From the sequence record MT995927.1: DNA of 64,000 bases. The stretch is one strand, 5' to 3'. A program made the translations under genes and the position numbers. A model generated the notes under the pieces. That model was not told where the DNA came from. It saw only the letters and a program-made list of their open reading frames with translations, and made no database searches. Within the stretch, counting starts at the first letter, position 1. Each line of letters begins with the position of its first letter. Positions 1 to 64,000 of the stretch are shown here, one piece after another.

Positions 1-81
1 GTGATTCTTTTTACTCTGTTATTGATTTACTATTAGATCATTATCGAGTATTAACTTCGATGGAATACTGATATACATATT

Positions 82-103
82 ACCCTCTCCTTCGGGAGGG
101 GGT
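82..103. terminator. GC-rich hairpin, putative intrinsic terminator
   Basis: ACCCTCTCC-TTCG-GGAGGGGGT; member of a hairpin family repeated across the window. Confidence 0.75.
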
Positions 104-132
104 TTATATCGCATTAATTTTTTTATTACACT

Positions 133-157
133 AAAAAAAGTTTAAGATCTATATTAC
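133..157 (+). promoter_or_regulatory. phiKZ-type early promoter (TATATTAC at 150-157)
   Basis: AAAAAAAGTTTAAGATCTATATTAC between a terminator and ORF 213; matches the phiKZ early promoter core. Confidence 0.7.
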
Positions 158-212
158 AGACATGTATCTATATTGGATACTTATTAAAACTTAATGATTA
201 GGAAAATAGAAA

Positions 213-419
213 ATGAAAGTACTAAAGATCGCAGCTGCAATTATCTCAACTGGTGCCCTCGCTGTTGCCGCTATTAATCTATATAAGGCCGTTTCTAAAT
301 CAACCGTTATTGATGACACCGTAGCTGATGATGATACGGTACTAGACAGTGAAGTAGATATTCTAACTGATGAGCTAGATAAAATCGATATTGATGATAG
401 TGCTCAACAAGTCGATTAA
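213..419 (+). CDS. small protein, N-terminal hydrophobic segment and acidic tail
   Basis: ORF after AGGA; IAAAIISTGALAVAAI then D-rich C-terminus. Confidence 0.65.
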   Translation: MKVLKIAAAIISTGALAVAAINLYKAVSKSTVIDDTVADDDTVLDSEVDILTDELDKIDIDDSAQQVD

Positions 420-437
420 ATAATAGGGTTATCGCTA

Positions 438-866
438 ATGGCGGCATTCACTTTAGCAAACTTAATGGGTGAGCTAAAGAAGAGTTCCGTCATTGACTTA
501 TTCAACGATGGAAAGGTCAAGGCAGAACTCTATCCAGCTCATATGACATATATGGGTAGTGTGGTTGACTTACATCGTGTAGGCGATACATTCAGCTTCT
601 ATGTTGCAGATGGACATGGAGGCGTCACACGCTATCCATGTAGTAATCAGATTCTTGAATCGATAACATTAGAACCAGATGTTTATTATAAGTTAACTGG
701 TAAAAAAGTTATTGAGAAAAGAATTGAATTACCAGCTGTTACAGTACCAATTGAAGAACCCGCTAAGCGCATGCCGCTGGAAACAATCACATCAGTTGCT
801 GTTATTGGCGGGTTTATTTTGTACGTTGGTACACGGTTTTATAAAGCATGTAAAAAATTAAAATAA
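438..866 (+). CDS. hypothetical protein with C-terminal membrane anchor
   Basis: ITSVAVIGGFILYVG followed by basic residues. Confidence 0.7.
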   Translation: MAAFTLANLMGELKKSSVIDLFNDGKVKAELYPAHMTYMGSVVDLHRVGDTFSFYVADGHGGVTRYPCSNQILESITLEPDVYYKLTGKKVIEKRIELPAVTVPIEEPAKRMPLETITSVAVIGGFILYVGTRFYKACKKLK

Positions 867-873
867 TACGGTC

Positions 874-1572
874 ATGCAGTATACTTTAGGTACAATAACC
901 CTAGAGGAAACTGCAATGGCCGTATTAGACCGTCAATTTAATATTCGTTTAAATGGTGCTGATTTAGATAAACAAAAGCGAATTATTAAAGAAATTTATA
1001 CCAGGATTGCAAATGTGAATAACACAGTAATCAATGGTACTACTGTAAGACTGATTTTATTTGTTAAAGCTAATGGCCAAGTGGCTACTGGAAGCGATGC
1101 TATTAAACTAATCAACGATGCAGAAACTAATCTACAGGCGTGGGTTCTTTCTAATCGCTTTATCTTTAAATGGATGTTTAGCCATGCTAGTGATTTTGGT
1201 GCAATCTCTTCCAATTTTGAAGAAGTTTCACCAGGTGTTTATGATTGGAGTAAACGCCGTAGCTTTAATAAAGAATTTGATGATGAGCTAGCTAAAGCAA
1301 AAGAACGAAAACTAATTCGTCAAAATAAACCTACTCTATTTAAAACTATTAAGAAAGTAGGTAAAGCTGCATATGAAACTATTTCAGATAACTCAACTGC
1401 AATCGTAAGTTTAACTGCTATTGGACTATTAGCTCTTAAAGTAACATCTGATCATAATCAAGTTATTAACCAAATGAATGTTATTAAGAAATCAATTGGT
1501 AATATTGAGCTACCACCTGTTGAAGTAATCGTAAATACAGTTGGTGATGTATTAGATATCGATTTGTATTAA
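874..1572 (+). CDS. hypothetical protein with one predicted TM segment
   Basis: 232 aa ORF; TAIVSLTAIGLLAL segment. Confidence 0.75.
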   Translation: MQYTLGTITLEETAMAVLDRQFNIRLNGADLDKQKRIIKEIYTRIANVNNTVINGTTVRLILFVKANGQVATGSDAIKLINDAETNLQAWVLSNRFIFKWMFSHASDFGAISSNFEEVSPGVYDWSKRRSFNKEFDDELAKAKERKLIRQNKPTLFKTIKKVGKAAYETISDNSTAIVSLTAIGLLALKVTSDHNQVINQMNVIKKSIGNIELPPVEVIVNTVGDVLDIDLY

Positions 1573-1581
1573 GTGCATAAC

Positions 1582-1602
1582 GCCCTCCCATTACGGGAGG
1601 GC
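1582..1602. terminator. bidirectional hairpin between convergent genes
   Basis: GCCCTCCC-ATTAC-GGGAGGGC. Confidence 0.8.
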
Positions 1603-1617
1603 TATATGTCGTTAATA

Positions 1618-2133
1618 TCAATCGTTTTCTAATTCTTTTTCTCGTGCAGCATCCATCCGCTCCATAAATGCATTGGATTCCTCCATGATGATACCGATTT
1701 CAGTTTCACCTTCTTCAATAGTGTAATTCTCAAATTCCTCATCAGGAATATCTGGAATCTCACGTGGTGTTGCAGGGACATCATTCGGATCACGTATTAA
1801 TGGATTACGGTTCATTTGCATCTTAACGAATTCAGCAAAGCCTTCAGCAAGTTCACGGTTAGAGCGTGCACCCTCAGAATCAACTTGAATACGACGGTTA
1901 GCAATTGTTGTCTTATCCATTGAATCTGTTAATTTAAGAATCATATCAACTGATTCTTTATCAGTAGGTACTTTACCAGTTGTATTTTCTAATACAGCTT
2001 TTAGTACTTTCTCTTTAACTGATTGTGTATACCGTATCTGCTGCTCATATTCTAGATCAGCATATACCTTTTCTTCTGTAGTTGATGATTTCTTTTCTAA
2101 AGGCTCATCAGATAAATCTGCACCATGGAACAT
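1618..2133 (-). CDS. hypothetical protein
   Basis: 171 aa ORF with SD (GAGGA); no family recognised. Confidence 0.75.
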   Translation of the reverse strand: MFHGADLSDEPLEKKSSTTEEKVYADLEYEQQIRYTQSVKEKVLKAVLENTTGKVPTDKESVDMILKLTDSMDKTTIANRRIQVDSEGARSNRELAEGFAEFVKMQMNRNPLIRDPNDVPATPREIPDIPDEEFENYTIEEGETEIGIIMEESNAFMERMDAAREKELEND

Positions 2134-2212
2134 TTTATTATCCTCTAATTAGTAATAGTAATACCTAACATACTTACCATATGCTAAGTATCTGAAAAAT
2201 AGGTCCTATATC

Positions 2213-2737
2213 ATGTTTAAGAAACTTATTCAATATTTCCGGGGCTTCCAAAAGGAAGTTGGTAAAGAACAACTTCTAACTGAATTAGAACGGATAGATA
2301 AAGATATTATTTCAGGTGAAGAACGATTAAAAGCTATTAATAATTTCTGGCAATTAATTAATCTGGATGAATTAAAAACTCTGACCATCAGGAAGATGAT
2401 AGGTGTTCCTGTCTATCTAAGACATTACAGTATTGGTTATTTATTAGATGCTCTAACTAGGTTAAATGATCATATTGCAAATGAAGATGATCTAAAGATT
2501 AGTGAAATGTGTCGTACTGAGTTTATCGACAGGAAATCAATTGACCTTGATGAATATTTTATAAACAGTAATGATAGTTTTATTGATGTATGTAAATCTA
2601 TTGAAACTATGCGTGACTTAATTTGGCAACAAACTGAATATCTTGAACAGATTAACCATCAAGCATATCAGCGCCAGATGGATAGAATGTACTATGATAT
2701 TATTGAACTATCAAGAGCAATTATTAAGTTACTATGA
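2213..2737 (+). CDS. hypothetical protein
   Basis: 174 aa ORF. Confidence 0.75.
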   Translation: MFKKLIQYFRGFQKEVGKEQLLTELERIDKDIISGEERLKAINNFWQLINLDELKTLTIRKMIGVPVYLRHYSIGYLLDALTRLNDHIANEDDLKISEMCRTEFIDRKSIDLDEYFINSNDSFIDVCKSIETMRDLIWQQTEYLEQINHQAYQRQMDRMYYDIIELSRAIIKLL

Positions 2738-2807
2738 GGTGCAGACTATACAAGTATAAATTAATATAAAGTGTGTTTATTATCAATTCACCGTAGGTGT
2801 AAAAAAG

Positions 2808-3569
2808 ATGGAATCTGTAAAAGACTTATTAAGCGATCCTCAAAAAGGATTAAGGCAGGCAGAAGGGGTTTTGTGTTATGTTTTCCGGGAAGTACTACTG
2901 TGGCGTAATATGACACAGTTTGCTTGGGATAAACGTTTGAATGCATACTTTCAAAAACCACATAACAAGAATAACCCAGATAAAGGTAATCTTAATAAAG
3001 CACTTAAAGCTGATACAATGAGTTGGGATGGCTTTAAGAAAGCTATTGATTTCTTATCACCTGTTAAAGCAACATTAGAGGTACGTCTGATTTGGGGTAC
3101 ATCAAAACCTGATTCAGTTTATACGATCAATATCGATCCAACTGAAGATGAGGTAACTTGCTCTGCAAATGATTTCCCCTATGAAGAATGTGAAATTTTT
3201 AAGAATCAAAAACCAGCTACAACTACAATGGCCCATCTGTATAGGCATATTCTCTGGAAAGAAGGAATTAACCAGGAGAAGTGGGATAAGCTATGGGAAG
3301 AGTTTTTAAATAATCCAGTCAACCTTGTAGGATTGGATAAAAAGAAACTTACCTCATTGGCTAATACACAAAGGCGTGGTTTACTATCGCCCAATATGTC
3401 TTGGAATACATTAAGACGTGGATTCCTACTACTACGGCCTAAAGAGGAGAGATACACTCTTTCTCTACAATGGACTGATGATCCTAATCTTCGAGATAAA
3501 CTAGAGGACAGTGTGCATATTGTTCCTGTACCTGATCCTCATTGGGTGGAGCCTAATTCAAATGAATAA
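2808..3569 (+). CDS. hypothetical protein with internally duplicated domain
   Basis: two similar halves (REVLLW..WDK..MSWDGF / RHILW..WDK..MSWNTL). Confidence 0.75.
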   Translation: MESVKDLLSDPQKGLRQAEGVLCYVFREVLLWRNMTQFAWDKRLNAYFQKPHNKNNPDKGNLNKALKADTMSWDGFKKAIDFLSPVKATLEVRLIWGTSKPDSVYTINIDPTEDEVTCSANDFPYEECEIFKNQKPATTTMAHLYRHILWKEGINQEKWDKLWEEFLNNPVNLVGLDKKKLTSLANTQRRGLLSPNMSWNTLRRGFLLLRPKEERYTLSLQWTDDPNLRDKLEDSVHIVPVPDPHWVEPNSNE

Positions 3570-4002
3570 TCCAGAAACCCCATGGGTACAAAATAATTAT
3601 CCTGTAGATAGCATCATTGTAGATCAGAGCGGTAATACACCGCTCCCTGATCTATTTCAGTTTAATGGAAAAGAGAAGAAGACCACACTTGATAATGAGA
3701 ATTTCTTTTCATTCAAAGGTCTTCGGATGTATCTCATCACTGGTAAAAAAGAAAAGGCTTTTCTTCAACCAGAGGTTAATTCCCATTATAAATTAGACTA
3801 TGGTTTAAAGTATCAATACGTAGATGGACTTACCAATATCCTTCGTGATACCCTATTATTAAATCTTAATAGTCGACCATTCGTTTTATTTAAAGCAAAA
3901 AGTTTTGGTCCATTAGTTTTATCAGGAGCAAACCTAACCATTCAAGAAAAAGAATGGTTTGAAATTGTTTGTGATGTTATTAAATCAATCAAACAGAGAT
4001 AA
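3562..4002 (+). CDS. hypothetical protein
   Basis: ATG 3562 overlapping upstream stop preferred over track start 3511. Confidence 0.65.
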   Translation: MNNPETPWVQNNYPVDSIIVDQSGNTPLPDLFQFNGKEKKTTLDNENFFSFKGLRMYLITGKKEKAFLQPEVNSHYKLDYGLKYQYVDGLTNILRDTLLLNLNSRPFVLFKAKSFGPLVLSGANLTIQEKEWFEIVCDVIKSIKQR

Positions 4003-4006
4003 CTTA

Positions 4007-4933
4007 ATGCATACTGAACATAGCCTTAAAATCAGTAAAAAGATTAACTTCCTTGTGCAAGTAGAAGCACGTATTAATGAACTATATCAGCAAAGACAAA
4101 ATATGTCAATTGATCAATTCTCAAAAGAATTTTTCAATGAATCACCTGATGTAGTTAAACAAGCTATCACTGAGCTATATACAACATATCCATTCCAAGA
4201 TGAAACTAATCCAAAACGGCAAAACCTTCGTTTAGCTATATTTATCCACGATAATGATGTTAGTTGGATTAGTTCAATTCTAGGCGTAGATGAATTTAAT
4301 AATGTTTTAAGGCACGCAGATATTTTTTATAATTATGTTAGTAGTTGCGAGACTGTTGTTCAGCGTAATTATTATGCGTCTTTACCAGATTACCGTGGCT
4401 ACATGTATGCTATCTATGAAGAGGCATTCAACCGCGTTGCCCCACTAGTCAATAAGTATTTAGATATTGATGCACATGACAGTGTTTCATTTTTAGAAAC
4501 ACCCCATGTTCTACCAAAAAAGAGTGTATCTATTAAAGATATTATTGATCCATTTGGTCCATATAAACCTAATTACTGTATTAGTGATATTTATAGTGCA
4601 CAAGCTACACAAGTAACAGAAAATACATATATCGCAGTTAATACATTTATCCGTACTGAGGTATATGAAAGACTATGTGCTGAAGGCGATACTGTAGATA
4701 AGATTGTTATTTCAGATAAACAAAGTATTATTAATGATGAGGATTATATTAAACTAGTCCAAGATAAGATTAATGCATTCCATAAAGAAATGGTAGATAA
4801 TGATTTTATACTTTATGCGCCGTTTAATATGTCCAGGTTAATTTATGTAATGAAGGCTAAATATCCGATTAAAGTTACTATTAGTTGTAAGGGATTCAAG
4901 CATATTGGAAAATTTATTGCTTATAAAAAATAG
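4007..4933 (+). CDS. hypothetical protein
   Basis: ATG 4007 just after upstream stop. Confidence 0.7.
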   Translation: MHTEHSLKISKKINFLVQVEARINELYQQRQNMSIDQFSKEFFNESPDVVKQAITELYTTYPFQDETNPKRQNLRLAIFIHDNDVSWISSILGVDEFNNVLRHADIFYNYVSSCETVVQRNYYASLPDYRGYMYAIYEEAFNRVAPLVNKYLDIDAHDSVSFLETPHVLPKKSVSIKDIIDPFGPYKPNYCISDIYSAQATQVTENTYIAVNTFIRTEVYERLCAEGDTVDKIVISDKQSIINDEDYIKLVQDKINAFHKEMVDNDFILYAPFNMSRLIYVMKAKYPIKVTISCKGFKHIGKFIAYKK

Positions 4934-4943
4934 TAGTTTTTAA

Positions 4944-6080
<1,137 letters not shown>

Positions 6081-6088
6081 CAGCATAA

Positions 6089-6109
6089 GCCCTCCCATTA
6101 CGGGAGGGC
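6089..6109. terminator. bidirectional hairpin between convergent genes
   Basis: GCCCTCCC-ATTAC-GGGAGGGC followed by TTATG and a T-run. Confidence 0.8.
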
Positions 6110-6131
6110 ATTATGTCTTTTTTTTTTATTT

Positions 6132-6944
6132 TTAACGCATGAAGCCAGGGCGCCTATGTTTAACTGGTGAAATATCCCAGCCAAGACTTTTCGCTAGATC
6201 TGTCACATTGGTGATATCAGAACATTCAAAACCCATGTTAATTTGACGTTCACGTTCACGCTGTACCTGATATAGAGTATCAGGCGTGATAACCATTAAT
6301 TGATCTTCATAGTTCTCTAATGCAGGGGAATTCCATTTATTAGCACCGTAAATACCACCTTCCCCAACCATATCCCAAGTTGAAATCTCACGGGTATATT
6401 TGATACCGCGCATAGGATCATCTTGAGTTATTGACCTTACCGAGCAATAAGTATTCTGAGAAGGATTGGTAATAGATGCTTCGAAGTACTTACCAAAAGG
6501 ACCGTATGGTTTGCATTTGCCAAGTACTAGTTTAATAGGAAGACCTTTCTCATCTGTAGAATCAACCAGAATAAGTTCCTTAATATGCGCACACACACGA
6601 TCATCATCGATTTGACGAATTCGCATTAGGTACTCATGTTCATTCATCCGTGTGCCATCTTTACGATAGGGTTCAGGGTGTTTGTATTCCATGAATAGAA
6701 CACCCTTTTTAACACGGCGCATTAAAGGTGAGTCTGGATTAAACATAGATACGCCGGATGCCATTTCATAGAACATACCAGCTGAATTTCGGGTACCATA
6801 AGCTCCTAGTGGAGTTAGATAGTAACCATCCGCATCAGGTACTAATACACCTTTTTTATTAGTACCGGCTAACATATCACTGCCGATAACTACTTGGTTA
6901 TTAGTACGCTGTTGCAAACCAGAAAAATTAGAATATGGTTGCAT
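6132..6944 (-). CDS. prohead (head maturation) protease, phiKZ gp175-like
   Basis: 270 aa; EYKHPEP (His) and YCSVRS (Ser) motifs; A-L-E at residue 210 followed by a 60-aa tail; synteny with vRNAP genes. Confidence 0.8.
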   Translation of the reverse strand: MQPYSNFSGLQQRTNNQVVIGSDMLAGTNKKGVLVPDADGYYLTPLGAYGTRNSAGMFYEMASGVSMFNPDSPLMRRVKKGVLFMEYKHPEPYRKDGTRMNEHEYLMRIRQIDDDRVCAHIKELILVDSTDEKGLPIKLVLGKCKPYGPFGKYFEASITNPSQNTYCSVRSITQDDPMRGIKYTREISTWDMVGEGGIYGANKWNSPALENYEDQLMVITPDTLYQVQRERERQINMGFECSDITNVTDLAKSLGWDISPVKHRRPGFMR

Positions 6945-6955
6945 AACGCAACTCC

Positions 6956-7684
6956 TTAGGTCCTGAGGAGTTCTTCAATAAGCTCTACTGACTCAGATGG
7001 GTTAACAAGTGCTGATGTGATACCTTGATCAAAATAAGCCCCATTGAGTTTTGATGTTGTGTCTGAAGTATTCCAGATAACTGAACGGAATGGTACGTCG
7101 ACTGGTGGATTATCCACGATATCACTGTGTCTAGTTAACACATGTCGATATAGTTGTGATATATCATCCGAGGCACGCTGAGTGGTTGAAATAATAAGTT
7201 GTAATGTAGGCCATCCACCAAGGTTAACACCAGCGTGTAAATTAGCTGTCTCAAATAATTTGGCTTTGTCATAATAGTTAATATACCAAGGGAAGTTTCC
7301 TTTGTTAATTAACTCATCATAGACATAGTAAGTTAATGTATCATTAACAACTAAGTAAGTATTCTGGAAAATCTTACTACCTTTATCAAAATGAAATTCT
7401 AGATAAACTTCACCATTGATGTGGACGCGTTCAGTAGAGATTGGATTTATCCGCATCATTGCAATAGTATTATTTACTGCGTAATATTCATCATTAAAAA
7501 TAATAGGAAATATACCAATAGTGAATACTTCACTACCAATAACAGCTAGATGTCTTCCTGTAAATCTTTCTGGAATCTGTATTTTACATGGGGCATTAGT
7601 TACTACTGAATTATCTTCTAAATCAGTTAGATGACTGTGGACCCGTTCTGGATCCCGTCGAAGAGAACGTACGTCCATTATCAT
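6956..7684 (-). CDS. conserved virion-block protein (position of phiKZ gp176)
   Basis: 242 aa; synteny between protease and vRNAP. Confidence 0.6.
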   Translation of the reverse strand: MIMDVRSLRRDPERVHSHLTDLEDNSVVTNAPCKIQIPERFTGRHLAVIGSEVFTIGIFPIIFNDEYYAVNNTIAMMRINPISTERVHINGEVYLEFHFDKGSKIFQNTYLVVNDTLTYYVYDELINKGNFPWYINYYDKAKLFETANLHAGVNLGGWPTLQLIISTTQRASDDISQLYRHVLTRHSDIVDNPPVDVPFRSVIWNTSDTTSKLNGAYFDQGITSALVNPSESVELIEELLRT

Positions 7685-7757
7685 GTCCTAATTGTTCATT
7701 TATGTAAAGATTAAAATACTTAATCAAAATCATGCACCTTTAAATATTCGCTGTATT

Positions 7758-7785
7758 ACTCCGGTATCCTTCCAAATACCGGAGT
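7758..7785. terminator. intergenic hairpin
   Basis: ACTCCGGTAT-CCTTCCAA-ATACCGGAGT. Confidence 0.6.
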
Positions 7786-7831
7786 TTATCATCGATTGCA
7801 TGTTTTAATGATTATTAACCATTAAGATAAT

Positions 7832-9391
7832 TTAATTAGAAACTTCTTCTTCGATTTCAACATCATCTAAAGTTTCAGTGCTATCATCTTCTACAGTTTC
7901 AATAACTTCTTTTACTGGTAGTTTTGCATAAGGATCAACAACACCAGTGAACCGCTCAACTTTAATCTGTTGAGACAGCCATGCTGCCATTAGTGAAATT
8001 AGTGATTGTGTATTGAGTTCACGTAGAGTGGCCTCAGGATACATTTGACTAAATTCATCAACTGCTAGCAGATATTGCCAGTAAACATTTTCTGTAAAGA
8101 ATGTTTTACAGATAAGTTTACCAAAGGTGATATAAGGATTCTTAAGATCTTCAGTCGTCATCGTACTCATTGCTTCTTTAATACGATATTCGAGTTCATT
8201 AACATGGCGATCTTTAAGTTCAGTATTAATGACACCATCCATAAATGATTCATGAATGTCATTGCGTAGTTTACGTAAACCTTTATCCATAGCCGATTGT
8301 TTAATCAGCGGATATACTGATAGCCAACGTTGAATAAACTGTTCTGAGTTATTAAGAATCTGTTCTAGGTAAATGTTATTACTACCTGCTACAGCTGCAC
8401 CAAGGATAGCTTGGATGTCACCACCGGCTAATTCAAATTGAGGTGCAACATCACCATTAATGATTACTTTGCAACGAGAATTAGCAACTACATTATTAGC
8501 TTCTGAGGCTAGGATGAGTAGACCTGCATCACGATCAGCTTGACGACGTTCATAAGCACGCTTGAGATAGAATCCAAACATCTCATGTAGTTTACGAATA
8601 GTTAGTGACCATGTTTCTAGGTCAACATCACTCTCGCCAATAACTTCAACCGGGTTATCGATGTAGTGACCGCAAATCATGTAAGCCAGAGCTAGTGAAT
8701 CAACAGTGAATGGGAAGGACCTACCCACAACATATTCAAGTTCACCTGGAATGAGAAGACGACCATCATTGAAGATGGAATTCCACACACCTTCAATAAC
8801 AGCGGCACTATTAGGAATAGATAGTAGCCATTCTTCAACTTCAGTTTGATCTAGATGCGGATTACCCATTGACACTAACCGAATAATTTCATTAGCATCA
8901 ATTGATTCTAGAATAAAGGTACGATACTCAGGTAGCGGCTGTAAATTATTGTATCGTGTACTAACGTGTGCAGTTAAGCGTGGATCACTATGAACTGCAT
9001 TATAGTGGTAGAATGTAGCGCTTACATCTGGTTGACAACTAATGCTTTGACGCTCATTAAAAACACGTACCATATATTCAATTGCAGGGCAAATAACATT
9101 CTGCGTATTGAATTGGATCTTTTGTAATGATGAGCAGACATGTGCAATCAGAGCTTCTTGCTCTTCTTCTACACTAACAGGTTGCTCTTGGTTAGCTTCC
9201 TCGAAGAACTCTTCTACAGATGCTTCCAGCTCTTCAGAGAGGGCAACTTTATTAGAGTTGCCATCTACACTGAAACCATCTGCAAAGACCGCAAGGGGAT
9301 ATGTTTCATTAGGGATAACTAGAACAAGGTTATCCTCAGTTAGACTACGTGCTGAGCCAACAATCGCAGCTTGGGTTTCTTTACAGAACAT
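7832..9391 (-). CDS. putative virion protein (position of phiKZ gp177)
   Basis: 519 aa; acidic N- and C-terminal segments; synteny. Confidence 0.6.
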   Translation of the reverse strand: MFCKETQAAIVGSARSLTEDNLVLVIPNETYPLAVFADGFSVDGNSNKVALSEELEASVEEFFEEANQEQPVSVEEEQEALIAHVCSSLQKIQFNTQNVICPAIEYMVRVFNERQSISCQPDVSATFYHYNAVHSDPRLTAHVSTRYNNLQPLPEYRTFILESIDANEIIRLVSMGNPHLDQTEVEEWLLSIPNSAAVIEGVWNSIFNDGRLLIPGELEYVVGRSFPFTVDSLALAYMICGHYIDNPVEVIGESDVDLETWSLTIRKLHEMFGFYLKRAYERRQADRDAGLLILASEANNVVANSRCKVIINGDVAPQFELAGGDIQAILGAAVAGSNNIYLEQILNNSEQFIQRWLSVYPLIKQSAMDKGLRKLRNDIHESFMDGVINTELKDRHVNELEYRIKEAMSTMTTEDLKNPYITFGKLICKTFFTENVYWQYLLAVDEFSQMYPEATLRELNTQSLISLMAAWLSQQIKVERFTGVVDPYAKLPVKEVIETVEDDSTETLDDVEIEEEVSN

Positions 9392-9402
9392 TTTAACACT
9401 CC

Positions 9403-9600
9403 TTAGATATTGAGGTTCTTCATTAAGCGAGCGTTTAAAGCTGCTGCAATATCAGCCTCAGTTAAAAACTCCCCATTCAGAGATGGGGAGCTGGTGGTGC
9501 CACCAAGCGATTGTAGAATTGCTTGAGTACCTAGTTTAACAGCAGCATGAAGAACAGCAATGTTCTGACCATGTGCTACATTATTACTTAGCTTTTGCAT
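9403..9600 (-). CDS. small hypothetical protein
   Basis: 65 aa ORF overlapping the vRNAP beta stop, SD GGAG downstream gene spacing consistent. Confidence 0.55.
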   Translation of the reverse strand: MQKLSNNVAHGQNIAVLHAAVKLGTQAILQSLGGTTSSPSLNGEFLTEADIAAALNARLMKNLNI

Positions 9601-12600
9601 TAGTGTTTCCTCTATATACAGCTACAAGATGTTTTCCAGCTGCCCACAAGATACCAGTTGTTGTAGCAATGATTTTAGGAGATAGAACCATTCGTTCTTC
9701 TACCGATGTATTACCGAATAGTAGATCAATATTACGGCCATCTTCAGTTTCATTACGTCCAGTCATTACACGGGAGAATACCGTTTTCATCTGGTTAGCT
9801 ACTACGCCTTTATCTCCAACACCACATGGGATATCATGATCGATATACACTCGAATAATCATGTGGTCATATTCTAAGGCTCGTCCTTTCACTCGATAGT
9901 TAGCATCTACTTGTCCAGTGAAAGTAGGTTCTTTCAATGATTTAGCTCGTTCAGCGCGTTGTTTATCTGACGTATTAGCTAATGCTTGTAAACTTGGTGC
10001 CATATCGTCTATTTCACCATGATAGAAGCATTCAATCTTTGATACTGTACCTACGAGCTTAGCACGTGGCGAATATGCTGATAGTTTGCGTAATGTCTCA
10101 ATAGATGCCTCGTCATATAGTGAGTGAGCAGCTGTTTCAGGATCTTCAATTATACATAGAATTGAATTTAAGTCGACATGATCCCCAACTTTCACCATAT
10201 CTCGAATAGTCTGATCAAACCTAACATCGATATTCTTGATTGCAGTTGTTTGAGTATTTAACCTTTTAGCTAGGTCTTCAGAAATAACTGAACCGTCTTC
10301 TAAAGTGTCAAGGTTATCATCAAATGCTACAACAGCCATACAACCGGCTTTCCATAATACTTGCCCAGGCGTATACCTATCTTCAGAGAAATAACGTTTG
10401 TTATATGTGATAGTATCTCCACGTTTAAACTTATCACCTTTCTTTAATGAGGTAACAAGAATGTGTGGGTAGTTAACACCAGCTGCTGTGCCATGAACTG
10501 TACCTAATTGATATCCAAATACATTACCATCAGCATATTTAACTTGGATACCATATTCATCAATAGCTACAACTTCACCATCTTGTTCTGCTGCTACAGC
10601 AAAGATAGAACTAGTCCTTTGGGCTATGATTTGTTCATAGCCTGTACGAACTGGTGTAACTGTATACCCATCAGCATAAATACCTTGCTGCTGCTGAATT
10701 GATATAAAGTTAATTCGCTTAGGGTCATCATGTTCGGTTGCAACACCAAGCAGTGCACTAGTTGAGAGTAGTCTAGCTGGCCCATCTGTCTTTGGATCAA
10801 ACATACGCGTAACACCACGCATGTTTACAAAGTTAGCATCAGGTACTAAGTAAGCAATAACACCAACGTCACCTGAGTCCACAGTTGATTCACTAACCAC
10901 ACCAACATCCGCTTCACCGTAAATACGTGTACGTGCAACCATTGAAGTTGGACCGCGTCCACCATCTCCACGATAAGTCATCGCTTCTTGTTCACGGATA
11001 TTTGCAATGGGGTTAGAATCTTCAATAGTGGCTACTGTCGGATCTTGTACAATCTTGCGCCAGATCACGTGTGGATCTAACTCGACAGTTTGCACTGACC
11101 CACCATTACGCATATTAAATACACGTACCGCTCTATTGAGTTCATTAAAAATAGCCCCTGCCATGCGCTCATAACCACGATAGCGCATATATGCACCATC
11201 TACTTCTGCTGGACTCCAGTCGTTCGTTAATAACTCGACAGACCGATAAAGCAATCCTTCAAAAGTAGTTGGTTCACCCATCTCCTTGAGTAGACCCTCA
11301 GTGATTGGATCGACCCATGCTGAGAAGAGTGTATCAATATCACGTGTAAATCTATTACTTAATCCAGCTTCTTCAAGAACCCTGAAGTAAACATCTCGTT
11401 TATTGAAATCATAAACAGAATAACGCCGCAGTGATTTATGATAACGTTTGAGTCCACTTAATACAAGCATTGCTTTATAATCAGCTCGATCAAATACTAG
11501 GATCTCATCAGCGAACGCTAATGTATAATCCGTACTATTGACAACAATCCTGGTACCACGCTGATGACGCTGATAATTAACATTCAACTTCTTAAGTAGA
11601 TTGTTTAAGCCATGGTGATATGCTAAAATGAAACCTAATGGTAGCTCTTTACCACCAATTGACATTAGAATAGCTTCTAACGGCGCTTTGGTTAGATCTA
11701 AGCCAAGTATATCTGTAATGGTACCAATAGGTTCTAGCTCATTACCTGTTTTCATGTAAAAGATGGAATTCTTATCTAACAAGATAGCATCAGTGCCATT
11801 GAACCCCACCATTATCAAATCATCAGTTTCATAATCTTCGATATGTAATCCTTGTTTTGCAAAGAATTCATTACGATCTTTGAAATTAAAATAGAACACA
11901 TTACGGTGATTATGGAAGCCTTTAAAAGCTGTTCCTAAAGTAGTGTACACCCTTGGTAGAACATAGTTGGATTGATCTAATTCAGCATAGGTAACTGAAT
12001 GTACAGACATATCACTTCCATCTAATGCACGGTTGGTAATCGCTCTGATTAACCAATTATCAAAGTTGTTTTCAGCACGTTCAGATCTGGTCACAAAGGT
12101 CTTATTATAATAAGAGGTCAATGCAACTTTACGTGGATTAACTTTACGAATTGGAATATCAGCACGTTGTAAACGTTGGCGATATGTTACCCCATTAGAC
12201 ATGAACCTACCGTCATTATCAATGACAGGGATACGGAACATTACTTGTGAACTTCTACCACGAATAGGCTTTAATGTAACTTTGTGGATTTGGTAATGGT
12301 TACCAGAATCGCGTACAGTTTCAATTTTGTAATTAGTTACTGATACGCCTTGTTTCTGAACAGATAACACACTGTTTAAAATATCTTTCTTTAATAAGAC
12401 CTTGTTGTATTTGCGTTGGATGGCTTTTAACTTACTACCCAACATTGATTTATCAACAATGGTTGGCTTATCTTCAAAAGTGGTGTCTTCTGGAATCTTA
12501 AGATCATCTGGATGATATTCCATCGCCTCAGCGATCGTCATAGGTTCTACTGATTCATCATTAGGATCGGTAAATGGATCAGGTAGACGACGATACATAA

Positions 12601-13939
12601 TCGAATCTTCTTGAGCTTGCTCGAATGTATTCGCAGAAATCATATTCACGCGATACATGTCGTATGCTTTAGCTCTAATGGCATCGATTAGTTTATCTTC
12701 TTCATCAACTTCAGTATTGATGAATAACTCATCTTCTGGTACATCTGTTACAATGAGTTCCTTCTCTTCTTTAATTTGGCGAGAAGGTGAAGATTCCAGT
12801 GGATCTTTTTCAATGATAAGCTTTGTTACCTCAAGATCACTTTCTGGTGGTGGGGTATATGTTACCTCAATTGCGCCAATATCAATTAAGTTAGTTAAGT
12901 TGGTTGGGTCAAATTGAACATCATCAATAACATCAACTTCAGTTACTTCTTCTTCAACGTTATTAGACTCAACATCCTCAACCTCTTCTGCTTCACCTTC
13001 TTCATAACTAACCGGAGTTTCTTCATCAACAATAATATCTTCATTAAAGATAGGCGTATCTTCTTTAATTAATGAAGTATTACCTTGGTTATATTCAACC
13101 ATCGCTGATACTAGTGAAATAAGGCGCCTAGCTATTTGCTGGGTATCATAACCTTTATCATCTTTAATTTCTGGATCACGACGCCATTGATCAAGCATCC
13201 CTAAGTTAATAACAAAGAATGAACTTTGTACACGGAATAAAAGATTAATGTTACCGTAATACTTAGCATCGATGACATTCATGAAAGAACTTTCACGATC
13301 ATCAGAAACCCAGCGAACTAAATCAAATATATTTAGAATATCAGGTGTATTGAATTGATTAGCTAGATCTTGAGTTAAACCCCCTCGTAGTTTATTAAAA
13401 GAAGAAGGAGGTGGAACTAACTCAGGTAAGTGTACATCAATGAACTGGTTCCAACCAGGAAAACGTTCACATGCAGCCGCTACGCCACTCCAGAATGTAC
13501 GCATGTCATTTGACCAACGGAACCATGTAGCTTTATAAGAAGCCATATAATTCCATTGAGGGTTAATTAAATTATAATTCATTACCAGAATGTTCTGGTT
13601 TGATAATTTAAAACCGGTATCACTGCGTAAAGGTTTAAAGAAACGATTCTGGCGACGAAACTCTTGAATCATTGTTGCTGGGATATTTGAAGTCCTACGT
13701 GGATTACCTTCAAATGTAAGCATATCAGTAACATGCTCAATATATACTTTACCTTGATGTTTGGAGAATAATGGGTCTGTTTGACTAGGACCCATTACTG
13801 CATTATTACCATCGAAGAACTGATAAATGGATTCGAAAGGTAGATCAAGTTTATTTAGAGCATGCAACTTAGGTGACTGAAGTTTAGCATATTCGCGTAC
13901 ACTATAATTTTTCAGAAACTGTGTAATATTTAAGCGCAT
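9584..13939 (-). CDS. virion RNA polymerase beta subunit (phiKZ gp178-like)
   Basis: 1451 aa; SGDVGVIAYL, LEDGSVISE, GVGDKGVVANQMK beta-type motifs. Confidence 0.9.
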   Translation of the reverse strand: MRLNITQFLKNYSVREYAKLQSPKLHALNKLDLPFESIYQFFDGNNAVMGPSQTDPLFSKHQGKVYIEHVTDMLTFEGNPRRTSNIPATMIQEFRRQNRFFKPLRSDTGFKLSNQNILVMNYNLINPQWNYMASYKATWFRWSNDMRTFWSGVAAACERFPGWNQFIDVHLPELVPPPSSFNKLRGGLTQDLANQFNTPDILNIFDLVRWVSDDRESSFMNVIDAKYYGNINLLFRVQSSFFVINLGMLDQWRRDPEIKDDKGYDTQQIARRLISLVSAMVEYNQGNTSLIKEDTPIFNEDIIVDEETPVSYEEGEAEEVEDVESNNVEEEVTEVDVIDDVQFDPTNLTNLIDIGAIEVTYTPPPESDLEVTKLIIEKDPLESSPSRQIKEEKELIVTDVPEDELFINTEVDEEDKLIDAIRAKAYDMYRVNMISANTFEQAQEDSIMYRRLPDPFTDPNDESVEPMTIAEAMEYHPDDLKIPEDTTFEDKPTIVDKSMLGSKLKAIQRKYNKVLLKKDILNSVLSVQKQGVSVTNYKIETVRDSGNHYQIHKVTLKPIRGRSSQVMFRIPVIDNDGRFMSNGVTYRQRLQRADIPIRKVNPRKVALTSYYNKTFVTRSERAENNFDNWLIRAITNRALDGSDMSVHSVTYAELDQSNYVLPRVYTTLGTAFKGFHNHRNVFYFNFKDRNEFFAKQGLHIEDYETDDLIMVGFNGTDAILLDKNSIFYMKTGNELEPIGTITDILGLDLTKAPLEAILMSIGGKELPLGFILAYHHGLNNLLKKLNVNYQRHQRGTRIVVNSTDYTLAFADEILVFDRADYKAMLVLSGLKRYHKSLRRYSVYDFNKRDVYFRVLEEAGLSNRFTRDIDTLFSAWVDPITEGLLKEMGEPTTFEGLLYRSVELLTNDWSPAEVDGAYMRYRGYERMAGAIFNELNRAVRVFNMRNGGSVQTVELDPHVIWRKIVQDPTVATIEDSNPIANIREQEAMTYRGDGGRGPTSMVARTRIYGEADVGVVSESTVDSGDVGVIAYLVPDANFVNMRGVTRMFDPKTDGPARLLSTSALLGVATEHDDPKRINFISIQQQQGIYADGYTVTPVRTGYEQIIAQRTSSIFAVAAEQDGEVVAIDEYGIQVKYADGNVFGYQLGTVHGTAAGVNYPHILVTSLKKGDKFKRGDTITYNKRYFSEDRYTPGQVLWKAGCMAVVAFDDNLDTLEDGSVISEDLAKRLNTQTTAIKNIDVRFDQTIRDMVKVGDHVDLNSILCIIEDPETAAHSLYDEASIETLRKLSAYSPRAKLVGTVSKIECFYHGEIDDMAPSLQALANTSDKQRAERAKSLKEPTFTGQVDANYRVKGRALEYDHMIIRVYIDHDIPCGVGDKGVVANQMKTVFSRVMTGRNETEDGRNIDLLFGNTSVEERMVLSPKIIATTTGILWAAGKHLVAVYRGNTNAKAK

Positions 13940-13941
13940 GA

Positions 13942-14127
13942 TTAATCCCTTTGTTTGGGTTCCCCAGTCATGTACCGAAGAGTTAAATTGAGTGTATGGA
14001 CACCAACACTGAATGCCAGTCGACCATCGGCATGTATATATGCAATACGTTTCTTAAAGAAAGCATCTGTTTCAGCGATAGCTTCCTCTGAATAAACTGC
14101 GTTAAATGATACAGTGTCTCCGTCAAA
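13942..14127 (-). CDS. vRNAP beta' subunit exon 2 (61 aa, FDGDTVSFNAV...KQRD*)
   Basis: own translation of minus strand; completes DFDGD motif; stop 2 nt before vRNAP beta ATG; absent from ORF track. Confidence 0.9.
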   Translation of the reverse strand, partial: FDGDTVSFNAVYSEEAIAETDAFFKKRIAYIHADGRLAFSVGVHTLNLTLRYMTGEPKQRD

Positions 14128-15570
14128 CGTTATGTTCAGTATCAGTCGTTAATTGATACCCGCACCATTACGTGCAGCTCTAGCTCTCGCTAGAAGACCA
14201 GACTATATCTTCACCTACAGCATCATCTGTTTAGGTGCTCTCCATTTCGGATCACTTGATCCTACGGGGCGCAACCCCCTAGTCGTTGAACGTTCCACAT
14301 ATTACAGTTAAGTAACTTAGCGGCTTCGCTGCTGATTGTCTCTACCTAATCATTTTCAAACATTCGCACTTACTGTTTCCAGTTATGCTGTAGTTGATTA
14401 GTTTAACGAGAGTTTCCAGCAATTAGAAGAGTAAAACATATTCATTTCGGAATATGTGGACTTATGTATTTTACTGCATAATTTCTAAAAATACAACCAT
14501 GTTCAGATTTCCTTAGATGATAACCTAAGCAACCTGGTGTGACATTGAAAAACTCGGCGGCTTCCTTCAGTGAGTTTTTTATTAATACAGCTTCAGATTC
14601 TAATGATTCAATATGAATTCTACGATGGGTTTCCACATACATGAGATTATCATTATTCCATGGTGTATCATCATCTTCGTATTTAAACTGTAATGACTGA
14701 TTGTAAACAAGATTACTATTTTTAGTTAAACGTAATCTTAAAGTTTCACCATCTATACCAATTTCTCGGGCGCATTGTTCTATGCTGTAATAACGAGTTA
14801 TATTGGTAGTTATAAGGTCTCTGACCAAAACTGCTTTGGAATTATGAAGTCCATTGATGTGCGCATGTTCGCAATTTCTTTTACGAGTAGCCCATTCAAG
14901 GTTTGTTAAATCATTACAATCTTTAATTGTATTTAAATGATTCACATCAAGTGAATCAACATTACCTGGATATTTTAAAAAAGCTAGACTAAGAAGACGG
15001 TGCATTCCTACAATTGTACGTTTACCTACATCCGGCTGAACACCATACATCAGATAACCATCTTCATTCATGTATGGTGAAAGATGATTACTGCTAACAG
15101 TACTAAGTACTTGTCCAGCGCGATTAATCATGTATCTACTGTATCCGGGAATATAACAGTATTCTTTTATTAATGGATGGGTAAGTTCGCCTTCAGGACA
15201 TGCCCAAATAAAATTAGTTAGGCGATGATTACTTTTATTACCGTCTTTGTAAATAACGCGTAGTTTATGTAGTAACTGCATTGGTAATATGCAGTTTCTA
15301 TACGTAACACCTAATACAACAGATAGTGCCAAACCGTCAAACCATTCACCTGTTGTATGTTCAGGAAAAAGATGTTCGCCTTCATCACTAACCATTGTGG
15401 TCAGTACGCGTTTACTTATACTTTCTCTAGCTATACCACTACAGCTGATTTCATACATGCCACCAGTGTGTGGTATCTTTTTAAATCCTGGATTTTCAAT
15501 GAATTTTTTTAACATGGTTGTTATCCTATTTATTTCCTATAGGATAACTAGATATACAGTATTACAATTA
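14128..15570 (-). mobile_element. group I intron (IA2-like, 1443 nt) in vRNAP beta' gene
   Basis: exon ends in U, intron ends in G; AAUUGCUGGAAA, AAUCAGCAG, GUUCAACGACUA, AAGAUAUAGUCU elements; P3 CUCUUC/GGAGAG; P7 GACUA/UAGUC. Confidence 0.92.
14442..15515 (-). CDS. intron-encoded HNH homing endonuclease (two NUMOD4/HNH-like units, C-terminal HTH-like repeats)
   Basis: YKDGNKSNHRLTNFIW and VHRLL-like GMHRLL..VNHLNTIKDCNDLTNLEWAT; YSIEQCAREIG. Confidence 0.85.
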   Translation of the reverse strand: MLKKFIENPGFKKIPHTGGMYEISCSGIARESISKRVLTTMVSDEGEHLFPEHTTGEWFDGLALSVVLGVTYRNCILPMQLLHKLRVIYKDGNKSNHRLTNFIWACPEGELTHPLIKEYCYIPGYSRYMINRAGQVLSTVSSNHLSPYMNEDGYLMYGVQPDVGKRTIVGMHRLLSLAFLKYPGNVDSLDVNHLNTIKDCNDLTNLEWATRKRNCEHAHINGLHNSKAVLVRDLITTNITRYYSIEQCAREIGIDGETLRLRLTKNSNLVYNQSLQFKYEDDDTPWNNDNLMYVETHRRIHIESLESEAVLIKNSLKEAAEFFNVTPGCLGYHLRKSEHGCIFRNYAVKYISPHIPK

Positions 15571-17040
15571 ATCCGCCCCCAATGGTGCGAGAATAGAAGG
15601 CGATATGGATACTGAGTCATGCCACTGGGCAGGTTTATTTAATTCAAACACAGGGAATTCTAAGGCTGGTTCCAACGTATCATCACGTTCCCATTGATCA
15701 TTTAACGGATAACGTAATTCACCCACTACGGTTGTTTTAACATACATCTTACAGGGGATAGAGCTATTGTAGTTTTCTACAGGATATCGTGTAACAAACG
15801 CTGAGTTTGTTCGCCACATACTTAATCCACTAAGGTAAACTAATTCGGCATAAGTAATGGGTCTAACAAATTTCTTATTTAGATTAGTAGGTAACTCATC
15901 GATGTTACGGAATATTTTAAAATTCTGTTTATCATCAACGTAAATAAGGGCTAGATAATGATCAGCAATTTCAATTGCACGTGAACGTTTTTCAATGACA
16001 TCTAACTCATTGATGATTTGTTCTTGCCCTTCAGGAGTTCCCCATAAATCCATATCTTCGTTAGAGATATCAACCCATTCTAAACGTAGTGTTTTCTTAT
16101 TGATGAGCTGCACAGTGTTAGTAACTGTATCAAACACTTCACCAACTACACCTTGCCTTAGTGCAAAGATTGTACGCGGTGCAACAGAACGAGCTGCTTG
16201 ATGTAAGCCAACTACTGCATCTTTGAATGTTGGTCGATTAGGTGAGTCAAGATCAGCAGCATTAGTATCTAGCGAACTAATTACGTTACGAGTGCCATTG
16301 GCAATACGACGGGATGCCCATTTGGATTGGATATAGCCTCGTTTGCTACCAGCCAGTAACCTTTCATAATGTTCATAAATAGCTAATACTGTATTTTGCA
16401 TCGCTACTCGTTTGCGATCATAGATACTCAAGTCATCATTTGGTCCGAAGCTGTCAGGTACACCAAACGACTGATTTAATAGATACCTATAATGTTCATT
16501 GACCTCATCCATCTCAACACGATTATTCTCATCAATCTCTGCATCACGATAAGCAGCTGGTGTTACAATCATGTCTTTAAAAATACAGTTATCTTTATAT
16601 TTTTCGATTAATTGTAATCTTGATAGCCGAATCCCTGATTTAGTTGACCCAAAGTCAATTCGTTTCCAGTTATCAAAAAAGAATGTATAACCAGTTTTAC
16701 CAGTTAGTTCATCAGCGCGGATAAAATCTTTAATAGATTCGTCAAATACTGCAAATGCCTTACCAAGAATAATTTCTTCATAGAAAGCTTTTAATTTAAT
16801 TAAGTTTCGATATACAGCTGGATGGATAAGTTCTAAACCTAAATGGATATATCCAAATAAACTCTCACGATCAGTTGATCCAACCCTTCCAAAAATGGAA
16901 ACAGAGAACAAACCATCTTCATGAAAGTTACCACCTAAACCTTCAAATATCTCATGACTCTTTACTTGACCTAAGAACTTTAATTGTTCTTTAGTAGGAA
17001 TAAGTAAAGAAATATTAAAAGGAACTAATGCCTTCTTCAT
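15571..17040 (-). CDS. vRNAP beta' subunit exon 1 (phiKZ gp180-like); spliced product 551 aa
   Basis: DGLFSVSIFG, KRGYIQSKWASRR, TRYPV, ends PLGAD at the splice site. Confidence 0.9.
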
Positions 17041-17115
17041 TTTCTATTTTCCTATTTTGGTAATACTAAGTTAAACAACGATATGATACTTTACTAATCG
17101 TCAATGGAGTTTAAT

Positions 17116-25879
<8,764 letters not shown>

Positions 25880-25937
25880 ATACTTGGAATAGTTATTTAT
25901 TGTAACCATTCTTAAACCAATGTAATAGGTAATTAAC

Positions 25938-26243
25938 ATGTCTCTACTTAAAAAGATCGGTCTTGCTCTAATTGGATCAGAAGGACGTAAGGAAGTTTTT
26001 GAACAAGAGTTAACTAAACTATCAAATACTAATGCAGTTATTGATCAAATGGTGATTAATGTACTGGGTAGTAAGAAGAAGTTAAATGACTTCCTAATTG
26101 AAGCTGAAGAAATTGATAATAAGAAACTAGGCTTCATTAAAAATCGAGCCGAACTTATTAAACTAGTCAAATCTAAATATTCACAAGACCCTCGGGTTGC
26201 CGATGTTGTAGTGTCACTTTACATTGGTGGTTTCATTTATTGA
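25938..26243 (+). CDS. hypothetical protein
   Basis: 101 aa ORF. Confidence 0.7.
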   Translation: MSLLKKIGLALIGSEGRKEVFEQELTKLSNTNAVIDQMVINVLGSKKKLNDFLIEAEEIDNKKLGFIKNRAELIKLVKSKYSQDPRVADVVVSLYIGGFIY

Positions 26244-26250
26244 GGTAAGT

Positions 26251-26943
26251 ATGTCTAAACCTAATCTTGAGTGGTTAGCTTCCTTAGAAAGTAAAGAAGC
26301 TAAAAGTACAGTAGATGCTTCTGATATGGATAATGACCAAAAGGAAGGTAGTGATAAATCACAACATGACGAAGCTTCTGAAACTGAGAAGAATATAACT
26401 GCAACTGATATACAAATTGCAATTGAAGAATATGCGCGTATCCGTGCATTAACCACTACTAAAGATCTTCCAGCTGACCCTGAACCAGGCGATACTTATC
26501 ATGTAAATGGGGTAGATTGGATTTATCAAGAAGATGGTGGATGGGTAACTATGCAAGGTATTTATGGCCATGAACATTTTGATGAAAATGGTCTAAATAT
26601 TGAAGCAAGTGGCATTGACCAGAAATCAGGTGCAACTAAACGTTATGTGGTAACTGGTTATAATGCTCAGACTAACCCAGCTGCTATGCCTGGTGATAAC
26701 CTGACTGAATGTGTTATCCTAATGCAGAATGGACTTGTTCCAGAAGTTGGTGTAAATGGCCTAACTGCTGACTGTCTAATTAAAATCGTTAAAGATTTAT
26801 TTGAAGGTTACCAAACAGGCCCATTTGCATGTGAAGAGAATCAGGTAGTGATTAATTCAATGGACCGTGCTCTTAGTGCAATTCATCAACGCTTAGTACG
26901 GCGTAAAGAACAAGGTACTGAAGGTACCTATAGTGGTAATTAA
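26251..26943 (+). CDS. tad1: fusion protein with C-terminal Tad1-like (anti-Thoeris/anti-CBASS sponge) domain
   Basis: ATG 26251 after GAGG; C-terminal ~120 aa GVNGLT..LIKIVKD...YQTGPFACEEN...AL...R..R...GTEGT resembles Tad1 family pattern from recall. Confidence 0.7.
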   Translation: MSKPNLEWLASLESKEAKSTVDASDMDNDQKEGSDKSQHDEASETEKNITATDIQIAIEEYARIRALTTTKDLPADPEPGDTYHVNGVDWIYQEDGGWVTMQGIYGHEHFDENGLNIEASGIDQKSGATKRYVVTGYNAQTNPAAMPGDNLTECVILMQNGLVPEVGVNGLTADCLIKIVKDLFEGYQTGPFACEENQVVINSMDRALSAIHQRLVRRKEQGTEGTYSGN

Positions 26944-26949
26944 CATATT

Positions 26950-26967
26950 GCCTCCCTTCGGGGAGGC
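26950..26967 (+). terminator. hairpin ending tail gene block
   Basis: GCCTCCC-TTCG-GGGAGGC-TTTAT. Confidence 0.8.
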
Positions 26968-26980
26968 TTTATATCGTATT

Positions 26981-27005
26981 AAAAAAAATTTGAGATTTAT
27001 ATTAC
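26981..27005 (+). promoter_or_regulatory. early promoter (TATATTAC 26998-27005)
   Basis: AAAAAAAATTTGAGATTTATATTAC. Confidence 0.75.
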
Positions 27006-27050
27006 TAATGTGTAATTAGGAAAATAACTATCTAGTAAAGAGGAATCATA

Positions 27051-27545
27051 ATGAACGTTGTAATCTTCACTGCCCGACCTATTGGTTATAAAGTTCCTGG
27101 TCCTAACTCCGCTGTAAATAAGTTTGAACTACATACAGCTAATGCACCTAGTGTATATAGTTCTTCACCAGGATTACCAATTACCACTCAAGAAAGTAGT
27201 TGTATCTATACACTCACTTCGAATCATGAGCTAGTCGCTGGCATCACCGATAATGATAACTCCCTCATGGTTTTTAGACTAGTACTTGCGTATAATAATG
27301 ATACAGCTAACTATCTAATTAGTACCCAGGTTATTGATAGTAGCGCTGAACTAAAAGGAGTGGAAATCATTAGTGAACTCAGTTTCAGTGTAATTGATAC
27401 TGGTGCTCATGCGATTCGTCGAGTGAATTCGATCGGTGTATGTGAGGCTGTTGCCGCTCGATGGTCGCCAGTTGCAATTGTAGCTGATACTAGTGGTGAA
27501 GACTTTGGCGATGTATGTACCTCATATATCAAATCGAGTAACTAG
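27051..27545 (+). CDS. hypothetical early protein
   Basis: first ORF after early promoter, SD GAGG. Confidence 0.7.
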   Translation: MNVVIFTARPIGYKVPGPNSAVNKFELHTANAPSVYSSSPGLPITTQESSCIYTLTSNHELVAGITDNDNSLMVFRLVLAYNNDTANYLISTQVIDSSAELKGVEIISELSFSVIDTGAHAIRRVNSIGVCEAVAARWSPVAIVADTSGEDFGDVCTSYIKSSN

Positions 27546-27546
27546 C

Positions 27547-27789
27547 ATGGTAGATAAAGACAAAACAATGGTAGATTTGGTTAAGTCAGCACATGAGCTG
27601 ATTTCACATCTTGACACACTAAATAAAGTAGCAGCTACCATTAATCTAATTGGTATGCCAGATGCTTTAAAAGAAGTAGTTAAACTCCCCGATGTAAAAT
27701 GTGTTGTATATAAACGACCATTAACTGACAATCTAATTAAGATTGTCTTTAATGATGGTAGTTGCTTTGTAATGAAAGATGTAAATTAA
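27547..27789 (+). CDS. hypothetical protein
   Basis: ATG 27547 just after upstream stop. Confidence 0.65.
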   Translation: MVDKDKTMVDLVKSAHELISHLDTLNKVAATINLIGMPDALKEVVKLPDVKCVVYKRPLTDNLIKIVFNDGSCFVMKDVN

Positions 27790-27819
27790 ACCACCACCCT
27801 AAATAGAGAGAGTACTAAA

Positions 27820-28224
27820 ATGTCCATCGAAACCACCAAGAAGTTTATCGAAACTCACAACCTAAATGAAAAAGTAAGCATGTCCGATGCCGGGGTATTC
27901 GAAATCCCGGATGGCCTATTTGAAGAAGTTGTTCTACAACCGGCAGGCGTGACCGCCGAGCAGTATGCTCAGGTACATGAAGGTGCAGGGCAACTGGCAG
28001 CAGCTGTAAGTTATGTATTTGCTGAAAAAGCTGCACCGTACATGAAAGAAAATGAAAACATTGCTGAACTGGGTTATTCCTATAATGCAGGTGGTGCAAC
28101 TGTTTCTGGTATTATCGATCGTAAAGGCGAGCTTGTTACGGTGGTAGATACCAAATATAAGAGCAGCGCTATGAATGATGTTGTTGAAAGTGTAGCCAGC
28201 TTCTTTGAAGATGTCAATAGCTAA
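27820..28224 (+). CDS. acidic hypothetical protein
   Basis: 134 aa ORF followed by hairpin. Confidence 0.75.
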   Translation: MSIETTKKFIETHNLNEKVSMSDAGVFEIPDGLFEEVVLQPAGVTAEQYAQVHEGAGQLAAAVSYVFAEKAAPYMKENENIAELGYSYNAGGATVSGIIDRKGELVTVVDTKYKSSAMNDVVESVASFFEDVNS

Positions 28225-28251
28225 TATATACTAGCTATGTCAATATAATAA

Positions 28252-28278
28252 GATCAGTGGGTGCATTACCCACTGGTC
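28252..28278 (+). terminator. hairpin
   Basis: GATCAGTGGGT-GCATT-ACCCACTGGTC. Confidence 0.65.
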
Positions 28279-28341
28279 ATTTTATATTAAAAAGTTTAAT
28301 GGTTAAATAATACATTTTAATAATTTAAGGAATTGGGTATC

Positions 28342-28674
28342 ATGGCGGATCAGAATTTATTTAAAGAAGTTTATGGTGATAATAAAAAATCACATTCTAA
28401 CGATATCAAATCTAATCTAGTTATTGTAATTGTACAAACTGTTCGACAAAAAGCCATTTCTCAAAAAGTATTGATTGACGATGTTTTCACTAAACTAGGT
28501 ATCTCTGATGAACTTAGTGAAAATATTAAAATGTGTAATTTACCAGCTCTAAGCATTGATGCATTAGTTGACGTTCTATATAGCTTAGGTTATAGGGCTT
28601 CATTAAAATTATCGCAACAAGATTTAAAAGATAACGTTGAAGCAATAATTGAATTTAAGATGAAGGATCAGTAA
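28342..28674 (+). CDS. degenerate XRE/HigA-like helix-turn-helix protein
   Basis: KSNLVIVIVQTVRQKAISQK...LGIS...LSIDALVDVLYSLGY resembles HTH_37 pattern. Confidence 0.5.
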   Translation: MADQNLFKEVYGDNKKSHSNDIKSNLVIVIVQTVRQKAISQKVLIDDVFTKLGISDELSENIKMCNLPALSIDALVDVLYSLGYRASLKLSQQDLKDNVEAIIEFKMKDQ

Positions 28675-29735
28675 TGAATGGTTTATTTGTAAGTATTGAA
28701 GGGAATGAAGGTGTCGGTAAAACGACCGTTACAAAAATGGTTGTTGCGGAGCTTCTTAAACGTGGATATGATGTCGTAACACTACGTGAACCTGGCGGTA
28801 CAAATACATCAGAAGAAATCCGACAAATGCTGATTTGGCCTAAACACAATGATGTTCGACCACCGGAATTTGATGTACTGATGCATAGTGCATATAGAGT
28901 GATGAATGTAGAGAATATCATCTTACCTGCTCTTAAAGAAGATAAGATTGTTATTACCGAGCGATTCATTGCATCGACATATGCTCTAAATGTGTATCCT
29001 TTCGAAGAAACTAATCCATATCTATCAAAATTGTTTATGGATATCCTTCAAGGAACCTTACACTCTATCCCAGAGCCAGCTACCTTCTTCCTGACTGCAC
29101 CTAAAGAGGTACGTGAAGAACGAATTAAGAGAAGTAATAGGCGTCTTGATTATTATGAATCTAAAGGATCTGATTACTTCGATAAGGTTGATAAAGGTTT
29201 TGAACGACTCATCAATCAACCTAGTTCTATTACGGTCGATGCTAATCGTGGTCTAGATGTCATTGTTAATGAAATTGTTGAATCGATTATCTTCTTGCGT
29301 GAAAAACAAAAGAATAAACAATCATCTTTTGATGAGCAGCTATCTGACACATCCTCAAGTAATAGTGAATATGATAGCAATAGTGAAAGTTCGGACATCC
29401 CATGGAATGATGCACAGCAGGAAAATCCTGTAGAAGTATCTGACTGTGATTTACATTTTGATCTAGATACTGAAATCAGTAAGTATCTTGATGAAAATAT
29501 TATCCCTCAGTTATTCGAAGGTGATGAGCGTTTCCTTGCATCTGGTAAGGTTGTGGCACAGAAGTACTGCCAACGAGTTTACGATCAACTACCTGATGGT
29601 GAGAAGCACAAGATGTTCTTAGGTTCAAATAAAGAACGACTAAATCAACAAATTCATAGTTTACTTTACTATGGACATCAATTAGATGCATTCATTGCGG
29701 AAAATGATCTAATTGGTAAAACACTCTGGAAATAA
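28674..29735 (+). CDS. tmk: thymidylate kinase with ~140-aa C-terminal extension
   Basis: FVSIEGNEGVGKTT, TLREPGG, ITERFIASTYA. Confidence 0.9.
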   Translation: MNGLFVSIEGNEGVGKTTVTKMVVAELLKRGYDVVTLREPGGTNTSEEIRQMLIWPKHNDVRPPEFDVLMHSAYRVMNVENIILPALKEDKIVITERFIASTYALNVYPFEETNPYLSKLFMDILQGTLHSIPEPATFFLTAPKEVREERIKRSNRRLDYYESKGSDYFDKVDKGFERLINQPSSITVDANRGLDVIVNEIVESIIFLREKQKNKQSSFDEQLSDTSSSNSEYDSNSESSDIPWNDAQQENPVEVSDCDLHFDLDTEISKYLDENIIPQLFEGDERFLASGKVVAQKYCQRVYDQLPDGEKHKMFLGSNKERLNQQIHSLLYYGHQLDAFIAENDLIGKTLWK

Positions 29736-29772
29736 AATTAATTTATTACTTCGTAACTGGTGAAGAAATTAA

Positions 29773-30024
29773 ATGAGCACTACCCTGACTCTGAAAGAAT
29801 CTAAATATATTCCTGCAACTGAGCTTGATAATCTAGAAGCTTATATTGGTCGCACTTTTTTAGTTGAGCGAAATGGCGTATCAACTGCACATAAGCTAAT
29901 TAAACTATCTCGACGTGATGTTTATCTCGGTTATCCAGATGGTAGGGAAGATTCATTTACATTGTCTATTAATAAGTTTCGGAAGTTCTATAAGCTAGCT
30001 CCATCTAGTCGCGATAAAAAATAA
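29773..30024 (+). CDS. hypothetical protein
   Basis: 83 aa ORF before hairpin. Confidence 0.7.
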   Translation: MSTTLTLKESKYIPATELDNLEAYIGRTFLVERNGVSTAHKLIKLSRRDVYLGYPDGREDSFTLSINKFRKFYKLAPSSRDKK

Positions 30025-30037
30025 AACACGATATAAT

Positions 30038-30060
30038 AGAGTCCCCATTACGGGGACTCT
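30038..30060 (+). terminator. hairpin
   Basis: AGAGTCCCC-ATTAC-GGGGACTCT then T-rich. Confidence 0.8.
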
Positions 30061-30093
30061 TCTTTATAATTTTTTTGTTAAAAGGTATATCAA

Positions 30094-30534
30094 ATGTTTA
30101 ATAGAATTGTTAGGGCTTTTCATATCGTTGATAAAGACCAATCTAAACATGGTGAACTAGATTTACCACAATGGCCAGCCTATGTATCGGTTACTCCTAA
30201 AATTATCGACATTAGGGATAAAGAATTTAATTATCATGGTTTTATGTCACGTATCAATGCCCCTTTAAAAGTTATAAAACCAGATGAATATATTAAAGCT
30301 AGGTATACTTTATGTTCACACTTTATTTATCAGCATGAAGGTGATAATGACCCAGTCGATGCACCTGGCTTTAGTATTGACATTGAATACAGACTAGTTA
30401 CTCAAAATACTAAAACGTGGTATTTAGATATCAACATCATCACTGATAAATCAATTAGTTACAATATTGAAAGTATTCTAAATGCGGAATTCATGTGTCA
30501 ATGTCCATTTAATCTTTATATAAACGGTAAATAA
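30094..30534 (+). CDS. hypothetical protein
   Basis: 146 aa ORF. Confidence 0.7.
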   Translation: MFNRIVRAFHIVDKDQSKHGELDLPQWPAYVSVTPKIIDIRDKEFNYHGFMSRINAPLKVIKPDEYIKARYTLCSHFIYQHEGDNDPVDAPGFSIDIEYRLVTQNTKTWYLDINIITDKSISYNIESILNAEFMCQCPFNLYINGK

Positions 30535-30561
30535 CTAATCATTTATAATAGAGGAAAGAGT

Positions 30562-31353
30562 ATGTTTAAATCCTTGAACTTTAACTATACTACTCAACCT
30601 TCTACAGAAGGTATCTGTTTGTATATCGGTCATGGCGATGTTGGACTACTTGAGGGTAACAAATCTTCAACTGGTATTGCTGATAAATTAGAACAATGCC
30701 CTTATTACTTACATGTTACTGTTGGTAAATCAAACACAGCTAACCAATTGACCATCACTGGTTATACTAATAATCAACCTAACCTCCGTAGTTGGCATGG
30801 TCAAGAAGCTATGGACATTCTGCTGAATAATATCAACAGCAATAACAATGTGGTACAACGAGAACTCAACTTTAAAGTACTCATTGAATCAGTTGAGCGT
30901 AAAGATCCGCGTGTTATTATACTAATGGCACTAGGTGCACTTCCATCTCAAGATTACCCTGGTCATTTTAATGATTTAACATCCGATAAGCAACTATTCA
31001 AACGGGAAGGCACTTTCATTGATTATAATGAAAAAGAATATAGTGATACATGCAATACCATTACACGCAAATTATTAAACCTGTGTGGTTGTGGCCATCC
31101 AGAAGCAGAATTGCAGTATATTGATGATGTATTGGATATATATCGCCAAGGGTGGAATATTTCTAAACGTAATGAATGTGATAAGAAATATGGATTTGGT
31201 CCGACTACATTCATGCTACATTATTTAGATAGTCTTGGATTTGCCGAGCATGGCACGGGTGCAGCTGGTTGGCTACTCGATGAAGGCGCATGGGTAAGTG
31301 TATTAGTAAAATTAGCAATTAAGGAAACCGAGGGTGGATGCACTGATGTTTAA
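30562..31353 (+). CDS. hypothetical protein with C-terminal CGCG..EHG motif
   Basis: LCGCGHPE ... LDSLGFAEHGTGAAGWL, possible metal-binding domain. Confidence 0.65.
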   Translation: MFKSLNFNYTTQPSTEGICLYIGHGDVGLLEGNKSSTGIADKLEQCPYYLHVTVGKSNTANQLTITGYTNNQPNLRSWHGQEAMDILLNNINSNNNVVQRELNFKVLIESVERKDPRVIILMALGALPSQDYPGHFNDLTSDKQLFKREGTFIDYNEKEYSDTCNTITRKLLNLCGCGHPEAELQYIDDVLDIYRQGWNISKRNECDKKYGFGPTTFMLHYLDSLGFAEHGTGAAGWLLDEGAWVSVLVKLAIKETEGGCTDV

Positions 31354-32071
31354 ATTATCGATGCGTATATTCTGTGCAGTATTTCTGATTAGTATTGGCA
31401 TGTATACTAAAGCTAGTGTTAATTACGAACCACTTGCTTTTTATGGAGTACCATTATTCTACTCTAATCATACTCCGCGAATTGCTCCATGTAATTTCAA
31501 TAAGCAGTCCAAACTGGGTAGTTGCGGTTGGACCAGTTATCCAGAAAATTCAATAATATTGGTGGTTCACCCTAGTGATCCAACTAAACAACTACCTGTT
31601 GAATACTCGATGTATCAAGAGGTTATTTGTGAGAATGATCAGTGCTATACATCTGATTATCATGAACCATATGGGTATCTATTGGGATTTAAAGGAACTA
31701 CTTATTGGTCAGTACCAACTGGATACTATTTACTAAATGGGCCTAATGGGGTACATGGTGTCAAATTTGGCAATGGTCCCTTAAAAGACACTTATCCTAT
31801 TCGTGATGTATACATGGTAAATAATGATAGAGTGATTGATGGTGAGTATCTTACACTACAAAATACTAGGGGCTTTTATAATGTAGTGTGTAGTCAACTT
31901 ACACAAATGTGTAAATACTTTGGTAAAGAATATACTTTACTAGAACTCAATCAAATTATCCCATTTGTAAAGACCACCACTTGCGATGAATTCCTTTGTT
32001 ACATCAATAATGATAAAGGTAAGGTTGCAGGCATCAATCCAAAACGAAAGGATATTTACGAGGGGCTGTAA
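31346..32071 (+). CDS. predicted exported, Cys-rich protein
   Basis: signal-peptide-like MFKLSMRIFCAVFLISIGMYTKA; several Cys pairs. Confidence 0.6.
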   Translation: MFKLSMRIFCAVFLISIGMYTKASVNYEPLAFYGVPLFYSNHTPRIAPCNFNKQSKLGSCGWTSYPENSIILVVHPSDPTKQLPVEYSMYQEVICENDQCYTSDYHEPYGYLLGFKGTTYWSVPTGYYLLNGPNGVHGVKFGNGPLKDTYPIRDVYMVNNDRVIDGEYLTLQNTRGFYNVVCSQLTQMCKYFGKEYTLLELNQIIPFVKTTTCDEFLCYINNDKGKVAGINPKRKDIYEGL

Positions 32072-32433
32072 TGAACATTACCAATATAAAGCTCATCCAA
32101 ACTATGGATGCTGTATTAGAGGAACTCACGAAATATCACGATAACCTCAAGCCTTGTGTAGGTATTAAAATAGAGGTTTCACCATGTGACGCTAAGTGTA
32201 TACTCTTATCTGAGGATATGGTTCGTAAGGTAGTTATTGAGATCAATGTAGTTAAACCACTGAATATGCGTGTAACCTATCTCTTTGATGAGAAGATGGT
32301 TACTAAGATCAACAAATATAATTCACATTACTACACTGAATTAGCCAAACAAATAAATACGTTCTTTTCGGATACAAGTATCCCAACACGCACATTCGAT
32401 TACCATGGATTCTTTGATTATCTTGGATTCTAA
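32071..32433 (+). CDS. hypothetical protein
   Basis: coupled ORF. Confidence 0.65.
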   Translation: MNITNIKLIQTMDAVLEELTKYHDNLKPCVGIKIEVSPCDAKCILLSEDMVRKVVIEINVVKPLNMRVTYLFDEKMVTKINKYNSHYYTELAKQINTFFSDTSIPTRTFDYHGFFDYLGF

Positions 32434-32445
32434 AAGGAGATTATA

Positions 32446-32802
32446 ATGGGTTCTCTAACTCTTGAAACAGGGCGACAGATTGAGCATCATTTGCTGAATG
32501 CAATTAGCATTCATATTAATGCATCCCGGATTGACGCTACATTGCGTGAAACAGTTAATGTCATCGATAACCCTGTAACAAAACGATCTATTGCATATGT
32601 GGTTGAGAGAGGCAAGGATATCCGCATTGCAGTTTATGATACCAGCAATGATCATCTTGGCATGATATCTCATATTGAGTCTGGTGATAGTGAATTTAAA
32701 GTTCTTAATATGGCACAGGCTGTTCGGATAACCAAATTCTCATTGAATCAATTTGATGAGGCAGCAATATGTGCAGTAAGCTGGCTTGCCGGAAATCCAT
32801 AA
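32446..32802 (+). CDS. hypothetical protein
   Basis: SD AGGAG. Confidence 0.7.
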   Translation: MGSLTLETGRQIEHHLLNAISIHINASRIDATLRETVNVIDNPVTKRSIAYVVERGKDIRIAVYDTSNDHLGMISHIESGDSEFKVLNMAQAVRITKFSLNQFDEAAICAVSWLAGNP

Positions 32803-32837
32803 TACATCATTGATTAAAGTACCACTACAGCTTAATA

Positions 32838-32895
32838 TTCAATCTCAGTCTAAACACTGATCCAATTAGGCTGAGATTGAAGACTACTGGGTCAG
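32838..32895 (+). other. 16-bp stem-loop whose loop can pair downstream (possible pseudoknot)
   Basis: 32838-32853/32866-32881 with one G-U; loop CUGAUCCA complementary to UGGGUCAG 32888-32895. Confidence 0.45.
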
Positions 32896-32957
32896 CTCAT
32901 TATTGCCTACTTCTAATTTGATATAGGTAAATTATAAATACAAAGTCAGGTAATGTC

Positions 32958-33332
32958 ATGGATTCATTAAAAATACAAAATATTCTCTTATGCAATAAAG
33001 CATTCAAGGCGATTGTTGAGCATCCACTTCAGATTAAATCTAATAGATCTACTAGTATTCAAGTATTAAATAATGAGTTGAATTATGGGTTGACTTATAT
33101 CTTTCATGATACCGACTCTACTCGTACAGTTAAATTAACAGTACGTTACGGTAATGTAGTAATCTCATTAGTGGATAGTAATAATAGATTAGAAAAAGAA
33201 TTTACCTTTGATAATGAAGCTAACTATCAATTAATGGGTAAAATAGTTTATTGTTATTTACGTAAAAATAAAGATGATTATTATCGTGGATTAAGTGATA
33301 GTGGTTATCTACAATGGTTAGGGATAACTTAA
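32958..33332 (+). CDS. hypothetical protein
   Basis: 124 aa ORF. Confidence 0.65.
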   Translation: MDSLKIQNILLCNKAFKAIVEHPLQIKSNRSTSIQVLNNELNYGLTYIFHDTDSTRTVKLTVRYGNVVISLVDSNNRLEKEFTFDNEANYQLMGKIVYCYLRKNKDDYYRGLSDSGYLQWLGIT

Positions 33333-33333
33333 T

Positions 33334-33696
33334 ATGATATTTAATAAAATCACTCGATCTATAAAAAGAAGGCGATGTAATAAGTCTGAATTAATTGAAA
33401 TTAATGAACTTATCTTAAAAGCAGCTCGTCGTCAAAACTATGATTTATGTCATCTGATTAGTTATCTTGGTGATGGTAATGATCCAGTAGTTATTGATAT
33501 TTTAAAGAAAGAATATTCTGAAATATATGCCTATTATAAATCTGTATTTGACCCTGCTGATTTTGGTAAGAATTATAAAAATAAATTACATAATGATTTA
33601 TTAGAGGCTATGACCAAAATAGATAAATTTAAAGAATTATGTGAAAAACATAATATCGACTATTCACACATTGTTGAAGATGAAATACCTTTCTAG
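33334..33696 (+). CDS. hypothetical protein
   Basis: 120 aa ORF. Confidence 0.65.
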   Translation: MIFNKITRSIKRRRCNKSELIEINELILKAARRQNYDLCHLISYLGDGNDPVVIDILKKEYSEIYAYYKSVFDPADFGKNYKNKLHNDLLEAMTKIDKFKELCEKHNIDYSHIVEDEIPF

Positions 33697-33707
33697 GCGG
33701 AAATAAA

Positions 33708-34070
33708 ATGGAATTAATCAGTGTCAACTCAATGGCATTATTCTTTGGTTTAATTGTAGCGCACTTCATCTTTGATTTTTCATTGCAAAATGATTTCATT
33801 GCAAAGGCTAAAAATCATACTACTGAACTAGGTTCACTATATTGGAAATGGGTATTACCTGCACACAGCTTCATGCATGGTGGCGCAGTTTATTTCATTA
33901 CTGGTTCATTAGTTTTAGGACTTATTGAAACAATTTCTCACTGCATTATTGATTATTTAAAATGTGATAATAAAATTACATTTAATCAAGATCAGTGGTT
34001 ACACATTGGTTTTAAACTAATGTATACTTATCTAATTGTTTACGAAGTACCTTTCGTGATGTATGGATAA
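33708..34070 (+). CDS. DUF3307-like membrane protein
   Basis: AHFIFDFSLQ, HSFMHG, SHCIIDYLK, DQWLH motifs. Confidence 0.75.
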   Translation: MELISVNSMALFFGLIVAHFIFDFSLQNDFIAKAKNHTTELGSLYWKWVLPAHSFMHGGAVYFITGSLVLGLIETISHCIIDYLKCDNKITFNQDQWLHIGFKLMYTYLIVYEVPFVMYG

Positions 34071-34081
34071 AGTTATATATT

Positions 34082-34103
34082 ACCCTCTCCTTCGGGAGAG
34101 GGT
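34082..34103 (+). terminator. hairpin
   Basis: ACCCTCTCC-TTCG-GGAGAGGGT-TTTATG. Confidence 0.8.
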
Positions 34104-34212
34104 TTTATGTTTAATATTTTTTTTTATTAAGTTTTATTACCCAATCTGATAGGGCTATAATGGAGTTTAGTCTTGTGGAAGTTTATAAAACCCTATTGGG
34201 AAGAGAACTACA

Positions 34213-34701
34213 ATGGTTATTACACATCAAACTGTAGACCAGATAGATACACAAGTGAGTTTAGGTTTACCTATTGGTTACTATGGTGCTAATGATGATC
34301 TATCTACATTAATTAGGATGATTGGTGATTGGAACATCAGACCCATTGAAGAGCGTAGGACACTAGGTACAGGTTATATTGTAGCTGTCCCATCGAATAC
34401 TCGTACACGAGTGATTTACACTGCTGGTCGTAAGAAATGGCTAGAAGCATTAGATTTTAGCCCCGAATTAGCCGAGAAGTATATTCGTGCTTGTAGTGCA
34501 ATAAAACGATGCTGGGACCACGATGTCGCAACCTTTGTCCTAACACATAATAAAATTAGCGACGAATTACTTAAAGAATTGATGAGTGTTGAGAATCCTA
34601 AAGCTGTACTCAATCACTATAAAATTCCTGTAAAGATTTCTAGAAATAGAATAATTGCAGCTTGTCAAATAATCTTCAATATTCGTGGACTAAAAGTCTA
34701 A
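34213..34701 (+). CDS. hypothetical protein
   Basis: 162 aa ORF. Confidence 0.7.
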   Translation: MVITHQTVDQIDTQVSLGLPIGYYGANDDLSTLIRMIGDWNIRPIEERRTLGTGYIVAVPSNTRTRVIYTAGRKKWLEALDFSPELAEKYIRACSAIKRCWDHDVATFVLTHNKISDELLKELMSVENPKAVLNHYKIPVKISRNRIIAACQIIFNIRGLKV

Positions 34702-34791
34702 TACTTTTATAGGAGAGAACCATGATGGTTCTCTCTTTTTGACGTAAGTGCATTATTGTTATGATAAGACTTTCGTACAAGGAAAACTACT

Positions 34792-35223
34792 ATGTTACTT
34801 TTTGTTGATACAGAATTTGATACGCCTACTGGTACTCTTATTTCACTCGGTATTGTTAGTGAAGATCGACGTTGTGAATTCTACGAAGTTCTACCATATG
34901 ACAATATTGAAGATGAATGGGTTAAAGAAAACGTTATTCCTATTCTTCAAAAAGAACCAATCTCTTTAGAAGAATTCCATGATAGACTAGCCAAGTTTCT
35001 TGGTCAGTTTGCTCGATTACATTTTATAGCTAATCATGTTAACGATATGGTTTACACTGGTAAAGCTATGGATATGGGTAAAGGTAAACAAGTTGTTGAG
35101 TTACCAACTATATTTGAATTAAATCATGAGCTAAGTGGAAAAGGTTCTAAAATGCTTCACAACGCACTATTTGATGCTCGTGCAACTCTAGATGACTGGG
35201 AGCGTTTAAATGGTGTGAACTAA
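34792..35223 (+). CDS. DEDDh 3'-5' exonuclease (Rv2179c-like exoribonuclease)
   Basis: FVDTEF, ISLGIV, EFY, WVKENVIP, HNALFDAR. Confidence 0.8.
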   Translation: MLLFVDTEFDTPTGTLISLGIVSEDRRCEFYEVLPYDNIEDEWVKENVIPILQKEPISLEEFHDRLAKFLGQFARLHFIANHVNDMVYTGKAMDMGKGKQVVELPTIFELNHELSGKGSKMLHNALFDARATLDDWERLNGVN

Positions 35224-35242
35224 CCTTTTTGGGATAGCCATC

Positions 35243-35902
35243 ATGACTAACACCTTTGAGAAGATGTCAGGCGACAAAGATAGAAAAAGTCGTCCAGAAA
35301 TCGTACTGCGTTTGCTGATCGCAACCAGTTTTCCTCAATCCGTTTTAGCCGATTTGACTTTTGATATTACTAAGCAAGTTGGTATTACTGATAACGATGA
35401 ATTAGAGAAGATTGCTAATGACATGCGTGATGTTGAACGTAAGTTTGACATGACTGATTTCGTTAGATGTATTGATCTACGTCGTAATGGTAATGACGTA
35501 AATATAACTGTTAATTGTTGGGATTTTGATCCACGTGCTAAAACTATCGAGGATCGTGCGGAGAACCATGAATTCCTGGCAAACAGTAATATTACCTTAC
35601 ATTCACCAGAAGCAGATTTTAATGATCCACGTGAACTGGCTAGTAAATTAGTTGGACTATTTTTTCGTAGCAAGATAGGTCAAAAGCCGTCAGCTAGTAA
35701 TTTTACTAAGGGATGGAAAATTCTTAGTAAACCAATTAGTAAATCTAAAAATACAGGTGATATAGAATCAATCGATCTAGTTGATGCTATTGAACTAGTA
35801 GCTCAGAGTTTAGCTAAACGTAGATTTAACATTAAAATTACCACAAGCGCTATTTTATTACTTGATCAGAAAAGACGGTTATTTAATATAACGCGTGGTT
35901 AA
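35243..35902 (+). CDS. hypothetical protein
   Basis: 219 aa ORF before hairpin. Confidence 0.7.
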   Translation: MTNTFEKMSGDKDRKSRPEIVLRLLIATSFPQSVLADLTFDITKQVGITDNDELEKIANDMRDVERKFDMTDFVRCIDLRRNGNDVNITVNCWDFDPRAKTIEDRAENHEFLANSNITLHSPEADFNDPRELASKLVGLFFRSKIGQKPSASNFTKGWKILSKPISKSKNTGDIESIDLVDAIELVAQSLAKRRFNIKITTSAILLLDQKRRLFNITRG

Positions 35903-35913
35903 AACAACATAAT

Positions 35914-35934
35914 GCCCTCCCATTACGGGAGGGC
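35914..35934. terminator. bidirectional hairpin between convergent genes
   Basis: CATAAT-GCCCTCCC-ATTAC-GGGAGGGC-TTATG. Confidence 0.8.
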
Positions 35935-35942
35935 TTATGCCG

Positions 35943-37892
35943 TTAAACTTTTACAAGTTTATCATTTTCTATTTTCCAATTAGCATGGAAAGAAATTGGT
36001 TGACCAGTGGTCTCATCAAGAATGTCACCAGTCTTTAACCTATTTTTAATAGCTCGATTATTTCCAAAGAATGGAACTAGTTTGGCTACTGTTACATCGG
36101 CTAATCCTGGATCTTTCATTACATACCAGCCAGGCGTTGAAGCCAGTTCATCATACTGGACAACTTTAGAAGTATCTGCAAAGATAACAATATCACCATG
36201 TCGTCCGTTCTGGACACGTTGTGATAGTTTACCCCATGTGGAGTTATTATCATAAACATATACATTAGCTGTATTTAATGTCTCACCAAGGAATGTACGG
36301 CGTAATGCAGTCAATACTATTGGTTTTATATTAATGTTATTCTTATATGCATTCGCTACACGATACATATACTTGGTCATGCTAAGATTAATATATTCAT
36401 AAATTTTAGCTTTACTTATCCCTTTATAATCATCCCATGCCATTGTACCTATAAGGGATGCTTCATTATAAAGAGAAGCAGGTTTTGAACTAAGTACCAC
36501 TTGATGCTGCATTGTGTAAGTATAAGGTACACGTACGTTAATACGTATCTGATCATTATCATGGATTAAAAGAGTTGATCCATGAGTTATCAGATCCCAC
36601 TGAGTAATGCCCTGACTAAATAAGAATGATCCAACTAAATAGCCATTTATTTGAATATCGCCTAGATAATCCTGATGGTCAGTACCATTTGAGTAACCTA
36701 GATTAAGATCAAAATAACGCTTAGCTGTTAGTATCTGAGTAGTATCAATAGCTTGGCCATTATCACGTGCAACAAAGATACCATCATCTACACCAACTTG
36801 GAATCTAAATGAAATAGCATACGGTTTATTAGGATTTTCAGATGTCGTACAAAGAAAATTGTAAATGTACTCGCCAGTATGATCGAAGGTAAATTCAGGA
36901 ATATCTTCTTTGTTATACGCTGGGAAAGTAACAAGCTTAATCTCACTTTCACTTGAATCACCTTTGATAACAAAGTCAGTTACTTGACCATTACCAATAG
37001 ATTTATTCATACCTGTAAACAAACCAGATGATGCAGCTTTTGGTGACCAGCTTAGCATCTGATTTACAGTATATTGAACATCTGACCTATCAACAACACC
37101 AGAGAAATAAGAACCAAAATTAAAGGCTAGTCTATTAGCGGTAAATGCAAAACTACCATTATTTTCTTTAGCATCTTCAATATTAGTGTAATCTCTTGAA
37201 GCAGAATCAGTTATAACAAAGATACCATTACCCGATTTACGCCAAGTAGCTAGATTATCAATAGTCGCCTGACTCACTCTTTCAGGAGTTAATGCACCAG
37301 TATTATGATCTTTAGTAGAGAATAGAATACATGCATAATACTTATTAAGATCTGTTAAAGTAAGGTCTACTGTGCCACCCATCATTTCTGGGTAATAAAC
37401 ATCATAGGTAGAATCTTGTACACGAGCAGCCGTATCTAGTATCTTTTTAAAACCATTACCTGACGTATTGAGGACTGAATAAGGTTCACTAGGATTACTA
37501 TCTGTGATTACTAAGAATTTCTTTCCAGTTGATTCGTACTTACTACCATTCCTAATAAACCCAATAGCATTATAAAAATATCTTACCCATCCCCATAGAT
37601 CTTGAGGGTTTGTTGTATTAGCCGGAATTTGGTAAGTATCATAGTTTAAATTATAGAATTTTGGAAAACTACAATCATAAAGAACATTACCAGTGCCATC
37701 TTGCACAACAGCAATAAATGGACTACCACCTGTTGCAGGGTCACCATCATAAGCAATGTATTCAGAGAGCACCGGAGGTAACTCCGGGCTCACTGTATAA
37801 TACACCTTCTGAATATCTGAACTAAAGTTAAATTTAACTTTAGAGTTTAGTGCCACAGGACCCGGCACTTGCGACGGGACAATAGAAGGCAT
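35943..37892 (-). CDS. virion structural / tail-associated protein (phiKZ gp131-like family)
   Basis: 649 aa; VLSEYIAYDG, FIAVVQDGTGNVLYDCSFPKFYN, GNGIFVITD. Confidence 0.6.
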   Translation of the reverse strand: MPSIVPSQVPGPVALNSKVKFNFSSDIQKVYYTVSPELPPVLSEYIAYDGDPATGGSPFIAVVQDGTGNVLYDCSFPKFYNLNYDTYQIPANTTNPQDLWGWVRYFYNAIGFIRNGSKYESTGKKFLVITDSNPSEPYSVLNTSGNGFKKILDTAARVQDSTYDVYYPEMMGGTVDLTLTDLNKYYACILFSTKDHNTGALTPERVSQATIDNLATWRKSGNGIFVITDSASRDYTNIEDAKENNGSFAFTANRLAFNFGSYFSGVVDRSDVQYTVNQMLSWSPKAASSGLFTGMNKSIGNGQVTDFVIKGDSSESEIKLVTFPAYNKEDIPEFTFDHTGEYIYNFLCTTSENPNKPYAISFRFQVGVDDGIFVARDNGQAIDTTQILTAKRYFDLNLGYSNGTDHQDYLGDIQINGYLVGSFLFSQGITQWDLITHGSTLLIHDNDQIRINVRVPYTYTMQHQVVLSSKPASLYNEASLIGTMAWDDYKGISKAKIYEYINLSMTKYMYRVANAYKNNINIKPIVLTALRRTFLGETLNTANVYVYDNNSTWGKLSQRVQNGRHGDIVIFADTSKVVQYDELASTPGWYVMKDPGLADVTVAKLVPFFGNNRAIKNRLKTGDILDETTGQPISFHANWKIENDKLVKV

Positions 37893-37902
37893 TTCTCACT
37901 CC

Positions 37903-38373
37903 TTACGGGGTATACACGGGAATATCAGCCGTCTTAATAGGTGAGTCAACTCGAATATAATAAGTGATTGGTACAGACAGGCTATACCCACGGATATTTA
38001 AAATCCCTGTAGATGAATCGAGATCCCAACCAATACTAGCAGAAGCGCTAATAAGCTTACCACTAGTAGGACTAGTAGTTTCAGGGTCGATAATCTTGAG
38101 ATCAACGATGGCTGTAGCCAGAGTATAATCACCCATAGAAGTAATAACTTTGGAAAGATCATAAGTAACTACATCTCCTGGGTTTAATGTACCAGTTTGA
38201 AATAGAATTGGTTTTAAACCAGTACTAGGACCTGGACCAGGGCCACCACCAGATTCTAGGATGGTTGTTACTTTGTCAACCCACCTTAAAATCGCATTAT
38301 ACATTTCTTCACTGGTGGCTTCAGGCCCAAGAATAAGATCTTCACCAGTATTAGATGAATGTGGATCAGACAT
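37903..38373 (-). CDS. putative virion structural protein
   Basis: GGGPGPGPS linker then beta-rich domain; adjacent to gp131-like gene. Confidence 0.55.
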   Translation of the reverse strand: MSDPHSSNTGEDLILGPEATSEEMYNAILRWVDKVTTILESGGGPGPGPSTGLKPILFQTGTLNPGDVVTYDLSKVITSMGDYTLATAIVDLKIIDPETTSPTSGKLISASASIGWDLDSSTGILNIRGYSLSVPITYYIRVDSPIKTADIPVYTP

Positions 38374-38384
38374 TTCTGTCTCCT

Positions 38385-40496
38385 TTAAAACCGCATATAT
38401 GCGGGCTGATATGGTTTATACATACGTGTATCAAAGTCATTAAAATCAATTGCGATATCATACTTCTCAAATGATTCTTTTAGCATCTGATAAATGATTT
38501 TATTTTCATCAAAATTATTATTTTTATCAACATAACTTTCTAATGACTCTGTGATCTCAAATGGAGATTTAATACCCATAATAGCTTCAACCATTGCCTG
38601 ACTCCATTTTAGAATGTCATCTGACCTTGTTGAGATATTCGGTTCATCTTCTGTATCGAGAGTACATTGATATACGACTGTTTGTGAATCCTGACCTTTA
38701 CGGTAAATTCGAGCAATAGCTTGTTCTAGAATGTAATGCCTAAACGGTGAATTAATTGTCACCATAGTATCAGCCATCGTCATACGGACCGCTGTTGAAA
38801 GGGAAGCATATGTAGCTACCAATGGATTTAATTTAGGGTCTTTCTCAAATCTACTGATTATTTGAGGTAAATTGTCATTGGTTTTACCATACACCACCGC
38901 CGGATGCATACCTAATTTATTGGTGTACTTATCAACAGTATCAACAACCTCAACAAACGATGTAAATGCAATCGTTTTCTTCATAGTTGATTCAGTGATA
39001 CCAACCCAGTCAATATACGGTACCATGTCCACATGGCACTGAATGCGTTTAGCACCTAAAACCCTTCCCAAACATTCACCTTGTATCTTTAGCATAACGT
39101 ATTTTATAACTGATTTAATATCTCTAAAAGCAGCTATTACATTACGAGGTAAAGTTGGCTCTATAAACATTTTTTCATATTGGTTAGATTCTTTAATTTC
39201 TTCACCAATGTATCGCGGGTCTTGATTCTTCTGAATTATTTTAATCAAATTCTTATAGCGAGCGAAACCATCTTTCTGCGCCTGGGTCTTAAGAGAGTTC
39301 TCGTGTATCGCCATTAGTTTAGCCCAATACTTCTCATCTTCTGGTCGGCGCGCAGCATAGAACTTTACACGTTCTCTAATAAAAGCTTCACAATCACGTT
39401 TAATGGCATTAAGAGTATACTGTGATCCATTTGGTATCTTGATACGATACGCTTTTATCCTCGGTGGTAAAACCTCAGTATCTTTCTTTTCAATGACGTA
39501 CGCAATTAACCCAAAGCGATGTTGGACAATATCTAATCCTTTCTGTGTCTCTTTTCCAAATGCTTTCTTAAAACGTTCTTCAACCTCATTGGTGAAGAGA
39601 TCGTCTAATACTCTTAATGCACTTACTAATTCAGAACCAAGTGCTTTAACAGGGGTACCTGACGCTAATAATCTGTTATTAGAGTTAGACATAAAACATA
39701 TTTGCTGGAACTTAAGAGATTGTGCAGAATTAGGATCGTTCATATTGTGTGATTCATCCAGAATCACCGTAATGTTCTTACCTTTGAATATACCGCTTCT
39801 TAATAGATCAATTATTTTATCTTGCGCCTGGTAATGGGATATAAGTATTCTTTGACCGTTGTAGGCTTTATCATCAATGGTCGACCATACTTTTTGTCTT
39901 TCCTTATACATCTCAATAATAGATGGCTTCCATATTAGATCAATAGACTTCTTTTCACAAACAACTATAATGATATCCGACTCAACCATTTCAGCAATAG
40001 CCATCGTCATGAATGTTTTACCAGTACCAGGTTTACCTGCAACAATATCACCACGTAAACCATACTGGTCAATTCGATAATTATAATTTTCAAAATAAGC
40101 TTTTTGAGACTCATCTGGTGTAAATGTCAATTTGTCTAACATCTTGAAATTGAGTCTACCTGGTACAGAGTTGGTATCTACAGGACGAGTATTTTTTAAC
40201 CAGGTATATTGAAGCATTGCTTCACGGATGGCATTAACAGTTTTAATAGAGATGTATCTACTTCTATAATTCTTTACTGCTTCTAGCATGTAATATATTT
40301 CAGGAGCAAAGAATTTATAAAATGAAATACTACGACGACTAACCGTGTTAAATAACTGCGTAGCTAATTTAGTGGTTCGCCAATACTTGTTAATATCTCT
40401 AATGAATGCAGCACCATCAAAACCACTGATGATAATTTCTTGATCAGTTTCAGTAATTGATAGCGAGCCCATTAGCTTCCTAAATGAGTCTATCAT
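38385..40496 (-). CDS. superfamily 2 (SNF2/DEAD-like) helicase
   Basis: GKPGTGKT, ILDESH, ASGTP, EQAIARIYRKGQ. Confidence 0.88.
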   Translation of the reverse strand: MIDSFRKLMGSLSITETDQEIIISGFDGAAFIRDINKYWRTTKLATQLFNTVSRRSISFYKFFAPEIYYMLEAVKNYRSRYISIKTVNAIREAMLQYTWLKNTRPVDTNSVPGRLNFKMLDKLTFTPDESQKAYFENYNYRIDQYGLRGDIVAGKPGTGKTFMTMAIAEMVESDIIIVVCEKKSIDLIWKPSIIEMYKERQKVWSTIDDKAYNGQRILISHYQAQDKIIDLLRSGIFKGKNITVILDESHNMNDPNSAQSLKFQQICFMSNSNNRLLASGTPVKALGSELVSALRVLDDLFTNEVEERFKKAFGKETQKGLDIVQHRFGLIAYVIEKKDTEVLPPRIKAYRIKIPNGSQYTLNAIKRDCEAFIRERVKFYAARRPEDEKYWAKLMAIHENSLKTQAQKDGFARYKNLIKIIQKNQDPRYIGEEIKESNQYEKMFIEPTLPRNVIAAFRDIKSVIKYVMLKIQGECLGRVLGAKRIQCHVDMVPYIDWVGITESTMKKTIAFTSFVEVVDTVDKYTNKLGMHPAVVYGKTNDNLPQIISRFEKDPKLNPLVATYASLSTAVRMTMADTMVTINSPFRHYILEQAIARIYRKGQDSQTVVYQCTLDTEDEPNISTRSDDILKWSQAMVEAIMGIKSPFEITESLESYVDKNNNFDENKIIYQMLKESFEKYDIAIDFNDFDTRMYKPYQPAYMRF

Positions 40497-40560
40497 TGCA
40501 TTTTTCCTTAAGGGGTATGTAAATATAACTCTAAGTCATAAGATTAGCTAACGAATAAAA

Positions 40561-40735
40561 ATACGCACAGTGCAATGATATAGAGCAAGGCAGTTTGCGT
40601 AAAACGCACTGCACTTTAAGGGGGTGATCCAGTCGTAAATAAACCGGGGTACTAAAGTATCGTCAGGAACGACACGAACCCCAACTACGGTGCCTTGCTA
40701 CTCACCGACCTCTAGATAGGGGTCGGACCTATTAC
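40561..40735 (+). ncRNA. candidate structured non-coding RNA, family not recognised
   Basis: ~50% GC non-coding island; 9-bp long-range helix AGCAAGGCA/UGCCUUGCU plus several hairpins; G-U pair favours + strand. Confidence 0.5.
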
Positions 40736-40739
40736 ATTA

Positions 40740-40763
40740 AAGGAGCCCACCAGGGGCTCCTTT
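40740..40763. terminator. hairpin closing the GC-rich island
   Basis: AAGGAGCCC-ACCAG-GGGCTCCTT-TATG. Confidence 0.75.
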
Positions 40764-40777
40764 ATGCCATTCATTAT

Positions 40778-40800
40778 AAATTAATTTAAATCTATATTAC
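40778..40800 (+). promoter_or_regulatory. early promoter (TATATTAC 40793-40800)
   Basis: AAATTAATTTAAATCTATATTAC. Confidence 0.75.
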
Positions 40801-40846
40801 AGGATTACCATAAAGATATTTATCCTTTTATAATGAGGAAAAGATT

Positions 40847-41242
40847 ATGTCCGATATTAATAGCACCAATGTAACAGATGAATTAGTACCTTATTTTCCA
40901 TCGGCGGATGCCATTACTAGTTCTACTATTAGGGATGAAGTAATTCCTAATATTTTGTTATTCTACAAGAATGCTTTTAGTGACTTCCAACACGTTAGTA
41001 ATATCACAGGTACTAACCAGATTGCATCAGGTTATTTACCAGGTGTAGGTTATTATTTCGAGTATAGTGTTACCGGTAATGCTAATCTTATTCCACCTGA
41101 AGCAATTAAAGTATTACGTAATGTAATCACTAAAAATGGATATAAAGATGACATTACCATCACACCAAAAGGTTTTGGCCTAATCAATTGGTTCATTGTA
41201 AGAGTATACGTAGATGAGCAAATTAAGAAGACTACTCAATAA
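40847..41242 (+). CDS. hypothetical early protein
   Basis: first ORF after early promoter, SD GAGG. Confidence 0.7.
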   Translation: MSDINSTNVTDELVPYFPSADAITSSTIRDEVIPNILLFYKNAFSDFQHVSNITGTNQIASGYLPGVGYYFEYSVTGNANLIPPEAIKVLRNVITKNGYKDDITITPKGFGLINWFIVRVYVDEQIKKTTQ

Positions 41243-41390
41243 AGAATTAGAAAAAGAGTTAGTTAAAAAACTAGATTTTCTAGAACGTGATTTTAGAGCT
41301 ATAAAAGAAGTTATCAAAACTGGAAAATATCCTGATCCTGTTAATCCGAATCGCAGACAAAGTGATTATGATTTATCTTTTAATAATTAA
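41214..41390 (+). CDS. small hypothetical protein (58 aa, MSKLRRLLNKELEKE...)
   Basis: own translation; fills operon gap; below ORF-track cutoff. Confidence 0.5.
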   Translation: MSKLRRLLNKELEKELVKKLDFLERDFRAIKEVIKTGKYPDPVNPNRRQSDYDLSFNN

Positions 41391-41406
41391 CCTATAAGAG
41401 GATGCT

Positions 41407-41808
41407 ATGGAAATCACATTTCCATCTGTAAAAGAAGTAATGACAACTGATCCAGCATTTATTGATTTGGTTCTGAAAAGTAAATTACTTACTATCCGTA
41501 AAGCAATGATTGATGTTATTCGAAATATTGAGAATACATCACTAGCATCTAGTAGGCTTGTTAAACAGAAAAGCTATCCATATCAAACTACTTTCGAACT
41601 TGTATTTAACCCAAAGGTTTTTAAATGGTTTGATAAAACAGATGCTATCAATATTAAAAATATTCTTCATGCTGAAGTAGTTAACCAGGATTGGGAGAGT
41701 ATTGATATTTCTTATAATGGTAGGGATATACATGGTTTTGAAAAAGTGACTATTGTATTAACTCCTATGAAAGATGAAGCTATTAAATATGATCTTTCAA
41801 AAGCATGA
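41407..41808 (+). CDS. hypothetical protein
   Basis: SD GAGG; hairpin at 41825-41846 follows. Confidence 0.7.
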   Translation: MEITFPSVKEVMTTDPAFIDLVLKSKLLTIRKAMIDVIRNIENTSLASSRLVKQKSYPYQTTFELVFNPKVFKWFDKTDAINIKNILHAEVVNQDWESIDISYNGRDIHGFEKVTIVLTPMKDEAIKYDLSKA

Positions 41809-42050
41809 ATTAAGATAACATATACCCTCCCCTTTATTGGGGAGGGATTATTTACTTATATGTTTAATAGAATAAGGACTCTACCTTGGAATAATGCTAA
41901 TGCTCTTCACCAGAGAAAAGAGATATATAGATAGACGTATTACACATTATCAGGTTGAGTAGTAAATTAAAACAACCAATAATACGTTATTCAATATTGA
42001 AATAGTTGTTATAAAACATTTATATTAATCTAATACAGGAAATAAAGAAA

Positions 42051-42761
42051 ATGGGTGATTATGTATATTTAGAAACTCAAGCTAAAGTAAATAATGAATG
42101 GATTGGTATCGAAGATATTGAACTAACACAGAATTATGATCTTTATGCATATCTACTTGATATTCGCAATTATTGGGATGTAAAACCATTTGCTTACCAT
42201 AATGGTGTTCCTGATGATCTGAAAAAGAAACCAGAATGGTGGAGTAGTTATGATGATGATCCACGCTGTGATGCATGGATTAGTGGTGAAGCTATTCTAA
42301 AAGGTATGAGTGAGCTTAAACCAGTTACTAAAACAGTATATATGAGTCTATATACTTATATGTCCTGGGATCGTATGTCAGAACCAGATTGCTATTCACG
42401 GTATAGCCCACGTCTTGTAACAGATGAACCAAAAATTAATAAAATCTCTCAAAAACAATTACAGTATTATAAGAATTTAACTGAAAGTTTTTATTCTCTA
42501 AACCTTAAAGCTAATTATGATTGGAAGGTTATCGACGGTCGGTTACAACGAGTCGGGCCTAAATGTGGTAAGAATCACCTACGTAATCTACGTCGAGTAT
42601 CGCGTTATCTATCTTTCTGCAATGTTCCTAATGAACCTATCAAAGTAACTTATACACTCACGGCTGATCAACAGCGAAAAGAATTTAAACCTTTTATTTA
42701 TCAAGTCCGAAATGCCGTTCTTAAGTACGGTGATATCCGTCTTCTAATGAGGGTTAGATAA
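42051..42761 (+). CDS. hypothetical protein
   Basis: 236 aa ORF, QNYDLYAYL..GVPDDL. Confidence 0.7.
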   Translation: MGDYVYLETQAKVNNEWIGIEDIELTQNYDLYAYLLDIRNYWDVKPFAYHNGVPDDLKKKPEWWSSYDDDPRCDAWISGEAILKGMSELKPVTKTVYMSLYTYMSWDRMSEPDCYSRYSPRLVTDEPKINKISQKQLQYYKNLTESFYSLNLKANYDWKVIDGRLQRVGPKCGKNHLRNLRRVSRYLSFCNVPNEPIKVTYTLTADQQRKEFKPFIYQVRNAVLKYGDIRLLMRVR

Positions 42762-43414
42762 TGGCAATGACAGCTATTGTCGGTAGTCGCTATGCCCCTA
42801 CATGGGCCCTAGAATTGATGATACGCGCAGGAAGAACATTTGTTGATCTAGGTATAGGTATTTCATCAGGCGATGCATATGGATCAGATAGAGCTGGTTG
42901 GTATGGTGCAATTCAGTCTGATAAATGGGATACAGTAGAAAGTCGTATTTACATTATTCGAAATGGATTTCTTGGAAGACGAATTGAGAATCTAGCGTGG
43001 TTTCATGATGCCTCCGTATATACTGATACCATTCCCACAGCTATGGCAATGGCCTGTGCAGCTCGGGGAAGTTTCAATGGTTTAGGTAGAACAGGTATTG
43101 AACTACATACTCGTAATGTATTTCAAATTCATGGCCATACTTTACGTGAACCTGTTTCAACTATTATTGCATACGGTGAACAAAAGACACCAACCTCTGT
43201 AATTAGTGGTGGTACTAATACAGCGTGGCAGTTGGCATTAGATGCAAATGTGCCAACTATGTATAACCTATACTGGTCCGATGATGTAAAGAGACTAGAA
43301 GAATGGTTAAATAAAAATGAATCTGATGAGCCATATATGCCAATTGATTGGTCTGAAATCTTAGATCCTAGAGATAGCCGTCTACCTGAATTGATGGATG
43401 AATATAATAATTAA
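42761..43414 (+). CDS. DprA/SMF-like SLOG-fold protein
   Basis: AIVGSR, ISSGDAYGSDRAG, SGGTNTA. Confidence 0.7.
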   Translation: MAMTAIVGSRYAPTWALELMIRAGRTFVDLGIGISSGDAYGSDRAGWYGAIQSDKWDTVESRIYIIRNGFLGRRIENLAWFHDASVYTDTIPTAMAMACAARGSFNGLGRTGIELHTRNVFQIHGHTLREPVSTIIAYGEQKTPTSVISGGTNTAWQLALDANVPTMYNLYWSDDVKRLEEWLNKNESDEPYMPIDWSEILDPRDSRLPELMDEYNN

Positions 43415-43448
43415 TTTTCTCAAATGAATTAGTTATAATAGCCAAAAT

Positions 43449-43474
43449 AAACCCTCCTCTTAGTAGGAGGGTTT
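43449..43474 (+). terminator. hairpin
   Basis: AAACCCTCCT-CTTAGT-AGGAGGGTTT. Confidence 0.75.
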
Positions 43475-43517
43475 ATATCGTCTCAAATTAGATTATCAAT
43501 TAGAAAAGGAACATCAA

Positions 43518-44618
43518 ATGAATTATCGTAATAGCAAACTTACGTTAGTCCAGCAGAAGTGGATTGATCGTTTTATCTCCATTGCTATGGAGGTTGATAA
43601 TGGCCGTGCAATTTCCAATGCATATCGCTATACTCTTAATGAACAGGGAATTAGTTCAGATAGTGAAGATCTACGTATTCACTATCCTTTTGGAGTTGAT
43701 AGAAAAGAATTCATCAAAGAACAAATTTACAAACTATGTGATGAAGTTATAAGCCCTTTAAATCTGAAAGCATTCAGAATTAGTGGTGGTTTTGCATTAC
43801 TAGATGATGAAGGAATCATTGGTTTCCTAATGAATGGAATGGAAGGTACCACTAGTCAGAACTTTAGATTATACTCCAATGAAGAACTGATCAAAGTATT
43901 TAAATTACGTTTTGAAGAAGTATTTGATCAGACTCGTCCACCTAGTATTAAAAGAATTCGGGTTAACTATCAAAATAATGAACTATATAGCTTTAGTGAA
44001 GTTATTTCTGTTCGTAACTACAATCCAAATATGATGGAAATGTATCCATTCCTAGATCGATCTCCAGCTGAAATCTGGACTGAATTCGCTGCATCTGAAT
44101 CTAATGTTCTACTATTGATTGGTCCTCCTGGTACTGGTAAGTCTAATTATATCAATGAAATTATTCGGGCTCGTGGTTATAATGATCGTAATGTGTATCT
44201 AGCTGATCAAGATGATGTACTTGGCCACGCCGGTTTGACTAATTTTATTCGTGGTGTTGAGGATAATTCACTCATTATTACAGAAGACTCTGATAAAATG
44301 GTGGCTAAACGTGTAGATGGTAATAGTAATATGTCAGGGCTATTAAATGCTACAGCTGGTCTAGTATCTACTAAGACCAAGATTATCATTTCTACTAATC
44401 TTCCGACTCTTCGTGATGTTGATGAAGCTTTAGTTCGACCTGGCCGTGCTTTCGATATTCTTACCTTCAAAACACTTACTGCTGAACAAGCGAATGCAGC
44501 TCGTTTAGCTAATGGTCTAGATCCAGTTGAGTTTGTCGGTAATAATCTTACTTTAGCTGAAGCATTGAATACTAGTTCTTGCAGTAGCCCACGCAAAGCA
44601 AGTCGTGTAGGTTTCTAA
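43518..44618 (+). CDS. AAA+ ATPase
   Basis: LLIGPPGTGKS (Walker A), LIITEDSD (Walker B), STN, DEALVRPGR. Confidence 0.85.
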   Translation: MNYRNSKLTLVQQKWIDRFISIAMEVDNGRAISNAYRYTLNEQGISSDSEDLRIHYPFGVDRKEFIKEQIYKLCDEVISPLNLKAFRISGGFALLDDEGIIGFLMNGMEGTTSQNFRLYSNEELIKVFKLRFEEVFDQTRPPSIKRIRVNYQNNELYSFSEVISVRNYNPNMMEMYPFLDRSPAEIWTEFAASESNVLLLIGPPGTGKSNYINEIIRARGYNDRNVYLADQDDVLGHAGLTNFIRGVEDNSLIITEDSDKMVAKRVDGNSNMSGLLNATAGLVSTKTKIIISTNLPTLRDVDEALVRPGRAFDILTFKTLTAEQANAARLANGLDPVEFVGNNLTLAEALNTSSCSSPRKASRVGF

Positions 44619-44725
44619 GGAAAAGTAAGCTGCTTTTAAACTAGCGAAGAAACATGAATTCCAACGTGTTATTTATAATCCTGATGACCTTAAAGTAAAG
44701 CATTATTTCACATACGGAGATCAGC

Positions 44726-45328
44726 ATGCAGCGCAATAATGACCCGCAGCAAGTAATCATGTCGATTGAGATGTACAATAGCCTACTGGCTATGGCTAAT
44801 GATTCACCTCATTACACGACAAAACTTATCCAACGTCACGTGCGAAAGATGAATCCTTTTTTACAACCTGCACATCTAAAGAATGTCAGAACTAAGGAAG
44901 CTATTCGGTCCCAACGTATTCGTGAAGCTCGGGCTTTCTTCGAAGCCAATCATAGAAAAATTCTGTACGCAAAGGTTGATATGGGTAACTGTAAAAAAGG
45001 AGATGATCCGGTTTACTTCCCATGCATATCTGAACGTATTGCCAAGAATAGACAACTAATCCAAGTTCGTCATGCCAATGAAGTTAGTTATGGACGGTGC
45101 ATCCGGTTGGTAGAGGCTAAATATCTCACAACCATTATTCCTGATGGATATATCCAAGGAACTGGGCCGTATAAAAAATATCTTGTTAAAGAGAATGGTC
45201 CTTACGATATCCGTGAACAAGAAGAAAAACGTAAACAAGCTTTTTCGAGTGAGATAGCTAAGAAGTTTGAGTTCAAACATGATTCTTACGATATGGATAA
45301 TCTCAAAAAGAATTATTATACACAATGA
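44726..45328 (+). CDS. basic hypothetical protein
   Basis: 200 aa ORF. Confidence 0.65.
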   Translation: MQRNNDPQQVIMSIEMYNSLLAMANDSPHYTTKLIQRHVRKMNPFLQPAHLKNVRTKEAIRSQRIREARAFFEANHRKILYAKVDMGNCKKGDDPVYFPCISERIAKNRQLIQVRHANEVSYGRCIRLVEAKYLTTIIPDGYIQGTGPYKKYLVKENGPYDIREQEEKRKQAFSSEIAKKFEFKHDSYDMDNLKKNYYTQ

Positions 45329-45419
45329 GATTAGTATAAATGGACATTAGTTTATCTCCAGTATGAGTATTCCAACTTCTTAAATATTACTAAAGAGCAG
45401 ACTATGAATATATCAGTGT

Positions 45420-45788
45420 TTGCTCTTTGGAGGTAATTACTCTGGAGCATCTAATATGTGTGCAATTCCTGTAATACCTGTATCAAATGACATCACTGTT
45501 ATTAAGCCAGGTGATACAGTTTGGTCAACAGGTGTTCTCGGTATGAAAGCATCCTGTGAGCATCCACCAGCGCTATTCTGTATACGGGGTGATGAACTTG
45601 AAGTTCTAGAAATTAGCCCTCCCACGGAATATGAGAAAAAAGCAATGTATAAGTGCCGCTTAAAAAGAGGCACTGGTCATTTCTGGATCTATCGTAGTGG
45701 GTTTACTAAAATAAAGCCATTTAATCACAATATGACTGGTTATGAGTTTTGGGATGGTGAGAAAATTAGAGAATATGGTGGGCATTAG
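45420..45788 (+). CDS. hypothetical protein (start uncertain)
   Basis: ORF in operon; downstream ATG after GGAG possible. Confidence 0.55.
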   Translation: MLFGGNYSGASNMCAIPVIPVSNDITVIKPGDTVWSTGVLGMKASCEHPPALFCIRGDELEVLEISPPTEYEKKAMYKCRLKRGTGHFWIYRSGFTKIKPFNHNMTGYEFWDGEKIREYGGH

Positions 45789-45799
45789 AGTAAAAGAAA

Positions 45800-45925
45800 A
45801 TGGCTAGCGAAAATAATAAATCAGACATGCAACATGAACAAGAAGAACCACCCATATTCAAAATGCTTTTTCTAAGTGCAGTTATAGGTGGATCATTATG
45901 GGAAATAATTAGACAGTGGTTTTAG
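45800..45925 (+). CDS. 41-aa membrane peptide (MASENN...LFLSAVIGGSLWEIIRQWF)
   Basis: own translation; hydrophobic segment; below cutoff. Confidence 0.45.
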   Translation: MASENNKSDMQHEQEEPPIFKMLFLSAVIGGSLWEIIRQWF

Positions 45926-45959
45926 CCACTGTCTTTATAATGTATTTTGAGTTATAAAA

Positions 45960-46124
45960 ATGTCCATAGAAAAAGCCTATTCCAATTTAATAGCTTCAAT
46001 TAAAACAGTTAGAAAACATTTTCCTAAATTAATTCAAGAGAAGAATTTAGATGAGGAATTACGACGGGAGTTTACGACTCCTATTCAATTCGACCCGACT
46101 AAGAAATCGGGAAACTCCTTTTGA
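45960..46124 (+). CDS. 54-aa hypothetical protein (MSIEKAYSNL...)
   Basis: own translation; overlaps the track's extended start of the next ORF. Confidence 0.45.
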   Translation: MSIEKAYSNLIASIKTVRKHFPKLIQEKNLDEELRREFTTPIQFDPTKKSGNSF

Positions 46125-46140
46125 TAACGAACAGTCAGAA

Positions 46141-46308
46141 ATGGATAAGTTAAAACCAATCGATGACTTTTGGAAAACTAAAACAATTAAACCATCAGAT
46201 GCTTATTTAGAAAGAAAGAATGAGCAACTAAAGATGATTAATCCGCATAAAGTTTATAATCCATTCAATGAAAAAGATACGGTATTAAAACCTATTTCTA
46301 AATTATAA
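46141..46308 (+). CDS. small hypothetical protein
   Basis: ATG 46141 preferred over 46051. Confidence 0.45.
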   Translation: MDKLKPIDDFWKTKTIKPSDAYLERKNEQLKMINPHKVYNPFNEKDTVLKPISKL

Positions 46309-46320
46309 AAAGGATTTACT

Positions 46321-46740
46321 ATGAAACAAGATCATCAATTCTGGCATGATAAACCATTTTCAGAAAATGAAGTTAGGAAGAAACTTGGCGGATCGTCATT
46401 ATCCAAACTAAGTACAGAACAGATTTTAGAAGAGTGGCGAACAGAACATATTGAACGTAATACTCCTTTAAGTAAAAGGCTATATGACATTCGTAATAAA
46501 GCCATCAATGATTACTCACTTACTGATAATCAACAAGTTAATAATTTGTTGCAATGTGCAGTGGATCAAGTCTTAGCAGATGTGATCATTATGTTAGATG
46601 GTTCAGTGCCACATAAGCAATTTCAAATTTCTGAATATGAAATTGAAATGGACAGTAAGGAATTATCGATTAAAGAACATACTCGTCCAATAACTGAAGA
46701 TCTACTAAAAAATTATTTTGAATTGGTGAATGGCAAATGA
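46321..46740 (+). CDS. hypothetical protein
   Basis: 139 aa ORF. Confidence 0.65.
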   Translation: MKQDHQFWHDKPFSENEVRKKLGGSSLSKLSTEQILEEWRTEHIERNTPLSKRLYDIRNKAINDYSLTDNQQVNNLLQCAVDQVLADVIIMLDGSVPHKQFQISEYEIEMDSKELSIKEHTRPITEDLLKNYFELVNGK

Positions 46741-47081
46741 CTGAACGTATTCATTACTCAGATCGTAAGTTACCGCTGTGTTTTAAAGGTGTTTATGACA
46801 TTCCAGTTGTAACCATCGAAAACTATTGTAAGTGGTATGGTCTTAATATTGTCTATCCAGATGGGCGTGTTGAATGGGTTGACACTGATTTACTTGCTGA
46901 AATAGAACGGGAAAGCAAGTTCGCAGTAATGGGTGATCACAACTATCATCCAATTCTGCTGGACAAAGTAGCTGAGAAGATTGGCGGGGCGGCATGTGAT
47001 GTTGCACGTGAGTTGATGACTGGCCGTTGGGTACTAGAGGTTATGGACGGTGAAATCCCTGGTCAAGAAAAATTCTGTTAA
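46737..47081 (+). CDS. hypothetical protein
   Basis: ATGA-coupled ORF. Confidence 0.7.
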   Translation: MTERIHYSDRKLPLCFKGVYDIPVVTIENYCKWYGLNIVYPDGRVEWVDTDLLAEIERESKFAVMGDHNYHPILLDKVAEKIGGAACDVARELMTGRWVLEVMDGEIPGQEKFC

Positions 47082-47634
47082 ATGGATGATTAAAATGGGT
47101 ATTGATGTTTTCCCTGTAGTTACCAAACGTTCCACACGTTCTTCAGATGGTGCACGTGTACTTAAATTCATTGACATGCATACATGCGAGGCTCTTAACT
47201 TTAGCCGTTGCTATTATCTTTGGGATTGGTTAACCGATAATAATGAGTATACCAACCGATTCTGTCGACCGACTCTTAAAGGCTGTGGATTTGGTACACT
47301 CGTCAGTGATGACTCGCATCCAGTATGGAACAACTTTGAAGGTCGCCTTTCACAAATTGTCAATTCCAAACAGGACAATCTAACACCGTACGCCTATTAT
47401 AGTGAAGATGGTTGGTACCCACTTACAATGATCTTCAATATGGAAGACCTCTGGAACTTCGATTATGATCAGAAGCCAACGATGTTCGATCAAGATGTTA
47501 ATGGTGAAGTCATTTCGGAAAAAACCTATCGCCAGCTATTTTTGAGCAATGGTGTGGATGATGGTTATTTCAAGTTCCTGGAAGAAACTAAAAAGATGGA
47601 GTGTGTTCACTTCATCGCCCGATTCTGGGGATGA
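47050..47634 (+). CDS. hypothetical protein (true start probably slightly downstream)
   Basis: long ORF in operon. Confidence 0.65.
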   Translation: MKSLVKKNSVKWMIKMGIDVFPVVTKRSTRSSDGARVLKFIDMHTCEALNFSRCYYLWDWLTDNNEYTNRFCRPTLKGCGFGTLVSDDSHPVWNNFEGRLSQIVNSKQDNLTPYAYYSEDGWYPLTMIFNMEDLWNFDYDQKPTMFDQDVNGEVISEKTYRQLFLSNGVDDGYFKFLEETKKMECVHFIARFWG

Positions 47635-47657
47635 TTACTTAACAGGAAAAGTTAAAA

Positions 47658-48227
47658 ATGGCTATTCTATCTGATAAAACAATCACTGACTTATCTAAAG
47701 GTCGTGAACCAATGATTACGGATTTCATTGGTCACCAGGTCCGTGAAAAAGATGGTAAAAAGATTATTAGTTATGGGCTTAGTTCATATGGGTACGATGT
47801 AAGGCTAGCCCGTAATTTTAAGATCTTTTCTAATGTAACAAGTGCAGTTATTGACCCATTAGACCCTAGTGATGGATTCTTAGTAGATTGGACTGGTGAT
47901 TATTGTATTATTCCACCTAACAGTTATATTCTTGGTCATACTGTAGAATCGTTTAATATTCCAGATGATGTCCTAGCTATTTGCACAGGTAAATCAACCT
48001 ATGCACGACTAGGTGCAATTGTTAATGTCACTCCTATTGAACCAGGTTTCAAAGGACAAGTCGTTATTGAGATTGCAAACTGCACTACACTACCTCTAAA
48101 AATTTATGCTGATATGGGTATTGCTCAGTTTATGTTCTTTAGAGGTGATGCCCCATGTGAAGTTAGTTATGCAAAACGTAATGGTAAATATCAAAATCAA
48201 ATTGGTATCACAACAGCGAGACTTTAA
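47658..48227 (+). CDS. dcd: dCTP deaminase
   Basis: ISYGLSSYGYDVRL, GKSTYARLG, IEPGFKGQVVIEI, IAQFMF, YQNQ. Confidence 0.95.
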   Translation: MAILSDKTITDLSKGREPMITDFIGHQVREKDGKKIISYGLSSYGYDVRLARNFKIFSNVTSAVIDPLDPSDGFLVDWTGDYCIIPPNSYILGHTVESFNIPDDVLAICTGKSTYARLGAIVNVTPIEPGFKGQVVIEIANCTTLPLKIYADMGIAQFMFFRGDAPCEVSYAKRNGKYQNQIGITTARL

Positions 48228-48229
48228 TA

Positions 48230-48466
48230 ATGATTAGTCCTAACCAAGAAAAGTTTGTCAGTCGGCTAACTGAAATTACAAAGGCATCTGATTCAGAACT
48301 TTGTGCAGTTAATGATACAATCTCATTTGATATTTCAACTGATAACATGCATGCTGAATTCTTTAATTTGGTTGCTGAACTGCATTTTAAGATTGTTCAT
48401 ATGTTTCCAATTAACCAATATAACACTCGTTATCGGGTTGTTATTCATGAACCATTCTATCTATGA
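48230..48466 (+). CDS. hypothetical protein
   Basis: 78 aa ORF. Confidence 0.6.
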   Translation: MISPNQEKFVSRLTEITKASDSELCAVNDTISFDISTDNMHAEFFNLVAELHFKIVHMFPINQYNTRYRVVIHEPFYL

Positions 48467-48497
48467 TTGACCAACATAGTGGTTTATACATTTAAAG

Positions 48498-48517
48498 CAT
48501 TTTAAACAGTATATCAC
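48498..48517 (+). promoter_or_regulatory. early-promoter variant (TATATCAC 48510-48517)
   Basis: TTTAAACAGTATATCAC upstream of ORF with SD AGGAG. Confidence 0.5.
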
Positions 48518-48556
48518 AAATGTGATATAATCAACATATATAGGAGATTCTAATAC

Positions 48557-49033
48557 ATGTCACGCAATACTATTTCTTCCTGGAGTGAACTTGGTTCAAT
48601 GCTGGGTGTACAGCCGAAGCCGGTTCAGAAGAAACAGAAAAATCGAGCTAAAAAGAATCATGAAGCTGCGGTTCGTAAAAATTCTAGGGAAACCTTTATG
48701 GACATTGCTGCAAAACAAACTAAATCAAGTCCTAACTTCCGTAAGAACAAACAAAAAGATGTTCGTCATTGCAGTGTATGTGATAATATTAAACTAAAAG
48801 AAAATGGTATCGAAGAAGGGCGGGCCAAACCAATTGGTATGACCGAATTAGCTAAGTTCAAAGTTGAGCTAGCAAAAAATGGTCTTGAGCTATTCGGTTG
48901 TGAAGTACGTAAGCAAGAATCTTTTGCAGATGCATTTTATGGTAATAATACCATTTGTGAAGAAACTGCAAAGCTGATTAAAGCATACCAGGAAGAGTTT
49001 GATTCAGTCTTCCGTCGCGCTATTACTGCCTAA
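48557..49033 (+). CDS. basic hypothetical protein
   Basis: K-rich, CxxC; hairpin 49040-49059 follows. Confidence 0.7.
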   Translation: MSRNTISSWSELGSMLGVQPKPVQKKQKNRAKKNHEAAVRKNSRETFMDIAAKQTKSSPNFRKNKQKDVRHCSVCDNIKLKENGIEEGRAKPIGMTELAKFKVELAKNGLELFGCEVRKQESFADAFYGNNTICEETAKLIKAYQEEFDSVFRRAITA

Positions 49034-49090
49034 CGATATAGGGGACCTTCTGGTCCCCTTAGTCATTATTATTTTTTTTGGATTTTAGCT

Positions 49091-49282
49091 ATGGATGATA
49101 TTGAAAAGAAAATAGCCAAAATGGAAGCTCTATTTAGGTACCATGGTATTACCGTTGATATTAACCATAAGTTGAAACCTAATGCTAAGACAAAATTAAC
49201 TCGTGCGGAAATTAACCGATTACAAATACAATATGATAAGCTTTTAGCTGAACGCGAAGAAGCTTTAAAAGCAATTCCTTAA
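49091..49282 (+). CDS. small hypothetical protein
   Basis: 63 aa ORF. Confidence 0.55.
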   Translation: MDDIEKKIAKMEALFRYHGITVDINHKLKPNAKTKLTRAEINRLQIQYDKLLAEREEALKAIP

Positions 49283-49286
49283 ATTA

Positions 49287-49517
49287 TTGAGGATTTATAA
49301 AATGTTCAAGCGCGTTATGAGATATATTCGTGTTTTGAAATTAATTGTTATTTTCTATGTTAGGCGACAACTGGGTTTACACGATTATTGTACACGAAAA
49401 AATACAATTGCATTAGATCGTGAAAATAATAAACGTGTTCAAATAAATGCTATTTCTCGTAAAGTCGAAGAAGCATTATTTAAAGTTGAACTAGTTGCGA
49501 TAATGAGTAAGCGGTAA
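49287..49517 (+). CDS. small hypothetical protein
   Basis: ORF before hairpin 49529-49550. Confidence 0.55.
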   Translation: MRIYKMFKRVMRYIRVLKLIVIFYVRRQLGLHDYCTRKNTIALDRENNKRVQINAISRKVEEALFKVELVAIMSKR

Positions 49518-49528
49518 TGTTGTCATAA

Positions 49529-49550
49529 AGCCCTCCCTTCGGGGAGGGCT
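49529..49550 (+). terminator. hairpin
   Basis: AGCCCTCCC-TTCG-GGGAGGGCT. Confidence 0.8.
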
Positions 49551-49557
49551 ATTGCAC

Positions 49558-49583
49558 TAAATTTTATTTGAGATCTACATTAT
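49558..49583 (+). promoter_or_regulatory. early-promoter variant (TACATTAT 49576-49583)
   Basis: AAATTTTATTTGAGATCTACATTAT, same upstream context as other copies. Confidence 0.55.
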
Positions 49584-49627
49584 AGATTAGCATATACTAA
49601 TGGAAACATCTACATGAGGTAATTATC

Positions 49628-49927
49628 GTGAACGAAGCTATTATTTCACTGGACCGCAGAGGAGCCCATCATTTAGGATCTCGCGGTTATCCAATTAGAT
49701 CAATTGGAGATGTTACAGTATTTGATTTGAATCATAATCAACTATATCCCAAAATCCATTCTCTTAAAGATCAAAATCATGATGGATGGCACTCCATTAG
49801 TGTTGATGATGAAAATGGAGTAACAGCGTATACGTTTGTTTTGAATATGGATCTTAATCTAGGATGGCTAAGACCTAAGCAGCCTAATGTTGGTGGTGGA
49901 TATATCAAAATCAAATTTGAACAATAA
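49628..49927 (+). CDS. hypothetical protein
   Basis: GTG start after GAGG. Confidence 0.65.
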   Translation: MNEAIISLDRRGAHHLGSRGYPIRSIGDVTVFDLNHNQLYPKIHSLKDQNHDGWHSISVDDENGVTAYTFVLNMDLNLGWLRPKQPNVGGGYIKIKFEQ

Positions 49928-49976
49928 GCGGTGTGTACACCGCTTTTATTCCGTGTTTATACTCAAAAGGTAATTT

Positions 49977-51110
49977 ATGATTATGTTTAAGTACTTAAAA
50001 AATGTTATTGATAGTTTTAACAAACCAAAAAAGGTAGATACATTAGAACAAAAGATAGCTGATCTAAATGATAAATACATCAGAGAAAATGTAGATGTTG
50101 ATAAAATTGATATTTTGTCAGGTTACTTCACAGGAATGCTATCTGGTAAATTACATGATCGAAGTTTAGCATGGGGTTATTATACCAAAGAAACTAAGAC
50201 ATGGATGATTTATTTTGTTGAACAAAATTTTGATTCATTCATGTATAAAGTAACTAATAATTCATTAGATATTATTAATCTAACTGATATAGAAGATCTT
50301 AAATTATTCTATTTTTCTAATGAACAATACTTACCTTTAAATACACCAATCAATAGTGATCTAAATGTGGCTGTAATTTTCACATCAAAATCACTCACTA
50401 AGGATTTCATTGATCCATCTTTAATAGATCAAGTTAAATCAGTTAATAGTAATTACAAGATTGTGATGGATGGGTTATCTGATAATTCCAAATTTGATAG
50501 TAACCCAATAACTCTAATTGTAGAGTCTTATGAAGCAGATGGTGATATCGTCGTAGTTGAACTAACTAATGGTACAACTGTGGCCATCAATAGAAAACTA
50601 CTTAATATGTTTATGTATCAGTCAAGAATAGTTGATACATGTAATAACTCAAAAGTGCTTATAGATTTCAATGGACGGCTAAAGTTCACACCTATGGAGA
50701 ATCATTTAGGTGGTATAAATAGTGCAATGCATTATTGGTCAAGTAATGGAATTATCAAAATTAGGTGTGACTATAGTATCATATTAGATCTAGATAAGTT
50801 TCCAGAGATTGCTAATCATATTGGAAACTGGATACATATTGAAGCTAAGACAATTGCAAAAGTAATTGACTCGGTTGTGGTACCATACTTAACAAATGGG
50901 GAGCTTAGTACGCTCATTGTTGATTTAGATAATATCGATATTCAGTATCGTGGTTTAACATTATCTGGTAATATCAGCTTGCGTGATCGTTTAGATAAAT
51001 GCAAAATCAAACTGATAAATCCATCAACTGATCCATATGAGATACCTAGTCTAAATGGTAAACGTGATGTCCATGGTTTTTATAGAGTAGATGGAAGTTT
51101 ATTAAAATGA
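49977..51110 (+). CDS. hypothetical protein
   Basis: 377 aa ORF, no family recognised. Confidence 0.7.
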   Translation: MIMFKYLKNVIDSFNKPKKVDTLEQKIADLNDKYIRENVDVDKIDILSGYFTGMLSGKLHDRSLAWGYYTKETKTWMIYFVEQNFDSFMYKVTNNSLDIINLTDIEDLKLFYFSNEQYLPLNTPINSDLNVAVIFTSKSLTKDFIDPSLIDQVKSVNSNYKIVMDGLSDNSKFDSNPITLIVESYEADGDIVVVELTNGTTVAINRKLLNMFMYQSRIVDTCNNSKVLIDFNGRLKFTPMENHLGGINSAMHYWSSNGIIKIRCDYSIILDLDKFPEIANHIGNWIHIEAKTIAKVIDSVVVPYLTNGELSTLIVDLDNIDIQYRGLTLSGNISLRDRLDKCKIKLINPSTDPYEIPSLNGKRDVHGFYRVDGSLLK

Positions 51111-51577
51111 TTAAATTAGTGATTAGTCTTTTTTATAAAATAGTTAATGAAAAGATGTCTCCCACATATAAGAAATTAGTTACATTAGATAGAAATGGAT
51201 ACATTTTCAATAATAAACAAGATCTGTATTCGATTAATCTTTCACTCTATCTTGAACTCATTCATTCAGTGACGAATGACTATATTGTTCAAGAAATTAT
51301 AATGTGTCTAAGTTCTAAGCCACAAGCAGTGAAAGAACTATTCCTTGAAGACCTAAGTACTAATAATCAACTACATTATTCATTGTTAGCTTGTAAAATA
51401 ATGAATGAGAGGAAAATCATTAATAAGAATATTAATAAAGCGTGTGCTAAAAATATGGCTACTTTTTTAAAGGGTTATTTCCCAAGAGACTACTTCACTT
51501 GGTATAGTTGTCTCTATTTAGCCCTATCGGCTAAAAATAAAGCTGAGAATAACAAAGTATCTGTTATTAATGAGTAA
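51107..51577 (+). CDS. hypothetical protein
   Basis: coupled ORF. Confidence 0.6.
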   Translation: MIKLVISLFYKIVNEKMSPTYKKLVTLDRNGYIFNNKQDLYSINLSLYLELIHSVTNDYIVQEIIMCLSSKPQAVKELFLEDLSTNNQLHYSLLACKIMNERKIINKNINKACAKNMATFLKGYFPRDYFTWYSCLYLALSAKNKAENNKVSVINE

Positions 51578-51679
51578 ATACAATACTATGTAGTAGTATT
51601 TCTATTACGTACCTTTCGAGGCATATACTCCATGACTTATGTTGTGGGGTATATGTGTTATAATGTTTAAGAGGTTAAA

Positions 51680-52027
51680 ATGCAAAAGCAACTAAATTCT
51701 GATGATCTAGATGTTCTTGACTCCTTTAATGCAGCATGGGAAATTGTTAAGGAAGAACATACTGATCTATTCTCACGTATAGCGATGATGGCTATTAATA
51801 AGTTAACTGATGATGATATCTCAGTCAATGATACTAAAGTAAGTATTCAACAAGTAGTTAATTTCCATGAGCGAATTCGAGATATCATTCCTAGCTCTGA
51901 GATTGTTAATCTTACGATTGTTAAAACTATCTTAGGTGAAATGAATGGTTGGTTAGAATTTGATGAACTTAATGAAGAACTATTTACAGCTTTAGGCAAA
52001 GCTTATAGCACTGTTAACTTTAATTGA
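51680..52027 (+). CDS. acidic helical hypothetical protein
   Basis: SD GAGG. Confidence 0.7.
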   Translation: MQKQLNSDDLDVLDSFNAAWEIVKEEHTDLFSRIAMMAINKLTDDDISVNDTKVSIQQVVNFHERIRDIIPSSEIVNLTIVKTILGEMNGWLEFDELNEELFTALGKAYSTVNFN

Positions 52028-52095
52028 TCATTAATATGAAAATTAAAACAATATAAGTGAGGCATGTGCCTCACTACATAGTAGAGGACTGACAC

Positions 52096-52428
52096 ATGCA
52101 GATTCAATTAGATCCATTAATGGTTTACCATGGCAGCACTAGATCTTTATTTGATGAAGATTCTAGTTTAAATGTTGTCGATGTAAGAGGCATTCAATTA
52201 AATGCTGAAGGGATAGCTGATAATAAAAATTACTATTTTGATTATGGACGTAAGAAAGATGATGATGGTGAAATACTCACTATTTACGTACATGATCGAA
52301 ATGCAGCTAAAGATTTTATTGTACTATACGTTGAATTCCATTTAGATACACATAAATTTCATACGTATGTACATCCACAATATCGGCATAAATTTCCAGT
52401 ATTAGTACTGGAATTATTATTTGTTTAA
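52096..52428 (+). CDS. hypothetical protein
   Basis: SD GAGG; hairpin 52434-52456 follows. Confidence 0.7.
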   Translation: MQIQLDPLMVYHGSTRSLFDEDSSLNVVDVRGIQLNAEGIADNKNYYFDYGRKKDDDGEILTIYVHDRNAAKDFIVLYVEFHLDTHKFHTYVHPQYRHKFPVLVLELLFV

Positions 52429-52616
52429 CATTAAGGGACTCTCATTAAGAGTCCCTATTTATTTTGCGTAAATACATGTATGAAAAAGAAAGCATTTATT
52501 GAAACTAGCCTAAAATATTCAAACACCAAATATAACAAAGCGATTATCTGTAATGAAATAAAATTCAAACAGTACTAAACATACTAACCCTATGAATTAA
52601 AACGCACGGTGGTTGT

Positions 52617-53015
52617 ATGAAAATCTATGGTTCTTCTTTTCATGAGGTCACACTAGAATATGGAAAACCCTTTATACGCAATGGGGTTTTAAAACATTTA
52701 CCTGATCTAGGTACACCAGACTTAGGATGGACTGATTTTAATATCCTTGAAATTATTCCAGGACCAGGTTATATCGATAAGAATACTCTAAACTTTTATA
52801 AAGAAAGAGATTGCTTATTTCCAGCAATCGTCAGGTTTACTGTATTTGAAGAAGAGCGTAATCGTATTATATCAACAATTAATGTTGATCTGGCGAAAAA
52901 GGAATTAGAGTGGAATAAGACTGATCGTTTTTGGGAAATCGAAAACTTTGCAATTAGATTCCAATTAACTCAAAATCCTTATTCAGTTTTATGGGCATCC
53001 AATGGATCACTATAG
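52617..53015 (+). CDS. hypothetical protein
   Basis: 132 aa ORF. Confidence 0.65.
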   Translation: MKIYGSSFHEVTLEYGKPFIRNGVLKHLPDLGTPDLGWTDFNILEIIPGPGYIDKNTLNFYKERDCLFPAIVRFTVFEEERNRIISTINVDLAKKELEWNKTDRFWEIENFAIRFQLTQNPYSVLWASNGSL

Positions 53016-53436
53016 GTGTCATATGCTTACAATGGTTCCGTTATACCCTGGTGTGAGAGGATATCTTGAAGACTCGGTATTTTCAAAGAATGGGATTAAT
53101 GATATTGGTTATCATAAATGGCTATCCCCTAAACGAGTGGTAGGTCCAGATGGACTAATCATTAGTGAGGTAAAGATAACTCCACGTATAGCCAGAATGG
53201 AAGGCGAAGTAATTCTTAAAGTATGGGATAAATGGCGAAGAGCCCAGCCTAAGCTAGTTGCTACTGTGTATATTGATCCTAAAGATAATTCATACAGGGT
53301 AGAAGTAGAGCCTTTTTATGCATGTCGTCGGATATTACTTGAAGTGGATTTATGGGCTCAAGTAATACCTGGTGACCGTGCACCATTTGTAAATGACTCT
53401 GTAGATGGTACATGGGCATCAAGAGATATTATTTAA
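53002..53436 (+). CDS. hypothetical protein
   Basis: 144 aa ORF. Confidence 0.65.
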   Translation: MDHYRCHMLTMVPLYPGVRGYLEDSVFSKNGINDIGYHKWLSPKRVVGPDGLIISEVKITPRIARMEGEVILKVWDKWRRAQPKLVATVYIDPKDNSYRVEVEPFYACRRILLEVDLWAQVIPGDRAPFVNDSVDGTWASRDII

Positions 53437-53732
53437 TGCTTATACCAATTAAACTTCGTAAGACATTTAAAAGACTGGGCAAAAGACATTCTAAAAGAGT
53501 GTTGGCTGCCCAGTCATCTTTTCTGCCGTTTGGTGAATTAACGTTGAGGAAGCAAAGAATGCCTAAGAAAAATAAAGAATATATTCTTGATGTTATTGAT
53601 ACTAATACTAAAGAACTACAGGCACAGATTAATACGTTAAGTGAACTTGTATGTGAGCAACAGAAACAAATTAGTTTACTAAACAGAACACTAGTTGAGT
53701 TACAAGATAATTTGAAAAAAGATAGGGATTAA
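53412..53732 (+). CDS. hypothetical coiled-coil protein (start uncertain)
   Basis: C-terminal heptad pattern. Confidence 0.55.
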   Translation: MGIKRYYLMLIPIKLRKTFKRLGKRHSKRVLAAQSSFLPFGELTLRKQRMPKKNKEYILDVIDTNTKELQAQINTLSELVCEQQKQISLLNRTLVELQDNLKKDRD

Positions 53733-53734
53733 AA

Positions 53735-54064
53735 ATGAATGTAGATTATGTGTACCTACTTTTGACCTTATTCTGGATAGTTGTTTTATTTTCATTTAGC
53801 TATGTATCTCAACGTTATAAACGAATTAAAGAAAAACGAAGAGCTGATTTTCTAGTTAAAAGAAAATTAGTATATAATTATTTCAAAGTAACAGATCCTT
53901 CTGAATTAACTAATGATTCTATAGAAAGTATCATACTTAAATTAATTGGTGATAATTATAGAAAATTAACAGATATACAGAAAGTAGTAATTAGGGCAGC
54001 AGCAGCTCGTGGTTATATGAATAACCCTAATAAACCAATTGGCAAACATTTGAAATATATGTGA
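53735..54064 (+). CDS. membrane-anchored hypothetical protein
   Basis: N-terminal TM YVYLLLTLFWIVVLFSF. Confidence 0.65.
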   Translation: MNVDYVYLLLTLFWIVVLFSFSYVSQRYKRIKEKRRADFLVKRKLVYNYFKVTDPSELTNDSIESIILKLIGDNYRKLTDIQKVVIRAAAARGYMNNPNKPIGKHLKYM

Positions 54065-54074
54065 GTTATAAAAA

Positions 54075-54590
54075 ATGTCAGAAAACTGCCCGTTATATAT
54101 AGCTGCTATTAAAAAAGATCTTTTAAAAACAACAGGTTTGTATAAACCTTATAGTGATTCACCAATAGCTGTGGTTAGTAATGAAACCAGTAAGTGGCAT
54201 GTAATGCTAAATATGTTACGACATGGTTGGGAATGGATTGAAATACCTGATGGTGAGATTAAACAACCGGAAAGCTACCATGACTATGTTATTCTAGCAT
54301 TAACCACTGTATTAACTGATACTTTAGATTATAAAAATGATCCTAACTCTGACAAATATATCAAGCAAATAATCTGTACTGATATAGCACTAAAAGTTGA
54401 ATATGATAAATTAATCAATGTGTTAGAGACAAGTAACGAGTTAGATTTAGCTGATGAATACACCTTTACTAAACAAGGTAATCTCAGAGGATATTTTCAT
54501 TATGATGAGTATTATGGTTTAGATGTACTGGCATGTGCATCTTATGTGATCTGTTCACATATCGAACTAACACCTAGAAATGTTAAATAA
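54075..54590 (+). CDS. hypothetical protein
   Basis: 171 aa ORF. Confidence 0.65.
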   Translation: MSENCPLYIAAIKKDLLKTTGLYKPYSDSPIAVVSNETSKWHVMLNMLRHGWEWIEIPDGEIKQPESYHDYVILALTTVLTDTLDYKNDPNSDKYIKQIICTDIALKVEYDKLINVLETSNELDLADEYTFTKQGNLRGYFHYDEYYGLDVLACASYVICSHIELTPRNVK

Positions 54591-54602
54591 TAGGAACTAC
54601 TG

Positions 54603-55202
54603 ATGAAAAAACGTACCGCTTATATCGATCGTGCTAAATTCCGAGATTTTCTAGCCGAGAAAAAAATTAGCGTAAGTAGCCGACAGTGGATTGAAAAGAG
54701 CCATCCAGATCATAAAGAATATTACAAGGCAATCCTAGATTACGTCGTATCTAATGTAAAATTCAAAGAAGAACGTTATATTGAAAAGGCAAATGAGGTT
54801 ATTATTAATGGGTGTATTCGATATCATCTACCCATTCACGCTCAACGTGCACTAACTGTAGTTGAAGAAGAATTCATTAATAATGCTAGTCTTCAATTTA
54901 CTTATCTGAATGACAATGATACTAATATTGCCAATATTAACTTTGAAGAAGTTCTTGATGCACAAGTAACTGAGAATGAAACTGAACTAAGACAAAGTTG
55001 GGAATATGTCAATTGTGATATCAACCCATCAGAATACTTTATTGATGTTGTTGATGTACCAGAAGAACTAATTCTTCGTCTATCTGTATTCCGTTTTGTA
55101 CACAGTATCAAGAAACTGGAAGTAAAAGATAAGTTAGATCTTGCCGATGTTGTAGGTAAAGATCTAGTTATTGAAGATGGTAACGTTAAGGTTGTAGAAT
55201 GA
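54603..55202 (+). CDS. hypothetical protein
   Basis: 199 aa ORF. Confidence 0.7.
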   Translation: MKKRTAYIDRAKFRDFLAEKKISVSSRQWIEKSHPDHKEYYKAILDYVVSNVKFKEERYIEKANEVIINGCIRYHLPIHAQRALTVVEEEFINNASLQFTYLNDNDTNIANINFEEVLDAQVTENETELRQSWEYVNCDINPSEYFIDVVDVPEELILRLSVFRFVHSIKKLEVKDKLDLADVVGKDLVIEDGNVKVVE

Positions 55203-55255
55203 TTTAAGGCTATTTTAGTAGCTTTATATTCTGATCTTAGCAACCTAGGTACAAC

Positions 55256-55624
55256 GTGATGCAATGTTTAACACACGTAATGAAGTTAGTGGCCGTATTA
55301 AGTACGTTGTTATACGTATCAAACCCACTAGCTGCATCGTTGGTAGTTGACGAGAATTACTGTAATGGTGTTGCACTTATAGCACATGCCACAGCAGAAG
55401 CACGTCAGCGTAAAACACCCATTTTACAATGGGAAGAAAACCTACGATCCCTAAAAGGGTACGGCGTGAAGAACAAAGATAACGTTCTTTACAATGTTCT
55501 CCCAGCAGCAATTAAAGAGGTGCACGTTGTGTATTCACGTAGACAAAGCCCACGTGATGCATACGTTACATCATTTAAAACCTGTATGGATAACAACTAC
55601 GGTAAAGCTGTGGTTGTAAAATAA
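55256..55624 (+). CDS. predicted exported protein
   Basis: signal-peptide-like LVAVLSTLLYVSNPLAA; hairpin 55627-55646 follows. Confidence 0.65.
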   Translation: MMQCLTHVMKLVAVLSTLLYVSNPLAASLVVDENYCNGVALIAHATAEARQRKTPILQWEENLRSLKGYGVKNKDNVLYNVLPAAIKEVHVVYSRRQSPRDAYVTSFKTCMDNNYGKAVVVK

Positions 55625-55659
55625 ATACCAGCCCTTCGGGGCTGGTTTATTTCATCTAG

Positions 55660-55977
55660 ATGAGAATCTGTGGGTTGCAAATGTATAAAGTATTTGTTAT
55701 ATCAATGATAACACTAACGGCTATATCAACATGTGTAACTTTCATTATTAATATAAAAAATCATTATATTCACTGGATGGGTGTTTATAAGGTTAGATAT
55801 GTATTAGATAAAATGCCCAATGGCATAAGTTATTTTTTCTATCAAAATGCTGTCCAAGACATTATAGATAAAGAATCATCTAAAATAACAAATCAACATA
55901 TTTTTACATCTTTTATTTACGATATCAACTCATTGATTATATTAAAATGTAATAATAGGGAAACAGCAAATGAATGA
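55660..55977 (+). CDS. membrane-anchored hypothetical protein
   Basis: N-terminal hydrophobic segment. Confidence 0.5.
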   Translation: MRICGLQMYKVFVISMITLTAISTCVTFIINIKNHYIHWMGVYKVRYVLDKMPNGISYFFYQNAVQDIIDKESSKITNQHIFTSFIYDINSLIILKCNNRETANE

Positions 55978-56260
55978 TATCATGACAGTAATTATAGGTA
56001 TTTTGTTTCTGATTATAATGATGGCTTTAATTAACTGGGGTTATTATGCCATCAAACACACGATAAAGTGTAACAGGCTTTATAAAGAAGCACTATCAAT
56101 TATTGACAATATGAGTGATGGTTTATCTGAATACCAGTATACAGTAGCTATTGGACGTTTACGTAAAAAGGCATACTCTATCGACCATTTAACTGCTGTT
56201 AAAATGTTTGAAGCATTAGACTTAGTTATTAAAGATAAGTCAAGAAAGAAAAATAAATAA
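55970..56260 (+). CDS. membrane-anchored hypothetical protein
   Basis: N-terminal TM IMTVIIGILFLIIMMALI; hairpin 56269-56290 follows. Confidence 0.6.
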   Translation: MNDIMTVIIGILFLIIMMALINWGYYAIKHTIKCNRLYKEALSIIDNMSDGLSEYQYTVAIGRLRKKAYSIDHLTAVKMFEALDLVIKDKSRKKNK

Positions 56261-56300
56261 GCATAAATAGGAGAGCTATTTAGCTCTCCTTTATTGCATT

Positions 56301-56325
56301 AAATTTTTTTTGAAATCTATATTAC
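56301..56325 (+). promoter_or_regulatory. early promoter (TATATTAC 56318-56325)
   Basis: AAATTTTTTTTGAAATCTATATTAC. Confidence 0.75.
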
Positions 56326-56361
56326 ATATTTGGTCAAGTCATATCAAAATAGGTAGTTATA

Positions 56362-56535
56362 ATGCTAGCATTACATTCACTACTATTATTAGTTATAGTG
56401 ATTTGTTATATAATTCATAAGTGGTTGTGGTATACTTTCAATATGTTTAAACTAAAAGACATTATTAAAAATAAAGACAATTTAACTAATGATGAACTAT
56501 TAAAATTACTCATTGATAAAATAAAGGCAACCTAA
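56362..56535 (+). CDS. 57-aa membrane protein (MLALHSLLLLVIVICYII...)
   Basis: own translation; first ORF after early promoter; stop overlaps next ATG. Confidence 0.6.
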   Translation: MLALHSLLLLVIVICYIIHKWLWYTFNMFKLKDIIKNKDNLTNDELLKLLIDKIKAT

Positions 56536-57002
56536 TGTATCCATTCTTTACAGGTAATGAGAAAGTTACTGTAGATGTTCTTGATGATAAACATAATCTA
56601 CACAGAAGCTGGACAGATTATAAACATCCCATCACGACGCGTGTGGATGGTAAACTAACTAATGTGTGGTATAAAGTTGAACCACCGATGAGTGCTAAGG
56701 ATATTGAAAATAACTTTACAATTGACAAAGATAAAGTTAAATTATCTAATCGTTTGCACCAGGCTTTAGATGCATCGTTGATTAAAAATGAATTAGATGA
56801 GTTTAACAAATTAATTGAGCTATGCGTAAAACATGTTAATTCAGTTAGTATTCATCTAGGCCTTACTATTTGGAAATTAGCAGATACTGTAAAATATGAA
56901 AAAGCAGATTTAAAGAAATTATTTAATGTGCATTATACCAAATCTACTGAACTTGTAAAAGAAAAGAATATAGTGCCCTCAGTAGAAGATATCTTCCTAT
57001 AA
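56535..57002 (+). CDS. hypothetical protein
   Basis: 155 aa ORF. Confidence 0.65.
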   Translation: MYPFFTGNEKVTVDVLDDKHNLHRSWTDYKHPITTRVDGKLTNVWYKVEPPMSAKDIENNFTIDKDKVKLSNRLHQALDASLIKNELDEFNKLIELCVKHVNSVSIHLGLTIWKLADTVKYEKADLKKLFNVHYTKSTELVKEKNIVPSVEDIFL

Positions 57003-57024
57003 TTTATTTAAAGGTAATACAAAT

Positions 57025-57933
57025 ATGCTTAAGGTAAAATCATTACTCACTGGCCATATTCTTCGAGCTACCTATGATTGGTTTCTTGAAAATAACTTCA
57101 GAGATATTCTAATTGTAGCACATACTCAATTAGTACCTGATTTATCTGAGGTAGCTCTAAAGCATGCGAAAGAAGATCACACTATCACTTTCAATATCCA
57201 TCCACGCTGTGCAAAGAATTTTTATATCAGTGACGAATATATCTCTTTCAATGTAACAGTAAATGGAGTTGGGGTCAGTATTAAACTTCCTCTTTATGCA
57301 GTATTGGGTGTAGTTACACCTATTGATGATAATTCTAACGCATTCTTTGAAATGCCGCTAGTAGATAGATATCTCAATGCAGATACTATTCGTGCAACAT
57401 TAGAAGGAACTGTTAATAATGTAGTTGACAAAAACCCAGTATTAACTACTGTAGGTAATGTCACTGAGGTTAATTTTAAAAATAAAGCCGATACCACTAA
57501 TGGTAAGTTAGTTGTAAGGAATACATCTGAGAATGAGCATGATCAGATGATTGAAAACGCCATTAACAGAGTAACTGAATTTAGTAATCCAGAATTAGAT
57601 GCACATATTAGAGTAGCGGTAACTGCAATTAAACAGAATGCACCAGAATTAATTATGGATTGGTGTGAACGGGTTATTAATTGTACACGTAATGAAAACT
57701 ATCAGGATAACATCAATGTACTTATGATGGAACTCCTCAGTTACCCTATTTCAAATGTGATTAGTGAATCAACTGTTGACTCAGGTGATGATACATCTAA
57801 TTCATTTGACAATGATGTAAATAAGATGGTTGAGGATTTCAATAATTCTTCCAATTCGCAGGTCATTATTAATAAACCTTCTCGTCCTACTGGTCCACCA
57901 AAACTCACTGTTATTAAAGGTGGTAAGAAATGA
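57025..57933 (+). CDS. sspB: SspB (ClpXP adaptor)-like protein with large internal insertion
   Basis: LRATYDWFLEN..ITFNIHP..ISFN..V.LPLYAVLGV SspB core; C-terminal KLTVIKGGKK like ClpX-binding LRVVK. Confidence 0.8.
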   Translation: MLKVKSLLTGHILRATYDWFLENNFRDILIVAHTQLVPDLSEVALKHAKEDHTITFNIHPRCAKNFYISDEYISFNVTVNGVGVSIKLPLYAVLGVVTPIDDNSNAFFEMPLVDRYLNADTIRATLEGTVNNVVDKNPVLTTVGNVTEVNFKNKADTTNGKLVVRNTSENEHDQMIENAINRVTEFSNPELDAHIRVAVTAIKQNAPELIMDWCERVINCTRNENYQDNINVLMMELLSYPISNVISESTVDSGDDTSNSFDNDVNKMVEDFNNSSNSQVIINKPSRPTGPPKLTVIKGGKK

Positions 57934-58187
57934 ATGTAACTTTAGCAATTCTTTTTAGTAGTATCAGTATCGCTGGTTATCAAGCCAATGGTGCATCGCA
58001 GTCAACCACTGAGTTCTCTGACATGACTACTTGTTTTAGCGCGATTGAGCGTATTCAAAAACTAGCTAAAGCAAGTGCTATTCGTAATAATGTAGAGACT
58101 GTAAAAATCAGCGATGGTGTTCTATTACGTTATTTTTCTTCTAGTACCAGTAAAGTAGAACATACTCTAATCTGTGTAAATAAATAG
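57930..58187 (+). CDS. small predicted exported protein
   Basis: signal-peptide-like N-terminus, two Cys. Confidence 0.6.
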   Translation: MNVTLAILFSSISIAGYQANGASQSTTEFSDMTTCFSAIERIQKLAKASAIRNNVETVKISDGVLLRYFSSSTSKVEHTLICVNK

Positions 58188-58195
58188 GTACGGAT

Positions 58196-58903
58196 ATGTC
58201 TGAGAAAATGTATTTATCTTTTTCTGGAATTGGACACAATGACGTAATCAAACAAGATCTTAATGGATTCATTCCAATGGATGTATCAACTATTGATACT
58301 GAAGTGGCTGATCGATTATTTTATACTCCATTCAATAGTTCTGAACCAGATACGTCATTACCTAATGTTGCTAATGTGGTATTCAAGGTATTGCCTATCC
58401 ATATCGAGGATAACACTATCTGTGTTTTAGATAGTTGTTCTAGTACCGAATACTCATTGAATGACCTAGTTGATACCAGTGTCTCATCATTAGAAACATA
58501 TGGACCATTATTAGATTTACGTAGTAGTGATCCAATTGAGACATATGCTAATCAGGCAGTGTATACTTGGTTAAATAAGAATATCTGTAATATCGAATTT
58601 GAAGTACATGGCGGGTTGCAAGTGCAACTAACTGCTGACCAAGTACGTTCCAATGTTAATGCATTTGTAGCAGGTATTGATCTTGACATCGACGATAAAT
58701 TGATGGTATATGTGGTGATTAAAATCAATGATCGTTTATACGATGCTTGGTCTAGTCAACATGTGGTGGAACCATTAACAATGTATCATGTGCAAGGTGG
58801 CCATGAACCTATTGTCTATAGTGAAACCCATATTGAAAATAGCCTATTGCGATATGCCAAAGAGAAAGGTTGGGCTGAAATTTTGACTCGTATTGGTCTG
58901 TAA
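58196..58903 (+). CDS. hypothetical protein
   Basis: 235 aa ORF; hairpin 58968-58987 follows. Confidence 0.65.
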   Translation: MSEKMYLSFSGIGHNDVIKQDLNGFIPMDVSTIDTEVADRLFYTPFNSSEPDTSLPNVANVVFKVLPIHIEDNTICVLDSCSSTEYSLNDLVDTSVSSLETYGPLLDLRSSDPIETYANQAVYTWLNKNICNIEFEVHGGLQVQLTADQVRSNVNAFVAGIDLDIDDKLMVYVVIKINDRLYDAWSSQHVVEPLTMYHVQGGHEPIVYSETHIENSLLRYAKEKGWAEILTRIGL

Positions 58904-59008
58904 TAAAAATACTTTTAATAGATTAATATTATAGGCAAAATACTGGCCGATTGGTTAGTTGCGCTTAGGGAGTCCTTCGGGACTCCCGTATACCGTCTAG
59001 GAGGTTTT

Positions 59009-59302
59009 ATGTATACAGTTACACTTGAACAAGTAGGACACCGTATACAGTCTAGTTTAAGTGCTTTTGTAATTAGACCGTTTGAAAATACCATTACGCA
59101 TAATGATACGTCTTATTACTTGATCATGGGTAAAGATGATTTCGATAACATGCACATGGAATGGCGAGATGTAGCTGTAGTTGATAGTCAAGCCGTTATA
59201 GTTGCTACATACACTCCATCGAAAAACTCATTTAATCTTGTAAAAAATGAATTAGGTATTCCAGTTAATATCAAATACAAACGGATAGAGGTTGATCTAT
59301 GA
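59009..59302 (+). CDS. hypothetical protein
   Basis: SD AGGAGG. Confidence 0.7.
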   Translation: MYTVTLEQVGHRIQSSLSAFVIRPFENTITHNDTSYYLIMGKDDFDNMHMEWRDVAVVDSQAVIVATYTPSKNSFNLVKNELGIPVNIKYKRIEVDL

Positions 59303-59329
59303 TTACCAGTAAGGTTAGAGGAATGAAGT

Positions 59330-59530
59330 ATGGATCGTCTTGATGAAAGAATCGCATTCAGTGTAAAGTCGTACAAAATTTTCAATGCTCTCACCCATGG
59401 TCGAGTTCGGGCATTGATTATTAACTTTAAAGATGGTAAGGGTACGATCGTATCTATTAGTGATGATCGCCGCCATGATAAACATCTCTGGTTCAACTGT
59501 GGACTAGTAGACAATCCGAGGATCAAGTAA
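59330..59530 (+). CDS. small hypothetical protein
   Basis: stop overlaps thyA ATG. Confidence 0.6.
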   Translation: MDRLDERIAFSVKSYKIFNALTHGRVRALIINFKDGKGTIVSISDDRRHDKHLWFNCGLVDNPRIK

Positions 59531-60600
59531 TGGAACAATATCTTAATTCAATTCGTTTAGTTAAAGAACACGGTGTGCATAAAGGTGACCGTACTGGTAC
59601 TGGTACTCAGAGCATGTTTGGTCAACAAGAACGTTATAGTTTACGTAACAACGTTCTACCCGTAGTAACTACTAAGAAAATTCATCTTCCATCTGTTATC
59701 CATGAATTGTTCTGGATGCTTTCTGGTGATACTCGTGTAGATTATTTAATTGAAAATGGCGTACGCATTTGGAATGAATGGGTTAAACCAAATACCGCGA
59801 TGTATCGTGAGTTAAATCAAGAAGAGCTTGACTCAGCTATTCTAAAGAAAGTTGGTGGTCCATTTGCTCTTTATTTCCATTCTCTAGATGATGACGTAAT
59901 CATTTATACTAGAGATGATTTCGAGGTGTCTTTAAATAATGATGAGAAAGTTAGCTTTTGGAATCAATATCCAACCATTAATATCGAAGCTACCCATGTA
60001 GTTGGTGTTAACGCCGACCGCTGGAAGTTAGTATCTACTCTAGATTTCGATGAAAGTGTGACACCAGAACTAATTAAATATGAATATGGTAAACGACTAT
60101 ATAAATTGCTATTTGGTGTTAAGCCTCTAAAACTCATCGGGGGTGATCTAGGTGCCGTTTACGGTAAGACATGGCGTGATCTCGAAGATACCCGTGTGAT
60201 CCCAAAACACGAGTGGGCTGTTTACGAGGCACGTGGCTTTGACTTCGTAGTTGATATTCCAGGTACTTACATGGAGAATGATCGGTGTGTTGTAACACGT
60301 CGTATTGATCAAATTCAAGACGTGATTGATCAACTTAAGACAAACCCTGATTCCCGTCGAATCATCGTTTGTGCGTGGTCACCGCAACTCGTTGATGAAC
60401 AGGCGCTCCCACCATGTCATAGCTTCTTTCAGTTCTGGACTCGTGAACTGACGCTAGAAGAACGGTATGACTGGGTCAAACTTAACGACACTGAAGCTCA
60501 ACGTATTTTCCTTGAAGGTGCGCAACCGGAAACTGATCACGCACTGTGGGATAAACTTGGTGTTCCTAAACGTGCATTGAGCTGCCAGCTCTACCAGCGT
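59530..60600 (+). CDS. thyA: thymidylate synthase exon 1 (spliced product 457 aa)
   Basis: DRTGTGT, VTTKK, IWNEW, GDLGAVYG, NPDSRRII, ALPPCH, SCQLYQR. Confidence 0.95.
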
Positions 60601-61690
60601 TAAATACTAGCGCCTTCTAGGAGCAATCCTAGTCGAATAACCTATCTAAACGGGGAAACTCTCTATGAGACAATCCCGTGCTAAATTGACTACGGTCATA
60701 AATGCCTAACGACTATCGAAACCACTCTGAGAAGAGGAAGGGAGTAGAGTAGGACCAAGTGGTCCGAAAAGGTAGGGGTCTCTTTTTAAGAGATCGTGAT
60801 ATAGTCTGTCCTGCATGGAGACATGCAGCGGTTTACTTAATGACTCCGCCAGATAAGGAGGGTGTTATTAATGACGTAGCTTATGTGTATTGCCTATTCA
60901 CCAAAGAAGGAAAGGTATATGTCGGAAGTGCGCGAGATTTAGTTAAGCGCGTTCAACGACATTTCAGAGACCTTAGTAATTCCAAGCACCATAACTACCC
61001 ATTACAACAAGAATACGATAACGGTGAAAGATTCTCGTTAAAGTACTATCGTTGTGAAAGTCGGGAATCAGCATTTACACTCGAACAGATGTGGATAACC
61101 AAGCATGAAGAAGAAGGTAACCTTCTTAATATTGGTAGACACTCCAAGGGTGGTGATAACTTAACCAGGCATAACCTCAAAGAACAAATCATCGAGAAGC
61201 GGAGTGATACAATACGTATCAGACTTGATGAGATTGGAGCCGAGGCTCGTCAGGAAAAGTATGGTCGACCAGGTGAGCAGAATGGGATGTATGGTCGTAC
61301 TCACACAGAAGAAGTTAAGGTAGCTCTATCCGAGTTACACACGGGTAACACTTACCGTCTTGGCATTAAAGCTAGTGATGAGACAAGAGCCAGGATGTCG
61401 GAGATAGCTTCTCAGAGAACAGGCGAACGTAATCCATTCTACGGTAAAACACATTCCGAAGAAACCAGAAAAAAGTTGGCGGATAACAAACGCGGTATAA
61501 AGCCAACTAACTCAAACAAACTTGAAGTGGACGGTGTTGTTTATTTATCCCAGGCCGATGCAGCTAAGGCTCTCGGAGTATCACAGGGTACAATAACATA
61601 CCGAATTAACAGCAAGAATCCAAAGTATTCTGGTTATAAAGTCATTTAAGTAAACGGCTCAGGATTAACGACCCTGGGTGAACATAAGAG
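60601..61690 (+). mobile_element. group I intron (IA2-like, 1090 nt) in thyA
   Basis: P1 GCGUUA/UAGCGC with U-G at splice site; P3 CCUAUCU/AGGUAGG; P7 GACUA/UAGUC; terminal G 61690; splicing restores YQR-SVDTFLG. Confidence 0.93.
60840..61649 (+). CDS. intron-encoded GIY-YIG homing endonuclease with NUMOD3 repeats (start uncertain)
   Basis: AYVY..KVYVGS..KR..H; NGMYGRTH, NPFYGKTHSEE; C-terminal YLSQADAAKALG; track start 60759 lies in ribozyme core. Confidence 0.88.
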   Translation: MTPPDKEGVINDVAYVYCLFTKEGKVYVGSARDLVKRVQRHFRDLSNSKHHNYPLQQEYDNGERFSLKYYRCESRESAFTLEQMWITKHEEEGNLLNIGRHSKGGDNLTRHNLKEQIIEKRSDTIRIRLDEIGAEARQEKYGRPGEQNGMYGRTHTEEVKVALSELHTGNTYRLGIKASDETRARMSEIASQRTGERNPFYGKTHSEETRKKLADNKRGIKPTNSNKLEVDGVVYLSQADAAKALGVSQGTITYRINSKNPKYSGYKVI

Positions 61691-61993
61691 AGCGTCGATA
61701 CTTTCTTAGGAAAACCCTTTAACATCACGTTCTATAGTCTGCTTACTCATATGCTGGCTAACCAAATGAATATGATTGCTGAAGAGTTTATCTGGGCTGG
61801 TGGTGATGTACATATTTACTCTAACCACCAAGAACAAACTGATCTTCAATTAACTCGTGAGCCAAAGGTTCTACCTATCATCCGCTTTAAAGAAGAAGCT
61901 ATTGGTAAAGATATTCGGGAAATTGGTGTAGATGATTTTGTTATCGAGAACTATGAATATCATCCACACATTGCCGGTAAAGTTGCTGTTTAA
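61691..61993 (+). CDS. thyA: thymidylate synthase exon 2 (100 aa)
   Basis: SVDTFLGKPFNITFY, GGDVHIYSNH, YEYHPHIAGKVAV. Confidence 0.95.
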   Translation, partial: SVDTFLGKPFNITFYSLLTHMLANQMNMIAEEFIWAGGDVHIYSNHQEQTDLQLTREPKVLPIIRFKEEAIGKDIREIGVDDFVIENYEYHPHIAGKVAV

Positions 61994-62000
61994 CATAAAC

Positions 62001-62018
62001 GCCTCCCTTCGGGGAGGC
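62001..62018 (+). terminator. hairpin after thyA
   Basis: GCCTCCC-TTCG-GGGAGGC-TTATTTT. Confidence 0.8.
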
Positions 62019-62077
62019 TTTATTTTCCCTTGGTGGAATAATGAACTTCTTGCTTTTTGAAAAAAGGTAGGTGAATA

Positions 62078-62911
62078 ATGGATCCACGTCATCCGGTTAG
62101 TGGCGAGATGCGTTCAGTCATTGATACAGAACTAACTAGAATTGAACAGAAATATGGTGTAAAGATTATTTATGCCTGTGAGTCCGGTAGTCGTGGTTGG
62201 GGTTTCGCTTCTACTAATAGTGATTATGATGTTCGCTTTATTTATGTTAACCATCCGAGACATTACGTTCGTGTGGATAATGAAGCACGTGATACTATCG
62301 AAGAGATGGTATCTAAAGAACTAGACCTTGCTGGTTGGAACATCACTAAGACTCTTCAACTTGCTTACAAGTCTAACCCCACTCTCTTGGAATGGCTAAA
62401 CTCCCCAATCGTTTACCGTAAGGTTGATTGTGACTACAAGTTAATCCGTGATGCTGCACTAAAGCACTTCATCCCTGAATCGAGTTACATGCATTATATC
62501 TCGATGGCCAAACAAAACAAAATGCGTTGGTTGTCAGATGAGAAGGTCCGGATGAAGAAGTACTTCTATTCTCTTCGTCCTCTGTTGGCTGCAATGTGGG
62601 TCCGTGAAAGTCCGGAACATCCACCGATGGTATTCCATGACCTACTGCCTCTTCTGTCAGATCCTATCCTTTATAAACGTATCCAAGAACTGGTTAATGA
62701 TAAGGTTGGGTCTATTGAACAGGATCTGATAGATCGTTGCCCTATATTAGATCAGTTCATCGATTTTCAATTGAGTCGTGAGAAACCAGACTTCGGTAAA
62801 TACGAACGTCCGGACATCTATACACTTACCGATCTAGCCTGGCATTTTGTTGACCAATACAAGCTCGACACATTCGCGAAACTACAGGATATCGAACGAA
62901 GAAAATATTAG
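62078..62911 (+). CDS. predicted nucleotidyltransferase (YcgL/RlaP-like, Pol-beta superfamily)
   Basis: ACESGSRGWGFASTNSDYDVRFIY, SNPTLLEWLNSP, KKYFYSLRPLLA. Confidence 0.85.
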   Translation: MDPRHPVSGEMRSVIDTELTRIEQKYGVKIIYACESGSRGWGFASTNSDYDVRFIYVNHPRHYVRVDNEARDTIEEMVSKELDLAGWNITKTLQLAYKSNPTLLEWLNSPIVYRKVDCDYKLIRDAALKHFIPESSYMHYISMAKQNKMRWLSDEKVRMKKYFYSLRPLLAAMWVRESPEHPPMVFHDLLPLLSDPILYKRIQELVNDKVGSIEQDLIDRCPILDQFIDFQLSREKPDFGKYERPDIYTLTDLAWHFVDQYKLDTFAKLQDIERRKY

Positions 62912-62960
62912 TCAATAAAGAAAAAAGTTTAATACCATCTTATTAAAAGGAAAATATTTT

Positions 62961-63461
62961 ATGCTATTTAAAGATGAACTATGCATCGAAAATATCTTAG
63001 TAAAAGAAAAACTATATCTAGTTAGAAATATTGGTAGGAATCGTGAGGTATATCCTAATCCAGAAGTAATGTATAAGGATATTAAGAAGTTCACTAAAAC
63101 GTATGGTGTGATTCCAATGCAGTTCTTAGGGCCACTACTTCATGAAATCGTTGAACGAGAAGATTTCGCCTTAAGAGAAAAAGAAGCACAGAAATTCATT
63201 GATAATAATCCTTATACTTTAGTTGAACCTATCGGTAATATTCATCTTGACTACGTTATTCGTAATTATATTATCCCAACTACTACTGATCCAGATTGTA
63301 ATAAATTCACTATTAATCTTTATAAGTATAAAGAATTTTTAGAAGCGGTTACTAATAGGTTAAACATGCCATCTTTTTGGGCTGGCTGGATGCCTAATCG
63401 TAATTACTTACTGGCGATGCGTGAACGTCTACTTACCATCCAGGATATTGTGGAAAATTAA
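62961..63461 (+). CDS. hypothetical protein
   Basis: 166 aa ORF. Confidence 0.65.
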   Translation: MLFKDELCIENILVKEKLYLVRNIGRNREVYPNPEVMYKDIKKFTKTYGVIPMQFLGPLLHEIVEREDFALREKEAQKFIDNNPYTLVEPIGNIHLDYVIRNYIIPTTTDPDCNKFTINLYKYKEFLEAVTNRLNMPSFWAGWMPNRNYLLAMRERLLTIQDIVEN

Positions 63462-63560
63462 TGAAGTTTAGAATGTTAAAAGTTAATGTATTCAATTTAC
63501 TCTACTACATACTTTACCCTACTCCATATTGGGGTAGGGGTATTAAGGTGGAGTATAAAT

Positions 63561-63854
63561 ATGTCAAGCAACAAACTAACTGCACAACTTAATCGTCATC
63601 ACAATACTCGTATAGTTAATTATTATGTTTCACTAGCCGCGAGTCTTTATAATGACACTAATCCTTCAGCAAAGGCTAAAGGTAAATGGCGTAAACATAA
63701 TCCGTTTAACTGCGGTAGGTCTCGTTGTATGCTATGTGGTAATCCGCGTAAACATTGGAATAGGATTACTCTTAATGAATTAAAAATAAATATTTCATTA
63801 AAAGAGCAACTCAATGATCTTTATGTAGATTATGCTACGCTGACTGAGGATTAA
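63561..63854 (+). CDS. small basic Cys-containing protein
   Basis: CGRSRCMLCGNPRK motif; ATG 63561 after GGAG. Confidence 0.65.
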   Translation: MSSNKLTAQLNRHHNTRIVNYYVSLAASLYNDTNPSAKAKGKWRKHNPFNCGRSRCMLCGNPRKHWNRITLNELKINISLKEQLNDLYVDYATLTED

Positions 63855-63925
63855 ATTATGCATGAAGAATATGAAGCAATTTAATAGTTTAAATTAATCT
63901 TTTGAAATAAATTTGGAATTAACAA

Positions 63926-64000
63926 ATGAAAGTTAAAAATAAGCAACAACCTAAGTTTGTCAATCTAGCGACCATGCAAGTTGCTTGGCGTTTAAATAAC
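63926..64000 (+). CDS. partial ORF running off window end
   Basis: MKVKNKQQPKFVNLATMQVAWRLNN... Confidence 0.4.
   Translation, partial: MKVKNKQQPKFVNLATMQVAWRLNN

Follow-up and report, generated by a model that had tools for sequence, protein, structure and literature searches.

A Tad1 immune-signal sponge within a phiKZ-type head protein: the gp184 ortholog of sequence record MT995927.1

Within the 64,000-nucleotide stretch of sequence record MT995927.1 analysed here (one strand, called the window throughout), the gene at 26,251 to 26,943 very probably encodes the ortholog of phiKZ gp184 (Tad1), a two-part head protein that is packaged, cut and ejected as a sponge for gcADPR and cyclic dinucleotides. 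A first-pass annotation, made from the sequence alone, had proposed a packaged sponge acting before phage genes are expressed. That reading is supported, but it had already been published for phiKZ gp184, and the recovery of a published mechanism from raw sequence serves as a positive control. The new elements are modest. They are a module boundary at E108 together with anchor-only genes in the phages Psa21 and RVTF4, and a kept dinucleotide pocket beside the predicted loss of the trinucleotide site. These additions could guide the annotation of other Chimalliviridae genomes.

The biological relevance of such a protein is that a sponge entering the cell together with the DNA can weaken signal-based immunity, such as Thoeris and CBASS, before any phage gene is expressed. 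As Tad1, gp184 is the only jumbo-phage anti-defence protein that has been described (bioRxiv 10.1101/2025.11.23.690004, PMC13282480), and it is annotated by AntiDefenseFinder (PMC11724313). Both bioRxiv 10.1101/2025.11.23.690004 and the review PMC13282480 cite Li et al., Nature 635:719, 2024; phiKZ is not mentioned in the 2023 preprint of Li et al. The identity of the gene as gp184, the Tad1 fold and its pocket, the module boundaries and the terminator are established here from the window. The features are as follows, in window coordinates and each with its basis.

17104..23829, + strand: gp181-like virion protein, 2241 aa, with a lytic transglycosylase domain (ORF and domain match)
23885..25879, + strand: gp182 ortholog, baseplate spacer ring protein, 664 aa (PDB 9xqs_K 'PHIKZ182', E 0)
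25938..26243, + strand: gp183-like neighbour, 101 aa, upstream of the gp184 ortholog (ORF listing)
26251..26943, + strand: gp184 (Tad1) ortholog gene, 230 aa plus stop codon (ORF listing)
26251..26289, + strand: N-terminal leader, residues 1-13, ending S-L-E13; candidate head-protease propeptide or capsid-targeting leader (motif, homologs)
26290..26460, + strand: acidic linker, predicted to be disordered, residues 14-70 (composition, pLDDT)
26461..26571, + strand: beta module, capsid anchor, residues 71-107, LPxDPxxGxxYxV..W..GxW (model and 8y6v_I)
26566..26574, + strand: candidate head-protease site G-H-E, residues 106-108, which would free the Tad1 domain (motif, homologs)
26575..26940, + strand: Tad1-family signal-sponge domain, residues 109-230, a beta sheet plus two long helices (sequence, profile, fold)
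26950..26975, + strand: intrinsic terminator closing the gp181-gp184 transcription unit (7-bp GC stem, TTCG loop, T-rich tail)
~26974..27005, + strand: AT-rich early-promoter-like motif, ending TATATTAC, upstream of the next gene (27051) (repeat count)

The ORF of 230 aa is real and runs on the + strand from the ATG at 26251 to the stop at 26943 in the ORF listing. A GAGG Shine-Dalgarno sequence lies ~5 nt 5' of this ATG, overlapping the stop codon of the 101-aa gene that comes before. A longer version of 239 aa, from a TTG start at 26224, was rejected because it would overlap the upstream gene and because the PDB chain of phiKZ gp184 begins at the methionine matching ATG 26251. The peptide strings quoted in the first-pass annotation are all found in the translation: MSKPNLEWLASLES, LPADPEPGDTYHVNGVDWIY..GGW, SGATKRY, MQNG, GVNGLT.DCLIKIVKD, YQTGPFACEEN, DRAL and RLVRRKEQGTEGT.

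A search of the PDB gave a full-length match to 8y6v_I, 'gp184' (230 aa), with an E value of 1.7e-150. The two proteins are ~96% identical, with nine differences in 230 residues that leave the pocket residues untouched, and the gene is therefore the phiKZ gp184 ortholog, with the same neighbours and the same architecture. Two of the differences fall in places of interest: T189 here is A in phiKZ and adjoins Y187/Q188, and A75 here is T in phiKZ and lies inside the anchor module. At the level of DNA, phages T2P, U1B, U5 and phi9_PA9 are 100% identical to the window over the 1.2 kb that surrounds the gene, and ~45 other Phikzvirus records are 96-99% identical. The source of the window is a phiKZ-type Pseudomonas aeruginosa jumbo phage. 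The order of neighbours agrees with the gp184 identity, with gp181, gp182 and gp183 upstream and, downstream, small genes followed by the thymidylate kinase cluster. Residues 1870-2055 of the gp181-like protein match the gp144 endolysin / lytic transglycosylase (E 3e-57), the role of gp182 as the baseplate spacer ring is taken from PMC13250141, and the 101-aa gp183-like protein had no match in the PDB. The gene had been placed in a late tail block; this holds for its upstream neighbours, which are tail and baseplate genes such as gp182, but the protein itself belongs to the head and not to the tail.

The gene is the last one before a terminator, as had been proposed. A hairpin at 26950-26967, directly 3' of the stop, has a folding energy of -16.7 kcal/mol (z -4.65), and none of 200 shuffled sequences folds as well. 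Between the gp182 ortholog and the gp184 ortholog, including the interval between the gp183-like gene and gp184, no terminator was found. The hairpin at 26950 resembles in style the terminator motif published for phiKZ (PMC10914365); a gapless search with the published consensus misses it, its stem being shorter, and matched four other sites.

The C-terminal half of the protein is a true Tad1 domain. Sequence, profile and fold agree on this assignment, which had been suggested for the last ~120 aa. In a single-sequence phmmer search of the PDB, residues 117-226 match Tad1 structures, with CmTad1 (8kbb) at E 8.9e-7 and CbTad1 (8kbh, 8kbg, 7uav, 8kbe) at E 2.1e-5 to 2.8e-5. Residues 108-230, searched against 1.84 billion cluster representatives, returned 2,045 relatives at E <= 0.001, and a profile combining the window domain with 46 stand-alone relatives matched the Tad1 structures at E 1.6e-24 to 8e-23. 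Identity to the stand-alone Tad1 sponges is only 20-26%. Scans of the window protein and 19 homologs with Pfam-A and NCBIfam matched nothing relevant, and matches in a PHROGs search were limited to families of unknown function. A precomputed PF24729.3 assignment is attached to most homologs in the protein database and was not reproduced by the Pfam-A scan.

The Tad1 fold consists of an N-terminal antiparallel beta sheet and two long C-terminal helices (Li et al. preprint). An AlphaFold2 model of the domain only, built on the profile alignment, has a mean pLDDT of 94.4 and shows this arrangement, with strands at 9-15, 22-28 and 46-51 followed by helices at 66-82 and 88-113 (domain-model numbering). 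The first-pass annotation had suggested a comparison with Tad1 structures by Foldseek; with the domain model, the top 20 PDB matches are all CbTad1 or CmTad1 (probability 1.0, TM 0.58-0.74), and the first match after them has an E value of 0.08. The full-length model (pLDDT 54), in which Tad1 matches had an rmsd of ~17 A, was set aside in favour of the domain-only model. The known stand-alone proteins (CbTad1 7UAV/8KBE-H, CmTad1 8KBB-D, and SBSphiJ7 Tad1) share with the window domain a fold, a profile family and the residues of the gcADPR/cyclic-dinucleotide pocket. They are ~120-140 aa long and expressed in the cell, whereas the Tad1 of the window makes up the C-terminal half of a head protein that is packaged.

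The N-terminal half has a different character. Residues 14-70 contain 14 D+E against 7 K+R and are weakly conserved among homologs, and the full-length AlphaFold2 model, with pLDDT 54 overall, falls below 50 over residues 1-68. The beta module that follows has strands at 82-85, 88-92 and 98-100 in the same model, at a pLDDT of ~70. In the capsid structure only 34 residues of 8y6v_I are modelled, and Foldseek superposes them on the window model at an rmsd of 2.1 A with 97% identity (1 mismatch in 34). We infer that the resolved piece lies within residues 55-108 and is the beta module, because it has a single mismatch in 34 residues, because gp184 in the capsid 'mainly consists of beta-strands' (PMC11297242), and because residue 75 (A here, T in phiKZ) is the sole phiKZ difference inside the beta-rich region. 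Foldseek also paired the beta module with small protease inhibitors, at probability 0.4-0.6 and E above 1, and we attribute these weak matches to chance.

Capsid location, proteolysis, injection and anti-defence activity are known from studies of the 96%-identical phiKZ ortholog rather than of the present variant. In phiKZ, gp184 sits on the inner capsid surface in the vertex-binding complex, where it occupies the space left between gp86 and a major capsid protein hexamer, and it is cleaved by the head protease gp175 (PMC11297242). Its N-terminus is wedged in the capsid, and its C-terminus is liberated by the head protease and injected; the protein is non-essential (bioRxiv 10.1101/2025.11.23.690004). 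A western blot, using virions that carried tagged protein, demonstrated that gp184 is injected into translation-blocked cells (PMC10449902). The vertex location, the cleavage by gp175, the injection and the Tad1 activity should all carry over to the window protein. A virion-type N-terminus had been recognized in the sequence, and this fits the building of gp184 into the capsid structure 8Y6V and its reported cleavage by gp175. The proposal of a packaged and ejected sponge is likewise upheld by the presence of gp184 in 8Y6V, its injection on western blots (PMC10449902), and the freeing and injection of its C-terminus (bioRxiv 10.1101/2025.11.23.690004).

The exact cut sites are predicted. The head protease would cut after E13 and E108, which belong to two of the seven [S/A/G]-x-E motifs in the window protein. 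For E13, a close precedent is provided by phiKZ gp93, an ejected head protein that is processed at SLE-13 (PMC5694885, which also mentions the T4 capsid-targeting sequence and a cut after glutamate). The 13-residue leader of gp93 aligns with that of the window protein, the leaders of gp92/94/95 are similar in the alignment, and 16 of 19 homologs retain the E13 motif. Cleavage after E13, as first proposed, thus has a well-matched precedent, but the cut in this protein is itself deduced from the comparison. Gp93 and its paralogs among the inner-body and ejected head proteins (gp92-97) share with the window protein a short leader that is cut by gp175 after S-L-E13 (in the window protein, a presumed cut) and the retention of an N-terminal piece in the capsid while the C-terminal part is ejected into the host. 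Their cargo is unrelated, consisting of helix-rich PF12699-type domains with no Tad1, and they are far larger and present in high copy number.

For E108, an [S/A/G]-x-E motif lies at most 16 residues upstream of the Tad1 domain in every homolog. The motif is found in 56% of the segments that immediately precede the domain, compared with 36% of 22-residue windows in the N-terminal extensions; it is common, and its position alone is therefore weak evidence. A stronger argument for a module boundary at E108 comes from genes that end there. Psa21 gp249 and RVTF4 XDJ14874 are syntenic proteins of 91-92 aa that comprise the leader, linker and beta module alone, and both of these anchor-only genes stop right before E108. 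The end of the Psa21 protein consists of the residues that align with 103-107 (...GLYGH).

The full architecture is confined to Phikzvirus records, 47 in all. The 166 closest relatives of the domain include 84 stand-alone proteins, 64 that are extended at the N-terminus by 50 residues or more, and 16 that are likewise extended at the C-terminus. Across genera the C-terminal domain is the best-conserved part of the protein (54-61% identity), and the N-termini diverge or are swapped. In PhiPA3 gp217 and 201phi2-1 gp280, which are syntenic after the gp182 homolog and carry a Tad1 domain 54-58% identical to that of the window, a similar W-x-x-[SG]-L-E leader is present. These two proteins differ in that they have no beta module, and an acidic linker joins the leader straight to the Tad1 domain. 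The annotation of 201phi2-1 gp280 states that it was identified by mass spectrometry, which speaks for conserved packaging.

Taken with the phiKZ literature, these modules indicate how the protein very probably works. The gp184 ortholog would be synthesized late, together with the neighbouring tail genes. Its leader, acidic linker and beta module of ~35 residues would bring it into the prohead and wedge it under the capsid vertices. The head protease would then cut after glutamates, likely E13 and E108, both of which are deduced sites, leaving the beta module on the shell and the 122-residue C-terminal Tad1 domain free inside the head. At the next infection the free domain would leave the head along with the DNA, ahead of all phage gene expression, and in the cell it would sequester the gcADPR signals on which Thoeris relies and the cyclic dinucleotides used by CBASS.

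A different view, which we regard as unlikely, is that the sponge works mainly as newly made protein late in infection, with packaging as a by-product or a contribution to capsid stability. The gene does belong to a late virion operon that ends at a terminator of its own, and the majority of characterised Tad1 proteins stand alone and are made in the cell, a stand-alone form being shared by 84 of the 166 closest relatives. The number of molecules also bears on this question. Each vertex has five vertex-binding complexes with a single gp184 apiece (PMC11297242), which by arithmetic implies only ~55-60 copies per virion. A sponge that acts stoichiometrically would have few binding sites at so small a dose, and protein made anew may therefore contribute as well late in infection. 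Late synthesis and delivery are not mutually exclusive, and gp184 injected into translation-blocked cells has been detected by direct means (PMC10449902). Signal-based defences fire early, when the injected protein alone is present. Furthermore, related jumbo phages have three N-terminal packaging solutions for the same cargo, which together with the mass spectrometry of 201phi2-1 gp280 argues for selection on delivery.

Returning to delivery of an active sponge, its ligand range can be predicted from residues characterized in stand-alone Tad1 proteins, whose homologs differ in ligand range (Li et al. preprint). In CbTad1, F82, N92, R109 and R113 bind gcADPR and 2',3'-cGAMP, and their mutation abolishes binding of gcADPR and cGAMP; R90 and T97 (R88 and T95 in CmTad1) contact cyclic trinucleotides and are also part of the hexamer interface (Li et al. 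preprint). These residues were mapped through the phmmer alignment, with the numbering offset checked on 6 of 6 residue types. F82, N92, R109 and R113 align with Y187, N197, R214 and R218 of the window protein. Of these, N197, R214 and R218 are identical in all 19 N-extended homologs; among 46 stand-alone relatives, N197 and R214 never change and R218 is retained in 44. Position 187 is F or Y throughout the jumbo group. On this alignment, the predicted gcADPR/cyclic-dinucleotide pocket (Y187, N197, R214, R218) is kept.

The trinucleotide contacts differ. CbTad1 R90 and T97 align with E195 and N202, and because both contact residues are replaced, canonical cyclic-trinucleotide binding is probably absent. 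At these two positions R or T is found in 0 of 19 homologs of the jumbo group, and in only 6 and 5 of 46 stand-alone relatives. Their rarity even among stand-alone relatives indicates a variable feature of the family and not a condition of membership. In phiKZ, an nlp1 mutant was sensitive to cA3-signalling CBASS (NucC) and was rescued by Acb2 (bioRxiv 10.1101/2025.11.23.690004); that Acb2 rescued it even though the phage has its own Tad1 would fit, in our reading, a lost trinucleotide site. Tad1 forms a hexamer (a trimer of dimers), and the equivalents of R90 and T97, being interface residues, are among those replaced in the window protein.

The substitutions that had been listed in the first-pass annotation are real when placed on a tool alignment with CbTad1, where H-E-Y becomes K-R-Y, D-R-L becomes D-L-F, and R-E-N becomes E-E-N. 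They had been taken as a possible sign of a different ligand or lost binding. Loss is improbable at the gcADPR/dinucleotide pocket, which retains its residues, and an altered range is plausible for the cyclic-trinucleotide site only; the substitutions would thus argue for a narrower range, lacking the canonical trinucleotide site, and not for a loss of binding. It seems improbable that the domain has been retargeted altogether, to another nucleotide signal for example, and is functionally no sponge for Thoeris or CBASS. Such a change could be read into the three substitutions, into the known differences in ligand range among Tad1 homologs, and into K130 and R131, which do not vary in the jumbo-phage group, although stand-alone relatives mostly have H (the common H-R-Y motif has K in place of its H here). 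At the R131 position, however, R is the majority residue in stand-alone relatives (28 of 46), the four binding-critical residues of CbTad1 are kept, and a review states that phiKZ Tad1 inhibits CBASS and Thoeris (PMC13282480).

It is highly improbable that the protein is simply a minor structural component of the capsid whose Tad1-like domain no longer binds immune signals. Its position in the vertex-binding complex, in the gap that separates gp86 from the major capsid protein (PMC11297242), the replacement of the trinucleotide contacts by E195 and N202 and of the H of H-R-Y by K, and the lack of a Pfam or NCBIfam match would suit such a decayed passenger. Against this, the Tad1 domain is better conserved than any other part (54-61% identity), with N-termini that have diverged or been exchanged, and of its four pocket residues three do not vary and the other is F or Y. 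It is the beta module, and not the Tad1 domain, that is bound to the capsid; the gene is dispensable for growth and therefore not a needed structural part; and anti-defence activity is reported in bioRxiv 10.1101/2025.11.23.690004 and PMC13282480.

A broader possibility, which we put forward tentatively, is that the N-terminal 107 residues (the SLE-13 leader, acidic linker and beta anchor) may constitute a portable head-loading cassette, that jumbo phages may swap cargo and anchor modules in delivering sponges, and that the phiKZ-type cargo may have lost cyclic-trinucleotide binding. If this is true, the loss could explain why phiKZ needs other means against cA3-signalling CBASS. In terms of these modules, Psa21 and RVTF4 have the anchor alone, Phikzvirus members have it fused to Tad1, and PhiPA3 and 201phi2-1 have a leader plus linker instead.

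Outside the family, the closest functional analogy is T4 IPI*, which has no sequence or fold relation to the window protein. IPI*, and likewise P1 DarA/DarB, are packaged anti-restriction proteins that act before gene expression. A short targeting sequence at its N-terminus directs IPI* into the head, where the prohead protease trims the protein after a glutamate; ejection follows together with the DNA. IPI* blocks a restriction nuclease by protein binding, whereas Tad1 sequesters small-molecule signals.

An early promoter had been suggested to begin only after the gene, and this agrees with the AT-rich motif at ~26974-27005, which lies before the next gene. Counts with a 14-nt promoter probe and with 10-mers were discarded, being dominated by AT-rich noise; a clean signal came only from the 12-nt core RATYTATATTAC, which occurs in exactly four copies in the window, all on the + strand, compared with 0.12 expected. 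The four copies share ~30 conserved nt. Early promoters in phiKZ have been described as AT-rich motifs of ~10 nt near -10 (PMC7598289), and the motif, a candidate early promoter, fits this description.

A short leader is shared by the N-termini of phiKZ gp92-gp95 (L007:5653-11757; L loci are from other phages and carry their own coordinates) and the Tad1-domain protein of the window, the gp184 ortholog (window 26251-26289). In all of them the leader ends near residue 13, in [SL]-L-[ED]-S, and this sequence likeness between the ejected head proteins gp92-gp95 and the gp184 ortholog suggests that they share a signal, for capsid targeting or as a propeptide.

Genes in syntenic position in other phages differ in their parts. 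The first two listed below belong to a 91-92 aa class that has leader, linker and beta anchor module, and from which the Tad1 domain is absent. The other two begin with a W-x-x-[SG]-L-E leader, which an acidic linker joins to a Tad1 domain; the beta module is absent from both.
L002:2357-2632, Psa21 gp249, anchor only
L005:2357-2635, RVTF4 XDJ14874, anchor only
L003:2273-2842, PhiPA3 gp217, Tad1 domain
L004:2264-2863, 201phi2-1 gp280, Tad1 domain

With this layout PhiPA3 gp217 and 201phi2-1 gp280 represent a second way to package the same cargo, the Tad1 domain. The record of 201phi2-1 gp280 bears the annotation ‘identified using mass spectrometry’. The C-terminus of Psa21 gp249 falls at the exact place of the candidate E108 cut site in the window protein.

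Stand-alone Tad1 homologs of 126 aa are found in Bastille-like phages, each between a gene for DNA polymerase III gamma/tau and a RecA-like gene; the two homologs are annotated ‘putative structural protein’ from similarity to Bc431v3 orf166.
L008:1366-1746, Bacillus phage BCP8-2
L009:1366-1746, Xoo-sp15

Protein database entries carry a precomputed PF24729.3 assignment for 16 of the 19 homologs of the window protein, and hmmscan of these 19 against Pfam-A did not report PF24729.3, even at E <= 1.

In the gp182 ortholog, a baseplate spacer (window 23885-25879), a beta-sheet region (residues 331-549) matches both PDB 11lx_H, ‘Tail tube initiator complex protein gp203’, and 36za_rp, ‘Capsid decorator gp77’ (E ~1e-67), so related domains bear very unlike names across jumbo-phage structures.

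An AT-rich motif of ~30 nt ending TATATTAC occurs four times in the window, and its exact 12-nt core is present in 4 copies against 0.12 expected by chance. These copies, all in the same orientation, are probably early promoters of the phiKZ type (PMC7598289).
110-200, +, AT-rich motif
26958-27048, +, AT-rich motif
40753-40843, +, AT-rich motif
56278-56368, +, AT-rich motif

The published conserved phiKZ terminator motif (PMC10914365) was also matched, with 0 matches expected by chance; the overlapping pair at ~35.9 kb looks like a bidirectional terminator.
1583-1612, +, terminator motif
6080-6109, -, terminator motif
35904-35943, both strands, overlapping pair
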